Positions 1 to 64,000 of a stretch of 64,000 nucleotides of DNA are shown here, piece by piece (position 1 is the first letter of the stretch; each line of letters opens with the position of its first letter). The stretch is taken from NCBI GenBank assembly GCA_965198115.1, contig OZ240241.1:3776001-3840000 (forward strand), written 5' to 3'. Source of the DNA: Candidatus Latescibacterota bacterium (GTDB lineage Bacteria; Latescibacterota; UBA2968). A program made the position numbers and the translations under genes. Below the pieces are notes generated by a model. It did no database searches and was not told the DNA's origin. It saw nothing but the letters and a program-made list of their open reading frames with translations.

Positions 1-117
1 GGCGCGAAGCAACAGAACTCCACCGTCACTCCTGACGGCGCCACCGGCAAAATCAGCCTCAACTACCTTGCCCGAAATGCTTGCGAATGGTAACCGGATC
101 TGACTAGGTTCTATCAC
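1..117 (-). CDS. IS1380-family transposase, N-terminal fragment (runs off window start)
   Basis: Not in the ORF track. Minus-strand GTG at 117 after AAGGA reads MIEPSQIRLPFASISGKVVEADFAGGAVRSDGGVLLLRA, matching the IS1380 N-terminal F-x-GG-x3-SDGG-LLLR motif. Confidence 0.8.
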   Translation of the reverse strand, partial: MIEPSQIRLPFASISGKVVEADFAGGAVRSDGGVLLLRA

Positions 118-204
118 GGTAGTTCCTTCCAAGTGTTGTTTTGATGTGTCAGCCCTAATGTAGGGAAAAACAAACACTTGTACAAGGAGACTACCTTTTT
201 TATG

Positions 205-1624
205 GGCTCTATCCGGGTTTCTCAACGGTGAAACTATAGAATGACAAGGTCATAGATCGTTCCCTACGCTTGGTTGTGTGTGTAGGACAATCAAAGCGAA
301 GGGGGTGCGACCTATGACCGGGAGCAGATTACTATCGAAACTGCTGAGATTCAAGGGGTTCCGTGTTGTCAGCTGGTGGTTTGAGGGGAGAAGCTGCTTC
401 GTCATCGCCGTAAAGCCACATAAGAATGGTTGTTGTTGTCCGGAGTGCGGCCGTCGAGGTAAAATCGTCCGCACAATGCCCCATCCGCGTCGGTGGCGTG
501 ACATTCCGGTGTGCGGGTGGAGGGTCTGGCTTCTCTACCATCCTCGGGAGATTCGGTGTCCTACCCACGGTCGTGTGGTCGAGGAGATTCCGTGGGCGGA
601 GCGGTTCTCTCGGGTGACGTATCGCTTCGAGTATGCCATGCTGCGCTACTGCCAGACCATGACGCAGAAGGCGGCGTCCGAGTTACTGCGCATCTCTGCC
701 TCGACGCTGTCGGATCTCCTTCACCGATCCATCACGCGGCTTCGTGAAGGTCATCGTATCCGAGGGCTCAAAACCATCGGGATCGACGAGATCTCCTACG
801 CCAAGCGTCACAGGTACGCCACGCTCGTTTACGATCTGGACCGCTCCTGCGTGGTGTGGGTTGGCCGCGGCAGGGCGCGTAAAACGATCGATCGGTTCTT
901 CACAGAGGCTCTCAGTCCCTACCGGAGATCCAAGATCGAGTGGGCCTGCTGCGACATGAGCGAAGCTTACATCGGAGCCATCCAGGAACACTGTCCGAAT
1001 GCCAAGCTGGTCCTCGATCGCTTTCACATCGTCAAGGCTCTCAATGCCGCCGTTGACGAGGTCCGTAAGGACCAGTGGCGTAAAGCTGCCCCGGATGAGC
1101 GCAAAGCCATGAAGGGCCTCCGATGGCTCCTCTACCGGCACTCAGCGACACGCTCCAGAGGGGATACTCGGACACTCAAAGCACTGGAGAAGGCGAACTA
1201 CCGAATCTATAGAGCCTGGAGACTCAAGGACGAGTTCGAGCAGTTCTGGGAATACAAAGCGCCCTGGGCTGCCGAACGCTTCCTGAAATGCTGGACGACG
1301 TCCGCACTCAGAAGTCGACTTGAACCCCTGCGAAAGTTCGTCAGGACCCTGCGACAGCACTTCTTCGGCGTCCTCGCATTCGTGAACACGCGTCTTACCA
1401 ACGCCATCGCCGAAGGCCTCAACCGAATCGTCCAAATCGTCAAGAACCGAGCCAGCGGATTCCGCACACTCGACGCATTCAACGATATGATCTTCCTTAC
1501 CGTCGGAGACATAAACATCCCTGAGCAGATTCCGAAGAGGTTCCGCACACGCTAACCGCGCCCCCATGCCAGGAACCACGGCACCTTCACCCACTTCATC
1601 TCGTTGAGAGATCCGGATATAGCC
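205..1624 (+). mobile_element. ISL3-family insertion sequence
   Basis: IRs GGCTCTATCCGGGTTTCTCAACG (205-227) and CGTTGAGAGATCCGGATATAGCC (1602-1624); flanking direct repeat TTTTTTATG (196-204, 1625-1633). Confidence 0.93.
278..1555 (+). CDS. ISL3-family transposase (start may be ATG 314)
   Basis: Zn-finger CPECG/CPTH, IGIDE, CCDMS, LDRFH and TNAIAEGLN motifs. Confidence 0.93.
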   Translation: MCRTIKAKGVRPMTGSRLLSKLLRFKGFRVVSWWFEGRSCFVIAVKPHKNGCCCPECGRRGKIVRTMPHPRRWRDIPVCGWRVWLLYHPREIRCPTHGRVVEEIPWAERFSRVTYRFEYAMLRYCQTMTQKAASELLRISASTLSDLLHRSITRLREGHRIRGLKTIGIDEISYAKRHRYATLVYDLDRSCVVWVGRGRARKTIDRFFTEALSPYRRSKIEWACCDMSEAYIGAIQEHCPNAKLVLDRFHIVKALNAAVDEVRKDQWRKAAPDERKAMKGLRWLLYRHSATRSRGDTRTLKALEKANYRIYRAWRLKDEFEQFWEYKAPWAAERFLKCWTTSALRSRLEPLRKFVRTLRQHFFGVLAFVNTRLTNAIAEGLNRIVQIVKNRASGFRTLDAFNDMIFLTVGDINIPEQIPKRFRTR

Positions 1625-1644
1625 TTTTTTATGCATAATTCAGG

Positions 1645-2264
1645 TATGTACTTTCTGCCGACGAAAAGACCAGTATTCAAGCACGAGCTCGCAAGCACGT
1701 TACCCTACCGCCAGCCTCGAACAGAGCGGCACGCGTTGAAACACGAATACGAGCGGAAAGGAGCCCTGGCCTATCTGGCTGCTCTCGACGTGCACAATGG
1801 TCGAATCTTCGGTCTCTGTGAGTCTTCTTCGGGTATCGAGCCCTTCAACCGGCTCCTGAGCCTGATCATGAGCCGGAAACCCTATTGCTCGGCAAAGAAA
1901 GTCTACCTCATCGTGGATAATGGCTCCTCGCACCGAGGGCAAACATGCATCGACCGTATCCAGGGGAAGTGGCCAAACATCCACCCCGTTCACCTTCCGA
2001 TCCACGCAAGCTGGCTCAATCAGATCGAGATCTACTTCTCGATCCTCAAACGCAAGGCTCTGACACCTATCGAATTTGCATCGCTCGAAGAGCTTGAGGC
2101 AAGAATCCTCGGTTTTCAGGAACGCTACGGACGTATCGCCACACCCTTCAAATGGAAGTTCACACGAACAGATCTCGCGGAGATGATCGACAAACTCAGG
2201 TTCTACGATACGCCCTTGGCAAAGTCTGCTTAGAATACGTAACCGTATTTGCGAACAGGAGTAC
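1645..2264 (+). mobile_element. IS630-family element type A, 3' part (5' part displaced by IS1380)
   Basis: Near-identical to the 3' halves of the copies at 33773-35035 and 39416-40677; identity starts right at the IS1380 end; right end GGAGTAC followed by TAAG. Confidence 0.9.
1646..2233 (+). pseudogene. IS630 transposase C-terminal fragment
   Basis: HEYERKG, LIVDNGSSH and ASWLNQIEIYF DDE motifs; no N-terminus within the window. Confidence 0.85.
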
Positions 2265-2434
2265 TAAGGGCGTCGGTGGGTGAGCCGAAACAGACAATAG
2301 CCCAGACCAAGAATACCGAACACGACGCCGGACACGAACCAGGGCTCCGGCTTGACGCGTGACTCGTAGGCCAGATAGGCGCAGGATAGGCCGAAGGCCA
2401 CGTGAAGAATGAACATCAGATAGAACCAGGCCAA
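2264..2434 (-). CDS. Small 56-aa two-helix membrane protein (not in ORF track)
   Basis: GGAGG RBS, TTG start, MAWFYLMFILHVAFGLSCAYLAYESRVKPEPWFVSGVVFGILGLGYCLFRLTHRRP; the TAG stop lies in the IS630 target site. Confidence 0.65.
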   Translation of the reverse strand: MAWFYLMFILHVAFGLSCAYLAYESRVKPEPWFVSGVVFGILGLGYCLFRLTHRRP

Positions 2435-2544
2435 GGGGCACCTCCAGGAAAGAGATACTTAATATTACTTATTATTAATATCGGCCAAATTCTATTTCTC
2501 TTCAGTCCTCGTTTCTCACCTAAAATGCTTATTTAAACACACTT

Positions 2545-5121
2545 ATGTCTACACTTTCTCGCTTCAATCGAAAGATCCTCCCGACCCTCATCGATGCGAC
2601 AAGAGGATCCCGTATCCTGGCGGACATCCGGGAGATCTGCAAGACGGACCGCTGGAACTCTTTCGACCGGTTTCACGACACCACCAACACCCTCGTCGAG
2701 CGATACAAGGCGGCTGGTGCCCGGGTGGAGGTCACTCCCATCAAGACCGGCGGCCACATCGGCACGGGGCGATGGGTCATTCGCGAGACCACGGACGTGG
2801 TCTCGGCAACCGCAGACGTCATCGCACCCGTTCGAAGACGTCTGCTCAGCTATGCCCGGAATCCGTGGTCCGTCATCCAGTGGAGCGCGGCCACACCCGC
2901 CGATGGATTGACGGGTCCGCTCGTCATCCTCGACACCCCCGAGGCCATTCAGAAAACCGAGCGATCGCTCGAGGGGTGCATCGTCCTCACACGTCACAAC
3001 GTGCGAAACATCGTCCGCGATCTGTCCGACCGCGGAGCCGCCGCCGTCATCACCGACATCGCCGTCGACGGTCACCCCGACGCCAAGGCCTGGACCAAGT
3101 TCGGCTGGGGCGCCGTCGGACTCGAGGCCAGCGCCGCCAGGCTGGTTGGGCTCGTCCTCTCCGCCAACGAAGGCAAAGCCCTCCGTGCGCTCGCAAAGAA
3201 GGGCGAGGTCCGGCTTCATCTTCGCGTTGACATCCGGCCGAACATCGGAACGCACGACCTCGTCAGCGGTATCGTCAAGGGGTCGGCTGATCCACAGGAC
3301 GAACTCTGGGTCCTCGCCCACAGCGCCGAACCGGGCGCTCACGACAACGCATCCGGCGTCGCGCTTTGTCTGGAAACCGCTCGCGTCCTCGAGTCTCTCA
3401 TTCGAAGAGGCAAGATCTCGCGACCCAAGCGAACCCTCCGCCTCCTTTCGGGATTCGAGTGCTACGGTTTCTTTCACTACCTCGAACACCAGAATCGCTA
3501 TCAGCCGCCCCTCGCGGGAATCTGCGTCGACACGGTCGGCGCCCGACCCGACGTCTGTGACGGCAGACTTTCGTGGCGAGCGACCGTTCCCTCATCCGCG
3601 GGGTTCGTCGACCAAGTCGGAGGCGCCATCATCCGCGCGACGCTTCGACAGACACGACCGGGATATCGTCTGGTCGAAGGCGACTTCATCCCCACGAGCG
3701 ACACCCTCATCGGCGACCCGCGTTACGGTTTCCCCTGTCCGTGGATCAACACGCACTTACGGCGTGGCGATCGTGCGTGGAAGGCCTATCACTCCTCGGC
3801 CGACACACCCGACGTCCTGAGTCCTGTCGGCCTACAGGCCTGCTCGGCGGCCGTCACTGGCTACCTCGCCTACCTCGCAGACGCCGGAACCGTCGACCTC
3901 CTCGAAATGGCGGCAGCCGAGACTGCACGTGCGAAATCAGCGCTTGCCCGAACCCGTTCGGTCGACAAGGCGGACTTCATCCGTCAGCGTCACGCCGAAT
4001 CGCTTAAACGTCTCGAGCGTTGGATATGGGAAGGTGACAGGAACGAAACGCTGCGTCGACTCGCCGAGGAGAGATCGGCCGTCGACGGATCAGGACCCCG
4101 CGCTCGGCCAAAAACTTTGCGAACACGCGAGGCCCGTGTGGTAGTCAGACGGACACGGGCCCTGACGCCCACTGCGGAGAATACGCCCGTTCCGATCAAG
4201 AACGAGATTGCCGGTGCACAGCTTTCTCCGTGGGCGCTCTTCTGGGCGGATGGCCGGCGAACGCTCGGAGAGATCAATCGTCTGGTGTCGATCGAAAGCG
4301 GGAAGGACGTCACCCTCGATCGGGTCGTCCGATACTTCCAGGGGCACGCCGAGCTCGGCTACGTCGATCTCATTCAGCCCGACCGAATCGTCTCACGGAA
4401 ATCCGTCGTTGGTGACTTCCGCCGACTCGGATTGCGACCCGGCATGAACGTGATGGTCCACAGCTCCCTGGCGTCCGTCGGTCACGTCGCCGGTGGGCCC
4501 GACACCCTCATCGACGCGATGCTCGACATCATCGGCCGCGATGGCACGTTGATGATGCCTTCGTTCAACCACCGGGCTGCGCACGTCTACAACCCGAAGA
4601 CTTCACCCACGACGAACGGCGCGCTGCCCGACGCCTTCTGGCGACGCCCGGACGTCGTCAGAAGCGATCACCCAACCCACGCCGTCGCCGCTTTCGGCCC
4701 CAAAGCCGAAGCCTTCTGTCGGGACCACGTCGCCCTCGGGCTCTGGACGGCCGACAGCCCCATCGCCCGTCTCGTCGCCGAGAACGGTCACGTCCTTTCC
4801 CTCGGCGTCACCCATACCTCCAGCACAGCCTACCACGTGGGCGAGCTCTCCGTCCCCTGCCGGTGCATCGACCCCTTCGGCGGCAAGGGCCGCATTGTCA
4901 CGATCGAAGGCGCCGTCAGGGCCGTACGCGGACTGGCGTGGCGGGACGACACCTGTCCCGTTTCGCCCGACCGTCTCAACGACACACTCGCGAAGCGGCA
5001 GCGCTCAGGTCGCATCGGCGAGGCGACGGCCACGCTCGTGCCCGCCCGTCTGATTGTGCAGGCAAGACGGCGGCACTTGCGTTCGGTCTGTCCCACCTGT
5101 CGGATCCGGCCGAGGGCATAG
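2545..5121 (+). CDS. Fusion: M28-type metallopeptidase (PA domain, DUF4910-like, winged HTH) + C-terminal AAC(3)/YokD-family N-acetyltransferase
   Basis: AHSAEPGAHDNASG, GFECYG and YHSSADTP peptidase motifs; from ~4385 VMVHSSLASVG, LMMPSF, RSDHPTHAVAAFG and STAYHVGE AAC(3) motifs. Confidence 0.85.
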   Translation: MSTLSRFNRKILPTLIDATRGSRILADIREICKTDRWNSFDRFHDTTNTLVERYKAAGARVEVTPIKTGGHIGTGRWVIRETTDVVSATADVIAPVRRRLLSYARNPWSVIQWSAATPADGLTGPLVILDTPEAIQKTERSLEGCIVLTRHNVRNIVRDLSDRGAAAVITDIAVDGHPDAKAWTKFGWGAVGLEASAARLVGLVLSANEGKALRALAKKGEVRLHLRVDIRPNIGTHDLVSGIVKGSADPQDELWVLAHSAEPGAHDNASGVALCLETARVLESLIRRGKISRPKRTLRLLSGFECYGFFHYLEHQNRYQPPLAGICVDTVGARPDVCDGRLSWRATVPSSAGFVDQVGGAIIRATLRQTRPGYRLVEGDFIPTSDTLIGDPRYGFPCPWINTHLRRGDRAWKAYHSSADTPDVLSPVGLQACSAAVTGYLAYLADAGTVDLLEMAAAETARAKSALARTRSVDKADFIRQRHAESLKRLERWIWEGDRNETLRRLAEERSAVDGSGPRARPKTLRTREARVVVRRTRALTPTAENTPVPIKNEIAGAQLSPWALFWADGRRTLGEINRLVSIESGKDVTLDRVVRYFQGHAELGYVDLIQPDRIVSRKSVVGDFRRLGLRPGMNVMVHSSLASVGHVAGGPDTLIDAMLDIIGRDGTLMMPSFNHRAAHVYNPKTSPTTNGALPDAFWRRPDVVRSDHPTHAVAAFGPKAEAFCRDHVALGLWTADSPIARLVAENGHVLSLGVTHTSSTAYHVGELSVPCRCIDPFGGKGRIVTIEGAVRAVRGLAWRDDTCPVSPDRLNDTLAKRQRSGRIGEATATLVPARLIVQARRRHLRSVCPTCRIRPRA

Positions 5122-5314
5122 GGATTGCCACCCCAACAGGATCCAAAAAAAAGAGCTCGTAGTCTATGAACGAAACCGTTCATTGCCTTGCCCCCGATGG
5201 TGGAGCGGCTGAAGGTGGTTGCTTTATGAGCAGAAGTGTCTCCGGTCGGTGGCAGAAACGACTGTCATTGACAGCTTCTGCATCCTGGTTTAGGCAGACA
5301 CCTTGGGATTTCCA

Positions 5315-6106
5315 TCAGACCGGATACGTAATCGACTCGTTGTAGGGAATGATCAGCGGCAGCGGCCCATCTTCCGGGAAACTTTGAATGTAATCACCCG
5401 GATCGTAGTTGCGGCTGACGAAGCACTGATAGTGCGCGGGGACAACCGTGCGAAGACCCAGCTTGAACGCTGTTTCAACCGACCCCGGGAAGAACGGAAA
5501 TTCACCTTCGTCAGGATGGGTCGTCAGGATGCCGATGTTGGGTTCGAGTTGGGCGATAGGCTGGATGAGTTCATCGTGATTGGCGAAGGTGTTGATGGGA
5601 TCGCCGGAGAGATAGAGGTTCGTGACACCGAAACCGAGCACGTAGCCCAGGTGCTGAACGTCGGGCGGTTTGATGTCCTCTTCGGGCACACCTGCGGGCG
5701 GCTTGGCCCAGACGACGTGTGCTCTGACGTCTTCGAGATCCGTGACCTCACCCGCGGTGACCTCGGTCGTCAGTTCCATCGGAATCCCGTTGTCGAGCAG
5801 ATTCTCGATGCTCTCAGACGGACCGACGTAGCGGCAATCGGGAAAGGCATCGTGAATCCGCTGAATCGATTCGATGCAGGTGTGATCGCCGTGATTATGG
5901 GTGAGGATGACGTAGTGGGTTTCCAGATCGGCTTCGTTCAGAGGCGGTTCGGCGTGGATGAAACGATCGGCCGGCCGCTCGTGGGGAAAGTAAGGGTCGC
6001 ACTGGATGACCGTGCCTGCGCCCGACTTGAACGCGAATGAACTCTGCCCGAACCAGTGGAGTGCGACGTGATCGGGTGGTACGTCGATGTCGTTCAAGCG
6101 ATGCAT
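5315..6106 (-). CDS. MBL-fold metallo-hydrolase (UlaG-like)
   Basis: WFGQSSF, THNHGDH, YLSGD and PAHY motifs; ATG 6106 preferred over the track start. Confidence 0.88.
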   Translation of the reverse strand: MHRLNDIDVPPDHVALHWFGQSSFAFKSGAGTVIQCDPYFPHERPADRFIHAEPPLNEADLETHYVILTHNHGDHTCIESIQRIHDAFPDCRYVGPSESIENLLDNGIPMELTTEVTAGEVTDLEDVRAHVVWAKPPAGVPEEDIKPPDVQHLGYVLGFGVTNLYLSGDPINTFANHDELIQPIAQLEPNIGILTTHPDEGEFPFFPGSVETAFKLGLRTVVPAHYQCFVSRNYDPGDYIQSFPEDGPLPLIIPYNESITYPV

Positions 6107-6235
6107 AAGAGCCCCCGATACAATCGTGTGAAACGAGACAGGTGACGCGTATGGGGGATCAATAATCCCCTTGGACCGCATTGTGTCAAGCGATGCTTGG
6201 TTAGATGGGATGCCACGGATATATTCGATAGACCG

Positions 6236-8229
6236 ATGGCTGTGAACCGTTCTCCGTTCTCCGGATTATCGAATTTCTCGCGGGAATACTGCATTCTGCC
6301 TTCAAAAGTTTACCTCGTCGTCGCGCTTTCGACCGTGGCCGTTGCCTGCTTACAGGGCGATCCAGTCGACGACACCCTGGAGCAGAAGGTTCAGTCTGAA
6401 AAGCGATCGGTTCAGCCGCCGACTCGCGCTCCTCTGAGAATTGACCCGAGCATTCTCGAAGATCGAGATTTCAGGGAATCACCCGCGCTGGCGGGACGAG
6501 TGACGAAGGGGCGATTACCTCCTGTTGACGAAAGGTTGCCCGAGAATCCGCTGGTTGTCGTACCGATGGAGGAGATCGGACGATACGGCGGGACGATTCG
6601 GCGCGCGCTCGCAGGAGACATTGTTCAGACTGCAGGGGTGAACAAGACTCTCAGCGAGGGGCTGATGGGCTATCATCGCCCTTTGCCCGAGTCGATCGAA
6701 TACAACCTTGCGGAGAGCTACCATTACGAGGACGAAGGGCGGGTCGCGATCTTCAAGATCCGGAAGGGGATCAAGTGGTCGGATGGACATCCGTTTACGG
6801 TCGACGACATCCTGTTCTGGTATTACGACACGGAGGTCGACGACGACGCCCGCAACGATGCGGTGATGTCGTTGGTGTGGTTGGTGGGCGACGAGCCGAT
6901 CCAGATGGGAGGATCGACGACCACACCCTGCGCGTGTTCTCGCCGAAACCACTCGGACGCGTGCTCCAGGCCTTCTGCTCGAACGAGGTGGTGTTACCCA
7001 AGCACCACTTTTCGCGCTTTCACCCGCGCTACAATCCGGAAAGCGACTACGAAACGTTCAGGGACAGTACGACCAACGCCCAGCGAGTGCTGCAGCCGGG
7101 CGTTCCTCGCCTGTCCGCGTGGCACCCCGTCCGGTGGGAGCGAGGGCAGCGAGTCATCTACGAAAGGAACCCGTATTACTGGAAGGTCGACACGGAAGGG
7201 AATCAGCTGCCCTACGCGGACCGGATCGAGTTCAACGTGATCCAGGACTCTCAGGTGATTCTACTTAAGTTCATGAATGGAGAAATCGATCTGTTCGGGC
7301 GCTACGCCCAGACGAGCATGTATCCCACCCTTAAGGCGGGCGAGCGGAACGGGAAGTTCAAAGTCCGCGTCACGGGGCCCGAGCGAGGGTTGACGCTTTA
7401 CCTGAACTGGGATGCGCCGAACCCGGCCTTGCGGGAGGCTTTCCGGGAACGGAAGGTGCGGATGGCGCTCTCGCACGCGATCAATCGCGAGGAGCTGAAC
7501 CAGATCATCTTCCACGGTCTGCTTGACCCGTCCGGCTACGCCCTCGCACGTCAAAGTCCTTACTTCGACGAGCGCCTCTACAAGCTTTATACCGAGTTCG
7601 ATCCGGACCTCTCTCGCAGGTTGTTGGACGAAGCCGGTTTCGTCGACCGCGATGGGGACGGCACGCGAGAACTGAAGGACGGAACGCCTTTCTCGCTGAG
7701 CATCGATGTTGTAATCACACCGTCGATGTGGGTGGACGCTGTCGAGCTGATTGTCTCGCAGTGGGCCGAAGCCGGTGTCGAAGCGCACATCAACGCGACG
7801 TTGAGGGACATCCTATGGCCACGCAGGACGAATGGTGAGTTCGACATTCACGTCTGGGGCCTGGAGGGACCGGCCGATCCGCTCGCGCGCCTGAACGACT
7901 GGGCGATTATGGCCCCGACCGTCCCGTTCTGGCATCGGAATGCGTTCAAGGAGGCGCAACCCTGGCTGCGTGAAGCGACGGAGCACGTCTTCGGGTCCCT
8001 CACGACGATCGACTCAGTTGTGCTCCGCGGACATATGGAACGAGTGAGAGATCTTCACACCGAGAACATCGCGGCGATCACGGTTGGCGCGAACTACCGT
8101 GTTTGGGGCGCGGGCACGCGGCTGGGAAACGTGCCTTACGAGAACACGGCCGCGACAGTGTTCCAGGGATGGGGACGGCCGGTTTTTCACGAGCAGATTT
8201 ACATAAAGGCAGTGAACCGTGAGCCGTGA
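6236..8229 (+). pseudogene. ABC transporter substrate-binding lipoprotein (family 5), frameshifted near 6908
   Basis: N-half (lipobox AVAC, LPPVDERLPENP, KWSDGHPFTVDD) in the 6197 frame; C-half (ERNPYYWKVD, NQLPYAD) in the 6775 frame; one base missing at ATGGGAGG. Confidence 0.8.
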
Positions 8230-8301
8230 AGCGTTGGCCGGAGAGACGGCTCTACCCCAACGCACAGTGTTCACAGTTTAGGGATAACGGACAACGGAAA
8301 C

Positions 8302-8946
8302 GTGTCTTCCGACAACATCATCGAAGGTATCCCCGAGGCGGCGCCGGACAAAATGCCGGTTCGTGGCGACGGGGTGTCGCTTCAGGTCAACGAGATTTTC
8401 TACTCGATCGAGGGCGAGGGCGCGCGGGTCGGTCAGCCCACGACGTTCGTGCGATTGTCGAAGTGTAACCTGGCCTGTTTCTTCTGCGACACGGAGTTCG
8501 ATAGCTATACGGTGATGAGTGTCGCGGAAGTTGTGGAGGAGGTCGAGGTTCACGCAGCGAGATGGGTGAGTCTGACGGGTGGGGAGCCTCTCGGTCAGGA
8601 CATCCGGCCGCTTTGTGAGACACTGAGGAGCGCGGGCTATCGCCTTCACATCGAAACGAACGGGGTCACGAGGCCGGATCTAGAACTGTTTGACCTGATC
8701 GAATTCTGGACCGTGAGTCCAAAGCGTCGCCGAGTGATCGAGGGGTTCGTGCGGATCGACGAGCTGAAATACATCGTCGGAAAGACCTTCCGTGAAGATG
8801 ACGTTGAAACGGACCTGACAGGGGTGGTGTATCTGCAGCCGGAGTCGAGCAAACCCGAATACATTCACAAGACGCTAGAAATCCTGACACGTCATCCCGA
8901 CTGGCGATTGTCCTGTAGGATCCACAGGATGCTGAACTTGCCGTAA
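8302..8946 (+). CDS. queE: 7-carboxy-7-deazaguanine synthase (radical SAM)
   Basis: EIFYSIEGEG, FVRLSKCNLACFFCDT, LTGGEP, IETNG, TVSPK and WRLS motifs. Confidence 0.92.
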   Translation: MSSDNIIEGIPEAAPDKMPVRGDGVSLQVNEIFYSIEGEGARVGQPTTFVRLSKCNLACFFCDTEFDSYTVMSVAEVVEEVEVHAARWVSLTGGEPLGQDIRPLCETLRSAGYRLHIETNGVTRPDLELFDLIEFWTVSPKRRRVIEGFVRIDELKYIVGKTFREDDVETDLTGVVYLQPESSKPEYIHKTLEILTRHPDWRLSCRIHRMLNLP

Positions 8947-9959
8947 GTCTTTTGCCGAGCAGGCGTGCAGCGAGCAGGCGTGGCAACGACATCATCAAAG
9001 GGCCAACGGGCCTTAGCCCACACCACGGGGCTGGGTTTGATGATCGGAGTCTCGGGGCCCAAGCGGTGTCACCCCGGTACGCTTCTTGGCCGGGGCCCAT
9101 TCTACTGTGGAGATAACGTTGTCACTAGTGTCACGTCCCAGGAATAACTAGAAAAACATTCGATTCTGTCGTATGGTTCCTCAAGCACTCATTCTTGGGA
9201 GGAACCGATGGCTAGAGGTCGTCCGTTACAGCCACTGAACATCAGTGATGAGGTCCACGATCAACTCGAGTCATTGTCTCGTTCGCGTAGCATGTCTCAC
9301 GCTTTGGTGCGTCGCGCGAAGATCGTCTTGATGAGCGATTGCGGTCTGACCAATCAGGAGATCGCGGAACGAGTCGGGTTGTCCGGAGCGTCTGTCGGCA
9401 AGTGGCGTCGTCGCTTCTGCGAGCAAGGCTTGATGGGACTGTATGACGAATTGCGTCCTGGAGGGCCACGGTCGGTCAGCGACGAAGAGATCTCCTCCCT
9501 CATCTACAAGACGCTCAAGAAGCAACCGAAGGGTGCCACCCACTGGGACCTGTCGTTCGATGGCCGACGAGACGGGGCTCTCCAAGTCCTCGGTTCAACG
9601 TGTATGGAAAGCTTTTGGACTGCAACCGCATCGACAGAAGCACTTCAAACTGTCGAACGATCCCTTCTTCGTCGAGAAAGTCAGGGATATCGTCGGTCTA
9701 TACCTGAACCCACCGGACAACGCGATGGTGCTCTGTGTAGACGAGAAGAGCCAGATTCAAGCACTCGAACGGACACAACCGATTCTTCCTTTGGGTCTCG
9801 GATACGTCGAGGGCGTCACTCACAGCTATATCCGGAACGGCACGACCACCCTCTTTGCAGCGCTCAACATCGCATCCGGCAAAGTTCTGACTCAGTGCAA
9901 GCCCAGACACCGCAACAAAGAGTTCCTTCAGTTCCTCAAGCACATCGACAAGAACGTCC

Positions 9960-11333
9960 GAGCTATAATCAAAAGGTGTGGAAAAAGAGAAAGGGCGACC
10001 CTACCCTTCCCGTGAGATAGTTGATTCACACAAAACCGGGTGAGAGGCCCGGTTGGGAAGGAGGATCGCCGTGAAGGAACATACGCATAGAGCCCCATTG
10101 AAGTCCATGCCGACGTGGGAGACGGTTGACGATTGGATCCGTGAAGAGATCCAGGGCCGGTTCCAGTCCATTCTGGAGGAGGAGGCGACCGCGTTCTTGG
10201 GCCGGTCGTGGTATGAGCGCCGAGCCGAGGTCGATAGCTCCACGGGCTACAGGAACGGCTACGGCAAGCCCCGGCGTCTCTCGACGAGCTGCGGAACGAT
10301 CAAGGTCCGGCGTCCCCGGGTTCGTGGTCTGGAAGAGCGGTTTGAAAGCCGCATCCTCCCCCTGTTCGCCCGGAGAACCAGGGCCATTGGAGATCTGCTT
10401 CCCGACCTTTATCTCCACGGTCTCTCCCAGGGCGACTTCGAGTTGTCTTTGCGTGCGCTGCTCGGTGATGGCGCGCCGCTTTCGCCGACCTCGATCGCTC
10501 GTCTTCGAGGGAAGTGGGAGGTCGACTTCCAGGACTGGAAAGAAAGGCGTCTGGATAATCGCGAACTGGTCTACGCCTGGGCTGATGGCATCTACGTCAA
10601 AGCCGGGCTCGAGCGCGAGAAGGCGTGTCTGCTGGTCGTGATCGGCGCGATGAGCGACGGCAGCAAGGAGATCCTGGCGATAGAACCCGGTTATCGAGAG
10701 TCTACAGAATCCTGGCTCACGGTGCTCCGGGATCTCCGGGATCGCGGGCTCGAACATCCTGTCCTGATCGCCGCGGACGGGAATATGGGCATCTGGGCGG
10801 CCGTTGATCAGGTCTGGCCAGAGAGCCGGCAACAACGGTGCTGGAACCACAAGATCCTCAACGTGCTCGACAAGGTCGCCAAGCGTGCACAGGCTGAAGC
10901 CCGCGCACTGCTCGTCCAGATCCCCTATGCCGGCACGAAAAAGGAGGCCGAGAAGCTCCGGAAACGCTTTGCCGCACGGTATCGCTCACAGTTCCCTGCC
11001 GCCGTGGAGACGCTCGAAAGAGACTGGGATCGGATGGTCACGTTCTACGACTTCCCGAAGGAACACTGGAAACACCTGAGAACCACGAACGTCGTCGAGA
11101 GCCCCTTTGCTTCCGTTCGGCTTCGCACAAACGCCGCCAGGCGATTCAAGAAAGTCAGGAACGCCACGGCTCTCATCTGGCGTACGCTCAAGGTCGCAGA
11201 GAGCCGATTCAGGAAACTCACCGCGCCACACTTGCTACAACAAGTCTACGATCAGAAACACTCAACCGAACCGCAGGTCGAAGCCGGGAAGATGGCCGCC
11301 TGATTTCTTTTACACACCTATTGACCTGAGCTC
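9960..11333 (+). mobile_element. IS256-family element type A
   Basis: Ends GAGCTATAATCAAAAGGTGTG / CACACCTATTGACCTGAGCTC; 8-bp DR GAACGTCC (9952-9959, 11334-11341). Confidence 0.93.
10071..11303 (+). CDS. IS256-family (Mutator-like) transposase
   Basis: YRNGY, WADG, AADG, QQRCWNHK and LRTTNVVES motifs; GGAGGA RBS before GTG. Confidence 0.93.
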   Translation: MKEHTHRAPLKSMPTWETVDDWIREEIQGRFQSILEEEATAFLGRSWYERRAEVDSSTGYRNGYGKPRRLSTSCGTIKVRRPRVRGLEERFESRILPLFARRTRAIGDLLPDLYLHGLSQGDFELSLRALLGDGAPLSPTSIARLRGKWEVDFQDWKERRLDNRELVYAWADGIYVKAGLEREKACLLVVIGAMSDGSKEILAIEPGYRESTESWLTVLRDLRDRGLEHPVLIAADGNMGIWAAVDQVWPESRQQRCWNHKILNVLDKVAKRAQAEARALLVQIPYAGTKKEAEKLRKRFAARYRSQFPAAVETLERDWDRMVTFYDFPKEHWKHLRTTNVVESPFASVRLRTNAARRFKKVRNATALIWRTLKVAESRFRKLTAPHLLQQVYDQKHSTEPQVEAGKMAA

Positions 11334-11697
11334 GAACGTCCCAAAGGATCTCGACATCCATCTGGTCGTCGATAACTACGGCACTCACAAGCACCAGAAC
11401 GTCAAACGTTGGCTCACCTCACGTAAAAGATACCACGTGCACTACACACCAACGTATGCCTCCTGGCTAAACCAGGTAGAGATCTGGTTCGGCATCATCA
11501 CACAAAGAGCAATCCGACGAGGAACCTTTCGGAACGTCAAGGACCTGATCGCCTGCATCAAGAAATTCACTGATCACTACAACGAGAATTCTACACCCTT
11601 CGTCTGGACCGCCACGGCAGATTCAATCCTCGAGAAAGTCCATAAACTTTTGAAGCTTATACGCGGGACGTGACACTAGTGGATGCGCGAAGAAAAT

Positions 11698-11728
11698 GGA
11701 TCCCGGCCTGAGACCTGCCGGGATGACA
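11698..11728. repeat. REP-like palindrome GGATCCCGGC-N9-GCCGGGATGAC
   Basis: GC-rich hairpin ending in GATGAC, resembling RAYT-associated REP sequences. Confidence 0.5.
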
Positions 11729-11811
11729 GTACGCTTCGCGTGCTGAGCCGGGTTGCATCTGAGGGCCAACGGCCCGTGCGGCCACTTTTCATTGTCCATT
11801 TGCATTCTGCG

Positions 11812-12924
11812 ATGATCGAATCTCTCCCAACACCACACGGTGAATTGCGGTTGCCAGCATTTCTGCCCGACGCGACGCGTGGCGCAGTGCGTGCAGTCGA
11901 TATGTGCGACGTTCGGAATGCAGGGATCGATGCGCTGATGGTGAACACGCTCCATCTGTCGTCACAGCCGGGAACCTCGGTGGTGAAGGAGGCGGGTGGC
12001 ATTCATCGTTTTTCGGGTTGGGATGGGCCGGTTGCATCCGACTCGGGTGGGTTCCAGGTGCTGTCGTTGGCGGCAGGGGGACCGAAGGGTGTCAGCGTGA
12101 GCAAGAGGGGCCTGTCCTACAAACCGGAAGGTCAGACGAAGCGACGCCAGCTGACGCCGGAGAAGTGCATCCAGTACCAGGTTCAATTGGGTGCGGACAT
12201 CCTGTTCTGCCTGGACCACTGTCCACCGGCTAGCACAGATGCTGCCACCCACCGTGAGAGTGTCGATCACACGGTGGCGTGGGCTGAGCAATGCAAGACG
12301 GCGTTCGAAGAGCGATATCCGAAATCCGATTTCAGATCTCCGATCTCCGATCGTCATTCCGGATCCAGGATCCCGGATCTCCGCCCCCTTCTATTTGCAG
12401 TCATTCAAGGCGGTGAGGACAGGGCCCTTCGTGCCGAATGCGCAGAACGACTCCAAGAGATCGGTTTCGATGGCTACGGCTTCGGTGGATGGCCGGTGGC
12501 GGACGACGGCGGGCTGGTCGATAGCGTGGGTCAGGTAGCAGACCTGTTGCCCGATGATCTTCCCCTGCACGGACTGGGCATCGGGAAGCCAGAGAACGTT
12601 GTGGCCGCCTGGCGTCTGGGATACCAAACGTTCGATTGTACCCTGCCTACGCGAGATGCAAGGCAGGGCCGTCTCTACGCTTCCACGTCGGATTCGTTCG
12701 ACGGCGACTACGACTACGTCCACATCGAGAAGGAGCGGTTCTCACGCGATCACCGGCCGATCGATGACGGATGTGATTGTACCACCTGCCTGCGTTACAC
12801 GAGGGCGTACCTCCATCATCTCTTTTCGGTCGGAGAACCGGTTGGTGCCCGGTTGGCGACGGTCCACAACCTTCGCTTTTATTCCCGGTTGATGGGTCTG
12901 TTGAACGCGGAATCAGGCGTTTGA
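11812..12924 (+). CDS. tgt: tRNA-guanine transglycosylase family protein (atypical substrate pocket)
   Basis: NTLHL, SDSGGFQ, LDHCP, VIQGG, FDCTLPTR and Zn site CDCTTC...HN. Confidence 0.9.
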   Translation: MIESLPTPHGELRLPAFLPDATRGAVRAVDMCDVRNAGIDALMVNTLHLSSQPGTSVVKEAGGIHRFSGWDGPVASDSGGFQVLSLAAGGPKGVSVSKRGLSYKPEGQTKRRQLTPEKCIQYQVQLGADILFCLDHCPPASTDAATHRESVDHTVAWAEQCKTAFEERYPKSDFRSPISDRHSGSRIPDLRPLLFAVIQGGEDRALRAECAERLQEIGFDGYGFGGWPVADDGGLVDSVGQVADLLPDDLPLHGLGIGKPENVVAAWRLGYQTFDCTLPTRDARQGRLYASTSDSFDGDYDYVHIEKERFSRDHRPIDDGCDCTTCLRYTRAYLHHLFSVGEPVGARLATVHNLRFYSRLMGLLNAESGV

Positions 12925-13727
12925 GTTCACGGCCGTCCGTCGAGATGATTGTCACCGCGATCCGGCGGACACCCAAGTATGCGCCGCTCTGCGCATCGGT
13001 CATCGAAAGAGCGGCTGTTCAGGCGGTCGGCCGGTATCGTACACGAAAGGAAGCCGAGAAAGCCGCACGACGACGACTGCATCAGATCTACGGAGCCTAC
13101 CTGAGCGGCACGTGGCTCACCGTTCTTCAGCAGGCGCTCGGCGGTGTCGATGAGGGGACAGTGGAGGATTCCCGTGCGTTCTGTCGTCCATTGCTCGACC
13201 TTCACGCGTCGACGCGTGAACGCACGGACGATCTCGACCGCCTGTTTGTGGAGATTTTCACTCGGACGGGTCACCCTGAGCGCGTCCTGGATCTTGCGTG
13301 TGGATTGAGTCCGTTGACCATTCCGTGGATGGATCCGCTCGAATGCTGCGATTACACGGCGGTCGATCTGCACGAGGGACTAATAGAGGCACTCAACGCG
13401 TTTTTCAGCGCATTCTCGCTGAAGGGTGAAGCTGTGTGTGGCGATGTTCTCGAATGGTCCAGGTTCGAGGCGGATGTCGTCTTCTTGTTGAAGGTCCTGC
13501 CGTGCCTGGCTCGACAGAAGAAGGATGCCGACCTGCTGACGATCGCCCGCATCCCATCACAATGGGTGGTCGCCTCCTATCCCTCGCGCTCGCTCAGCGG
13601 TCGCAATGTAGGAATGGTCTCACACCACGAAACACGACTGCGCGAAATTGCAGAGCTTAGTGGGAGGAAGGTATTTCCGGTTCAGGGATTCTCCGAGGCC
13701 GTCTACGTATTGGAAAAATTGGCGTAA
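12921..13727 (+). CDS. ArmA/Rmt (FmrO)-family 16S rRNA guanine(1405)-N7 methyltransferase homologue
   Basis: PKY, LHQIYGAY, HASTRER, LDLACGLSPL, LKVLPCL and SYPSRSLSGRNVGM motifs; TTG start overlaps the tgt stop (TTGA). Confidence 0.88.
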   Translation: MSSRPSVEMIVTAIRRTPKYAPLCASVIERAAVQAVGRYRTRKEAEKAARRRLHQIYGAYLSGTWLTVLQQALGGVDEGTVEDSRAFCRPLLDLHASTRERTDDLDRLFVEIFTRTGHPERVLDLACGLSPLTIPWMDPLECCDYTAVDLHEGLIEALNAFFSAFSLKGEAVCGDVLEWSRFEADVVFLLKVLPCLARQKKDADLLTIARIPSQWVVASYPSRSLSGRNVGMVSHHETRLREIAELSGRKVFPVQGFSEAVYVLEKLA

Positions 13728-13777
13728 GGTGTTGATTTCAGGCGCGTTGTTGTGTCTGGCCAGGCTGGGCTTTTCCC

Positions 13778-13806
13778 TTGACTCTTTTCGGGCGAACCAA
13801 TAGATT
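13778..13806 (+). promoter_or_regulatory. sigma70 promoter, probably for the thrS operon, now separated from it by IS256
   Basis: TTGACT-N17-TAGATT. Confidence 0.6.
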
Positions 13807-13858
13807 ATGCAGACTGTGGCTTAAAAGACGTTCACTCTTCCCCGGAGGCATCTCGGGT

Positions 13859-15246
13859 GGTCAAGTCCCATAGTCCGTTGAAACTCATCGGGCTCCGTGG
13901 TATTCATGCTCTCTGCCGAGCATCTTGATTGTCGCCGAGATTCAGGTTGTTTTTCAGTGCTTGCCTGAGCAGCGGGAGGTGTTTGTATCCGCTCACGCGT
14001 CGCAGGCGTGGTTCGATGTCGAGGAGTGCGGCCGCGACCCATCTGTGTCGCTGAGGAGAGTTGTTCCAGCGGTTGACCTTCCGTATCAGGTTGCCGGTCA
14101 TGCTGTTGAGCGCCTCGATGCAATTGGTGGTTCGGAAGCTTCGCTTCAAGAACGGGAGCATCCCCAGCCGGTGGAGGGTCAGGGTTTCCTCCAGTCCTTC
14201 CTCGAGGCTTGCCACGGCAGACTGATTCATCAGCTTGAGTTCGGGTTTGAGTGATTCGAGTGCGGCCTTTGCCTCCTCGTAGGTGTCGCAGTCATAGGCT
14301 TTCTGAAGTTTCCGTCGAACTCTTGGACGTTCTGCCTCCGGGAGGTAGCTGACGACGTTCTCGCGCTTGTGCCACTGACAGCGATGCACGCACACATCCC
14401 CTTTGAGGGCTTTGGTGACGGCACTGCGGAGTCCCTTTGAGCCGTCCAGCACAACGAGAAGGCCCTGGTCGTAGCACAGGCCTCTCCGGATGAGATCCTG
14501 GATCAGCTGACGGCAGATCCGTTCGTTCTCCGTCGCCGATTCGACGAAGCCCAGGGGGATCTTCTGGCCGTCCGTCGTGACGCCCGGAGCGATCACGATC
14601 TCTTCGTCGGCAAAGCTCTTTCCGTCGATGAACAGGGCGACCAAGTCGTAGTCGTCGAGCGGTCGTTCCTGGAACTGCTTCAGCTTCTTTGCGGTGGCTT
14701 TGATGAACCGTCGCGAGACGGAGGATGCCGAGATTCCGAACGCTTCGGGTACCGACTCTGCACAGGCTCTGTAGTTGCGACAGGAGATTCCCTTGAGCAC
14801 ACGAAGCAGCAGCTTCTCATCCATCGCTCTGGGCCTCTGCATCCCCCGGTATGCGGCCAGAGAAACCTCCGTATCGGACTCGACGTCGCGCACACGGGGA
14901 ACGGCCACCGGCAGCTTCTGGTCCATCAGATACACGGACCCTTTCTGGCTTCCCCATCGACGATGCGACTGCTCTGAACCCTTACGCGCATACCGAACGC
15001 CTGCGAGCTGCTCCACCTCCTGCTGGAGCACGTCGGCAACGGCCTCCAGACCCAGCGGAATCAGCGCCCGGATCACCGATAAACGCGTCTCCAAATCCAT
15101 AACGTCTGACCCAACCTTGACTTCGCCATCCCCTGCAAATAGCTTCTCCATCGTGGGCTCCTTTCTTACGGGTACACGCTCTCACACGCGTACCCACAAC
15201 GTAAGTTTGGAGCCCTTTAAGTTTCAACTAGGATAGGGACCTCACC
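13859..15246 (-). mobile_element. IS256-family element type B, copy 1 (1388 bp)
   Basis: Imperfect terminal IRs; flanks TCTCGGGT / TCTCGGGA; near-identical to 22001-23388. Confidence 0.93.
13904..15151 (-). CDS. IS256-family transposase
   Basis: FIDGK, VLDG, HRCQWHK and FRTTNCIE motifs. Confidence 0.93.
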   Translation of the reverse strand: MEKLFAGDGEVKVGSDVMDLETRLSVIRALIPLGLEAVADVLQQEVEQLAGVRYARKGSEQSHRRWGSQKGSVYLMDQKLPVAVPRVRDVESDTEVSLAAYRGMQRPRAMDEKLLLRVLKGISCRNYRACAESVPEAFGISASSVSRRFIKATAKKLKQFQERPLDDYDLVALFIDGKSFADEEIVIAPGVTTDGQKIPLGFVESATENERICRQLIQDLIRRGLCYDQGLLVVLDGSKGLRSAVTKALKGDVCVHRCQWHKRENVVSYLPEAERPRVRRKLQKAYDCDTYEEAKAALESLKPELKLMNQSAVASLEEGLEETLTLHRLGMLPFLKRSFRTTNCIEALNSMTGNLIRKVNRWNNSPQRHRWVAAALLDIEPRLRRVSGYKHLPLLRQALKNNLNLGDNQDARQRA

Positions 15247-15332
15247 TCTCGGGACGGACATCTGCCTTACCCCATTTGCAGGATTCTCGATCAGGACGCG
15301 CAGATGGTGGATGGCGCGTCCATTCGTGTTTT

Positions 15333-17267
15333 ATGGCCAACCGCGAGATCACTGTTACACTGCCCGATGGGTCAGAAAAGGCCTACGAGGCGGGAACGAC
15401 GATCCAGCAGGTCGCCGAGTCTATCGGGGAAGGATTGGCACGCGCCGCGTTGGCGGGGAAGGTCGACAACCGCGTCGTCGACCTAAGCCACGCGCTCGAC
15501 GAAAACGCCGACGTTTCGATATTGACGTTTCGGGACGATGGCGGGAAAGAGGTTTACTGGCACAGCACCGCGCACGTGATGGCGCAGGCCGTGCAGGATC
15601 TGTTCCCAGACGCGAAGGTGACGATCGGACCGCCGATCGACAGCGGCTTCTACTACGATTTCGACGTCCCCGAGCCGTTTACGCCCGACGATCTGGAACG
15701 GATCGAAGGACGAATGGCGGAGATCGCGAAGGAAGATCAGCCGTTCGAGCGGGACGAGCTGCCGCGCGACGAAGCCTACAGGATGTTCGACGAGATGGGC
15801 GAGCCCTACAAGCTCGAGATTCTCGACGACATCGAGTCGGACGAAACGATCAGCATCTATCGGAACGTGGACAAGTTCTGCGATCTCTGTCGTGGCCCTC
15901 ACGTTTCAGGCACAGGGAAGATCAAGGCCGTCAAGTTGTTGAGCTCGTCGGGCGCCTACTGGCGCGGGGACGAGCGGAACAAGATGCTCCAGCGGATCTA
16001 CGGTATCTCGTTCCCCGACAAGAAAGGCCTGAAAGCGTATCTCGATCTACTGGAGGAGGCGAAGCGCCGGGATCATCGGACGATCGGGACACAGCTGGAT
16101 CTGTATTCGATCAACGACAACGTCGGGCCGGGGTTGGCGCTGTGGCATCCCAAGGGGATGCGGATCCGGCGCGAAATCGAGGACTTCTGGTATAAATCGC
16201 ATTTCAGTGGGGGCTACGAGCTCGTCGGCTCGCCTCACATCGGGCGGTCTTCACTGTGGGAGACGAGCGGTCACTTAGATTTCTACTCAGAGGGGATGTA
16301 CTCCCCGATGGATATCGACGGGCAGAGTTACTACGCCAAGCCGATGAACTGCCCGTTCCATTCGATGATTTACAAGAGCCGGCTCCGCAGCTACCGTGAG
16401 CTTCCGTTCCGGTGGGCGGAGATGGGGACTGTCTACCGTTACGAGGCGTCGGGCACGTTGCACGGGCTGATGAGGGTCCGAGGGTTCACGCAGGACGACG
16501 CCCACATTTTCTGCCGCCCCGACCAGGTCGAAGACGAAATCACGCACGTCATCAATTTCTCGCTGAACGTTTTGCAAGCGTTCGGCTTCGAAGACTATGC
16601 ACTCTACGTCAGTACGCGGCCAGAAAAGTACGTGGGGGACCCGGACGCGTGGGATCGGGCGACCGACGCCTTGAGGCGCACGGCGGATGAACGGGGATTG
16701 GTTTACGAGGTCGACGAGGGCGGAGGCGCGTTTTACGGGCCCAAGATCGACGTGAAAATCCGAGACGCTCTGAGCCGAGAATGGCAGTGCACGACGATTC
16801 AATTCGACTTCAACCTGCCCGAACGGTTCGACCTGAGTTTCATCGGGCAGGACGGCAAGCATCACCGGCCGTTTATGGTCCACCGGACCCTGCTCGGGTC
16901 GATGGAACGATTTTTCGGTACCCTGATCGAGCACTACGCGGGGAACTTTCCTGTCTGGTTGGCGCCGGTCCAGGTGGCGGTCCTGCCGATTTCGGATCCC
17001 TTCCTCGACTACGCTCAGCAGGTGGGACAGGATCTATCGGCGGCGGGTATCAGGATCGATGTCGACGACCAGGACGCCAAGCTGGGTTACAAGATCCGCG
17101 AAGCGGAAACACAGAAAATCCCCTACATGGTGATCGTGGGACAGGCCGAACAGGAGGCGGGTGAAGTCGCGGTTCGCCGCCACGGCGAGGGGGATCTTGG
17201 GAAGATGGCATTGGTAGATCTCATTGAACGGATACAACGTGAAATCGAGTCGAAGCAGCCACACTGA
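15333..17267 (+). CDS. thrS: Threonine--tRNA ligase
   Basis: TGS domain, HSTAH, DLCRGPH, KPMNCP, GLMRVRGF and AFYGPKID motifs. Confidence 0.98.
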   Translation: MANREITVTLPDGSEKAYEAGTTIQQVAESIGEGLARAALAGKVDNRVVDLSHALDENADVSILTFRDDGGKEVYWHSTAHVMAQAVQDLFPDAKVTIGPPIDSGFYYDFDVPEPFTPDDLERIEGRMAEIAKEDQPFERDELPRDEAYRMFDEMGEPYKLEILDDIESDETISIYRNVDKFCDLCRGPHVSGTGKIKAVKLLSSSGAYWRGDERNKMLQRIYGISFPDKKGLKAYLDLLEEAKRRDHRTIGTQLDLYSINDNVGPGLALWHPKGMRIRREIEDFWYKSHFSGGYELVGSPHIGRSSLWETSGHLDFYSEGMYSPMDIDGQSYYAKPMNCPFHSMIYKSRLRSYRELPFRWAEMGTVYRYEASGTLHGLMRVRGFTQDDAHIFCRPDQVEDEITHVINFSLNVLQAFGFEDYALYVSTRPEKYVGDPDAWDRATDALRRTADERGLVYEVDEGGGAFYGPKIDVKIRDALSREWQCTTIQFDFNLPERFDLSFIGQDGKHHRPFMVHRTLLGSMERFFGTLIEHYAGNFPVWLAPVQVAVLPISDPFLDYAQQVGQDLSAAGIRIDVDDQDAKLGYKIREAETQKIPYMVIVGQAEQEAGEVAVRRHGEGDLGKMALVDLIERIQREIESKQPH

Positions 17268-17293
17268 TCCGAACCCTATCGGAGGTAAACGGT

Positions 17294-17842
<549 letters not shown>

Positions 17843-17999
17843 TGCGGCCTGGCGGCCGCCAGTCGTCAGGGAAAGACAGGCTCGCTGACGTCTGACACTG
17901 CTCGCGGCACCACCGCGAGTCCAACGCGGTTCAGGGATCGAACGGAGTGCCCTTTGGCACTCGTCCTGCCCGCGGTCACCCCCAATCGAGGGTGTTAGA

Positions 18000-18194
18000 A
18001 TGCCGAAGATGAAGACACACAAGTCCGCGGCGAAGCGGTTCAAACGCAGGAAGTCCGGACAGATTGTTCGAGGGAAAACGCCGAAAAACCACAACTTGGC
18101 GAAGAAATCGCCCAAACATAAGCGACAGGTGCGACAACGCGGGTCGGTTAGTGCAGCCGACAAGGGCCGTGTTGAACGCATGCTGGGTGTCTGA
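18000..18194 (+). CDS. rpmI: 50S ribosomal protein L35
   Basis: MPKMKTHKSAAKRF; position after infC. Confidence 0.97.
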   Translation: MPKMKTHKSAAKRFKRRKSGQIVRGKTPKNHNLAKKSPKHKRQVRQRGSVSAADKGRVERMLGV

Positions 18195-18212
18195 GCTGAA
18201 AGGAGATCGACT

Positions 18213-18569
18213 ATGCCCAGAACAACCAATCGTGTCGCTTCCCGGAGACGTCGCAAGAAGATTCTGAAAGCGGCGAAGGGGTACCGGGGTGGGCGAAGCA
18301 AACTGCTGCGGACCGCTAAAGACGCGGTCGATCGGTCGGGTAGCTATGCGTATCGCGACCGCCGACAGAAGAAACGTCAGTTCAGGTCGCTGTGGATCAC
18401 GCGGATAAACGCCGCCGCGCGTGTTCACGACGTGTCCTACAGCCGTCTGATCGATGGCCTTACTAAATCGGGTGTTGAGGTGAACCGCAAAGTCCTGGCC
18501 GATCTGGCCATTACCGACGATGCTGCCTTCGGGGCGCTCGTCGAGGAAGCGAAAAAAGCGATAAAATGA
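18213..18569 (+). CDS. rplT: 50S ribosomal protein L20
   Basis: [28 protein letters not shown] and NRKVLADLA motifs. Confidence 0.98.
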
Positions 18570-18591
18570 GGGGTTAGGACGAAGTTAGACA

Positions 18592-18626
18592 GGCGGAGCC
18601 GCGTTTCGAGCGGCTCCGCCTTTTCT
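18592..18626 (+). terminator. Rho-independent terminator after rplT
   Basis: GGCGGAGCCGC/GCGGCTCCGCC stem followed by TTTT. Confidence 0.85.
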
Positions 18627-18651
18627 ATGTACGCGTTCCAGGGCCGTCGGG

Positions 18652-18680
18652 TTGACTTGGCTCCTGGGACGTGTTACATT
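18652..18680 (+). promoter_or_regulatory. sigma70 promoter of zapB-zapA-rny
   Basis: TTGACT-N17-TACATT. Confidence 0.6.
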
Positions 18681-18746
18681 CGCGGTGTATGGATCTTTCG
18701 AAGCTATTGATTTTGAACCAGTTTCGCCAAATTCAGAGAGGTTGAA

Positions 18747-19052
18747 ATGAGCACCGAGGTTCAGGCGGAAACGGCGGTCAGCGAAGGCATCGACCGTCTG
18801 CTGGGAGAGATCGATCGGGCCGTGTCGCTTATCGATCGATTGCGGGGCGACATCGCGGCGTTGGAGGAGGAAAAGACTTCACTCGAATCCCGATTGTCCG
18901 CGCAGACGCAGGAAAACGAAACGCTCCGGACCGATCGGGATCGACTTCAGCGCGTGTACGACGACAATGCGTCATTGATCGAGCACAAGGGCGAAATCCA
19001 GAGCAAGATCGATCAAATGCTCAGCCGGCTCGACGACGTACACGCCACGTAG
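18747..19052 (+). CDS. Coiled-coil cell division protein, ZapB-like
   Basis: Heptad coiled coil, GAGG RBS, directly upstream of zapA. Confidence 0.7.
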   Translation: MSTEVQAETAVSEGIDRLLGEIDRAVSLIDRLRGDIAALEEEKTSLESRLSAQTQENETLRTDRDRLQRVYDDNASLIEHKGEIQSKIDQMLSRLDDVHAT

Positions 19053-19073
19053 CGATCGGGGAATAGATCGCGA

Positions 19074-19352
19074 ATGACCGACGGTCCAGTTACGAACGTC
19101 AGCATTTTCGGGACGGAGTACAAAATTTCGTCCTCTATTGATCCCGAGCGTACCCAACGCGTCGCCCGTCTCGTCGACCGGCAGATGCGCGAAGTTGCCA
19201 GCAGTCTTTCGTTACGTTCCGTGACTACGATCGCCGTCCTGGCGGTGGTAAATCTGGCCGACGAGCTCCGGCGAGAGCAGGCTGACGCCGAACGCCTGTC
19301 AAAGACCGTGGCTTCGTCGGCAGAACGGCTCGCGCTCGCTCTCAGGTCCTGA
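19074..19352 (+). CDS. zapA: Cell division protein ZapA
   Basis: VSIFGTEY, VARLVDRQM and IAVLAVVNLADEL motifs. Confidence 0.9.
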   Translation: MTDGPVTNVSIFGTEYKISSSIDPERTQRVARLVDRQMREVASSLSLRSVTTIAVLAVVNLADELRREQADAERLSKTVASSAERLALALRS

Positions 19353-19488
19353 GCCGCGCCGACCGCGTTCCGAGCGACTCGATTCTATTCCCTTTCATCC
19401 GACTGTGTCGTCCACGACAGAGGGCTATTCGTCTGTGGACCGACCGCCGGGATGTCAGGGATGTTTGTTTTTAGAGAGGATACTGCAG

Positions 19489-21063
19489 ATGGATGCAACG
19501 GTTGGGACGCTGCCGGTCGTGCTGCTTTCCGGCGGCCTCCTGTTTCTCGGGTTTATCCTGGGATGGCTTCTGAGTACCAGGGCTGCGCACAGCAAGATTC
19601 ACCGTGCGGAGTCGACGGCTGAGCAACTGATCGAAGATGCCAGGCAGGAGGCCGATTCGATGAAGCGAACGTCGGTACTGGAAGCTCGAGACCAGATGCA
19701 CGAAGAACGTATCGCGTTCGACCGGAAGATGGAGGCCGACCAGGAGGAGCTGAAGCACACACAGGTTCAGTTGACGAGCCTGGATCGGCAGCTTGAGAAG
19801 CGAGCGGACCTTCTGAATCACAAGGAAGAGACGATTCTACACCGAGACGAGGAACTCTCGGCGAAAGAAGAATCCGTTCAGGAGATGCAGGATACACTCC
19901 AGGAGGGTCTGCAGGAGCAGACTCGTCGGTTGGAACGCCTTGCGGAAATGTCCCGTCAGGAGGCGAAGCAGGCCCTCATCGAGTCACTCGAAGACGAGGC
20001 ACGAGAAGACGCCGGTTGGCGCATCAAGGAAATCCGGGACGAGGCCCTTACACGGGCCAACGAGGAGGCGCGAGAAATCATATCCAGTGCGATCCAGCGT
20101 CTGGCCTCGGATCACACGGTCGAGTCGACGGTTGCATCCGTCAGGCTGCCGAATGAAGAGATGAAGGGCCGCATTATCGGTCGAGAGGGTCGCAACATCC
20201 GAGCGTTCGAGATGGCAACGGGGGTCGATGTCATCGTGGACGACACACCAGAGGCGGTTGTGCTTTCGGGATTCGACCCGATACGCAGGGCGGTCGCGAA
20301 GATGTCGCTCGAACACCTGGTGACGGATGGTCGTATCCATCCCGGTCGCATCGAGGAAGTCGTACAAAGGTCGCAAGAGTCGATTCAAGAGGTCATCCGG
20401 GAGTCTGGAGAACAGGCGGCCTACGACATCGGTGTTACCCGATTACACGAGCGATTGCAAGAAATCCTCGGCCGGCTTCGCTTCCGTACGAGCTACGGAC
20501 AGAACATTCTCAACCACAGCAAAGAAGTTGCTTTCCTGACAGGGATGATGGCGACCCATCTGGGGTTGGACACTCAACTGGCCAAGCGCGCAGGGCTCCT
20601 GCACGATGTCGGGAAGGGTCTCTACCAGGAGGCTGAAGGTACTGTAGGCGAGGTCGGCGCCGATGTGGCTCGCAAATACGGAGAAAACGAGATCGTCGTG
20701 AATGCGATCGAATCGCACCACAAGGAGGCGGATCCTTCGTCGCTGATCTCGGTGCTCGTGGACGCGGCCGATTCGATTTCGCGCGATCGACCCGGTGCGC
20801 AGCGAGAGGTGATCGAAAACTACGTGCGACGGCTGCAGCGTCTGGAGGATCGTGCCCGCGGAATCGACGGCGTGGAACAGGTTTACGCCATCCAGGCGGG
20901 GCGGGAGGTTCGCGTTGTCGCGAACTCCGATCAGATGAGCGATCGGGACACGGAACGTCTGGCCGGAGAGATTTCCAAGGGGTTGGAGAAGGACACGACG
21001 TTCCCGGGCCCGGTTAAGGTCACCGTGATCCGTGAGACACGCGCAGTGGAGTTTGCAAGGTAG
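19489..21063 (+). CDS. rny: Ribonuclease Y
   Basis: N-terminal TM helix, coiled coil, KH (KGRIIGREGRNIR), HD (LLHDVGK), AIQAGREVRV. Confidence 0.97.
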   Translation: MDATVGTLPVVLLSGGLLFLGFILGWLLSTRAAHSKIHRAESTAEQLIEDARQEADSMKRTSVLEARDQMHEERIAFDRKMEADQEELKHTQVQLTSLDRQLEKRADLLNHKEETILHRDEELSAKEESVQEMQDTLQEGLQEQTRRLERLAEMSRQEAKQALIESLEDEAREDAGWRIKEIRDEALTRANEEAREIISSAIQRLASDHTVESTVASVRLPNEEMKGRIIGREGRNIRAFEMATGVDVIVDDTPEAVVLSGFDPIRRAVAKMSLEHLVTDGRIHPGRIEEVVQRSQESIQEVIRESGEQAAYDIGVTRLHERLQEILGRLRFRTSYGQNILNHSKEVAFLTGMMATHLGLDTQLAKRAGLLHDVGKGLYQEAEGTVGEVGADVARKYGENEIVVNAIESHHKEADPSSLISVLVDAADSISRDRPGAQREVIENYVRRLQRLEDRARGIDGVEQVYAIQAGREVRVVANSDQMSDRDTERLAGEISKGLEKDTTFPGPVKVTVIRETRAVEFAR

Positions 21064-21106
21064 TGCAATCGTTTCTTTCCGAGAGCCGGCGACACAGGGA
21101 GGGGAT

Positions 21107-21892
21107 GTGAAGATTCTGTTCGTGGGCGACGTGTATGGAAGGGCCGGGCGTCGGGCGGCTTCTGAATTGGTTCCGCAGCTGATGACCGATCACGCGGTCG
21201 ATTTCTGCATCATCAACGGCGAGAACGCAGCAGGCGGATTCGGAATCACCGAAAACCTCGGGAAGAAGCTCCACGCCTACGGCGCCGACGTGATTACGAC
21301 GGGAAACCACGTCTGGGACCAGAAGAGCGGCGTCCCTTATGTCCAATCAGGCGATCGGATCCTCAGACCCGCCAACTATCCACCTTCGGTCGGGGGAACG
21401 GGGAGCGGTTTGTTCGAGGCTCGGAACGGGCGGTTCGTGGGCGTCCTGAACATCCAGGGCCGTACGGGTCTGAGACCGGTGGACTGTCCCTTTCGCATCG
21501 GGCGGCGACTGGTCGACGACTTGAAGAAAGAGACACCGATCGTGTTCGTCGACTTTCACGCCGAGGCGACGTCCGAAAAGATCGCGATGGGCTGGTATCT
21601 CGACGGTCGAGCCAGCGCGGTCATCGGCACGCACACCCACGTGCAAACGGCGGACGAGCAGATCCTTCCCGGCGGCACGGCCTACATGACCGACTCCGGA
21701 ATGACGGGCCCCCACGACTCGGTGATCGGCGCCGAGAAAGAGGCTGTGATCCAGCAGTTCCTCGATCGGATGCCCACCCGCTACGAACCCGCGGAAGGGG
21801 ACACCAAGCTGTGCGGGGCGCTGATCGACGTGGACGACGACACCGGACGCTCCACCGCGATCGAGCGGCTGCGCATCGACGTTCCCGAATAG
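21107..21892 (+). CDS. ymdB: YmdB/TIGR00282 metallophosphoesterase
   Basis: GDVYG, NGENAAGG, TTGNH, DFHAEATSEK and GTHTHV motifs. Confidence 0.95.
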   Translation: MKILFVGDVYGRAGRRAASELVPQLMTDHAVDFCIINGENAAGGFGITENLGKKLHAYGADVITTGNHVWDQKSGVPYVQSGDRILRPANYPPSVGGTGSGLFEARNGRFVGVLNIQGRTGLRPVDCPFRIGRRLVDDLKKETPIVFVDFHAEATSEKIAMGWYLDGRASAVIGTHTHVQTADEQILPGGTAYMTDSGMTGPHDSVIGAEKEAVIQQFLDRMPTRYEPAEGDTKLCGALIDVDDDTGRSTAIERLRIDVPE

Positions 21893-22000
21893 CCAACGAC
21901 GGCGCGATTTCGATGCTCGGCGCGGATGCCGGACCCGTTTCCGCCACTCCCTCACGCGTCCCATTCTGTCTATATTCACTCTCGATTTCTCAGCCTTCCA

Positions 22001-23388
22001 GGTGAGGTCCCTATCCTAGTTGAAACTTAAAGGGCTCCAAACTTACGTTGTGGGTAGACGTGTGAGAGCGTGTACCCGTAAGAAAGGAGCCCACGATGGA
22101 GAAGCTATTTGCAGGGGATGGCGAAGTCAAGGTTGGGTCAGACGTTATGGATTTGGAGACGCGTTTATCGGTGATCCGGGCGCTGATTCCGCTGGGTCTG
22201 GAGGCCGTTGCCGACGTGCTCCAGCAGGAGGTGGAGCAGCTCGCAGGCGTTCGGTATGCGCGTAAGGGTTCAGAGCAGTCGCATCGTCGATGGGGAAGCC
22301 AGAAAGGGTCCGTGTATCTGATGGACCAGAAGCTGCCGGTGGCCGTTCCCCGTGTGCGCGACGTCGAGTCCGATACGGAGGTTTCTCTGGCCGCATACCG
22401 GGGGATGCAGAGGCCCAGAGCGATGGATGAGAAGCTGCTGCTTCGTGTGCTCAAGGGAATCTCCTGTCGCAACTACAGAGCCTGTGCAGAGTCGGTACCC
22501 GAAGCGTTCGGAATCTCGGCATCCTCCGTCTCGCGACGGTTCATCAAAGCCACCGCAAAGAAGCTGAAGCAGTTCCAGGAACGACCGCTCGACGACTACG
22601 ACTTGGTCGCCCTGTTCATCGACGGAAAGAGCTTTGCCGACGAAGAGATCGTGATCGCTCCGGGCGTCACGACGGACGGCCAGAAGATCCCCCTGGGCTT
22701 CGTCGAATCGGCGACGGAGAACGAACGGATCTGCCGTCAGCTGATCCAGGATCTCATCCGGAGAGGCCTGTGCTACGACCAGGGCCTTCTCGTTGTGCTG
22801 GACGGCTCAAAGGGACTCCGCAGTGCCGTCACCAAAGCCCTCAAAGGGGATGTGTGCGTGCATCGCTGTCAGTGGCACAAGCGCGAGAACGTCGTCAGCT
22901 ACCTCCCGGAGGCAGAACGTCCAAGAGTTCGACGGAAACTTCAGAAAGCCTATGACTGCGACACCTACGAGGAGGCAAAGGCCGCACTCGAATCACTCAA
23001 ACCCGAACTCAAGCTGATGAATCAGTCTGCCGTGGCAAGCCTCGAGGAAGGACTGGAGGAAACCCTGACCCTCCACCGGCTGGGGATGCTCCCGTTCTTG
23101 AAGCGAAGCTTCCGAACCACCAATTGCATCGAGGCGCTCAACAGCATGACCGGCAACCTGATACGGAAGGTCAACCGCTGGAACAACTCTCCTCAGCGAC
23201 ACAGATGGGTCGCGGCCGCACTCCTCGACATCGAACCACGCCTGCGACGCGTGAGCGGATACAAACACCTCCCGCTGCTCAGGCAAGCACTGAAAAACAA
23301 CCTGAATCTCGGCGACAATCAAGATGCTCGGCAGAGAGCATGAATACCACGGAGCCCGATGAGTTTCAACTGACTATGGGACTTGACC
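22001..23388 (+). mobile_element. IS256-family element type B, copy 2 (1388 bp)
   Basis: 8-bp DR GCCTTCCA (21993-22000, 23389-23396); inverted relative to copy 1. Confidence 0.94.
22096..23343 (+). CDS. IS256-family transposase
   Basis: Protein identical to 13904-15151. Confidence 0.94.
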   Translation: MEKLFAGDGEVKVGSDVMDLETRLSVIRALIPLGLEAVADVLQQEVEQLAGVRYARKGSEQSHRRWGSQKGSVYLMDQKLPVAVPRVRDVESDTEVSLAAYRGMQRPRAMDEKLLLRVLKGISCRNYRACAESVPEAFGISASSVSRRFIKATAKKLKQFQERPLDDYDLVALFIDGKSFADEEIVIAPGVTTDGQKIPLGFVESATENERICRQLIQDLIRRGLCYDQGLLVVLDGSKGLRSAVTKALKGDVCVHRCQWHKRENVVSYLPEAERPRVRRKLQKAYDCDTYEEAKAALESLKPELKLMNQSAVASLEEGLEETLTLHRLGMLPFLKRSFRTTNCIEALNSMTGNLIRKVNRWNNSPQRHRWVAAALLDIEPRLRRVSGYKHLPLLRQALKNNLNLGDNQDARQRA

Positions 23389-23418
23389 GCCTTCCATCCT
23401 TCCGGACAAACACCCACT

Positions 23419-24648
23419 TTGGCCGATCGACCCTACAGCGTTACTGAAGTCACGCGCTCTCTTCGACAGACGATCGAAATGGAGTTCCCCCCATTGTGGG
23501 TCGTCGGCGAGCTCGCCTCCTACACCGAGCACGCGTCGGGACACCGATACTTCACGCTCAAGGATGAACGTTCCCAGCTGCGTTGTGTGATGTGGCGATC
23601 GACGGAGCTGCGGGACTTCAAGCCCGAATCGGGAATGGAGGTCGTGGCGCGTGGGCGACTGACGGTTTACGAACGAAGCGGGCAGTATCAGCTGACGGTA
23701 CAGCGATTGATGCCTGCAGGAATGGGTGCCCAGCAGCAGGCGCTCGAGGCCCTCAAACGCAAGCTGCAAAAGGAAGGGCTGTTCGACGAAGCGCGGAAGC
23801 GACCATTGCCCACCTTCCCTGCTGCCGCCGGAGTTCTCACCTCCTCCTCAGGCGCCGCGATTCGGGACATTCTGAACGTGCTGTCCCGACGCTTCGCCGG
23901 CCTGCACGTGGTGTTTCGTCCAGCCGTCGTTCAGGGTGCCGAGGCTGCGTCGAGTATCGCTCAGGGAGTGGCAGACCTGAACGCATTCGGTGGGCTCGAC
24001 GTACTGATTGTTGGCCGTGGGGGAGGAGCCGCCGAGGACCTCGCCGCTTTCAATACCGAGAGAGTCGTGCGAGCGGTGGCTGCGAGCGTCGTGCCGGTGA
24101 TTTCCGCCGTGGGTCACGAAATCGACTACACGCTGACGGATCTGGTGGCCGATGTGCGTGCGCCTACGCCCTCGGCGGCGGCCGAACTGGTGGTGCGAGA
24201 TGCGGGCGATCTGCGGTCCCGTGTGCGCGATCTGCATGGGCGCTTAGTGGACACGATGGATCGTCTCATCACAGAGAGCGACGAGCTGCTGGAGGGCTAC
24301 GGCGAGCGATACGGGCTCAGGCGTGTAGAAGATCTGTTGACGCAACACGTGCAGACGATCGACGATCTGGAACACGGTCTTGGTCGTGAAACGAGTCAGG
24401 TGTTCGAACGACACTACGCGGACTATCGCAGACTGACAGCCACGCTCGATACGTTGAGCCCCCTGTCGGTACTGAGCCGTGGCTACAGTATCGCCCAGCG
24501 GGTGGACAGTGGGGAACCCGTTCGGGACGCAGGCACGCTGACACAAGGAGATCGACTGTCGATTCGGCTGCACAAGGGGCAAGTTGGCGCGACGGTCGAC
24601 ACCGTCGAACCGGAAGACGAGGATGGACAGTTTAGATTGAAGATTTGA
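23419..24648 (+). CDS. xseA: Exodeoxyribonuclease VII large subunit
   Basis: SGHRYFTLKD, GAAIRD, GRGGG, SAVGHE and APTPSAAAE motifs; the track start 23383 lies inside the IS. Confidence 0.96.
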   Translation: MADRPYSVTEVTRSLRQTIEMEFPPLWVVGELASYTEHASGHRYFTLKDERSQLRCVMWRSTELRDFKPESGMEVVARGRLTVYERSGQYQLTVQRLMPAGMGAQQQALEALKRKLQKEGLFDEARKRPLPTFPAAAGVLTSSSGAAIRDILNVLSRRFAGLHVVFRPAVVQGAEAASSIAQGVADLNAFGGLDVLIVGRGGGAAEDLAAFNTERVVRAVAASVVPVISAVGHEIDYTLTDLVADVRAPTPSAAAELVVRDAGDLRSRVRDLHGRLVDTMDRLITESDELLEGYGERYGLRRVEDLLTQHVQTIDDLEHGLGRETSQVFERHYADYRRLTATLDTLSPLSVLSRGYSIAQRVDSGEPVRDAGTLTQGDRLSIRLHKGQVGATVDTVEPEDEDGQFRLKI

Positions 24649-24717
24649 CATCGAGAATCGAGAATTGAAGACCGGTGTTCCGCTATTCAGTTCTCGATAT
24701 CGATTCTCCGTATTCAA
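24631..24717. repeat. Inverted degenerate heptamer array
   Basis: TTTAGAT TGAAGAT TTGACAT CGAGAAT CGAGAAT TGAAGAC, then complementary ATTCAGT TCTCGAT...TCTCCGT ATTCAAT. Confidence 0.6.
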
Positions 24718-24735
24718 TGCTTCGCGTAGCCGGAG

Positions 24736-25005
24736 GTGAACATGAGCGAGGAAGAAGAAGACGTTTCCTTCGAGGCGTCGCTTAAGGAATTAGAAGAGGC
24801 GGTCGATCGGCTCGAGACGGGAAACCTTCCGCTCGACGACGCGCTGAAATATTTCGAGGTGGGTTTAAAGGCGTCCAACGTCTGCCGTGCGAAGCTGGAG
24901 GAGGCCAAGCAACGCGTCGATGTCCTTATGAAGGAGAGTGGTGGGGCCCTGAGTCTGACACCGTTCGACGAGGACGAGTCGCCGGAAGAAGGCGCATCGC
25001 AGTAG
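24736..25005 (+). CDS. xseB: Exodeoxyribonuclease VII small subunit
   Basis: SFEASLKELEEAVDRLETGNLPLDDALKYFEVG. Confidence 0.95.
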   Translation: MNMSEEEEDVSFEASLKELEEAVDRLETGNLPLDDALKYFEVGLKASNVCRAKLEEAKQRVDVLMKESGGALSLTPFDEDESPEEGASQ

Positions 25006-25108
25006 GGTGTTCCCGACGGACCGCCTTGTCGGTGCCAGGAGATCTGGGTATTATGATGGCCGTCCAGGAGCTGAACGTGTTGTGGTTCAAAAAGATACGG
25101 GCGTTGCA

Positions 25109-25984
25109 ATGAATCGCATCGGGGTGTTCGCGAATGTGACGCGCGACGGTATGGGTCGACACGTCGAACGTCTTGCGTCGCTCGTCTCCGACCGAGGGGT
25201 CGAGGTCGTGCTGTTCGAGGATCTGGCCGACGTTTGTGCCGAATCGTCCCACGCCTTCGTCGACGGCGCCACCCTCGCACAACAGGCGGAGCTGGTGATC
25301 GCCATGGGGGGCGACGGGACGCTCCTACGGGCGGCCGCGTTGGTGCGGGAGACAGGCACGCCGATCCTCGGCGTCAACCTCGGGCGCCTTGGATTTCTCG
25401 CGGGCGCGGCGCCCGACACGCTCGACCGAAGTCTCGACCGGCTGACGAGCGGCGACTATGAAGTCGAGGAACGGCTCGCGCTCGAGGCTGTCGCGGATGG
25501 CAAAACGGCCTTTAGCCTGAACGAGTTCGTGATCGAACGCGGCACACTCGCCCGGATCATCCAGCTGACGACGCGGATCGACGAGGAATTGGTCAGCGCC
25601 TTTTGGGGCAATGGCCTGATCGTCTCGACGCCGACGGGATCGACGAGCTACAGCCTGTCGGGAGGCGGCCCTGTTCTGCACCCCTCGCTGGAGGCTGTGG
25701 TCATCACGCCGCTTTGCCCACACGCTTTGTCGCAGCGGCCGATCGTCGTGCCCGGGCACCAGACGATCGAAATCGAAGTGTTCGCAGAACACCAGGACAT
25801 CATCCTGACGGCGGACGGGTTGACGGTGACCAGCCTCGAGCCGGCCGATCGGGTAACGATTCGCACCGCGGACCGACCGGTCCGGCTGGTCAACCTGCAG
25901 GGTCTGTCGTTTTACGAACTGCTTCGGACAAAGCTCGACTGGAGCCTCGCCGATCCGGCTTCGGAGAGTCCAGACAGTGCTTAA
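25109..25984 (+). CDS. nadK: NAD kinase
   Basis: GGDGTLL, NLGRLGFL, LNE and STPTGSTSYSLSGGGP motifs. Confidence 0.96.
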   Translation: MNRIGVFANVTRDGMGRHVERLASLVSDRGVEVVLFEDLADVCAESSHAFVDGATLAQQAELVIAMGGDGTLLRAAALVRETGTPILGVNLGRLGFLAGAAPDTLDRSLDRLTSGDYEVEERLALEAVADGKTAFSLNEFVIERGTLARIIQLTTRIDEELVSAFWGNGLIVSTPTGSTSYSLSGGGPVLHPSLEAVVITPLCPHALSQRPIVVPGHQTIEIEVFAEHQDIILTADGLTVTSLEPADRVTIRTADRPVRLVNLQGLSFYELLRTKLDWSLADPASESPDSA

Positions 25985-27677
25985 CCGCCTGCGAGTCTCG
26001 CACTACGCCCTAATCGACGAGGTCGAGATCGAATTCGGCGCCGGTCTGAACATCATCACGGGCGAAACGGGAGCGGGTAAGTCGATCCTGATGGGTGCGC
26101 TGGGCCTCGTCCTCGGTGTTCGAGCCAACGCCGACGTCATTCGAACGGGGGAGTCACGCTGCTCGGTCGAGGCGATTTTCGAATTCACTTCCGGTCATCC
26201 GTCCCTCGGGCTACTGGAAGCCATGGGTGTCGACGTCGACGATGGCGAGCTGATCTTGCGGCGAGAGGTCAACGTAGAGGGCCGGAGCCGCTGTTTTGCC
26301 AACGGGTCGGCGATTCCCGTTCGGTCCCTCCAGTCACTCGGGCGTCTGTTGGTCGATCTGCACGGGCAACACGATCATCAGTCGTTGCTCGACACGGATC
26401 GTCACCTCGAGTTTCTGGATGGATACGCTGGACACCCAGATCGGGTCGATGCGGTTAGAGAGTGCTACGGGGAGCTGTCGCTGCTGCGTGCACGACTGAA
26501 CGGCCTGGACACCGAATCGGCACGTCTGGGAGAACGGCGTGAATTGCTGTCATTCCAGCTCGACGAGATCGAAACGGCGGCGGTCGAGTCTGGCGAGGAC
26601 GAGGCGCTCGCGAACGAACGATCCCTGCTCGAGAACGCAGAGCGGCTGATCGAGACGGCCACACAGATCGAGCAGCTGCTGTATCAGGCCGAAGACTCAA
26701 TCGCCGATCGTGTGGGGTTGGCAGAAAATCTGCTAAGCGACGCCGCCCAGGTCGACACATCGTTGGCATCCCGTCTGAAAGAGCTCGAGGCGATCGGCTA
26801 CGAAGTCGAGGAGCTGTCGCGGTTCTTCACCAGTTATGGTCAGACGATCGAACACGATCCTGAACGGCTCTCGGTTGTCGTGGATCGCATCGAAACGCTC
26901 AGCCGGTTGAAGACGAAGTATGGGGGGGCCATCGCAGCGATTCTGTCGTATGCCCAAGACGCGCGCGAGGAACTCACCAGGGCAGATGCGTCTGACGCCG
27001 ATCAGCGAGCCGTCCTCGAAGAGATCGAGGCGGTTCGTGTCCGATTCGTCGAAGCGTGTGATCGGCTCTCGAGATCGCGTCTCGATGCCGCGGAAAGGAT
27101 GACGGCGGACATCGAGTCTTCGCTGGCCGAATTGGGGATGCCGGATGTGAAGTTCGAAGTGGTTTTCGTGCGAGACTCCGCGCCGGAGGGTGAAGTCGAA
27201 ATCGAAGGAGCGCGCTATGCCGCCGGAGCAGACGGGGCCGAGCGATGTGAGTTTCACCTGTCGACGAACCCCGGTGAAGCCGTGAGACCGCTCGTCCGCA
27301 TTGCGTCCGGGGGAGAGATTTCGAGGATCATGTTGGCTCTCAAATCGGTTCTGGCGCAGATGGATACGGTTCAGGTCTTGATCTTCGACGAGATCGATCT
27401 CGGCATCTCCGGGCGTGTCGCGGAGGTCGTCGGCCGGAGACTCAAGTCTCTGGCAGATACGTGCCAGACCGTGTCGATTACGCATCTGCCGCAGATCGCG
27501 AAGATGGCCGATCGGCATTTCTCCGTGCGGAAGGAGACGGACGGGGTCAGGACCGAGACGTTCGTTCGCCCCCTCGACGACGAGGAACGGATCGACGAGT
27601 TGGCCAAATTGCTGGGTGGCGAAGAGATATCGACCCTGACGGTCGAGCACGCACGGGAAATGTTGTCGAAGAACTGA
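25977..27677 (+). CDS. recN: DNA repair protein RecN
   Basis: GETGAGKS, LHGQHDHQ, ASGGEISR, FDEID and ITHLPQIA motifs. Confidence 0.97.
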   Translation: MLNRLRVSHYALIDEVEIEFGAGLNIITGETGAGKSILMGALGLVLGVRANADVIRTGESRCSVEAIFEFTSGHPSLGLLEAMGVDVDDGELILRREVNVEGRSRCFANGSAIPVRSLQSLGRLLVDLHGQHDHQSLLDTDRHLEFLDGYAGHPDRVDAVRECYGELSLLRARLNGLDTESARLGERRELLSFQLDEIETAAVESGEDEALANERSLLENAERLIETATQIEQLLYQAEDSIADRVGLAENLLSDAAQVDTSLASRLKELEAIGYEVEELSRFFTSYGQTIEHDPERLSVVVDRIETLSRLKTKYGGAIAAILSYAQDAREELTRADASDADQRAVLEEIEAVRVRFVEACDRLSRSRLDAAERMTADIESSLAELGMPDVKFEVVFVRDSAPEGEVEIEGARYAAGADGAERCEFHLSTNPGEAVRPLVRIASGGEISRIMLALKSVLAQMDTVQVLIFDEIDLGISGRVAEVVGRRLKSLADTCQTVSITHLPQIAKMADRHFSVRKETDGVRTETFVRPLDDEERIDELAKLLGGEEISTLTVEHAREMLSKN

Positions 27678-27687
27678 GGAGCACGCT

Positions 27688-28833
27688 TTGGAGTGGATGA
27701 TCACCGATGACCTAAAGCCGATTCACGAGAAGGTCGTGGCTGGGCAACGACTGACGCTCGACGACGGAATGGCACTTTACGAGGCCGAGCTGAACGGCGT
27801 AGGCGCGTTGGCAAACATCATGCGTGAAAGGATGTGCGGGAACACGGCCTGGTACGTTCGCAACCAGCACATCAACTACACGAATGTTTGCAACAAGCTC
27901 TGCAAATTCTGCTCTTTCTACGTTGCGCCAAAGGATGATCGGGGCTACGTCCTCTCGCCGGACGATGTGCAAGACCGGGTTCGCCAGCACCTGGGGATTC
28001 CGATCACGGAAATCCACATGGTCGCGGGCATCAACCCGAAACTGCCCTACCACTACTACATCGACATCGTGCGCGCGGTGAAGGAGATCCGGCCGGACGT
28101 GGCGGTGAAGGCGTTTACGGCGATCGAGTGGGTACAGATCGCGCGTGCGGCGAAGAAGCCGCTCAAAGAGGTGATGCTCGAGCTGAAGGCCGAAGGGGTG
28201 TCGTCTATCCCGGGCGGGGGTGCGGAGGTGTTCAGCGAGCGCGTGCAGGACGAGATGTTCTGGACGAAAGCGGATTCCGAAGAGTGGCTGGACGTCGCCA
28301 GGACAGCGCACGAAGTCGGGCTGCATTCGAACGCGACGATGCTCTACGGCCATATCGAGAATCCGCGCGAGCGGGTCGAACACCTCGTGGCGCTGCGTGA
28401 CCTGCAGGATGAGACGGGTGGGTTTCTATGCTACATTCCCCTGTCCTTTCATCCGGAGAGGACAGAGATCGACCACTTGCCCGGCCCGACGGGGATTCAA
28501 GACCTGCGTGAGATCGCCGTGGGACGTCTGATGCTCGATAATTTCCCGCACGTCAAGACGTTCTGGATCATGAATACGATCGAAGTGTCTCAGGTCGCGC
28601 TTTGGTATGGGGCCGACGATGTCGATGGTACGATTCAGGAGTACGAAATCACGCGCCGCACCGAGGAGGAAACCCGGCAGGTGTTGACGAGAGGCCAGCT
28701 CGTCGAGCGGATCGTCGAGGCTGGACGCGACCCTGTCGAGCGCGACAACGTCTACAATGTTCTTTCGTCAAGCCGCGAAGTCGAAGACAGCGAACCCGTG
28801 GGGGTGTCGGGAGAGATGCCCATCGCTTCGTAG
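27688..28833 (+). CDS. mqnE: Aminofutalosine synthase (radical SAM)
   Basis: NYTNVCNKLCKFC, VKAFTAIE, PGGGAE, IPLSFHP and HVKTFW motifs. Confidence 0.9.
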   Translation: MEWMITDDLKPIHEKVVAGQRLTLDDGMALYEAELNGVGALANIMRERMCGNTAWYVRNQHINYTNVCNKLCKFCSFYVAPKDDRGYVLSPDDVQDRVRQHLGIPITEIHMVAGINPKLPYHYYIDIVRAVKEIRPDVAVKAFTAIEWVQIARAAKKPLKEVMLELKAEGVSSIPGGGAEVFSERVQDEMFWTKADSEEWLDVARTAHEVGLHSNATMLYGHIENPRERVEHLVALRDLQDETGGFLCYIPLSFHPERTEIDHLPGPTGIQDLREIAVGRLMLDNFPHVKTFWIMNTIEVSQVALWYGADDVDGTIQEYEITRRTEEETRQVLTRGQLVERIVEAGRDPVERDNVYNVLSSSREVEDSEPVGVSGEMPIAS

Positions 28834-28841
28834 AGGCAACA

Positions 28842-28879
28842 CACTTCGACTCCGCTCAGTGCAGGCTTCGGCGCGAAGC
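28842..28879. repeat. REP-like element CTTCGACTCCGCTCAG plus short hairpin
   Basis: CACTTCGACTCCGCTCAGTG resembles a widespread extragenic palindrome type; followed by GCTTCGGCGCGAAGC. Confidence 0.45.
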
Positions 28880-28943
28880 CACGAAGAAGAGCATATACGG
28901 TGAGAGTGGCCTCCGGGCCACGAACCGCTGCCAAAGGAACCAG

Positions 28944-30047
28944 ATGAGCTTCAACGATATCGCACAGAAAGTGACCTCTGACGAGCGGATTTCGTCAGAA
29001 GAAGCCCGATTCTTGTTCGACTATCCCAACGTGACAGAGATTGGGATGCTGGCCGACCACGTGCGTCGTCGTCTTCATCCCGAAAGTCGCGTGACCTACA
29101 ACATCGGACGTAACATCAACTACACGAACGTCTGTTGGGTAAAGTGTGACTTCTGCGCCTTTTATCGTCCGCCCGGATCCTCGGAGGGATGGACGATTCC
29201 GAAGGAGCAAATCTTCGAAAAGATCGACGAGCTGGTCGAGGTCGGGGGAAACGAGACCAAAGCGAATGAGATTCTGATGCAGGGGGGCCTGAATCCGAAG
29301 CTTCGGATCGATTACTACGAAGATCTGTTCTCGTCGATCAAGGAACGTTACCCCGAAATCCATCAGCACTGTCTGTCAGCGACGGAGATTCTCTACATCG
29401 CGCACATCTCTCGGCTGTCGCTCGAAGACTGCATCAGGCGGCTGCGGGATGCAGGGTTGGACTCGATTCCGGGTGCCGGGGCAGAGATTCTGTCCGATGA
29501 GGTGCGAGACATCATCGGGTTCCGCAAGGATCGAACCCACGAATGGCTGGAAGTGCATCGTGTCGCTCACAAGCTGGGGATGCACACGACGGCCACGATG
29601 ATGTATGGTCACGTTGAGACGATCGATCAACGGGTCGAACACCTCGAACACGTGCGTAACCTGCAGGACGAAACAGGTGGCCTGACTGCGTTTATCGCTT
29701 GGAACTTCCAGCCCGATTCGACCGATCTCGCCGCGGATGAGGGCCGATGGGACGGCAAGAAAGCGACCGGTTTCGACTATCTGCGAACGATCGCTATTGC
29801 CCGCTGTTATTTGGACAACATTCCGAGTTTTCAGGCGTCGTGGGTTACTCAGGGTCCCAAGGTTGCGCAGATCAGTCTCAAGTACGGGGTGAACGATTTC
29901 GGAAGTACGATGATGGAGGAGAACGTCGTGTCGGCTGCGGGAACGAGCCACACGGGCGAAATGACCCTGCAGGAAATGCAACGACTGGTTCGCGACGCCG
30001 GCTACATCCCGGTCCGTCGTAACACGCGCTACGATATTCTCAATTAA
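28944..30047 (+). CDS. mqnC: Cyclic dehypoxanthinyl futalosine synthase (radical SAM)
   Basis: RNINYTNVC, LMQGG, ASWVTQG and NDFGSTMMEENVV motifs. Confidence 0.92.
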   Translation: MSFNDIAQKVTSDERISSEEARFLFDYPNVTEIGMLADHVRRRLHPESRVTYNIGRNINYTNVCWVKCDFCAFYRPPGSSEGWTIPKEQIFEKIDELVEVGGNETKANEILMQGGLNPKLRIDYYEDLFSSIKERYPEIHQHCLSATEILYIAHISRLSLEDCIRRLRDAGLDSIPGAGAEILSDEVRDIIGFRKDRTHEWLEVHRVAHKLGMHTTATMMYGHVETIDQRVEHLEHVRNLQDETGGLTAFIAWNFQPDSTDLAADEGRWDGKKATGFDYLRTIAIARCYLDNIPSFQASWVTQGPKVAQISLKYGVNDFGSTMMEENVVSAAGTSHTGEMTLQEMQRLVRDAGYIPVRRNTRYDILN

Positions 30048-30150
30048 AGGCGACACGAAGGCAAGAAGGCGCGAGGAAGAGATAGGGCCCGAAAGGCGGT
30101 GGCTGTGCCCGCCCACAGGGCTTTCCTTCGCGTCTTGGCGCCTTCGTGTT
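30048..30150. repeat. Inverted degenerate 9-mer repeat element
   Basis: ACACGAAGGCAAGAAGGCGCGAGG ... CCTTCGCGTCTTGGCGCCTTCGTGT. Confidence 0.55.
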
Positions 30151-30158
30151 CTGTTTTT

Positions 30159-30953
30159 ATGGCTACACGACTTGGCGTCGTCAGTTACCTCAACACCAAG
30201 CCACTCGTCCACGCGTTCGAATCAGGGCTGGTCGATCACGACTTCGATCTGATCTACGACGTGCCGTCGGTCTGCGCGCGAAAGCTTCACGAGAAGGAGA
30301 CCGATGTCGCCCTGATTCCGGCGATTGAGATCGCCCGCGCATCCGAGCGGTATTCGATCGTAAGAGATGTGGGAATCACTTCGCGTGGTCCGGTCCGGAG
30401 TGTGTTTCTCGTGCTGAACCGGGACCCGGCGGATGTCAAGACGCTGGCCCTCGACACGAGTTCTCGATCCTCCGTGGCGTTGTCGCTGATTCTGTTGGAA
30501 GCGCACTACGGCGCACGAATCGACCGAACGATCGACGCCGAGCCGGACGTCGATGCGATGCTGGCCAGGGCGAACGCCGCAGTCGTGATCGGAGACGTTG
30601 CGCTGGAGTTGGATGTCGGGAAGTACGATGTGGTCGATCTGGGTGAGGCCTGGACGTCCTGGACGGGGCTGCCTTTCGTCTATGCGTGCTGGACCGGCAG
30701 AGCGGGGGCGATCGATGACGAGGGATGCGTCCGCCTTCGTGAAGGGCGCGCGCAGGGCCTGAAAAACATCGAATCGATTGCCCGGACGTATGCATCCGAT
30801 CATCCGAACACACCGGGCTTTTACGCGACCTACCTCACCGAGGCGATTCATTACGATCTCGGGGAAGCCGAGCTTGAGGGCATGCGTCGCTACTTTGCCT
30901 ACGCTGAAGAACTCGGGCTCATTGAACACACCCCCCGGGTAACCTTCTACTGA
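30159..30953 (+). CDS. mqnA: Chorismate dehydratase (futalosine pathway)
   Basis: VSYLNTKPL, VRSV, SRSSVAL, VIGDVAL and DLGEAW...LPFVYA motifs. Confidence 0.93.
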   Translation: MATRLGVVSYLNTKPLVHAFESGLVDHDFDLIYDVPSVCARKLHEKETDVALIPAIEIARASERYSIVRDVGITSRGPVRSVFLVLNRDPADVKTLALDTSSRSSVALSLILLEAHYGARIDRTIDAEPDVDAMLARANAAVVIGDVALELDVGKYDVVDLGEAWTSWTGLPFVYACWTGRAGAIDDEGCVRLREGRAQGLKNIESIARTYASDHPNTPGFYATYLTEAIHYDLGEAELEGMRRYFAYAEELGLIEHTPRVTFY

Positions 30954-30964
30954 TTCGCCGCGTG

Positions 30965-30997
30965 AAAAGGCCCGAAGCGAACCGCGCTCCGGGCCTT
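30965..30997. terminator. Terminator between convergent mqnA and the FAH-family gene
   Basis: AAAAGGCCCG...CGGGCCTT hairpin. Confidence 0.6.
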
Positions 30998-31078
30998 GAT
31001 CTTCACATCAAGAAAGTTTCAGCATCATCTGAATCGACTGAGAACGAAGTCGTCGGTTCCGCCCACGCTCCTCCGCAA

Positions 31079-31960
31079 CTACTCCGCCTTCACGTCACAG
31101 GAGAGAACGCCGATGCTCTCTATCTCGCCGTCCACCTTGTCCCCATCCTGGAGGAACTCACCCGTTGTCGCGCCGACACCTGCCAGGGTGCCAGTGGCGA
31201 TGATGTCACCGGGCTCGAGTGTGACGAGGTTGGACGCCCACGCGACGAGCTCAGCGACGGTATAGGTCATCTGGCCGGTGTTTCCGTCCTGTCGAGTCAC
31301 TCCGTTGACGCTCAGAGCGATGTGGAGACCCTGGGGATCGGGGATTTCGTCTTTGAGCGTGAGGACCGGGCCACAGGGGGCAAAGGTGTCGAACCACTTG
31401 CCATTGAGCCAGTCGAACCAGCTGTCACCCTCTTGTGATTCTCGACCGTCGGGCACTTTGAGACTCCGCTCGGAAACGTCGATGATGACGGTATACCCGG
31501 CGACGTAGTCGAGGCCTTCACTGGCCTCCACGAACCGAGCGTTTTTTCCCATCACGACCGCGAGTTCACATTCCCAATCGATCTGTTGGGCGTTGCGTGG
31601 CAAGACGATCGTGTCGCCCTGACCGATGATGGTGGTGCTCGGCGGCTTCATGAAAACGCGGGGCCAGGTTTTCTCTTTGCCGATGAAGCTGCCACCACCC
31701 TCTTCGACGTGAGATTGATAGTTCCCCGCGAGGCACAGGAGCTTGTTCGGGTTCGTGACGGGTGGCCGGACACGAACGTCCGCCATCCTAATCGACCCGT
31801 TGCCCTGCTCGACGAGGTCAACCGCCTTGCTGATGTTCGCATCCCCGCCCTCCAGGAAGGCTTTAGCCGATCCAAAGACATCGGTCAGGTCGACGATTCC
31901 ATCGCCTTTGAGAGCCCCGAAGCCCTGACGGCCGTTCTGTTCGAATGAGACGAGTTTCAA
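31079..31960 (-). CDS. Fumarylacetoacetate hydrolase family protein
   Basis: GNYQSH, DWECEL, DVSER, GKWFDTFAPCGP and LEPGDIIATGT motifs. Confidence 0.93.
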   Translation of the reverse strand: MKLVSFEQNGRQGFGALKGDGIVDLTDVFGSAKAFLEGGDANISKAVDLVEQGNGSIRMADVRVRPPVTNPNKLLCLAGNYQSHVEEGGGSFIGKEKTWPRVFMKPPSTTIIGQGDTIVLPRNAQQIDWECELAVVMGKNARFVEASEGLDYVAGYTVIIDVSERSLKVPDGRESQEGDSWFDWLNGKWFDTFAPCGPVLTLKDEIPDPQGLHIALSVNGVTRQDGNTGQMTYTVAELVAWASNLVTLEPGDIIATGTLAGVGATTGEFLQDGDKVDGEIESIGVLSCDVKAE

Positions 31961-32164
31961 AATGCTCCTCCTTTTATGGCGAACTGGACACGCGGACCGT
32001 GTTCGACCTCGACCCTGCGTGGAAATGACGCGTCAATATAGCTGGCCCCCAACGACGGATCAACGCCATTCACCCTGATTGACCCGGTCAGATGCGCCTC
32101 TTACATTTTCGCAAGATGGCCGTTTGTGTAGGCATTTCACTTCATCAGAGAGGGAGCGCTTGCG

Positions 32165-32533
32165 ATGTTCGGGGAGAGAGAACGGGCGATCAAGAATCTC
32201 GTGATCGACGCACTCGGTGGCCCGGAATCCTATCGGCGTGCACGTCAACAGACGGACGACATCGATGAGGCCTATGTACAGATCGAAACCAGACGGTCGG
32301 CGGTCGTGATTCGCCGTCTGGCTATATTCATCGTGCTTTATGTTCTGATTGTGCTGACGGCGGTCGTGGTCGTCCGGGCTCAGACAGGACGTCTGGACGT
32401 GATTCTGTGGGTCGTCGTGGGAACGTTCAATGCGGGGAGTGCGGGTGTCTATTACGCCCAGTTCCAGAAGCGTCGGATGGCGCTCCAGATATTGACCTTG
32501 CTCCGGGGTGAGAGTCAGGAGGTCGTGTCGTGA
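32165..32533 (+). CDS. Hypothetical two-TM membrane protein
   Basis: GGAG RBS, two hydrophobic segments, overlaps next gene start (GTGA). Confidence 0.7.
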   Translation: MFGERERAIKNLVIDALGGPESYRRARQQTDDIDEAYVQIETRRSAVVIRRLAIFIVLYVLIVLTAVVVVRAQTGRLDVILWVVVGTFNAGSAGVYYAQFQKRRMALQILTLLRGESQEVVS

Positions 32534-32877
32534 TGACGCTATTCTGGGGCCAGGTCGCGATGGGAACGTATGGCGCGCTGCTCATCCTGGGAGGACTGAT
32601 GGGCTATGTGAAGGGGGGGAGCAAGGTGTCTCTTTTCGCGGGTGCGATTGCGGGTGGGTTGTGTGTGGAAGCGACGTGGCTGAGCGTGGAACAGCCGGGC
32701 AACGGACTGACGCTCGGGGCCCTGATCGCCTTTCTGCTCGCTGGCGTGTTCATCAACCGATTTGCTAAAACGCGGAAGCTCGTGCCCGCGGGTGTGATTC
32801 TTATCCTGAGTCTGGCTGTGGGCGCCTTGCTGATGACGATTCTTCAGAATCTTGGATTCTCACCGACCGAAGGGTGA
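32530..32877 (+). CDS. TMEM14-family small membrane protein
   Basis: YGALLILGGLMGYVKGGSKVSLFAG and RFAKTRKLVPAG motifs. Confidence 0.85.
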   Translation: MMTLFWGQVAMGTYGALLILGGLMGYVKGGSKVSLFAGAIAGGLCVEATWLSVEQPGNGLTLGALIAFLLAGVFINRFAKTRKLVPAGVILILSLAVGALLMTILQNLGFSPTEG

Positions 32878-32945
32878 TACGCAGACGGTGCTCCTGGGGA
32901 ACAATGGGACCACCCCCTCCGTCCTTTGAGGCCTCGCCCCTACTG

Positions 32946-32978
32946 TCAGGCGAGCGTACCTCCAAAGTTCGCTTGCAT
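32946..32978 (-). CDS. Putative 10-aa micro-ORF MQANFGGTLA
   Basis: AAAGGAGGT RBS ahead of ATG; lies inside a long predicted hairpin. Confidence 0.35.
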   Translation of the reverse strand: MQANFGGTLA

Positions 32979-33103
32979 CGTGAACCTCCTTTCGGATGTG
33001 GCCCGGTGCGACCGGTCGGCACCGTTTGAGCGGCCAGCGTGAAGCCGATCGGGATCAGCTGCCGGGCGTTTGTCCCGGCAACTTTACCCTGAGGCGGATG
33101 CAC

Positions 33104-33508
33104 TCAGATCGCTGTTGGTGACAGACCGGTCGGCGTGACCCCGTGATCGCGACAGAGGTTCCGAATTTTCTTGATGGCACCGCCAACGTGTTTACCGTTG
33201 CGCCGGATGCCGAAAAGGTGTTGACTGACCACGCGACGGGACATTCCCAAAATGTCCGCGATTTCCTGCTGGGTCTTGCCGTGCTGGAAGTAGAGCAAAA
33301 ACGCTTCGCGCTGCTTCCTGGTCAACGTACCGAGCAGGTTGCGATTCACGTAGCGGCTGAGCGCGAGGTGTCGTTCTTCGAGCTCGTACCGGGATTGCCT
33401 GTCGTCGAGGGATTCGAACCAGAGCCCTCGCTCTTCTGAGATTCTCTCCAAATCCCCGTGGTCGACTCTCACTTCCCAAAAATCAGGGTTATACATAGAT
33501 CGATACAT
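33104..33508 (-). CDS. Stand-alone sigma-70 region 4-like HTH protein (134 aa)
   Basis: GGAGGA RBS; LTRKQREAFLLYFQHGKTQQEIADILGMSRRVVSQHL; no sigma region 2. Confidence 0.85.
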   Translation of the reverse strand: MYRSMYNPDFWEVRVDHGDLERISEERGLWFESLDDRQSRYELEERHLALSRYVNRNLLGTLTRKQREAFLLYFQHGKTQQEIADILGMSRRVVSQHLFGIRRNGKHVGGAIKKIRNLCRDHGVTPTGLSPTAI

Positions 33509-33509
33509 T

Positions 33510-33569
33510 CCTCCGGTGGTGGATGGCATAAAAGAACGCCACGAGCGAATGTGCTCGTGGCACCGGAGG
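33510..33569 (-). terminator. Attenuator-like intrinsic terminator nested in an anti-SD stem
   Basis: GCCACGAGC/GCTCGTGGC stem + GTTCTTTT on the minus strand; CCTCCGGTG/CACCGGAGG pairs with the HTH gene RBS. Confidence 0.65.
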
Positions 33570-33632
33570 GCGGGCATCGATTGGACACCGACCGCGTTGT
33601 GCGCGATGGGAAAGGCTACTAATGGACGGCGA

Positions 33633-33707
33633 TCAGGCCGTTCGACGCGCCCTTCGGGAGGCAAGCAGCGTTCGCATTTCGATTGTGCTCCTGACGAGAA
33701 ACAGCAT
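33633..33707 (-). CDS. Putative 24-aa leader peptide MLFLVRSTIEMRTLLASRRARRTA
   Basis: AAAGGAGG RBS ahead of ATG; upstream of the terminator and HTH gene. Confidence 0.5.
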   Translation of the reverse strand: MLFLVRSTIEMRTLLASRRARRTA

Positions 33708-33772
33708 CTGACGCCTCCTTTCGGTGTCGGTATGGACTGAACGATGAAAACTTAGTCGTGCTTTTACCCTTA

Positions 33773-35035
33773 GTGCATGGTTTCATAAATATTATTACGT
33801 ATGTTCTGAACATTATTTGTAGCTTATGTTCTCCTTCAAAAGGAGGAGAACAATGCCAAGACGTTCGCCTTATGTGGTGCTACTGTCTGAGAAGGAACGG
33901 GTCGACCTCGAGCGAATGGCTGGACAATATACGTTACCGTATTATCAAGTGATCCGATCGAAAATCGTGCTTCTCGCCGCCGAGGGATTATCCAACAAGA
34001 TTATCGCCCAACGGTTGGATGTCCCGCGTCCGATCGTAAGCAAATGGCGTAAGCGCTTTTTCGAAGAGCGTCTTTCGGGACTCGAAGATAGATCTCGTCC
34101 CGGGCGCCCGCCCGGTTTTCCCCCCCTCAGGTGGTCGTTCAGATCAAGGCGCTGGCGTGTGAACTACCGAGCGAGAGCGGGATACCGCTCTCGCGGTTCA
34201 GCTGTTCCGAGATTGCCGCCGAGGCAGTGCAAAGGGGCTTCGTTGCCAAGATCAGCGGCGCCACTGTCTGGCGCTGGTTGAACGAGGACGCGATTCGTCC
34301 TTGGTATCATCGCTCCTGGATTTTCCCACGGGACCCGGACTTCCAAACCAAAGCAGGTAGAGTCCTTGATCTGTATCACCGCCAATGGCAAGGAAAGCCT
34401 TTAGGGCCGAGGGAATATGTACTTTCTGCCGACGAAAAGACCAGTATTCAAGCACGAGCTCGCAAGCACGTTACCCTACCGCCAGCCTCGAACAGAGCGG
34501 CACGCGTTGAAACACGAATACGAGCGGAAAGGAGCCCTGGCCTATCTGGCTGCTCTCGACGTGCACAATGGTCGAATCTTCGGTCTCTGTGAGTCTTCTT
34601 CGGGTATCGAGCCCTTCAACCGGCTCCTGAGCCTGATCATGAGCCGGAAACCCTATTGCTCGGCAAAGAAAGTCTACCTCATCGTGGATAATGGCTCCTC
34701 GCACCGAGGGCAAACATGCATCGACCGTATCCAGGGGAAGTGGCCAAACATCCACCCCGTTCACCTTCCGATCCACGCAAGCTGGCTCAATCAGATCGAG
34801 ATCTACTTCTCGATCCTCAAACGCAAGGCTCTGACACCTATCGAATTTGCATCGCTCGAAGAGCTTGAGGCAAGAATCCTCGGTTTTCAGGAACGCTACG
34901 GACGTATCGCCACACCCTTCAAATGGAAGTTCACACGAACAGATCTCGCGGAGATGATCGACAAACTCAGGTTCTACGATACGCCCTTGGCAAAGTCTGC
35001 TTAGAATACGTAACCGTATTTGAGAACAGGAGTAC
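33773..35035 (+). mobile_element. IS630-family element type A, full-length copy
   Basis: Ends GTGCATGGTTTCATAAA / TTTGAGAACAGGAGTAC in a CTWAG context; near-identical to 39416-40677. Confidence 0.92.
33853..35004 (+). CDS. IS630 transposase, encoded in overlapping frameshifted ORFs
   Basis: HTH orfA, TTTTCCCCCCC slippery tract, ADEKTSIQ, second shift at GTTGAAACACGAA, then DNGSSH and WLNQIE. Confidence 0.8.
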
Positions 35036-35233
35036 TAAGTCAAGACAGGGTATTTCAGCTTTACACGTCTGCGGATGCACTTTTTTCGCATCCATCGGTA
35101 GAAACGGCCAATAATTTCGCAGAATGGCACAGAATCCTCCCAATTTCGACGTGTCCAGGTCTTGTTTGAGATGTCCGATCGAACACCGAACCCTATTTCC
35201 GATCAAAATTGTTCCGCTGACTAACCCACATCC

Positions 35234-36628
35234 GTGGAGGATGCGTTGCACGAAGCCCGCCTGACGCACGGCAGCGTTCCAAGGACGATGGCCAAACTGA
35301 GTGTGCCCATGATGGGGGGTATTTTCTCGGCCATCGCGTTCAATCTGGCGGATACGTATTTCGTGGCTGAACTAGGAACGTTTGAACTTGCAGCGATGAG
35401 TTTCACCTTTCCAGTGGTGATGGTGCTGGTGGGTGTCGCCTGGGGGTTGGGATCGGGGATGACCGCCTCCGTTTCCCGTGCGATCGGTGAGGGGGATGAG
35501 ACTCGCGTCGTTCGGTTGTCGAGTGATGGGCTGATGCTGGGGTTCGTTTCCGTTCTCGTGCTCGCGTCGATCGGGATGGTGACGATCGAACCCCTGTTCT
35601 TCGCTCTCGGGGCGAGCGAAGACCTCATCCCGCTGATCGCCGACTACATGTTCATCTGGTATCCGGGGATGGTCTTTCTGGTAATACCGATGGTTGCGAA
35701 CGCCACGATCAGGGCGACGGGGGATACGAAGACCCCAGCGTTGATCATCATCGGCGCGACGGGCTTTAACGTGGTGTTGGATCCAATCCTGATCTTCGGT
35801 TGGTTCGGAGTGCCCGCGCTCGGGCTGCGAGGAGCGGCGCTCGCAACCGTGATCGCGCGTGGCACGACGATGATCGCGACGATCCTCGTGCTTCGCTCCC
35901 GCGAGAGACTACTCGACCTCCGGCCGCCGGGGTTGCGCGATGTCTGGGAGTCGTGGAAGACGATTGGGCAGGTGGCCGTTCCGGCGACGGCGACGAATCT
36001 GTTTTCTCCGATGGCGAGTGCGGTGATCACGCGGATGATTGCCGGCTACGGGGCTCCCGCCGTCGCGGCGTGGGGGGCGGGCTCCCGTATTTCGGCTTTC
36101 GTGCTGATCCCTGTCTTAGGGTACTGTTCCGGACTGGCACCCTTCGTGGGTCAGAATTGGGGTGCCGGGCTGCTCGACCGTGTCAGAATGGCGCGAAATA
36201 TCGGTTACGCTTCGAGCCTGGTGTGGGGAGGACTGGCCGTGCTCGGCCTCAGAGTCTTCGGGGAGGCGATTGCAGTTCTTTTCAGCGAAGATCAGGCTGT
36301 CGTCAGAGAGATCGCCCACTACCTGTCGATCATTCCAATTGGGTATGCGATGGTGGGTACGATGAGCGTGACAGAGGAAACTTTAAACTCCGTTGGACGT
36401 CCCATCCTGGCGTCGATTCAGACGCTCATCTACAGTTTCGCTTTCGCGATTCCCCTGGCGCTCCTGGGCGGCGCACACTATGGGCTGACTGGCATGTTTT
36501 TCGGATTGGCTCTTGCTGACTGGGGCGGCGGTGTCTTTGGCATCGCGACGACTGCGTGGTCGTGTCGGGCGTGCTTCTTGTCGAGACCGATCGAGGAAAC
36601 CCACCGGACGGGCCTGGCGACGTCCTAG
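35234..36628 (+). CDS. MATE-family efflux transporter
   Basis: NLADTYFV, RATGDTKTP, NVVLDPILIFG and FVGQNWGA motifs; 12 TM. Confidence 0.95.
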   Translation: MEDALHEARLTHGSVPRTMAKLSVPMMGGIFSAIAFNLADTYFVAELGTFELAAMSFTFPVVMVLVGVAWGLGSGMTASVSRAIGEGDETRVVRLSSDGLMLGFVSVLVLASIGMVTIEPLFFALGASEDLIPLIADYMFIWYPGMVFLVIPMVANATIRATGDTKTPALIIIGATGFNVVLDPILIFGWFGVPALGLRGAALATVIARGTTMIATILVLRSRERLLDLRPPGLRDVWESWKTIGQVAVPATATNLFSPMASAVITRMIAGYGAPAVAAWGAGSRISAFVLIPVLGYCSGLAPFVGQNWGAGLLDRVRMARNIGYASSLVWGGLAVLGLRVFGEAIAVLFSEDQAVVREIAHYLSIIPIGYAMVGTMSVTEETLNSVGRPILASIQTLIYSFAFAIPLALLGGAHYGLTGMFFGLALADWGGGVFGIATTAWSCRACFLSRPIEETHRTGLATS

Positions 36629-36647
36629 TCCTTACGAAATGGAAATA

Positions 36648-36683
36648 AAGAGGCGACAGGTCGAAACGGCCCGTCGCCTTTTC
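36648..36683. terminator. Terminator between convergent MATE and EamA genes
   Basis: AGGCGAC...GTCGCCTTTT hairpin. Confidence 0.6.
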
Positions 36684-36722
36684 CGGTTCTGGCGGGAATT
36701 GGGAGTGATGAACGGACTGTGG

Positions 36723-37613
36723 CTATCTGGTTGCTTCACCGAGTTCCGCTTCCGGCTTGTTCCTATATGGGCGGACCGCTACTGCGATACCGACCAGGAT
36801 GATGGCACCACCGGGATAGATGAGGGTCGGTGGGAGCTCGTCGAGGATCACGTAGGCCATCGCGGTAGAGAGCACGGGCTCGGCGAGCAGGACGAGGGCA
36901 ATGACAGAGGGGCTGACGTGTCGGAGGGCATAGTTGAATGTGCTGTGGCCGATCAGCTGAGGGCCTACGGCAAGGGCAAGGAAGAACACATACGTCATCG
37001 TTGGGTAGCCCGAGAAGCTGTGGCCTTCGATCGCGCACCAAACGATGAGGACGACGGCGGCCAGTGCGTTCACCGGGGCGATGTAGGGGAGCAATGACAC
37101 CTTGGCTCGAGCCCGACGGCCGATGAGAAGGTGACCCGACATAGCGGCGGCACCGGCCAGCGCGAGAAGGTCTCCGTAGAGTGCGCGTTCACCAGCGCCG
37201 TGGTCACCGACGGTGACGATGACGGTTCCGACGAGGGCGATGAGGGTGCCGGTCACGAGGCGTGAGCCAATGCGTTCCTTGAGGAGGAGCCAGGCGCCGA
37301 AGCCGACGAAGATCGGGTTCGTCGTCACGAGCAATCCCGAGCTGGCGACCGATGTGTGAGCGAGTGAGGTGATCCAGAATGCGAAATGTAAGGCGAGGCA
37401 AAGGCCGCTGCCGACGAGCGGTGGGGCCTGGTTGACCACGAGCGTCCGGAGCTGTTGGGGGTCTCGCGCGGCGGCGAGCGGGACGAGAACGAGGCTGCCG
37501 ATACCCAGACGATACGCAGCGATGACGAGGGATGGGGCGTCGCAAAGACGGATCAGGATGGCGGCCGAGGAGGAGGCGCTTAATCCTACGAACAACAGGA
37601 CGAGAACGCTCAC
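36723..37613 (-). CDS. DMT/EamA-family transporter
   Basis: ALHFAFWITSL, TSVAS, GDLLALAGA and GHSTFNYAL motifs; 10 TM. Confidence 0.92.
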   Translation of the reverse strand: MSVLVLLFVGLSASSSAAILIRLCDAPSLVIAAYRLGIGSLVLVPLAAARDPQQLRTLVVNQAPPLVGSGLCLALHFAFWITSLAHTSVASSGLLVTTNPIFVGFGAWLLLKERIGSRLVTGTLIALVGTVIVTVGDHGAGERALYGDLLALAGAAAMSGHLLIGRRARAKVSLLPYIAPVNALAAVVLIVWCAIEGHSFSGYPTMTYVFFLALAVGPQLIGHSTFNYALRHVSPSVIALVLLAEPVLSTAMAYVILDELPPTLIYPGGAIILVGIAVAVRPYRNKPEAELGEATR

Positions 37614-38935
37614 TGCTCAGCCGATTGCCGCCGATGCGCTCTCAGGTCGCGCCAGTAGTCCATCAGGGCACGGATACTTTTTTCATAACCGCGGTCGGTC
37701 GGGTGGTAGTACTCTCGCCCGGCCAGATTTTCTGGAAGGTAGTCCTGGGGCGCGTAGCCATCCGGGTCGTCGTGATCGTACTCATAGCCTTTTCCATAGC
37801 CGAGGCCTTTCATCAAACCCGTTGGCGCATTTCTGATATGCAGGGGAACCGGAAGGTTCGGCTGAGTGCGAACGTCGTTCTGTGCTTCTCCGTAGGCCGT
37901 GCAAACGGCGTTGCTCTTGGGAGCGGTTGCCAGATACACGGCCGCCTGGGCAATGGCGAGATCGCCCTCGGGACTGCCCAGGAAGTCGTAGGATTCGCGG
38001 GCAGCCAGGGTGACGGACAGGGCGCGTGGGTCGGCATTGCCGATGTCTTCGGACGCGAATCGGATCATCCGGCGCAGAATGTAGTGCGGGTGTTCGCCCG
38101 ATTCCATCATTCTCGCAACCCAGTAGAGGGCGGCGTTAGGATCGCTGCCCCTCAGACTCTTGTGCAGGGCCGAGATAAGGTTGTAATGCTCTTCGCCGCT
38201 CTTGTCGTAGAGCAGGGATTTGGTGCCGAGGATGTCGGGGAGCGATTCTGCGGTGACGGCCGTGTTATCGCTGGCGGAAGCGGCGGCGGCCACCGTCTCG
38301 AGGGTGTTGAGTGCGCGGCGGGCGTCTCCCTCGGCGTTGTTGGCGATGACTGCGAGGGCATCGTCGTCGAACGTGAGGGTGTCGAGGCCGGTCTGCTCGT
38401 CGGTGATAGCGCGCGCAAGTACGTCTAGGATGACGTCGGTGTCGAGCGGGTTGAGCACGAATACGCGTGTCCGCGACAGGAGCGCGGCGTTGACTTCGAA
38501 GCTGGGGTTTTCGGTCGTTGCGCCAATCAGGGTTATCGTGCCTTTCTCGACGTGTGGGAGAAATGCGTCCTGTTGCGCCCGATTGAACCGATGGATCTCG
38601 TCGATGAATAGAATGGTGCGACGACCGAGTTTTTGCTCCTCGGCGGCCCGAGCGATGATTTCGCGCACTTCTTTGATGCCGGACGTGGCGGCGCTGAAGA
38701 AAACGAAGCGGCTGCGAGTCGTGTTGGCGATCACGCGGGCGAGCGTGGTCTTGCCAGAGCCCGGAGGGCCCCAGAAGATCATAGAGGGTGTCTGATCGGA
38801 TTCGATGAGCCGACGGAGGGGCGCATCCCGGCCGAGGAGATGGTCCTGGCCGAGTACGTCGTCGATCGTCTGCGGGCGCATTCGATCGGCGAGCGGGCCG
38901 TGGGTGGCTTCCTGTCGCTCGAAAAGATCGCTCAC
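37610..38935 (-). CDS. rarA: Replication-associated recombination protein A (MgsA/RarA AAA+ ATPase)
   Basis: PLADRMRP, WGPPGSGKTT, IDEIHRFN, GATTENPSF and SALHKSLRGSD motifs. Confidence 0.97.
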   Translation of the reverse strand: MSDLFERQEATHGPLADRMRPQTIDDVLGQDHLLGRDAPLRRLIESDQTPSMIFWGPPGSGKTTLARVIANTTRSRFVFFSAATSGIKEVREIIARAAEEQKLGRRTILFIDEIHRFNRAQQDAFLPHVEKGTITLIGATTENPSFEVNAALLSRTRVFVLNPLDTDVILDVLARAITDEQTGLDTLTFDDDALAVIANNAEGDARRALNTLETVAAAASASDNTAVTAESLPDILGTKSLLYDKSGEEHYNLISALHKSLRGSDPNAALYWVARMMESGEHPHYILRRMIRFASEDIGNADPRALSVTLAARESYDFLGSPEGDLAIAQAAVYLATAPKSNAVCTAYGEAQNDVRTQPNLPVPLHIRNAPTGLMKGLGYGKGYEYDHDDPDGYAPQDYLPENLAGREYYHPTDRGYEKSIRALMDYWRDLRAHRRQSAEQ

Positions 38936-39357
38936 CGCGGCCGGTCTCCCGGGGATGGGGGCCCCTTGTCGTCTTCAGAGTCGCCCGGGGAGCCGAAGTC
39001 GAAGCCGGCCGCACCCCAGTCGATCCCACGATCTCCCAATCGCTCCGGATCGATCTTCGATGGTAGGTCGTCCTTGACCTGATCCAGAATCGCTGCCGCC
39101 GAATCAGGCGGCGCCGGCGGAGAGAAATGCGTCGCGTCCGGTGATTCGTCGACCGTTGCGCCGGAACTCAGGTTCTCTAGGAGGGCGTTGACCTCTTCCA
39201 GAATCGTCATTCGCTCGTCGACGGAAACCCGGGACATTTTGCGCATCTCTGCGATGATGACGAGCATTTCGTCAGGCCCGAGTTTGTCCAGGATGCGTTG
39301 AGCGTGGGTCGGACCCAGAGCGATCAACAGGACGGCGACCTTCCTGATCTCATCCAT
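38932..39357 (-). CDS. Small protein with FliG N-terminal-like domain
   Basis: RKVAVLLIALGPTHAQRILDKLGPDEMLVIIAEMRKM resembles FliG_N; short acidic/Pro tail. Confidence 0.7.
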   Translation of the reverse strand: MDEIRKVAVLLIALGPTHAQRILDKLGPDEMLVIIAEMRKMSRVSVDERMTILEEVNALLENLSSGATVDESPDATHFSPPAPPDSAAAILDQVKDDLPSKIDPERLGDRGIDWGAAGFDFGSPGDSEDDKGPPSPGDRPR

Positions 39358-39415
39358 TAGCGCTGACTCTCGAGACGACCTCGCCGACCTGTCGATTTAG
39401 CTCCGGTTGCTCTAA

Positions 39416-40677
39416 GTGCATGGTTTCATAAACATTATTACGTATGTTCTGAACATTATTTGTAGCTTATGTTCTCCTTCAAAAGGAGGAGAACAATGCC
39501 AAGACGTTCGCCTTATGTGGTGCTACTGTCTGAGAAGGAACGGGTCGACCTCGAGCGAATGGCTGGACAATATACGTTACCGTATTATCAAGTGATCCGA
39601 TCGAAAATCGTGCTTCTCGCCGCCGAGGGATTATCCAACAAGATTATCGCCCAACGGTTGGATGTCCCGCGTCCGATCGTAAGCAAATGGCGTAAGCGCT
39701 TTTTCGAAGAGCGTCTTTCGGGACTCGAAGATAGATCTCGTCCCGGGCGCCCGCCCGGTTTTCCCCCCTCAGGTGGTCGTTCAGATCAAGGCGCTGGCGT
39801 GTGAACTACCGAGCGAGAGCGGGATACCGCTCTCGCGGTTCAGCTGTTCCGAGATTGCCGCCGAGGCAGTGCAAAGGGGCTTCGTTGCCAAGATCAGCGG
39901 CGCCACTGTCTGGCGCTGGTTGAACGAGGACGCGATTCGTCCTTGGTATCATCGCTCCTGGATTTTCCCACGGGACCCGGACTTCCAAACCAAAGCAGGT
40001 AGAGTCCTTGATCTGTATCACCGCCAATGGCAAGGAAAGCCTTTAGGGCCGAGGGAATATGTACTTTCTGCCGACGAAAAGACCAGTATTCAAGCACGAG
40101 CTCGCAAGCACGTTACCCTACCGCCAGCCTCGAACAGAGCGGCACGCGTTGAAACACGAATACGAGCGGAAAGGAGCCCTGGCCTATCTGGCTGCTCTCG
40201 ACGTGCACAATGGTCGAATCTTCGGTCTCTGTGAGTCTTCTTCGGGTATCGAGCCCTTCAACCGGCTCCTGAGCCTGATCATGAGCCGGAAACCCTATTG
40301 CTCGGCAAAGAAAGTCTACCTCATCGTGGATAATGGCTCCTCGCACCGAGGGCAAACATGCATCGACCGTATCCAGGGGAAGTGGCCAAACATCCACCCC
40401 GTTCACCTTCCGATCCACGCAAGCTGGCTCAATCAGATCGAGATCTACTTCTCGATCCTCAAACGCAAGGCTCTGACACCTATCGAATTTGCATCGCTCG
40501 AAGAGCTTGAGGCAAGAATCCTCGGTTTTCAGGAACGCTACGGACGTATCGCCACACCCTTCAAATGGAAGTTCACACGAACAGATCTCGCGGAGATGAT
40601 CGACAAACTCAGGTTCTACGATACGCCCTTGGCAAAGTCTGCTTAGAATACGTCACCGTATTTGAGAACAGGAGTAC
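39416..40677 (+). mobile_element. IS630-family element type A, full-length copy
   Basis: Flanked by CTAAG on both sides; one C shorter in the slippery tract than the 33773 copy. Confidence 0.92.
39496..40646 (+). CDS. IS630 transposase, encoded in overlapping frameshifted ORFs
   Basis: As for the 33853 copy; TTTTCCCCCC -1 shift site plus a second shift at 40148-40160. Confidence 0.8.
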
Positions 40678-40906
40678 TAAGTTTGCGGGCGAGGGCTTTT
40701 TCATTCACACGGTAGACGGAGATTTCCTCTCCGTCGACTTCGACGACAGGAATCCTTTCCCCGTACTGATCCATCAGGTCCTCACTTTCGGTGATGTCGA
40801 TGATGTCGAGGTCGAAAAAGAGACGTTCGCGGACACGGTCGACACGCTTTTTCGCAACGTCGCAGAGATGACAGTCGGGCTTCGAGTAAACGGTGACCTG
40901 CGGCAT
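40643..40906 (-). CDS. Glutaredoxin-like protein (DUF836 type); C-terminus replaced by IS sequence
   Basis: YSKPDCHLCD and YGERIPVV motifs; last 11 aa read into the IS630 end. Confidence 0.9.
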   Translation of the reverse strand: MPQVTVYSKPDCHLCDVAKKRVDRVRERLFFDLDIIDITESEDLMDQYGERIPVVEVDGEEISVYRVNEKALARKLSTPVLKYGDVF

Positions 40907-41063
40907 CGGATTCCACCTTAGGGCTCATTCCGTCGTCGGCTATAGAAGAAACGGTCGGCCGAAGTCAGGGTCAAGGGCTGCCAGTTGTGTGAGCCGCTCC
41001 AAACCCTATCTTACGCCCACGCAGGATGAGAGTGCGGTTTGCGATAGACACACAGGAGCATCG

Positions 41064-43235
41064 ATGACCGAAGCACACATCAAGGAATTTTACGGTTGGG
41101 CCGAGATCGATCCGATCGAGCCGGTCGTGGCCGGTTCGACGGGCACCTGGCGCATTACCTACCACGCCGGTAAATACGGTGTCGATGATGGCGGCGTCCT
41201 GAAATTCGCCTGGCGAGATGTGAGCGACTGGGCCTATCCGCAGTTCGACGATCCACCCGCACCCAACTATGCGTCCATTGCGACGACGGGTCCGTCCTCG
41301 CTGCGCGCTCAGTTCGAGAAGCAGCGCTTCGTCCGACCGTGGAGACTGTGTGTGACGGTCGATGTGTTCGACGATTCACTGGTGGAGGGAGACACGGTCA
41401 CCCTGACGTTGGGTGACACAGCGGGGGGGAGTCCGGGTAGCCGTGCCCAGACGTTCTGCAAGGAAGCGTTCGAGTTTCGCGTGGCTGTCGATTGGTGCGG
41501 CACTTGGAAGTATACGGTCGTCCCGTCTCCGGTGTTCGAGATCGTGCCGGGGGCGGCTTCCAACCTCGTGGTGGTCGGGCCGTCCCTGACGTCGCCGAAT
41601 GAGGACGCCTGGATTGGAATCAAAGCCGAAGACGTGTGGGGCAATCCGTGTCGTGGCTACGATGGTGAGGTAACGATCGAGGACGGTGGGCTATCGGGTC
41701 TGCCCGGCTCGGTCACTTTTGGACCGGACGATCGCGGTGTTAAGCGGTTCGAGCGTGTCCGCGCACCCGAGCCCGGTGTCTTCCGGGTGCAGGCGAGCGA
41801 TGTGGACAACGGGCTCTACGCGGAGGGGAATCCGCTCGAATGTCGGTCTTCGGTATCGGGGCCTCGACCGTTCTGGGGAGACCTTCACGGGCAGAGCGAG
41901 GAAACGGTCGGGACGAATCCGGTGAAGTCCTATTTCGAGTTCGCGAGGGAGTTGGCGCTTGTGGATTTCGCGGGGCACCAGGGCAACGACTTCCAGATTA
42001 CGAAGGCCGTCTGGGATGAGATCAAGCTTCAGGCGAACCGCCAGAACGATCCGGGACGGTACGTCGTGTTCGTCGGGTGGGAATGGTCGGGTAACACACC
42101 GGTTGGAGGCGATCACAACGTCTACTATCCGAGCGATGACGGTCCCCTGCACCGATCGAGTCACGTGTTGATCGACGACAAGTCGGATGTTCAGACCGAC
42201 GCACAACACGTGACTGACCTCTATGCGGCGCTGAAAGGAACAGACACACTGCTCGTGCCCCACGTTGGAGGACGGTATGCCAACTTGTCGTGGCACGACG
42301 GCGATTTCGAATCGGTCGTGGAAGTCTACTCGGAGTGGGGCGAGTTCGAGTGGTTCTTGAAGGAAGCGCTCGAAAAAGGCTACCGCGTCGGGTTCACAGC
42401 GGGGAGCGACGATCACAAGGGAAGACCGGGGGCGGCTTACCCCGGGAGCGGCTCGTTTGGAGTCTACGGCGGGTTGACGTGTGTCCAGGCCGAATCACTC
42501 ACTCGCGAGGGTGTGTGGGCTGCGCTCCGTGCCCGTCGATGCTACGGAACGACGGGGCAGCGTATCCTGATCGACGCGAAGGCAGATGGGCATCCGATCG
42601 GGTCGGTATTCGAAGCGGATAGTGCGCCGGAAATCGTCGTGAACGTGGTGGGTACGGCACCGATCGAGCGAATCGACATTGTGCGCGGTTTGGATGAGGT
42701 CCACAGTTACCCTGCCAACCCCGAGCGATCTCACGATCGCATACGAATCGCCTGGTCTGGACAGCGGATACGGGCCCGCAACCGACTTGCTCGCTGGGAC
42801 GGATCCCTTACGCTCGAGGGTGGAACGTTGTGGGATGCTGCGGGCTATGCGTTCGATTCGGCCTCGGAGGGAATCACGGACACGACGGACAAAAGCATCG
42901 CGTGGACTTCCGTGACGACCGGGGATGCCGACGGGGTGACCTTTACTGTCGACGGGTCGGACGATGCGACGATCGATTTCCGCACGCCCATCGTCTCCCG
43001 GTCGCTCAGGCTGGGGACGATCAAGATGGGTCCAGTGACGATCGATGCGGGCGGCGTCGACATGAAGGTCGTGTTCGAGATGACGCCGGTTGGCATTGGA
43101 CGCGAGGCGAGCGTTCGATTCAGGGATGAAGACGCTCCACCCGGGACGCATCCGTATTGGATTCGCGTCGTGCAGACCGACGGATCGAAGGCCTGGGTCA
43201 GCCCCTTCTACGTCACTTTAGTTGATGGATTGTAA
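41064..43235 (+). CDS. DUF3604/PHP-like metallohydrolase domain protein
   Basis: FWGDLHGQSEETVG, GWEWSG, PHVGGR, GFTAGSDDHKGRPG and RRCYGTTG motifs. Confidence 0.85.
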   Translation: MTEAHIKEFYGWAEIDPIEPVVAGSTGTWRITYHAGKYGVDDGGVLKFAWRDVSDWAYPQFDDPPAPNYASIATTGPSSLRAQFEKQRFVRPWRLCVTVDVFDDSLVEGDTVTLTLGDTAGGSPGSRAQTFCKEAFEFRVAVDWCGTWKYTVVPSPVFEIVPGAASNLVVVGPSLTSPNEDAWIGIKAEDVWGNPCRGYDGEVTIEDGGLSGLPGSVTFGPDDRGVKRFERVRAPEPGVFRVQASDVDNGLYAEGNPLECRSSVSGPRPFWGDLHGQSEETVGTNPVKSYFEFARELALVDFAGHQGNDFQITKAVWDEIKLQANRQNDPGRYVVFVGWEWSGNTPVGGDHNVYYPSDDGPLHRSSHVLIDDKSDVQTDAQHVTDLYAALKGTDTLLVPHVGGRYANLSWHDGDFESVVEVYSEWGEFEWFLKEALEKGYRVGFTAGSDDHKGRPGAAYPGSGSFGVYGGLTCVQAESLTREGVWAALRARRCYGTTGQRILIDAKADGHPIGSVFEADSAPEIVVNVVGTAPIERIDIVRGLDEVHSYPANPERSHDRIRIAWSGQRIRARNRLARWDGSLTLEGGTLWDAAGYAFDSASEGITDTTDKSIAWTSVTTGDADGVTFTVDGSDDATIDFRTPIVSRSLRLGTIKMGPVTIDAGGVDMKVVFEMTPVGIGREASVRFRDEDAPPGTHPYWIRVVQTDGSKAWVSPFYVTLVDGL

Positions 43236-43250
43236 ACGAAAGGATACGCG

Positions 43251-44108
43251 ATGCCAACAGTGGGATTGTTGAGTCCCGGCGACATGGGACACGTCGTCGG
43301 GCAGGTGATGGTCGACCACGGTCTGAAGGTGGTGACGTGTCTGGAGGGCCGGAGCGAGCGTACGCGAGAGTTGGCGAAGGTGGGCGGAATCGGAGACACG
43401 CCATCCTACGAAGCGCTCGTCGAACAGGTCGATCTGATGATGTCCATTATGGTCCCCTCGGAGGCGTTCGGCGCGGCGGCGCGCGTAGCGGAGGCTGTGA
43501 GAGCGACGGGCAGCGATCTGGTCTACGTCGACTGCAACGCGATCGCCCCCGAAACGGTGAAGGAGATGGCGAGGGTGGTAACGGGAGTTGGTGCGAGGTT
43601 CGTGGATGTGGGCATCATCGGGGGTCCCCCGCGAAAACCCGGTGTGAATCGATTGTATACGTCCGGGAAAGACGCAGAGGAATTCGCGGTTCTCAACGAC
43701 TACGGTCTGGATGTTCGAGTGATCGGCGAGGAGATAGGCCAGGCGTCGGGGTTGAAGATGTGCTATGCTGCCCTGACGAAGGGGACCTCGGCGGTGATGA
43801 TCGAGCTGTTGAGCGCATCGAAACGGATGGGACTCTATGACAGCCTGATCGGAGAGCTCGAGACGAGTCAGCCGTCCCGTCTCGAGATGATGCAAGGTCT
43901 GACGAATGTACCTTCTAGGTCGAGGCGATGGATCGGAGAGATGGAGGAAATCGCGAAGACCTTCGGCGACCTGGGTTTGACGCCCAAGATCTATGAGGGC
44001 GCGGCGGACATCTACCGACTGGTCGGGGGCACGGCACTTGCGGACGAAACGCCAGAGACACGTGATAAGAATCGGACGTTGAGTGATCTGATCGACGCGT
44101 TTGCGTAA
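43251..44108 (+). CDS. NAD(P)-dependent oxidoreductase (3-hydroxyisobutyrate/6PGDH-like, DUF1932)
   Basis: LSPGDMG, DCNAIAP, IIGGPP, ASGLKMCYAALTKG and RWIGEMEEI motifs. Confidence 0.9.
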   Translation: MPTVGLLSPGDMGHVVGQVMVDHGLKVVTCLEGRSERTRELAKVGGIGDTPSYEALVEQVDLMMSIMVPSEAFGAAARVAEAVRATGSDLVYVDCNAIAPETVKEMARVVTGVGARFVDVGIIGGPPRKPGVNRLYTSGKDAEEFAVLNDYGLDVRVIGEEIGQASGLKMCYAALTKGTSAVMIELLSASKRMGLYDSLIGELETSQPSRLEMMQGLTNVPSRSRRWIGEMEEIAKTFGDLGLTPKIYEGAADIYRLVGGTALADETPETRDKNRTLSDLIDAFA

Positions 44109-44130
44109 TCCTTCGTTTTCGACGAGAAAT

Positions 44131-44168
44131 AAAGAGAGGGCTTCGACGATCGTGTCGAAGCCCTCTTT
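44131..44168. terminator. Rho-independent terminator
   Basis: AAAGAGAGGGCTTCGAC/GTCGAAGCCCTCTTT long stem. Confidence 0.85.
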
Positions 44169-44540
44169 CGTCGGTGTGGGATCGCGGTTCAGACTTGCTG
44201 TCCGAACAGGGGAAGAAGATCAGACAGCCCGACCGTCGTTGTATCGAATCGATCGTAGAATCGGCGCCCTACGAGTCGCTGTCGAAAGCTGTGGATCTGG
44301 CAGGAGGGCCATCACAGTGGTCTGGATAGAAGGGGCGCCATGGGGGTCTGTCCGACAGAATTGGCTTGACGCGGATGCCCGGGACGATTTACTTAGACGG
44401 CCCGTAAGTGGAAGTTTCACCCAAGGTTATGGGATTGACGCACAGGTTTTGATCGACCCACGAACCCATCGCTCTGAAGACATCTGGAAGGGCCTCCGCC
44501 GACTTCGCGGGGGCTCTTTGTCGTCCCCAGGAGAGGCCGC

Positions 44541-46127
44541 TTGGCTTTAACGTTCCAAGGCGGAGCCGTCGTCGGGCAGCCGGAGTCCGACAGCGCCGGC
44601 GTGACTGTCCTGAAGAAGGGCGGAAACGCGGTCGATGCGGCCGTGACGTCCGCCCTGCTGGGTGCGATTCTGGCGCCCGCATCGAACGGGATCGGCGGAT
44701 ACGGCGGGTGGATGATGGTCCACGCCAGGGGTGAGGCGCACTGTATCGATTTCCACACGCGTGCACCGAAGGCCGCCGACCCGAAGATGTTCGATGTCGG
44801 TCAGTCCGACGGGCGTTTCGGGTCGTCCGTTCGGGATCACGCGAACGAAATAGGGTGGAAAGCGATCACGGTGCCGGGTGTTCTGGCGGGGATGTCGCTT
44901 GCGTTGGAGGAATTCGGAACGATTTCCCTGGCCGATGCCCTCGCCCCGGCGATCAAGGCGTGCGAGAAGGGCTTCAGAGTGTCTGCATCCTATGCCGCTC
45001 GTGTGGCCCAGCACGAACAGAAGATTCGGGCCTTTCCAGACACGGCCAAGCTGTTGCTCGTGGACAAAGAGGTGCCCAAGGCGGGTGCTCGTGCAAAGAG
45101 CACGGATCTAGCAAAGATGCTCACGCAGGTGGCCAAGAAGGGCACGCGGGAGTTTTACGAAGGACGGATCGCCGATCGCATCGTCAAGTATGTTCAAGAG
45201 GCCGGTGGTATTCTGGAAAAAGAGGATCTGGCAGAGTACGAAGCCAAACTAGTCGAACCGATCAAGGGTGACTTTGGGGGTTGCGAAATCTACGCTCCGC
45301 CGCTGTGCAGCAGTGGGGCGAGCCTGGTTCAAATGTGTCGAATCGGCGAAGCCGCCCAACTCGACCTCTGGTCGAGAGACGCTGCGCGGCTCTGCCACGG
45401 AATGGTCGAGGTGATTCGTGCGGCGTGGATGGACCGGTATCGTCACTTCGGAGACCCGGACACGACTCCGGTGCCGATGGATCTGCTCATGTCCGACATC
45501 TCCCTCGGCGCGACGGCGATCGAGATTTCTTCCCACATCACAGAGGGTACGCGTGGACAGTGCCTCCTGCGCCCTCTTTACGCAGGCGGGACGACCCACA
45601 TTTCAGTCGTTGACGGCGAGCGCAACATGGTTTCCCTGACGCTGACGCACGGGCCCGTATTCGGGTCGTTCGCTACGGTTCCTCGAATGGGGCTTCTGCT
45701 CAATTCCGGGATGTCCCGTTTCGATCCTGGCCCCGGGCTCAAGAATTCGGTCGGGCCCGGGAAGTCGCCGATCGTGAACATGGCTCCGGCTCTGCTCACA
45801 CGCGAAGGCCGTCCAGCGATGACCGTGGGTGCCTCTGGTGGAACGAAGATTCCGTCATCGGTCTTCCAGGTGCTCGCACGACGGCTGGTACTGGGCGAAG
45901 ATTTCGAGTGGTCCGTTGGCGCACCAAGAGTCCATTCCGAAGGAAACGAGTGGGTGAGGATCGACGAAGAGTTTGGAGAAACCGCCCCCGACTACTTGGA
46001 GTCGATCGGTTACGAGGTTCGTGACGGGGATGCGGCGGCGAACGTCAGGGGCATTGAAATCACCGAAGACAACGAACTGATTGCTGCGTATGACCCCCGG
46101 ATGAAGGCGAAAGAAAAGGGGTACTAG
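44541..46127 (+). CDS. ggt: Gamma-glutamyltransferase family protein
   Basis: GGNAVDAAV, NGIGG, VPG, catalytic TTHISVVD, GASGG and PRVH motifs. Confidence 0.92.
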   Translation: MALTFQGGAVVGQPESDSAGVTVLKKGGNAVDAAVTSALLGAILAPASNGIGGYGGWMMVHARGEAHCIDFHTRAPKAADPKMFDVGQSDGRFGSSVRDHANEIGWKAITVPGVLAGMSLALEEFGTISLADALAPAIKACEKGFRVSASYAARVAQHEQKIRAFPDTAKLLLVDKEVPKAGARAKSTDLAKMLTQVAKKGTREFYEGRIADRIVKYVQEAGGILEKEDLAEYEAKLVEPIKGDFGGCEIYAPPLCSSGASLVQMCRIGEAAQLDLWSRDAARLCHGMVEVIRAAWMDRYRHFGDPDTTPVPMDLLMSDISLGATAIEISSHITEGTRGQCLLRPLYAGGTTHISVVDGERNMVSLTLTHGPVFGSFATVPRMGLLLNSGMSRFDPGPGLKNSVGPGKSPIVNMAPALLTREGRPAMTVGASGGTKIPSSVFQVLARRLVLGEDFEWSVGAPRVHSEGNEWVRIDEEFGETAPDYLESIGYEVRDGDAAANVRGIEITEDNELIAAYDPRMKAKEKGY

Positions 46128-46144
46128 TCGATGAAGAGGATCGT

Positions 46145-47263
46145 GTGATGGAGAGCTATCCGTTTGGCAGCGGCCGGCCTGATCCGGCGTCGTTCCCCAA
46201 TCGTGGTCTGGCCGATGCGGCCGTTCGGATCCTGCCGGAGCTGGGCGGCGAGCTCGCTCTCTATCCGGGTCCAAGAGGCTACGAGCCATTGCGCAAGCTG
46301 ATGTCCGACCGATTCGAGCGACGCGAGGGCGTTGGTCTACCCGTCGACCAGATATCATTGACGACAGGGTCGATGCAGTCGGTGACGCTGATGGCTCAGT
46401 ACTTCGTCGAGAAAAAGGGCGATGCTATCATCATGGAGGAGTACTCGTATTCGGGTACGATCGGCGCTTACAACAAAGAAGGGGCCGAGCTCTTGGGTGT
46501 GCCCCTGGACAATGACGGAATGCGGATGGATTCACTGGAGGAGGCGATCGTATCATCTTCGGCACGGGGAAAGAAACCGAAGTTCATCTACGCGCTGGTG
46601 ACGTATCAGAACCCAACCGGCTCGATCATGCCCCTTGACCGCAGAAAAGAGCTGCTCGACATCGCGCTCAAACACGATATCCCGGTCGTGGAGGATCACT
46701 GCTACGCGGACACGGTTTACGAAGACTGTCACGTGCCGGCGTTAATCACGATCGACCACGAGGCGACCGTGCTCCATATCGAGTCCCTGTCGAAGATCCT
46801 GGGTCCTGGCGTGAGGCAGGGTTATTTCTGCGCACCAGAGCCGATCTTCAGCGAGATTCTTGCGCTCAGGCGGGATGGGGGGCCGAGCACGCTGAACGCC
46901 GCGATCTGCTATGAGTTCTTCAGAGAAGGTTTGGTGGATCATCTCGAAATGATCAACGGGATCGTGAAGGAGAAGCGTGACCTGATGTTCGAGAAGCTGG
47001 CCGAGAGGTCCGACGCGTTCGAGTGGTTCAGCCGGCCCAAGGGGGGGCTGTTCATCTGGGTGAAACTGCCCGACCAGACAGATCTCGTGGCGTGCGAGCA
47101 GGCGGCTGAGGCCCGTGGCATCGATTACGCGACAGGGAAGGCGTTTCACGTCTATCACGACGACGTACCGTTTCTGCGCCTGGCCTTCGGCTACGCTACG
47201 CCCGACCAGATCCGCAAAGGGATCCCGCTGCTGGCCGAGTGTGTGGTCCAAAGCAAAAAGTGA
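46145..47263 (+). CDS. PLP-dependent aminotransferase class I/II (LysN-like)
   Basis: YQNPTG, VEDHCY, SLSKILGPGVRQG and GGLFIW motifs. Confidence 0.92.
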   Translation: MMESYPFGSGRPDPASFPNRGLADAAVRILPELGGELALYPGPRGYEPLRKLMSDRFERREGVGLPVDQISLTTGSMQSVTLMAQYFVEKKGDAIIMEEYSYSGTIGAYNKEGAELLGVPLDNDGMRMDSLEEAIVSSSARGKKPKFIYALVTYQNPTGSIMPLDRRKELLDIALKHDIPVVEDHCYADTVYEDCHVPALITIDHEATVLHIESLSKILGPGVRQGYFCAPEPIFSEILALRRDGGPSTLNAAICYEFFREGLVDHLEMINGIVKEKRDLMFEKLAERSDAFEWFSRPKGGLFIWVKLPDQTDLVACEQAAEARGIDYATGKAFHVYHDDVPFLRLAFGYATPDQIRKGIPLLAECVVQSKK

Positions 47264-47283
47264 GGCCACGCTATTCCGAAATC

Positions 47284-47316
47284 AGGGCCGATCCGGGCTA
47301 CGGGTCGGCCCTTTTT
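47284..47316 (+). terminator. Rho-independent terminator
   Basis: AGGGCCGA...TCGGCCCTTTTT. Confidence 0.8.
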
Positions 47317-47357
47317 GGTGTACTTCGACATCGTCGCCGTCGAATTCGTGCGTGACA

Positions 47358-47386
47358 TTGACGCTCGCGGGGGCCGCGGGTATATT
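47358..47386 (+). promoter_or_regulatory. sigma70 promoter of mrp
   Basis: TTGACG-N17-TATATT. Confidence 0.6.
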
Positions 47387-47406
47387 TCGCGTCGAAGGGA
47401 AACCGA

Positions 47407-48201
47407 ATGAGTGAATCACCACAAATGGCACGCCCCGCCCCTCTGCCGGGCATCGATACTCTGATCGCCATCGCGAGTGGCAAGGGAGGAGTGGGAAAGT
47501 CGACGACGGCGGTCAATCTTGCCGTCGCACTCGCCTGTCAAGGTGCACAGGTCGGTCTGATGGACGCCGACATTTACGGTCCGAACGTGCCGGTCATGAT
47601 GGGAGGCAAGGACCGACCCGACGTCGATCCCGACGGGAAGATGCTACCGCTGGAGCGACACAGCGTGAAGTTCATGTCGTTGGGTCTGATTGCGGGCGAT
47701 GGCGTGCCCATCGTGTGGCGGGGCCCTATGCTGGCCAAGATGATCACTCAGTTTCTTCGAGATGTGGCCTGGGCACCGCTCGATTACTTGTTGATCGATC
47801 TACCACCCGGGACGGGCGACGTCCAGCTGACGCTGACACAAACGGCGCCGCTGACGGGTGCGGTGATCGTGACGACGCCCCAGGCGATTGCTCTGGAGGA
47901 CGTGCGACGAGGCATCCAGATGTTCGAGACGGTGGATGTGCCGGTCTTGGGTGTGCTCGAGAACATGAGCGGATATCAATGTCGAAAATGCGGGTCGATG
48001 CACTACCCCTTCGGGTCGGGCGGTGGGAAAAAGACGGCCGATTATTACGATGTGCCGTTCCTGGGTGAGATTCCGATCGATTTGCGGGTGCGGGCGGGAT
48101 CTGATCAGGGCAGTCCGGTGTTGGTAGGATTCCCGGACAGCGCGGTGGGTCAGGCCTACGCTTCCGTTGCCGGGCGGTTGCGAGACCTTCTAGAGAACTG
48201 A
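47407..48201 (+). CDS. apbC: Mrp/ApbC/NBP35 Fe-S cluster carrier ATPase
   Basis: SGKGGVGKST, DADIYGP, WRGPM, DLPPGTGD and ENMS-x2-CxxC motifs. Confidence 0.95.
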   Translation: MSESPQMARPAPLPGIDTLIAIASGKGGVGKSTTAVNLAVALACQGAQVGLMDADIYGPNVPVMMGGKDRPDVDPDGKMLPLERHSVKFMSLGLIAGDGVPIVWRGPMLAKMITQFLRDVAWAPLDYLLIDLPPGTGDVQLTLTQTAPLTGAVIVTTPQAIALEDVRRGIQMFETVDVPVLGVLENMSGYQCRKCGSMHYPFGSGGGKKTADYYDVPFLGEIPIDLRVRAGSDQGSPVLVGFPDSAVGQAYASVAGRLRDLLEN

Positions 48202-48326
48202 AGCCTGCCCACGAAGGGGTCGCGCGGTTCCCTCCTAGCGAATCGCGTTTTATATGTTCTAAAGCTAGGCGAAACGAGGCGATACTCAGAACAGGACGTT
48301 CCTGTTCTTCATTCGGAGTATCGGCG

Positions 48327-48962
48327 TTGAATCGACGGAGACTCTACATACCCGGCGGTGTCCTCCTGGCACTCGTGCTCGGCACCCTCTACGCGAGGGG
48401 GCCGGCGGCCGAGTCGAATGGGGTCCAGCCCCGTCCAGAAGGGGCGTGGGTCAGCCTCGTAGCGGGCCAGGTCGATGTGGTGAGAGACAGGGGCACAGAG
48501 GCCAGGGAGCCTTTGCTGGGACGCACCTACGTGTATCCGGGTGACCGGATCGTGACAGGGGGAGACGGCAGGGTCGAACTGACCATGGAAAAGCCGGCTC
48601 GGATGCTGAGAATCGAGCGGGGGTCTGTGGTTACGGTAGAGGGCCGGGAGAAAGGGGGCAGGATCCCGATCGTGGGTGTCCGCGTCGATCGCGGAGACGT
48701 TTGGGCCCGGGTTTCCAGGGCTCACGAAGTTTTTGGTCTGGCCCTGGGTCGTGTAGAGGCGTGGGTTCGAGACAGTGTGATCTCCTCGCATCGCGGGGAA
48801 TCGACGCGATTCGTGGTGTTCGAAGGAGAGGCGCAGATGGCCGAAAGTGGTCAGGTGCTTCGCCCGGGGCAGGGCATTCTCATCACGGCAACGGGAGAGG
48901 CGACGCCCTACGTCGCGGATTCCACGCCCAGAAATGGTTGGCGTGTAGGCCCCCCCGGATGA
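48327..48962 (+). CDS. FecR-domain exported protein (possibly truncated by frameshift)
   Basis: N-terminal signal/TM; GDRIVTGGDGRVEL and VFEGEA motifs. Confidence 0.7.
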   Translation: MNRRRLYIPGGVLLALVLGTLYARGPAAESNGVQPRPEGAWVSLVAGQVDVVRDRGTEAREPLLGRTYVYPGDRIVTGGDGRVELTMEKPARMLRIERGSVVTVEGREKGGRIPIVGVRVDRGDVWARVSRAHEVFGLALGRVEAWVRDSVISSHRGESTRFVVFEGEAQMAESGQVLRPGQGILITATGEATPYVADSTPRNGWRVGPPG

Positions 48963-49066
48963 TGAGGTAGCGCCCACTGCGGGGGGCGATGGCGAAGTCT
49001 GGGGTCCGAGGACGTTGAGTCGCGCGATCCGCGATCCGCGATCTGAGCCCTACGATCTACCTGGGC

Positions 49067-49315
49067 GTGGAACTGGAGCTGGAGGGGCAAGGGCGTGGTG
49101 AGCGCTTTCGGGCGTCGGAAGCGCGTATACGGAAGATACGGGTGCGGTCGAGGGCGTGGGATCGTTTACGGCCCGAGAATAAGGTCGATCTGTTGAACGA
49201 AACATTCGACGTGCTCAAAAGACGCTATCCAGGTATCAAAAACGGCGTAGTTCTGGAGTTCGACGATGCTCGACCCGAACTCGAACTGCGCTACGCAGTC
49301 GATCACCGTAGCTGA
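49067..49315 (+). CDS. Hypothetical protein, probably the frameshifted C-terminus of the FecR-domain gene
   Basis: Protein-like composition; weak start; frame joins the upstream ORF if two slip events are reverted. Confidence 0.5.
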   Translation: MELELEGQGRGERFRASEARIRKIRVRSRAWDRLRPENKVDLLNETFDVLKRRYPGIKNGVVLEFDDARPELELRYAVDHRS

Positions 49316-49340
49316 TCAGAAGCAACCCCAGAGTGGATCA

Positions 49341-49374
49341 GGCCCGGCTCCCGAAAGGAAGTGGGGCCGGTTTT
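49341..49374 (+). terminator. Probable terminator
   Basis: GGCCC...GGGCC GC stem followed by TTTT. Confidence 0.55.
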
Positions 49375-49582
49375 ATGCCTATTAGTCTCACTTTCGTTAT
49401 GCTAGGTAGGACAAACAGCTTGAGTAATACCTCGTAGATGGTTACGTTTAGAGGCGCTTAAGTAAGTGGTTGCTTCTGGACGGACCTGATGGTGACAGTT
49501 CTACCGAAACATCCGACGGGGGAAACGCGTCGAAAAGACGTATGGAGCTTCGGGGGCAAAGCTGTCGATTCGGGAGAAAAGA

Positions 49583-50728
49583 ATGAAGCCGATGAAACAC
49601 AGGGTTTTCGGGTTGGTCGTGGTTATCGCACTATTTGCCGGGCTGACCGCGTGTGGACAGGGGGAGGCAGGTGATGATGAGAAGTCGGCCTCCGCCGATT
49701 CGACCAAGTCCGATAGCCTCAAAGTCGCAGAGGGTGTACCCGTAAAAGTGTTACCCGTAGAGCTGGGTCTGATATCTGACTACGTTCAGCACCCGTCGAC
49801 GATCGAGGCAGAGGAGGTCATCGACGTCTACGCCCAGACGAGCGGACTCGTGCGCGAGGTTTTGGTCGAGGAAGGGGATGAAATCACGGCGGGGCAGCTC
49901 CTGGTTCGACTTGTGGACGACGAGTTGAGGCTCGGTGCCGACGAGGCTCGAGTCAACCATCAAAAACTGGCGAGCAAGTTCAAACGCTCCGAAGGTCTTT
50001 TCGAACGGAACCTGTTGTCGAAGGAAGACTTCGAGGAACAGTCGTTCACACTAGAGGAATCTCGAATTCGGTGGGAGCGTGCGAATGTCGCGCTCGCGCA
50101 CGCTTCGGTGCGGGCACCGGTCGATGGCGTGGTGGCCGAGCGCGCGGTCAAGCTGGGTGATCGTATCGGTCCGTCGAACAAGCTGTTCTCGCTCGTCGAT
50201 CTGAGGAAGCTGATCGCCTACGTCCACGTCCCTGGGCGTGATATGCGATACATCAACACCGGGCGGCGCGCACGTCTAACGTCCGATTTCCTGCCCGGCG
50301 AGGTCTTTCAAGGATACATCTTACGGATCAGCCCCGTGGTCGACCCTCGCAACGGGACATTCAAGGTTACCCTCGCCGTAGACGAGAGTGCCGACCGGCT
50401 TCGTCCGGGCATGTTCATTACGGTCAACATCGTCACGGCAACGCGGGGAGACGCTGTGCTCGTGCCCAAACGAGCGGTGGTCCACGACGACGGGTTCCCG
50501 CACGTGTTCGTCGTGAGTGACAGCATCGCGAAGCGAAAACGACTCGAGGTCGGGTTCGAAGATTCCGAAAATTTTGAGGTGCTGTCGGGCACGACGAAGG
50601 GCGACCGGATCGTCGTCGTCGGGCAGAACGGGTTGAAGGACGGAGCCAAGGTACGTGTGATCGAGAGCGAGGGACTCCGTGTCCCGGCCAAGCCGGATTC
50701 GACCGACGATTCCAACCAGGCTTCTTAG
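49583..50728 (+). CDS. RND efflux periplasmic adaptor (MFP) lipoprotein
   Basis: Lipobox LTAC; VEEGD, VRAPVDGVV and LRPGMF motifs. Confidence 0.95.
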   Translation: MKPMKHRVFGLVVVIALFAGLTACGQGEAGDDEKSASADSTKSDSLKVAEGVPVKVLPVELGLISDYVQHPSTIEAEEVIDVYAQTSGLVREVLVEEGDEITAGQLLVRLVDDELRLGADEARVNHQKLASKFKRSEGLFERNLLSKEDFEEQSFTLEESRIRWERANVALAHASVRAPVDGVVAERAVKLGDRIGPSNKLFSLVDLRKLIAYVHVPGRDMRYINTGRRARLTSDFLPGEVFQGYILRISPVVDPRNGTFKVTLAVDESADRLRPGMFITVNIVTATRGDAVLVPKRAVVHDDGFPHVFVVSDSIAKRKRLEVGFEDSENFEVLSGTTKGDRIVVVGQNGLKDGAKVRVIESEGLRVPAKPDSTDDSNQAS

Positions 50729-50848
50729 AGTCATTCCGATGTTGGACAAAGGCACCGTGAGACGTTGCGCGCGTGCCTGTTTTTACATCCTTCTCTGCGT
50801 GTGAGTTCCCTGTGCTTGTTTCGTGGCATTCCAATCTTTGAGCAGCGC

Positions 50849-53800
50849 TTGAGCGACGAACAGACACCCCAATCTCCTACCGCACCCGAGCGGGTTCCCA
50901 CCCGTGTGAGGCGAACGTTCGAGGTCACTACTCAGCGGCCGGTGGCCATCTCTATGGTGGTGCTGGCCGTCGCGGTGTTCGGCTACGTGTCGTATCAGCA
51001 GCTTCCGCTGAACATGATGCCGGACATCTCCTACCCGACGCTGACGATTCGGACGGACTACCCCGATACGGCCCCAGAAGAGGTCGAGAGTCTGATTTCC
51101 CGACTGATCGAACAACGTCTGGGCGTCGTCAGCAATCTCGTGGGTATCACTTCCATCTCCCGCGCAGGTATTTCCGACGTCATTCTCGAATTCGGTTGGG
51201 GCACGGATATGAACGACGCGGTTCAGACGGTCCGGGAAAACCTCGATCGTCTGCGGTTGCCTCAGGGTCTTAACCGCCCGCTCATCCTCCGATACGATCC
51301 GACCCAAGATCCGATCATGCGGCTCGGAGTTTACGGCAACGTCGATTTGTTCGCGTTGCGGCTGATCGCGGAGGAAGAGATCAAACAGGAACTCGAGGCG
51401 CTCAGGGGGGTGGCGGCCGCCCGCGTTTCGGGGGGACTGGAGGAGGAGATCCGCGTCGAGATCAGCGAGGCTCAGCTCGCGGCGTTGGGGATGGGCATCA
51501 ACGACATCAACCAACGCCTGCGGGATGAGAACGTCAACCTGGCGGGCGGGAGCCTGCTCGACGGCCAGACCCAATACCTGGTCCGAACGCTCAACGAGTT
51601 CCGGACGCTGCAGGATATTTCCGAGCTGGTCGTGGGCGAACGGAACGGCGTGGAAATCCGGGTCAAGGACGTCGGAAAAGTCAACGGGACGAACAAGGAG
51701 CGCGAGATCATCACCCGTGTGAACGGTGTTGAAAGCGTCGAGATCGAGATCTTCAAGGAAGCGGATGCGAACATCGTGGCGACGGCTCGGCGGGTACGAG
51801 ACCGACTCTTTGGTACGTCAGAGCAGCACGAATATGTCGACAAGCTCGAGCGGGGCGACCTCGAACTCAAGACCACGTCCAAACGGAAGGAGCAGGTTCG
51901 ACAGTTCGTTCAACTCAAGGAGATGACGAGTTTCATCTCCTACGGCCTTCCCGATGGTGTCGAGCTCGAGCTCCTGTCGGATCAGTCGACGTTCATTAAG
52001 AATTCTGTAGACGAGGTGAAGCAGACAGCGGTCATCGGTGGCGTGCTGGCCATCTTGATCCTCTACATCTTCCTGCGTAACCCCACACACACGGCGATTG
52101 TCGGGTTGGCGATCCCGATTTCGGTCGTCGCGACGTTCGCGCCGATGAACATTTTCGGCGTGTCCTTGAACATCATGTCGCTCGGTGGTCTGGCGCTGGG
52201 CATCGGCATGCTCGTGGACAACTCGATCGTGGTACTCGAGAGCATCTACCGCTGTCGCGAAGAGGGTGACGATCTCGTGGAGGCCACGGTTCGGGGCACG
52301 GGTGATGTCGGTGGAGCCGTGTTCGCCTCGACACTCACGACGGTTGCCGTGTTTTTTCCGATCGTCTTCGTCGAAGGCGTCGCGGGTCAGATTTTTGGCG
52401 ACATGGCGATGACCGTGGTGTTCGCCCTTCTTGCTTCGCTGGGTGTCGCGCTTTTTTTCATTCCCATGCTGGCATCCCGAAGGGTCAACCTGAGCTCGGA
52501 CGACGAGGGCACCCTGGCGGCCGCAACCCGTTCCGCCGCCCTGCGGTTGAAATCGATCGAGCGCCTCAGATCGTTGGCCGGGAGTGACGCGTCGACGGGT
52601 CAGAAGGTTCGTAGGGGTCTGATCACACTGCCTCTGCTCATGTTCGAATGGGTGTGGCGTACCGTGTGGATCGTTGGGAGCGCTGTCGTGGTGGCGATCA
52701 AGGCGGTCGTCGTGCTCGTCGGCGCCCTCGTGTTTTTTCCGGTCGCGGCCGGTGTGCAGCGGTTACGGGGGCAGCGTCCGTCTGATCTGTGGCAGACGTT
52801 CGCCAGGTTGGCAGAGGACCGTTCGCTGTTCGGTCGACCGTTCTCGAGCGCCATTTGGAATGACCTGCTTACCTATTCGACCGTTTCTGCGTTCGGCACT
52901 GACTTATCCCGCGCCTTTGTATGGGCAGTTCGATCGATTCTCAAACCTCTACGATGGATCCGGAACACGACCCGGTTCAGGCAAGTGCTACGGGTGCTTC
53001 CGGGGCTCGTCGGGTGCGTCGTCGCGATTCTGTTGATTCCGCTGGGTCCGGTCTATTTCATCGCCAGGTTTGCGATCTTCACGTCGATCGGGCTCGTCGG
53101 AAAGGTGCTGGTACACGCGATGATGCTCGTCTTTCTGGCGGCGACCGTCGAGCTTGTCTTGTTTGCGGCGCTTCTGCTCCCGATTCTTGCTCCATTGCTT
53201 TACCTGTTCGAGGGTTTCTTCGGCTACGTGCGTGGTGTGTATCCACACCTCCTCCGATCGGCGCTCCAGAATCGCGGGTCGGTTATCGGTCTGGCCGTCG
53301 TGCCTTTTGTGGCAACTTTTTTCTACCTGGTGCCCCTCCTCGGGTCCGAATTGATACCACAGGTCTACCAGGGCGAGTTCGACGTTGATCTGGCATTGCC
53401 GGTCGGCACGCCCCTGGCTGCGACTGACGAGATGATCGCACAGATCGAAGCGCGTCTGCTCGACGAACGGGAGATTGCCCAAATGGCGACTTCGGTTGGC
53501 GTCGACCGGACGGAGATTTCATCAGCGGATCGTGGTGAACACACGGCCGAATTGACGGTCGTACTTCGAGACGACTCGTCGGACTCGACGAACACGCTGG
53601 CCAGTTTTGCCGGTGACCTGGTCTCGCTACCCGCCCGAATCTGGGGTGGGATCACGGGTCAGAGCGAGCTCGCCAAGCGTGAGGAACAGCTGATGCGCCG
53701 GATTCGGGCCCGCTTGACTGATCTACCACAAGTGCGGGTGGATTTCTCGCGACCTGCGCTCTTCTCTTTCAAGACACCGATCGAGCTCGAAATACGGGGT

Positions 53801-54832
53801 TACGATTTAAGCACGCTCGGTCGACTCGGGTCGGACGTTCAAGAGCGACTTGCGGACGTACCCGGGCTGTTCGACGTGAAGTCGAGTCTCCAACGCGGCA
53901 GTCCCGAAGTTCAGATCGTCTACGATCGCGATCTGATGGCCAAGTACAACCTGAACGTCCGAGCTGTAGCCGAGCTCGTGCAGAAGAAGGTGCAGGGGAA
54001 CGTGGTCACCCGATTCAGAAAAGAGGACCGCCGCATCGACGTGCTCGTCCGTGTGGATGAAGCGGACCGGACGGGCGTGGCGGATCTGCGACGGCTGGTC
54101 GTCAACCCTGGCGGTGCGGTTCCGATTCGGCTCGAATCACTCGCAGACATTCAGGTCCACGAGGGGCCGAGCGAAATCCGTCGGATCGATCAACAGCGCG
54201 CCGTCCTGATTTCGGCGAATGTGAGCGGGCTCGACCTGGGAACGGTGACGGGTCTGATCGAGCAGGCGCTCGAGGGGCTCGACGTGCCCGCCGACGTGAC
54301 GTTCATCATCGGGGGTCAGAACAGGGAAATGCAAACGTCGCTCGACAGTCTGACGTTCGCGCTCGCCCTCGCGATCTTCCTGGTCTACATCGTGATGGCA
54401 TCGCAGTTCGAGTCGTTCCTGCATCCGTTGGTGATCATGTTCACGATTCCGCTCGCCCTCGTGGGCGTCATCCTGGTCTTGTTCGGGACGGGGGTGCCGC
54501 TGAGTGTGGTCGTGTTTCTGGGGATGATCATGCTGGCCGGAATCGTGGTGAACAATGCGATCGTTCTGGTCGATTATATCAATCAGTTGCGGAGGACGGG
54601 GCTGACCAAGGTCGATGCTATCGTCGAGGCCGGATCGGTGCGGTTGCGGCCGATTCTGATGACGACGTCGACGACCGTTCTGGGGTTGCTGCCGATGGCG
54701 ATGGGGTTGGGGGAAGGCGCGGAGATTCGAACGCCCATGGCCATCACTGTCGTGGCCGGGTTGATCAGCTCGACGCTGTTGACGCTCGTCATCATTCCCG
54801 TCGTCTACTCGGTGATCGATCGGGGTCGGTAA
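50849..54832 (+). CDS. RND efflux permease (AcrB family) with large TM6-TM7 insertion
   Basis: PDISYP, GMLVDNSIVVLE, ASTLTT, GIVVNNAIVLVD and RLRPILMT motifs. Confidence 0.95.
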   Translation: MSDEQTPQSPTAPERVPTRVRRTFEVTTQRPVAISMVVLAVAVFGYVSYQQLPLNMMPDISYPTLTIRTDYPDTAPEEVESLISRLIEQRLGVVSNLVGITSISRAGISDVILEFGWGTDMNDAVQTVRENLDRLRLPQGLNRPLILRYDPTQDPIMRLGVYGNVDLFALRLIAEEEIKQELEALRGVAAARVSGGLEEEIRVEISEAQLAALGMGINDINQRLRDENVNLAGGSLLDGQTQYLVRTLNEFRTLQDISELVVGERNGVEIRVKDVGKVNGTNKEREIITRVNGVESVEIEIFKEADANIVATARRVRDRLFGTSEQHEYVDKLERGDLELKTTSKRKEQVRQFVQLKEMTSFISYGLPDGVELELLSDQSTFIKNSVDEVKQTAVIGGVLAILILYIFLRNPTHTAIVGLAIPISVVATFAPMNIFGVSLNIMSLGGLALGIGMLVDNSIVVLESIYRCREEGDDLVEATVRGTGDVGGAVFASTLTTVAVFFPIVFVEGVAGQIFGDMAMTVVFALLASLGVALFFIPMLASRRVNLSSDDEGTLAAATRSAALRLKSIERLRSLAGSDASTGQKVRRGLITLPLLMFEWVWRTVWIVGSAVVVAIKAVVVLVGALVFFPVAAGVQRLRGQRPSDLWQTFARLAEDRSLFGRPFSSAIWNDLLTYSTVSAFGTDLSRAFVWAVRSILKPLRWIRNTTRFRQVLRVLPGLVGCVVAILLIPLGPVYFIARFAIFTSIGLVGKVLVHAMMLVFLAATVELVLFAALLLPILAPLLYLFEGFFGYVRGVYPHLLRSALQNRGSVIGLAVVPFVATFFYLVPLLGSELIPQVYQGEFDVDLALPVGTPLAATDEMIAQIEARLLDEREIAQMATSVGVDRTEISSADRGEHTAELTVVLRDDSSDSTNTLASFAGDLVSLPARIWGGITGQSELAKREEQLMRRIRARLTDLPQVRVDFSRPALFSFKTPIELEIRGYDLSTLGRLGSDVQERLADVPGLFDVKSSLQRGSPEVQIVYDRDLMAKYNLNVRAVAELVQKKVQGNVVTRFRKEDRRIDVLVRVDEADRTGVADLRRLVVNPGGAVPIRLESLADIQVHEGPSEIRRIDQQRAVLISANVSGLDLGTVTGLIEQALEGLDVPADVTFIIGGQNREMQTSLDSLTFALALAIFLVYIVMASQFESFLHPLVIMFTIPLALVGVILVLFGTGVPLSVVVFLGMIMLAGIVVNNAIVLVDYINQLRRTGLTKVDAIVEAGSVRLRPILMTTSTTVLGLLPMAMGLGEGAEIRTPMAITVVAGLISSTLLTLVIIPVVYSVIDRGR

Positions 54833-54936
54833 CGCCAAAACGCGCTGTGTGTGCTAACTTTTGTCGCATTCTGACGTCTAATTTAGTGTAGATTTTAGAA
54901 AGTTAGTCCTTACAAACCTTCTGGAGAGCCTTAAGC

Positions 54937-56340
54937 ATGACGATTCGTCTCGCCCTGTTCGTTGGATCTCTCGCAGTGGTGTTGTCCCTTGCGTCTCCGG
55001 TGGAGAGCCAGCAGGAAGTGACAGTCGGGAAAGTCAAGGAGGTGAGGGTCACGCTGGAGGATTGTGTGCGGCTCGCGCTCAGCCGCAATTCGTCGATCGT
55101 CCAGGGCAAACTCACCCGTGATTTCGAGGATTCGGGCGTCGATGTGGCGCGAAACGCGTTTTTGCCCCGCCTCTCCACGAACTGGGGAATATCACGCGCC
55201 ATCAACGGCCCCCGAGAGGGCCAATTCATCGACGAATCGACGGGTCTGCTGACGACGACCGTGGGGGAAAGTCAGACGAGCGGAAGTCAGAGCATTGGGG
55301 GCTCGCTGAACATGACGGTGTTCGACGCGTCCGACTTCGCCGCCCTTTCGGCGAGCAAGAATGGGCTTCGAGCATCTGAGATGGATCTGGAGAACAGTCA
55401 GCAGAATGTTGTTTTTCAGGCCAAACAGAGCTACTTCGAGTTGCTCAAGTCGATCAGCCTACTCGAAGTTCAGCAAGAGCAGCTGCGGGTTTCGGAGGAA
55501 AGCCTGAGGCGTGCCGAAACACTGAACGAGATCGGGTCTTCGCCGATCTCCGAGGTTTTCGGGGCACGGGCAGCGCTCGAACGCGATCGAGTGACGTTGA
55601 TCACGCGCGAAAACGATGTGGAGATCGACCGGTTGAACCTGGGTTTCACGCTCGGTCTTGAAACGAACGCGAGGATCGTGCCGGTGGAGGGCGATTTTGC
55701 GCCAGATTCACTCTACGTCGTGCCGGATGACGGCGAGTCCCGTGCCACACAGCACCCGAGCTTGCTATCCGATCGCTACTTAATGCTGGAGGCCAAGGAC
55801 AATCTTAGGGCGACTCAGCTGGGGGTCAGGATGCCCACGCTGAGTATGTCGGCCAGATACAGTTGGGACTTGGGGAGGGACGAGGATTTCCGCGGGGTCG
55901 AGGATCTGTTTCTCAAAAACTACCGGTATGTGGTCAGTGTCAACGTCAACCTGCCGGTCTTCAACGGTCTGAGCACGGCGACCAGCGTGAGGCGCCAGAA
56001 AATCCTCTACCTCAGGAGCCTCGAGCAATACAAGCAGTCGAGACGGCAACGCTCCCTCGACATTCAACGATCTGTCCTCAACATCGAGCGTCTGCGACGG
56101 AACATCAAAGCGAGCGAGGCAGCCGTCAAGGCCGCGGAGCAGGAGTTTCGACTCCAAGATGAAGCCTACAACTTCGGGGCCGGCACCTTCCTGCAGCGGC
56201 AGACCGCCCAGGTCAACCTGTTTAATCAGAGATCCACGCTCGTCCGGGCGACCTACGATCTACAAATCGAAAAGGCGAACCACGAACGCCTGATTGGAAC
56301 GGGCGTCGATCCCAACACTTTGATAGACTCGGTCGAATAG
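54937..56340 (+). CDS. TolC-family outer membrane efflux protein
   Basis: Signal peptide; VTLEDCVRLAL, FLPRLS and LPVFNG motifs; follows MFP-RND. Confidence 0.92.
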   Translation: MTIRLALFVGSLAVVLSLASPVESQQEVTVGKVKEVRVTLEDCVRLALSRNSSIVQGKLTRDFEDSGVDVARNAFLPRLSTNWGISRAINGPREGQFIDESTGLLTTTVGESQTSGSQSIGGSLNMTVFDASDFAALSASKNGLRASEMDLENSQQNVVFQAKQSYFELLKSISLLEVQQEQLRVSEESLRRAETLNEIGSSPISEVFGARAALERDRVTLITRENDVEIDRLNLGFTLGLETNARIVPVEGDFAPDSLYVVPDDGESRATQHPSLLSDRYLMLEAKDNLRATQLGVRMPTLSMSARYSWDLGRDEDFRGVEDLFLKNYRYVVSVNVNLPVFNGLSTATSVRRQKILYLRSLEQYKQSRRQRSLDIQRSVLNIERLRRNIKASEAAVKAAEQEFRLQDEAYNFGAGTFLQRQTAQVNLFNQRSTLVRATYDLQIEKANHERLIGTGVDPNTLIDSVE

Positions 56341-56356
56341 CACGGGAGATTCAGCG

Positions 56357-56797
56357 ATGAGAAAAGCGGTCCCCTTTCTGCTCGTCGTCGCGCTTCTGAT
56401 CGGTACCCCCGTTCAGGTGTTTGCCATAGATGGGCTCTTTTCACGAAAACTCTACGGAGCCGCGGCAGCCGGGTTCGGCACATTTCTTCTGGTCGAGGCG
56501 AACAAGGCCCGATCTGACGCGGATGACGTCTACACGCTCTACGAACTCTCGGGTAATCCGTCCCTGGCACGTGACTTCTATAACACGAGCCGTGAAGATG
56601 ATACGAAGGCGGCGATCCTACTCGCCCTCGGAGCCGGGTCCATCGTCTACGGTATTCATCTGTTCTTCAAGGGTGACACGAAGCTGCCGGACCCGGAGAT
56701 GGGTCGGGGACTGGCCAAGGTGAAGGGCGTGCAGGTGGATGTGGGGGGCGACCCCGTTTCGGGGCGTGTCGGCCTGGCTTTGACGCGTGGTTTTTGA
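56357..56797 (+). CDS. Hypothetical exported/membrane protein
   Basis: GGGAG RBS, signal peptide, hydrophobic segments, C-terminal Phe. Confidence 0.75.
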   Translation: MRKAVPFLLVVALLIGTPVQVFAIDGLFSRKLYGAAAAGFGTFLLVEANKARSDADDVYTLYELSGNPSLARDFYNTSREDDTKAAILLALGAGSIVYGIHLFFKGDTKLPDPEMGRGLAKVKGVQVDVGGDPVSGRVGLALTRGF

Positions 56798-56817
56798 GGC
56801 GAACCGTCCTTCTCTGA

Positions 56818-56861
56818 ATAGATCGGGCCGGTCTCTCGTTGAGAGACCGGCCCGATCTATT
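56818..56861. terminator. Bidirectional terminator
   Basis: ATAGATCGGGCCGGTCTCTC / GAGAGACCGGCCCGATCTAT perfect 20-bp stem. Confidence 0.88.
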
Positions 56862-56875
56862 TCTGGTGGACGAGC

Positions 56876-57175
56876 TCAGATGCCGAACTGATCGAGAAGG
56901 CGGTCCGCGATGACGCCACGAACCTCTTCGCTGTCCAATTCTCCCGATTCAATCTTCGCGCGCACTTCCTCGATCCGGTCCTCGCGGACGTCTGGTGCCT
57001 TTCGCGCCTCGTCTGCCATTCGTGTGGTAAGACGTGCGTCGGTGGACAGATCGACGCGATCCGACGAGGATGTGTCGTCTGATTGGTCGGTGCCCCGCGT
57101 CGGCTCTTCCCGACGTCGTGTCTGCTCGGTACGACGCGGTCCTTCCGACTGTGGTAGATCGCCGATACGTGCCAC
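56876..57175 (-). CDS. flgM: Anti-sigma-28 factor FlgM
   Basis: DRVDLSTDAR and PDVREDRIEEVRAKIESG...IADRLL motifs; GGAGGAG RBS, GTG start. Confidence 0.85.
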   Translation of the reverse strand: MARIGDLPQSEGPRRTEQTRRREEPTRGTDQSDDTSSSDRVDLSTDARLTTRMADEARKAPDVREDRIEEVRAKIESGELDSEEVRGVIADRLLDQFGI

Positions 57176-57218
57176 GTTGGGCTCCTCCGAAAATGGACGT
57201 AAGCTCGTAGACCTACTG

Positions 57219-57247
57219 AAGATACGGTGGTGGGCGACCCGGGTCAA
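57219..57247 (-). promoter_or_regulatory. sigma70-type promoter of flgM
   Basis: TTGACC-N17-TATCTT on the minus strand. Confidence 0.5.
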
Positions 57248-57384
57248 GCCGCGCTGAGCACCAGTTGACCGTTTTGGGAGACGGGCGTATGATTCATCTG
57301 TCCCCACAGATCATCCCTCCAGCACGACCTCGGCGGGTCAGGATGGCCACGCTCCGGTGGTCGTGTGCCCACCCCGGTTGAACC

Positions 57385-57555
57385 ATGCGCTTTCTTGCTC
57401 GGGTTCTGCAGCTTCTGGGCCTCGTTGAAGCCGGATATGGCCTTTTCATCGGACTCTACGAGCAGGATATCGCGCGAGAACTCCAGTTTGCAGCTTTAGG
57501 CGCGATCCTCTTTCTCGCAGGATGGCTGATTCAGCGCACCCAAGGCGATTCGTGA
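57385..57555 (+). CDS. Small 56-aa two-helix membrane protein (not in ORF track)
   Basis: MRFLARVLQLLGLVEAGYGLFIGLYEQDIARELQFAALGAILFLAGWLIQRTQGDS; stop overlaps next GTG (GTGA). Confidence 0.65.
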   Translation: MRFLARVLQLLGLVEAGYGLFIGLYEQDIARELQFAALGAILFLAGWLIQRTQGDS

Positions 57556-58340
57556 GTGGCCGCGGTCCCTGGATGGTGTTGTGTCTTGCGCTGATCGGAT
57601 GCGCCGAGCCTGAGACGTCCTCTTCACGCCAGGCGTCGGCGACACCTGGCCCGGTTGCGAGGCTCGACTCATCCACAGCGCGTGGCGTCGTCGCATCCGG
57701 AGGTCTCGATTCGGTCGCAGCCCGTCTGGGGACCCGGAGAACCTGGGTCCTCGAGGTCCTCGAGGCGTCGAGCCCTCCGCACGATGTCGCGCTGGCGGCC
57801 AGGCTGCTCTCTGTCGCGCGTGGCGAGGACAAACTGACGTTTGCGTCCTGGTTGGTGGATCGCGGTGCACGGAGCGCGCCTCCGCTGATCGACCTTCTCG
57901 CGACACCCATCGATCTGCAGACGACGATTCAAGCCGTGCAGACGCTCGGAAAACTCGGAGAACGGAAGGCCATACCGGTGATCAAGACGCGGCTGGGACA
58001 CCGTGACGCGTGGGTGCGAATGGCGTCCGCCCACGCGCTCGGCGAAATCGGGGGGGAGGGGGTCGTCGACGCGCTGGGCGAGTTGATGACCGACAGCGAG
58101 GCACCTGTCGTGGCCGCCGCCGTGATCGCCCTTGGAAAGTCGGGCGATTCCGGAGGTCTACCACGGGTTCTGGATGCGCTCAGCCACGCGAATCCCCGTG
58201 TCCGGGGAGCGGCCGCGTCGGCAGTCGGCCGGCTTGGGTCGGGTTCGCACGCCGATCGCCTCCGAGATCTCCTGATGGACCCGGACGAGGGTGTGCGCTA
58301 TAAAGCTTCGCAGGCACTCGATCGGCTCGCGATCGAGTGA
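57552..58340 (+). CDS. HEAT-repeat lipoprotein
   Basis: Lipobox LIGC; repeats such as VRMASAHALGEIG and VRGAAASAVGRLG. Confidence 0.85.
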   Translation: MSGRGPWMVLCLALIGCAEPETSSSRQASATPGPVARLDSSTARGVVASGGLDSVAARLGTRRTWVLEVLEASSPPHDVALAARLLSVARGEDKLTFASWLVDRGARSAPPLIDLLATPIDLQTTIQAVQTLGKLGERKAIPVIKTRLGHRDAWVRMASAHALGEIGGEGVVDALGELMTDSEAPVVAAAVIALGKSGDSGGLPRVLDALSHANPRVRGAAASAVGRLGSGSHADRLRDLLMDPDEGVRYKASQALDRLAIE

Positions 58341-58344
58341 ACCC

Positions 58345-59034
58345 ATGGGGCTGCGTGGATCCTTTGCCCTTTTCCTCCTGCTGATGACGATCCTGGCCTG
58401 TGGGAGGTCCACACCTGTAAATGTCGATGTCTTCTTTGGCGACCCGGACTCCCCCGGTCCCGCCGATCCGCCCTACCTCGAGACGATCATCTTCGCGAAT
58501 GGTCTACGACTCCAGCTGGTTGAATCACCGGGGCTGACGCGAAGCTATCCCGGTGCCTCGGGGAATCTCTTCGGATCGTCGCGCGAACGCCACTTTCAGC
58601 CCGTCAGCTTTTTTATTCCCCTCGAGCGTATCGCGCTCTCACATCCCCTCTCACAGAATTTCGTCCTTTCCGAGTTCGTCGGCCCCACGGTCGAGCGTGG
58701 CGGCCAATGGGCCTACGTAGATGCCCAGGTCGCGGACCACGTTCAGAGAATTCGCTCAGGCCTCGGACGTCCGGTGATTTTGTCGAGCGCCTTCCGGTCG
58801 CCCGAACACAACGCCGCTGTAGGGGGTGCCTCCTACAGTCGTCACCTCTACGGCGATGCGGTGGATATCGATGTCGACCAGTTTCAGGGTGATGCGAACA
58901 CCGTCGGACAGGAAGTGTTCAACGAAGCTCTGGACGTCGGTCTGGACTTCGTGCTTCCTCTGATCGAAACGTCGGTGAACGTGTCCGGGCAGACCCGGGT
59001 CTCGTGGGTCCACATCGACGACCGGGGTTTTTGA
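58345..59034 (+). CDS. Peptidase M15A (D-Ala-D-Ala carboxypeptidase-like) lipoprotein
   Basis: Lipobox ILAC; SAFRSPEHNAAVGGASYSRHLYGDAVD...VHID. Confidence 0.88.
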   Translation: MGLRGSFALFLLLMTILACGRSTPVNVDVFFGDPDSPGPADPPYLETIIFANGLRLQLVESPGLTRSYPGASGNLFGSSRERHFQPVSFFIPLERIALSHPLSQNFVLSEFVGPTVERGGQWAYVDAQVADHVQRIRSGLGRPVILSSAFRSPEHNAAVGGASYSRHLYGDAVDIDVDQFQGDANTVGQEVFNEALDVGLDFVLPLIETSVNVSGQTRVSWVHIDDRGF

Positions 59035-59960
59035 TGAGTCTGTTTCGGATTACCCTCAGCGTGGCAGCGCTTACTTCGTCTTTGTTTGCGCAGCGGATCG
59101 AGCAGGTGCGCCTCGCTCGCGCGGACTTCGATGGCAACGGCGTGGCCGAGGTCGTGGCGGGCGGTCGAGTCGGACCCTACGTTCCCTCTGATACGCCGCT
59201 TTCCGTTCGTCGCGCTCGCGTCGAGGTTCTGAAAGACGAGGCGGGCGTCAGTGAGCCGTTGGCGTGGACGGCGGACCTCCAGGTTTTGTCGGATCTCGCA
59301 GCGGGAGACTTCGATGGGGACGGGCGACCCGAAATCGTGACGGTCGGTGGTGGGCGGCTGACTGTTTTGGGCAAGCGCGGCCGAGCGCTCGTGCCCCTGG
59401 CCAGGATAGATCTGGACGGGACCACGTCTCGAGTGGCCGTTGCGACGGAGGGCGACGGTCTGATTGCGGCGACGGTCTATTCGATCGACGGCGACGGGGA
59501 TACGGGTGACACGACGATCGAGCTCTACGGTTGGGAGATGGACCAGTTGGAGCACCGTGGCCGAATCGCGCTCCGAGGGCACGTGGGCGACGTGGGTTTC
59601 TTGCACATACACAACTTACGCGGTCTCGTCGCCGAAACAGGCGGAGGTGAAGAGGGAGGAGATGCCGTCGTTTGGGATGTGTCCCACCCTCGTTCGCCAC
59701 GCGTAATCTGGGAAGGACGGGTGAACGCGGGCAGGAGGGCGCTGGTCGTCGCGACGGCGGGGCCCGGCTCCGATGTGGTTGCCTTTGGAGCAGTTGATGG
59801 CACGGTCTCGATGTGTGAGTGGACCGGGGGTGCTTTGCGTGTGCGCAACACGGTTCCCGTTGGGCCGATCGGTGACCTGGTCGCTCTGTCACCGACCGAG
59901 TGGTTGCTGGCGACGCCCTCGGGTGGGCATCGACTTCACCGTATCATCTTGCCTCACTGA
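59034..59960 (+). CDS. Exported FG-GAP/VCBS-repeat protein
   Basis: ADFDGNGVAEVV and GDFDGDGRPEIV motifs; signal peptide; TGATG coupling. Confidence 0.8.
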   Translation: MSLFRITLSVAALTSSLFAQRIEQVRLARADFDGNGVAEVVAGGRVGPYVPSDTPLSVRRARVEVLKDEAGVSEPLAWTADLQVLSDLAAGDFDGDGRPEIVTVGGGRLTVLGKRGRALVPLARIDLDGTTSRVAVATEGDGLIAATVYSIDGDGDTGDTTIELYGWEMDQLEHRGRIALRGHVGDVGFLHIHNLRGLVAETGGGEEGGDAVVWDVSHPRSPRVIWEGRVNAGRRALVVATAGPGSDVVAFGAVDGTVSMCEWTGGALRVRNTVPVGPIGDLVALSPTEWLLATPSGGHRLHRIILPH

Positions 59961-60216
59961 TTCGTGCCCGCCGGAGGAATACGTGGTCATGTAGCTTCTC
60001 TACGGTCGACGACGGGGGGCGCGTCTGCGTTCAGGTCCGTGGCTCGGAGCGTGTTGGACGAGACGCATTGTTGTCAGGTTGTCTGTTCGCGGCTGGTTCC
60101 TCACCACTGTTCTGCCACCTCGATCGAGTGGAGCGACGCGCTTATTGGAGACTCCTCGGCGTGCTGTGGTGCCGATGCCGAGCTGTCCGAAGGACGTCGC
60201 TTAACCCGTTGGAATT

Positions 60217-60245
60217 TTGACTTTCGAAGGCTCCGAGTATATATT
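60217..60245 (+). promoter_or_regulatory. sigma70 promoter of the M23-bactofilin operon
   Basis: TTGACT-N17-TATATT. Confidence 0.6.
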
Positions 60246-60281
60246 CGCCGCTTCGTCCGCGAGGCGATCAAGGGAGATCCT

Positions 60282-61118
60282 GTGGCCAAACGTCAACGAC
60301 GTCAACTGTCTGTTCTGATCATTCCCGACGACGGGACCCAGACAAGAGAGTTCAAGATCGAGTACTGGGTCGTGCACGCCGTCCTCGCTTTGCAGGTCGT
60401 GCTCCTGGGCATGGTCTGTCTGGGGGGCGTGTTCTACTGGCGGTCGCTGCAGTGGGAGGGTGAAGCGCTTCGCCTTCGCCACGACAACCAGCGTGCCCGA
60501 TTAGAACTCGAGCGTGTGGATGACCTGGCCTCGGTCGTCACACGGATGAAGCTCGTCGATCAGCAGCTTCGAACGATGTTATCACACTCGACGAGGATCG
60601 ATCCCGCTGGCTACTCCTTGCCGGCGGCCTCACGCCCCGCAGAGGAAACCGAGGCGTCGGGGCAACAGCGCGTGACGGTTCGCCAGGTGACGATGCACCA
60701 CGACACGACGATGGACCAGCGTGCGGTGCCGTCTCTGTGGCCGGTCGCCCGTTCGTCGGGTTGGGTGACGCGGGGGTATCGCCCCGATCAAGGTGTGCTT
60801 CTCGATGGACATCCCGGGCTGGACATCGCGGCGGCCGAGGGCACGGTCGTCGTCGCGGCCGCCGACGGCCGCGTGGTCTTTTCGGGAGAAGAAGAGACTC
60901 TGGGTCTGATGGTCGCGATCGACCACTTTGGCGCCTACCTTACCCGGTACGCCCACAATGCGGCACTCATCGTGGAGGTGGGCGAACGGGTGCGGAAGGG
61001 CCAGCCGATCGCGCTCGTCGGCAACACCGGGCAAAGTTCGGGGCCGCATCTGCATTTCGAAATCTGGGAACAGGGGTCACCTCGTGACCCACTGGCTTAT
61101 TTGCCCGACGCGAGGTAG
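60282..61118 (+). CDS. M23-family metallopeptidase
   Basis: TM helix, coiled coil, HPGLD, YAHN and GNTGQSSGPHLHFE motifs. Confidence 0.93.
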   Translation: MAKRQRRQLSVLIIPDDGTQTREFKIEYWVVHAVLALQVVLLGMVCLGGVFYWRSLQWEGEALRLRHDNQRARLELERVDDLASVVTRMKLVDQQLRTMLSHSTRIDPAGYSLPAASRPAEETEASGQQRVTVRQVTMHHDTTMDQRAVPSLWPVARSSGWVTRGYRPDQGVLLDGHPGLDIAAAEGTVVVAAADGRVVFSGEEETLGLMVAIDHFGAYLTRYAHNAALIVEVGERVRKGQPIALVGNTGQSSGPHLHFEIWEQGSPRDPLAYLPDAR

Positions 61119-61124
61119 CACGAG

Positions 61125-61523
61125 ATGGGGCGGACAGTGGACGTGGAGCGGACAGGTGTGAATACGGTCGTCGGAGGAGACTCCGAGCTCGAGGGTCGCT
61201 TCGTTGTGACCGATGGCATCCGTGTGGACGGGACTTTGCGGGGTAGCCTGGAGGCTTCGGGTATCCTCGTGGTCGGGATGACTGGGCGCGTGTTGGCGGA
61301 CCCGATTCGAATCCGGTCCGCGATCATCGCCGGTTACGTGGAAGGAAACGTCGACGCCGAGGGCGAGGTGCGGTTGGATGAGACGGCGACCGTCGTCGGA
61401 ACCATTTCGGGAAGTGTGTTGACGGTCGCCCAGGGCGCCCGTTTGAAGGGTACGTGTGATGTGGGGGACGTCGGGGAGCTGTCCACCACGCCGCCCGAAT
61501 TCAGACAGGCCGCCGCACGCTGA
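61125..61523 (+). CDS. Bactofilin (polymer-forming cytoskeletal protein)
   Basis: NTVVG...IRVDG...GYVEGNV...GARLKG beta-helix; typical pairing with M23. Confidence 0.92.
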   Translation: MGRTVDVERTGVNTVVGGDSELEGRFVVTDGIRVDGTLRGSLEASGILVVGMTGRVLADPIRIRSAIIAGYVEGNVDAEGEVRLDETATVVGTISGSVLTVAQGARLKGTCDVGDVGELSTTPPEFRQAAAR

Positions 61524-61545
61524 ACCACTCGTCGTCGAAGACAGC

Positions 61546-61585
61546 GGGGCCCCGATGGGATCATCCATCGGGGCCCCTGGCTTTT
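61546..61585. terminator. Terminator between convergent bactofilin and hflX
   Basis: GGGGCCCCGATGG/CCATCGGGGCCCC stem. Confidence 0.8.
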
Positions 61586-61600
61586 GGACGATGTGCGTGT

Positions 61601-62983
<1,383 letters not shown>

Positions 62984-63754
62984 CGGCTTCTTTCAGTTGG
63001 TCGTGCAGATCCTGAGATAGCGTACGCGGCCTGTCCTGGCGGATTTCGGACGCCCACTCCTTCAGGAACTCGATCTCTTCGCTCTCGTCGACCAGGTCGG
63101 GGCGGTCGAACTCGGCGTAGAGCGATCGGATTTCTTCGATTCCTTCTTCGATGTCGATCAGAGCGCCGTCGTAATCGGACGACTCGAGCTTGAGCAGGGC
63201 AGACGCCCTGACACGATGGCCTATGACGAACGGGCGATACTGTTCGAACGCCAGCTTCTCCTCGTCGTCGGCTGCATAGGCTTTGACAAAGTCGAACAGC
63301 CCGAGGTTTCGCTCGGCGTCGAGCCGCGCACGGTCATAGTCTTCCAGTTCGAGGAAGCTGATTCGGCGGTGGTAATACTGGAGGGCTTCGATCTGAAGCA
63401 TCATGCAGGTTTCGGAGTCGAGTGAGAATTCCGCGTCTTCGCCTTCGGGTGTTCTATCTTCAGCGGCTCGGGCCTGAGCCTGATGGTAATGGAGGAGTGA
63501 TTCATAGCCGTGAGGTCTCTGCCCATCGGGCCGTCCTGTTACTTCCATTTGCAGAATGCCCATCTCTATTCTAAGCTGAATCTTTTCTCGACCATCGGCG
63601 CCCTTGATGCGGCGAACACAGAGCTTGCCCGAGTCGTAGGGCCAACCGTCGAGAAGGGGCTGTATGTCGTTGCCCATGAAGAATCCTCCTGGCCGAATGA
63701 GCGGGTAGTTGCCCCTTCGGTCAGTGTGGTTTTGCGCGTCAAACCAACGGTTTG

Positions 63755-63783
63755 AGTGTACGATAATGGGTGGGGCATGTCAA
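63755..63783 (-). promoter_or_regulatory. sigma70 promoter of the UVR-protein/hflX operon
   Basis: TTGACA-N17-TACACT on the minus strand. Confidence 0.65.
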
Positions 63784-63926
63784 GCCGACCCCCTGTTCGC
63801 ATCCCTCTCCGGACGGGCCATTTAGAGGTAGCGACGGTGTCGAAAGATTCTTTTTCAAACAGACTTCGAGTTGGCTCATAAAGGTGAAGGCCTTCTGTTG
63901 ACTCGTGAGGGAGACGTGAGACGTTG

Positions 63927-64000
63927 ATGGATGATCGCAATCGACAGATGACACTCGTAGTCCGTGCTCAAACAGGGGATACGGGCGCATTTGATCAATT
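63927..64000 (+). CDS. ECF-type RNA polymerase sigma factor, N-terminal fragment (runs off window end)
   Basis: MDDRNRQMTLVVRAQTGDTGAFDQ matches the ECF N-terminal L-V-x-R-A-Q-x-G-D-x-x-A-F motif. Confidence 0.7.
   Translation, partial: MDDRNRQMTLVVRAQTGDTGAFDQ

Follow-up and report, generated by a model that had tools for sequence, protein, structure and literature searches.

Known guanine transglycosylases (TGT) act on tRNA and DNA. Among the paralogues with a new target, DpdA inserts 7-deazaguanine into DNA and archaeal TgtA acts on G15 of tRNA; both are clustered with preQ genes and give a precedent for TGT paralogues retargeted to a new nucleic acid. In the Tgt of Z. mobilis, residues L231, A232 and E235 serve a peptide flip, according to PMC3660597. 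The other closest described enzymes are the ArmA/RmtA-H/Sgm m7G1405 methyltransferases (PDB 3lcu, 6pqb, 8ghu), and the roles of the RmtC residues that dock on the 30S subunit and place G1405 are described in 10.1101/2023.03.13.532395. Clinical cassettes (tgt-rmtD, rsmH-tgt-rmtG-(rsmI piece), tgt-X-rmtB2, tgt-rmtE2) carry a tgt gene in the same order as the locus described here, and PMC9311965, PMC8446631 and PMC3904158 note this context without a function. No paper assigning a function to the tgt beside rmt, or describing an rRNA transglycosylase, was found in full-text searches of the open-access literature.

Organization of the locus

The window (the whole 64,000-nucleotide stretch of Candidatus Latescibacterota DNA that was analysed) contains the following features:

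8302..8946, + strand: queE-like radical SAM gene (CDG synthase, preQ0/preQ1 pathway); ORF, CxxxCxxC motif, QueE models
9128..11676, + strand: IS630-family element, interrupted and frameshifted; terminal inverted repeats, TA duplication at 9126-9127 and 11677-11678
9960..11333, + strand: IS256-family element nested in the IS630 element; transposase at 10053-11303, 8-bp direct repeat at 9952-9959 and 11334-11341
11812..12924, + strand: TGT2, a second, divergent guanine transglycosylase; ORF, Pfam TGT, tree, fold model
12921..13727, + strand: Rmt/ArmA/FmrO-family SAM methyltransferase (rmt); ORF, FmrO domain, RmtC alignment
13754..13770, + strand: terminator-like hairpin with a T run directly 3' of rmt; pattern match only
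13859..15240 (approximately), - strand: second, unrelated IS256-family element between rmt and thrS; transposase at 13904-15151
15276..17267, + strand: thrS, head of thrS-infC-rpmI-rplT; name read from the translation, context outside the module

The tgt2 gene starts with the ATG at 11812, and its TGA stop shares TTGA (12921-12924) with the TTG start of rmt, which is the overlap named in the original prediction; an ATG at 12945 is a possible alternative start of rmt. Without the IS nest, queE and tgt2 are co-oriented, separated by 314 bp and do not overlap, and the run of queE, tgt and rmt predicted after removal of the nest is found IS-free in relatives. Comparison with a same-genus genome gave dN/dS values of ~0.08 for queE, ~0.12 for tgt2 and ~0.18 for rmt, and showed tgt2 and rmt to be intact and under purifying selection. 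The gene thrS is the fixed downstream neighbour of rmt, and 16 of the 18 Latescibacterota carriers have the pair at this same site, without ISs there. This supports the prediction of a native chromosomal pair, vertically kept at a fixed site before thrS.

A pattern scan of the region found seven terminator-like hairpins vs 4.7 expected by chance. The promoter scan gave one weak junction site, at the right end of IS630 (2 found vs 1.5 expected), and Rfam models at E 0.1 had no match over positions 8000-15400.

The IS630 element was inserted into a short dispersed repeat, the halves of which lie near 9067-9101 and 11692-11740. Near-full copies in the genome number 25 for its left part, 133 for the nested IS256 element and 35 for the second IS256 element. 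Contigs from three sequencing runs cover the genes, none spans the whole stretch, and their joints across the IS nest derive from other copies of the repeat. A composite transposon or mobile resistance cassette was rejected, since the elements on either side are an IS630 and an IS256 unrelated to it or to each other's partner copies, the genes are single-copy and the site shared by the carriers is IS-free. The suggestion that the ISs on both sides could mobilize the module was abandoned as well: the elements are dissimilar, present in 25-133 copies genome-wide and absent here in relatives.

Properties of TGT2 and the Rmt-family enzyme

The Pfam TGT domain was found in TGT2 with 308 bits. The TIGR00430 equivalog score of TGT2 was 293, below the cut-off of 306.75, vs 450 for the canonical Tgt of the same genome; TGT2 is thus not the sole housekeeping Tgt, the canonical copy being encoded at G000:C1:7274844. 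Scores against the archaeal TgtA and DpdA models were far under their cut-offs (66.9 vs 350 and 25 vs 200 bits, respectively), and neither dpdB-K genes nor a long C-terminal part were seen at TGT2, where the neighbours encode rRNA methylases. The search of a phage collection gave 20 records, and all 15 among those listed were at canonical-Tgt identity.

The predicted model of TGT2 has the TGT fold (pLDDT 90) and superimposes on Z. mobilis Tgt with a TM of 0.87 and an rmsd of 1.9. Like that enzyme (PDB 1ozm/1enu; TIGR00430), TGT2 is a TIM-barrel protein of 370 aa with the nucleophile D280, D102, C158 and the zinc site, and it shares the guanine clamp S103/D156/Q203/G230; no extra RNA-binding domain is present. 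In its own numbering, D77/S78/D135/C137/Q199/G226/D275 and the zinc site C321/C323/C326/H352 are intact. The subfamily is marked by D20, W227-P228 and loss of the Glu235 equivalent, and the pocket changes in Z. mobilis numbering are V45D, L231W, A232P, no E235, Y258H and M260L, plus two insertions. In the TGT2 alignment, the catalytic and guanine-binding residues, as well as D20 and P228, were found in 39/39 sequences and W227 in 38/39. Glu235 is present in 22/22 canonical Tgt sequences and is not kept across TGT2, so that the L231/A232 peptide switch backed by E235 is absent. TGT2 formed one separate clade (SH-aLRT 95-100, stem of ~1 change per column) in trees that were quick searches without bootstrap or AU test. 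These comparisons show TGT2 to be an additional paralogue that forms a clade of its own, distinct from the housekeeping Tgt. It also differs from bacterial Tgt in being tied to rmt/rsmI, not to queA, in all loci seen except one (L099).

The window Rmt contains the Pfam FmrO domain (132.3 bits vs a cut-off of 27), scores below the cut-off of the NCBIfam Rmt equivalog NF000466 (206.5 vs 250) and matches Sgm over its full length (E 9e-31). It keeps K20, Y21, R39, K47, R50, H54, Y60, S107, D160, K204, R211, R241 and M245 (RmtC numbering), including all of the 30S-docking K20, Y21, R50 and H54 and the loop residues R241 and M245. In the SAM/G1405 site, Y60, S107, D160 and K204 are identical, and K236 is replaced by Arg, as in RmtB2/D2/F1/G. 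Thus the RmtC residues for docking, flipping and catalysis are kept, while the enzyme differs from the described methyltransferases in its 30-35% identity, its chromosomal place beside thrS and its TGT partner. The motif GMVSHH, in which His replaces the usual Tyr, had been proposed to change the target or activity. This does not hold, since the RmtC docking residues are kept and the replacement is private to this genome: the same-genus genome has Tyr, as do 101 of 116 aligned rows. A phylogeny with ArmA/Rmt, as had been advised, was built as a quick tree; in it, the acquired ArmA, RmtB2, RmtC, RmtD2, RmtF1 and RmtG branch from within the operon-borne genes.

In 20 of the best 80 loci there is also a second Rmt paralogue, which differs in its loop and forms a group of its own, and a far-diverged Rmt-like gene is paired with an archaeal-type TGT and queC. 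Both findings would fit a native Rmt that acts mainly on the TGT2 product (the preQ1 amine on non-helix-44 RNA, or the free base), with G1405 methylation as a side activity. However, the main Rmt has the complete 30S-docking surface of RmtC as well as its active site, and clinical enzymes with a G1405 methylase annotation fall among these genes in the tree, so we regard such a substrate as very improbable.

Distribution, neighbourhoods and clinical cassettes

Four samples, namely Latescibacterota (61), Chloroflexota (301), Bacillota (401) and Actinomycetota (401), comprised 1164 genomes. A TGT partner was present in 90 of the 90 Rmt-bearing genomes, which are related and not independent, the samples being centred on four genomes picked because they carry the pair. 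In Latescibacterota, rmt was found in 18/61 genomes and TGT2 in the same 18, with tgt2 adjoining rmt in 17 of the 18 loci. Chloroflexota had rmt in 61/301; 58 of these had a full TGT2, and in the remaining three TGT2 adjoins rmt but is truncated by the end of the contig in two and has decayed along with rmt in one. A borderline TGT2 match in genome G617 was a canonical Tgt by tree and was dropped from the count. In Bacillota, all eight rmt carriers (8/401) had tgt2 and rsmI, and of three carriers in Actinomycetota (3/401), two had TGT2 and one an archaeal-type TGT.

Among the best 80 GTDB TGT2 loci (each set of 80 loci comprises the top-scoring rows of a capped scan), rmt was found in 75 and was adjacent in 70; the other neighbours were rsmI (53), the second rmt, rsmF-like genes (9) and rsmH (4). 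No recurrent partner genes other than rmt, rsm and que were seen in these loci, and queA was not recurrent either. RsmI, RsmH and RsmF are the enzymes of 16S C1402-C1407. In the best 80 metagenome rmt loci, TGT2 was present in 61, and in 26 of the 30 where the flank was sufficient. Single-ORF tgt2-rmt fusions were found in one planctomycete and one Chloroflexota genome, and three genomes keep both genes though unlinked. The carriers include a cultured, non-pathogenic bacterium, Leptolinea tardivitalis YMTK-2 (locus L100). The archaeal-type TGT and the far-diverged Rmt-like gene (L265, L266, L270) represent an independent pairing. Pairwise distances of TGT2, Rmt and RsmI correlate (rho 0.65-0.74), which shared ancestry alone could give. 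The rmt gene was not found in two planctomycete MAGs carrying TGT2, nor rsmI in the window genome. The 16S helix-44 sequence showed no difference between carriers and non-carriers and no covariation with the module among 30 rRNA loci.

The survey thus revealed a tgt-rmt linkage conserved across many phyla, and the membership of queE was not upheld. The best 4-5 model matches of the queE-like protein are all QueE, all under cut-offs; the gene is single-copy in the window genome and the single housekeeping queE in 60 of 61 relatives, and it adjoins the module in 11 of the best 80 loci, 10 of them Latescibacterota, rsmI being the usual third gene. The true unit is tgt-rmt, not queE-tgt-rmt.

TGT2 also adjoins clinical rmtB2, rmtD2, rmtE2 and rmtG. 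The cassette tgt genes have 41-46% identity to the window TGT2 vs 30-36% for canonical Tgt and so belong to TGT2; the tgt-like gene named in the original prediction as lying upstream of acquired rmtD and rmtG is indeed of this subfamily beside rmtD2 and rmtG. The cassettes differ from the native locus in being captured fragments bounded by IS91/IS26 elements. In the tree, their TGT2s fall with those of Bacillota (support 98), and this lineage was rejected as a donor of rmtD/rmtG because their tgt groups with Lachnospiraceae/Oscillospiraceae. No trace of TGT2 was found within 4 kb in one record each of armA, rmtC and rmtF1, and ~15 plasmid records had TGT2 vs 1571 with an Rmt match. Aminoglycoside-producer gene clusters are not known to carry TGT2.

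The spread of Rmt alone on plasmids, together with its canonical residues, could be taken to mean that rmt is a plain intrinsic aminoglycoside resistance gene with tgt2, rsmI and queE as mere fellow travellers. This explanation, to which we give only a slight chance, is already hard to hold, since the two genes are retained even where they are not linked, decay jointly and were fused twice, TGT2 has invariant residues of its own and the site shows no sign of mobility. As proposed originally, an undescribed RNA-modification module seems the best reading.

Proposed function of the tgt2-rmt pair

The window genome encodes folE2, queD, queC, queF and queA elsewhere. The preQ genes are wrapped round the module in one operon (L074, queE-queD-queC-rsmI-tgt2-rmt-queF), which suggests preQ1 as the incoming base; the C158/V233-type pocket, the linked queE/D/C/F and one member beside queA likewise point to preQ1. 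In another locus (L110), a queD-like gene follows rmt and has no NCBIfam match at 1e-15. A second queA, which sits far away with an SDR gene, and a second queC, the number of which does not follow the module, were rejected as partners. QueC was found in 27 of 50 TGT2 genomes, and of five QueC-less genomes checked, four have the YhhQ transporter and all five QueA.

That QueC was not found in the other 23 genomes would also fit TGT2 as an eraser or repair enzyme, which removes m7G1405 or its ring-opened form and restores guanine, making the methyl mark reversible. The mostly one-way dependence, with Rmt alone on plasmids, agrees with this, and A232P may disfavour plain guanine as the leaving base. 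However, A232P would equally disfavour guanine as the incoming base, one operon incorporates preQ1 genes, queF among them, and queA lies 3' of one member; we therefore consider erasure improbable.

Neighbours and Rmt residues argue for 16S helix 44 as the RNA target: tgt2 and rmt co-occur, fuse and decay together, and the usual neighbours encode RsmI, RsmH and RsmF. We put at about even the chance that TGT2 inserts preQ1 into helix 44, likely at a G1405 that Rmt has flipped or methylated beforehand. By prediction, Rmt docks on the 30S subunit, flips G1405 and methylates it, after which TGT2 would replace this guanine, or one nearby in helix 44, with the 7-deazaguanine preQ1. A232P removes the backbone NH that binds guanine N7 via water and keeps the preQ1-binding carbonyl; in a speculative m7G-first order, such a pocket would suit a 7-substituted leaving base (m7G). 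The outcome would be a stable, positively charged 7-substituent instead of labile m7G. Alternatively, the exchange may come first and the preQ1 amine may then be methylated by Rmt or the second Rmt paralogue. Resistance to aminoglycosides would be a side effect, put to use once plasmids had captured rmt alone. Several observations count against this reading: Rmt works alone in clinical strains, two TGT2-bearing MAGs yielded no rmt, QueC was found in little more than half of the TGT2 genomes, the helix-44 sequence does not follow the module, and the window genome has no rsmI.

A tRNA target with preQ1, either G34 of a subset or another guanine, would have TGT2 retune decoding on m7G1405 ribosomes, and we consider it the main alternative, unlikely but to be taken seriously. 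TGT2 keeps R286, R289 and a basic residue at K52, positions that presumably serve in reading U after G34, and has no extra RNA-binding domain; in Vibrio cholerae, tgt is reportedly linked to aminoglycoside tolerance. Nested in TGT2 is a derived clade (119 relatives of L099, four source-named Patescibacteria) that bears the same D20/W227/P228 marks, and in its one visible locus, L099, the gene is the only TGT of the genome, without rmt and with queA directly 3'. Such a pocket is therefore probably able to exchange plain guanine for preQ1 at tRNA G34; this makes the m7G-first step less compelling and leaves tRNA as a possible target. On the other side, the fusions to Rmt and the RsmI/RsmH/RsmF neighbours point to 16S, queA is not recurrent in the best 80 loci, and G34 is already served, because 49 of 50 TGT2 genomes also have a canonical Tgt or another TGT-family gene.

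Taken in full, the helix-44 reading would make TGT2 the first rRNA-guanine transglycosylase, with Rmt flipping and priming and preQ1 (or N-methyl-preQ1) at 16S G1405, in about one-fifth of Chloroflexota and in members of many other phyla; ArmA/Rmt, and perhaps the Sgm type of producers, would be halves of a housekeeping module captured without the partner. We hold this wider proposal tentatively, at somewhat below an even chance. If true, base exchange in rRNA would represent a new type of rRNA modification, and it would lie at the aminoglycoside-binding, codon-reading site. Whatever the target of TGT2, the well-supported part of these results answers a long-standing question, namely the origin of the pan-aminoglycoside ArmA/Rmt genes and their role in non-producer bacteria, and TGT2 is a marker for their reservoir. 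Note that the preQ1 nucleoside has the same formula as dimethylguanosine, and therefore such an rRNA mark could have been misread.

Organization of the locus

The genes queE, tgt and rmt were found where the original prediction had placed them, and the overlap of tgt and rmt via TTGA is present. The following features were delineated in the window:

2545–5121: 858-aa fusion protein, M28 peptidase-like part plus AAC(3)-family acetyltransferase domain, 3 kb upstream
8302–8946: QueE-like radical SAM gene
9128–11676: IS630, between queE and tgt
9960–11333: IS256, nested in IS630
11812–12924: TGT (TGT2) gene, start ATG at 11812
12921–13727: FmrO/Rmt methyltransferase gene, overlapping tgt
between rmt and thrS: a second, different IS256

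Once the IS630/IS256 nest is removed, the gap between queE and tgt is 314 bp. The closed 8.4 Mb genome (G000) has a very heavy IS load, with at least 25 near-full copies of IS630, 133 of the nested IS256 and 35 of the IS256 between rmt and thrS. The loci of relatives show the same gene run without these elements; thus, those of the window are late insertions. The M28/AAC(3) fusion was not recurrent as a neighbour among the loci of relatives.

Conservation of the TGT2–Rmt pair

Among the Latescibacterota relatives, rmt and TGT2 were found in the identical 18 of 61 genomes, and queE was present in 60 of the 61. The tgt–rmt linkage, for which the original prediction had proposed a survey, is recurrent: tgt2 adjoins rmt in 17 of the 18 carriers (the 18th is interrupted by contig ends), and in 16 carriers the pair is placed between queE and thrS. 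GTDB was searched with a TGT2 alignment, and the best 80 of at least 590 confirmed rows were analyzed; they belong to Nitrospirota, Hydrogenedentota, Acidobacteriota, Ignavibacteria, Bacteroidota, Armatimonadota, Bacillota, Planctomycetota, Chloroflexota, Alphaproteobacteria and others. Of these 80 loci, 75 contained rmt (adjoining in 70) and 53 contained rsmI, which in 44 lay immediately upstream; other neighbours were a second rmt (20), queE (11), rsmF-like genes (9) and rsmH (4). Of the five rmt-less loci, one is split by a contig break, its rmt lying on a different contig, and one is a 1.3 kb contig; for the remaining three, a whole-genome search revealed no rmt. In 50 TGT2 genomes, the same type of search found a further TGT-family gene in 49, rsmI in 43 (mostly the operon copy alone) and queC in 27. 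No rsmI was found in G000 by whole-genome search; the window contains the Latescibacterota form of the module, without rsmI, behind a housekeeping queE and with many ISs.

In even samples, rmt was found in 61 of 301 Chloroflexota genomes (TGT2, whole or partial, in all 61), 8 of 401 Bacillota (tgt2 and rsmI in all 8) and 3 of 401 Actinomycetota (TGT2 in two, an archaeal-type TGT in one). A TGT partner was present in 90/90 Rmt-bearing genomes among the 1164 sampled, a count that includes four sample centres picked as carriers and kin that are not independent. TGT2 was found in 61 of 80 metagenome rmt loci, and in 26 of the 30 where the flank was sufficient. This conservation is far above chance. 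In addition, two single-ORF tgt2–rmt fusions (L078 and L303), three genomes retaining both genes unlinked and one joint decay argue for function over hitch-hiking. TGT2–Rmt is a real, widespread and functionally undescribed module. In a Chloroflexota MAG (L305, G647:C209), several stops and frameshifts disrupt both tgt2 and rmt, due to joint decay or poor assembly.

A second, independent TGT–methylase pairing exists in bacteria: in three loci (L265:4506–6512, L266:3281–5281 and L270:1340–3973), a far-diverged Rmt-like gene comes immediately after a short archaeal-type TGT (E 1.5e-44 against P. horikoshii TgtA). In one locus this pair sits behind queC.

Properties of the two enzymes

The TGT of the window is distinct from the housekeeping enzyme: a canonical Tgt, 31% identical to TGT2 and scoring 450 bits on TIGR00430, is encoded elsewhere in G000. 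In this canonical Tgt, and likewise in the TGT2 of locus L114, the zinc motif is incomplete. The predicted structure of TGT2 has the TGT fold (pLDDT 90; TM 0.87 against the Z. mobilis enzyme). In a quick-search tree of 62 rows, with one far-diverged row set aside, 39 TGT2 grouped as a single clade, separate from the 22 canonical Tgt (SH-aLRT 95; 100 in another quick tree), so TGT2 is outside canonical Tgt. By Z. mobilis numbering transferred by alignment, D102, S103, D156, C158, Q203, G230 and D280 are retained in 39/39 TGT2, V45 is replaced by Asp and A232 by Pro in 39/39, and L231 by Trp in 38/39; E235, present in 22/22 canonical Tgt, is not conserved. According to PMC3660597, the L231/A232 bond turns its NH toward guanine N7 via water or its carbonyl toward preQ1, with E235 as backing. 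Since proline has no NH, A232P would lock the TGT2 pocket in the preQ1-facing form.

The window Rmt retains K20, Y21, R39, Y40, K43, K47, R50, H54, Y60, S107, D160, K204, R211, S239, R241 and M245 of RmtC, whose roles were taken from 10.1101/2023.03.13.532395. It therefore looks like a true G1405 enzyme and is predicted to be active. The Tyr-to-His change in GMVSHH (RmtC Y249), initially considered meaningful, proved to be private to this genome: the same-genus genome has Tyr, as do 101 of 116 rows, and Y249 is not picked out in the consulted text of that source. Compared with the same-genus genome, dN/dS was about 0.12 for tgt2 and 0.18 for rmt, and both genes are under purifying selection. 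The second Rmt paralogue, found in 20 of the 80 loci (L061, L069, L076, L088, L100 and others), has His/Tyr at RmtC T207, mostly lacks the GM motif in its loop and forms its own group in the tree; it possibly has another target.

Probable inserted base, proposed target RNA and relation to clinical rmt genes

The Solirubrobacteraceae operon queE-queD-queC-rsmI-tgt2-rmt-queF encodes the complete preQ1 pathway, in Latescibacterota the pair lies right beside queE, and the YhhQ salvage transporter was found in 4 of 5 QueC-less carriers checked; hence, preQ1 is the likely incoming base. G000 also encodes folE2 (in place of folE), queD, queF, two copies of queC and two of queA. Two tandem QueF-like genes are located at L040:1492–2200 (G000:C1 ~1585500–1586300), the second without the Cys of the CP motif of the first.

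Judging by family names and PMC13602947, RsmI/RsmH modify C1402, RsmF C1407 and Rmt G1405, so the sites of all recurrent partners fall in a six-base stretch of 16S helix 44. A TGT would need a flipped base, and RmtC, which moves G1405 18 Å out of the helix (10.1101/2023.03.13.532395), supplies such geometry. The preferred reading, held at about even odds, is that TGT2 acts on helix 44, most likely at G1405; the module would then resemble a 7-deazaguanine insertion system whose most likely target is the ribosome decoding site. An action on tRNA is less probable and rather unlikely, with its weight coming from locus L099, which speaks against the helix 44 reading: here a TGT with the same pocket marks, from a clade nested in TGT2, is followed by queA, has no rmt and is the only TGT that its 0.9 Mb genome encodes. 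The gene context of that clade is known from this one member; it suggests that the TGT2 family can probably serve tRNA G34. For the helix 44 reading, an m7G-first order of steps remains speculative. The 16S sequence gave no signal for the module.

The tgt-queA run lies at L099:5038–7168, and its 119 closest relatives form the clade inside TGT2, with four named Patescibacteria; some members have C158F/Q203H pocket changes. The aminoglycoside pocket of L294 (G000:C1:2712030) has A1409-U1491, not C1409-G1491, and so do 28 of the 29 other Latescibacterota 16S loci, in module carriers and non-carriers alike.

The closest plasmid matches to TGT2 (41–46%) adjoin rmtD2, rmtG, rmtB2 and rmtE2; one gene separates tgt2 from rmtB2, the 5' part is missing in the rmtE2 record, and rmtG is also flanked by rsmH and a piece of rsmI. 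The TGT2s next to clinical rmt group with Lachnospiraceae/Oscillospiraceae (support 98). The phylogeny with ArmA/Rmt suggested in the original prediction (59 rows, quick search) placed clinical Rmts among operon-borne genes: ArmA groups with the gut Bacillota Lachnospiraceae/Oscillospiraceae (95) and RmtC with Chlorobiota/Ignavibacteria (97), RmtB2/D2/F1/G form one group (95), and two enzymes of actinomycetes lie close to one from Chloroflexota (80). The window Rmt was close to its own genus only. This grouping suggests that clinical rmt genes were captured from such operons, with candidate donors only. The tgt beside clinical rmt is mentioned solely as context in the available parts of PMC9311965, PMC8446631 and PMC3904158, and the openly accessible full-text literature searched gave no function for it. 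On a Klebsiella plasmid, part of another rmt-like reading frame is located just upstream of rmtF1 (L128:3367–3855).
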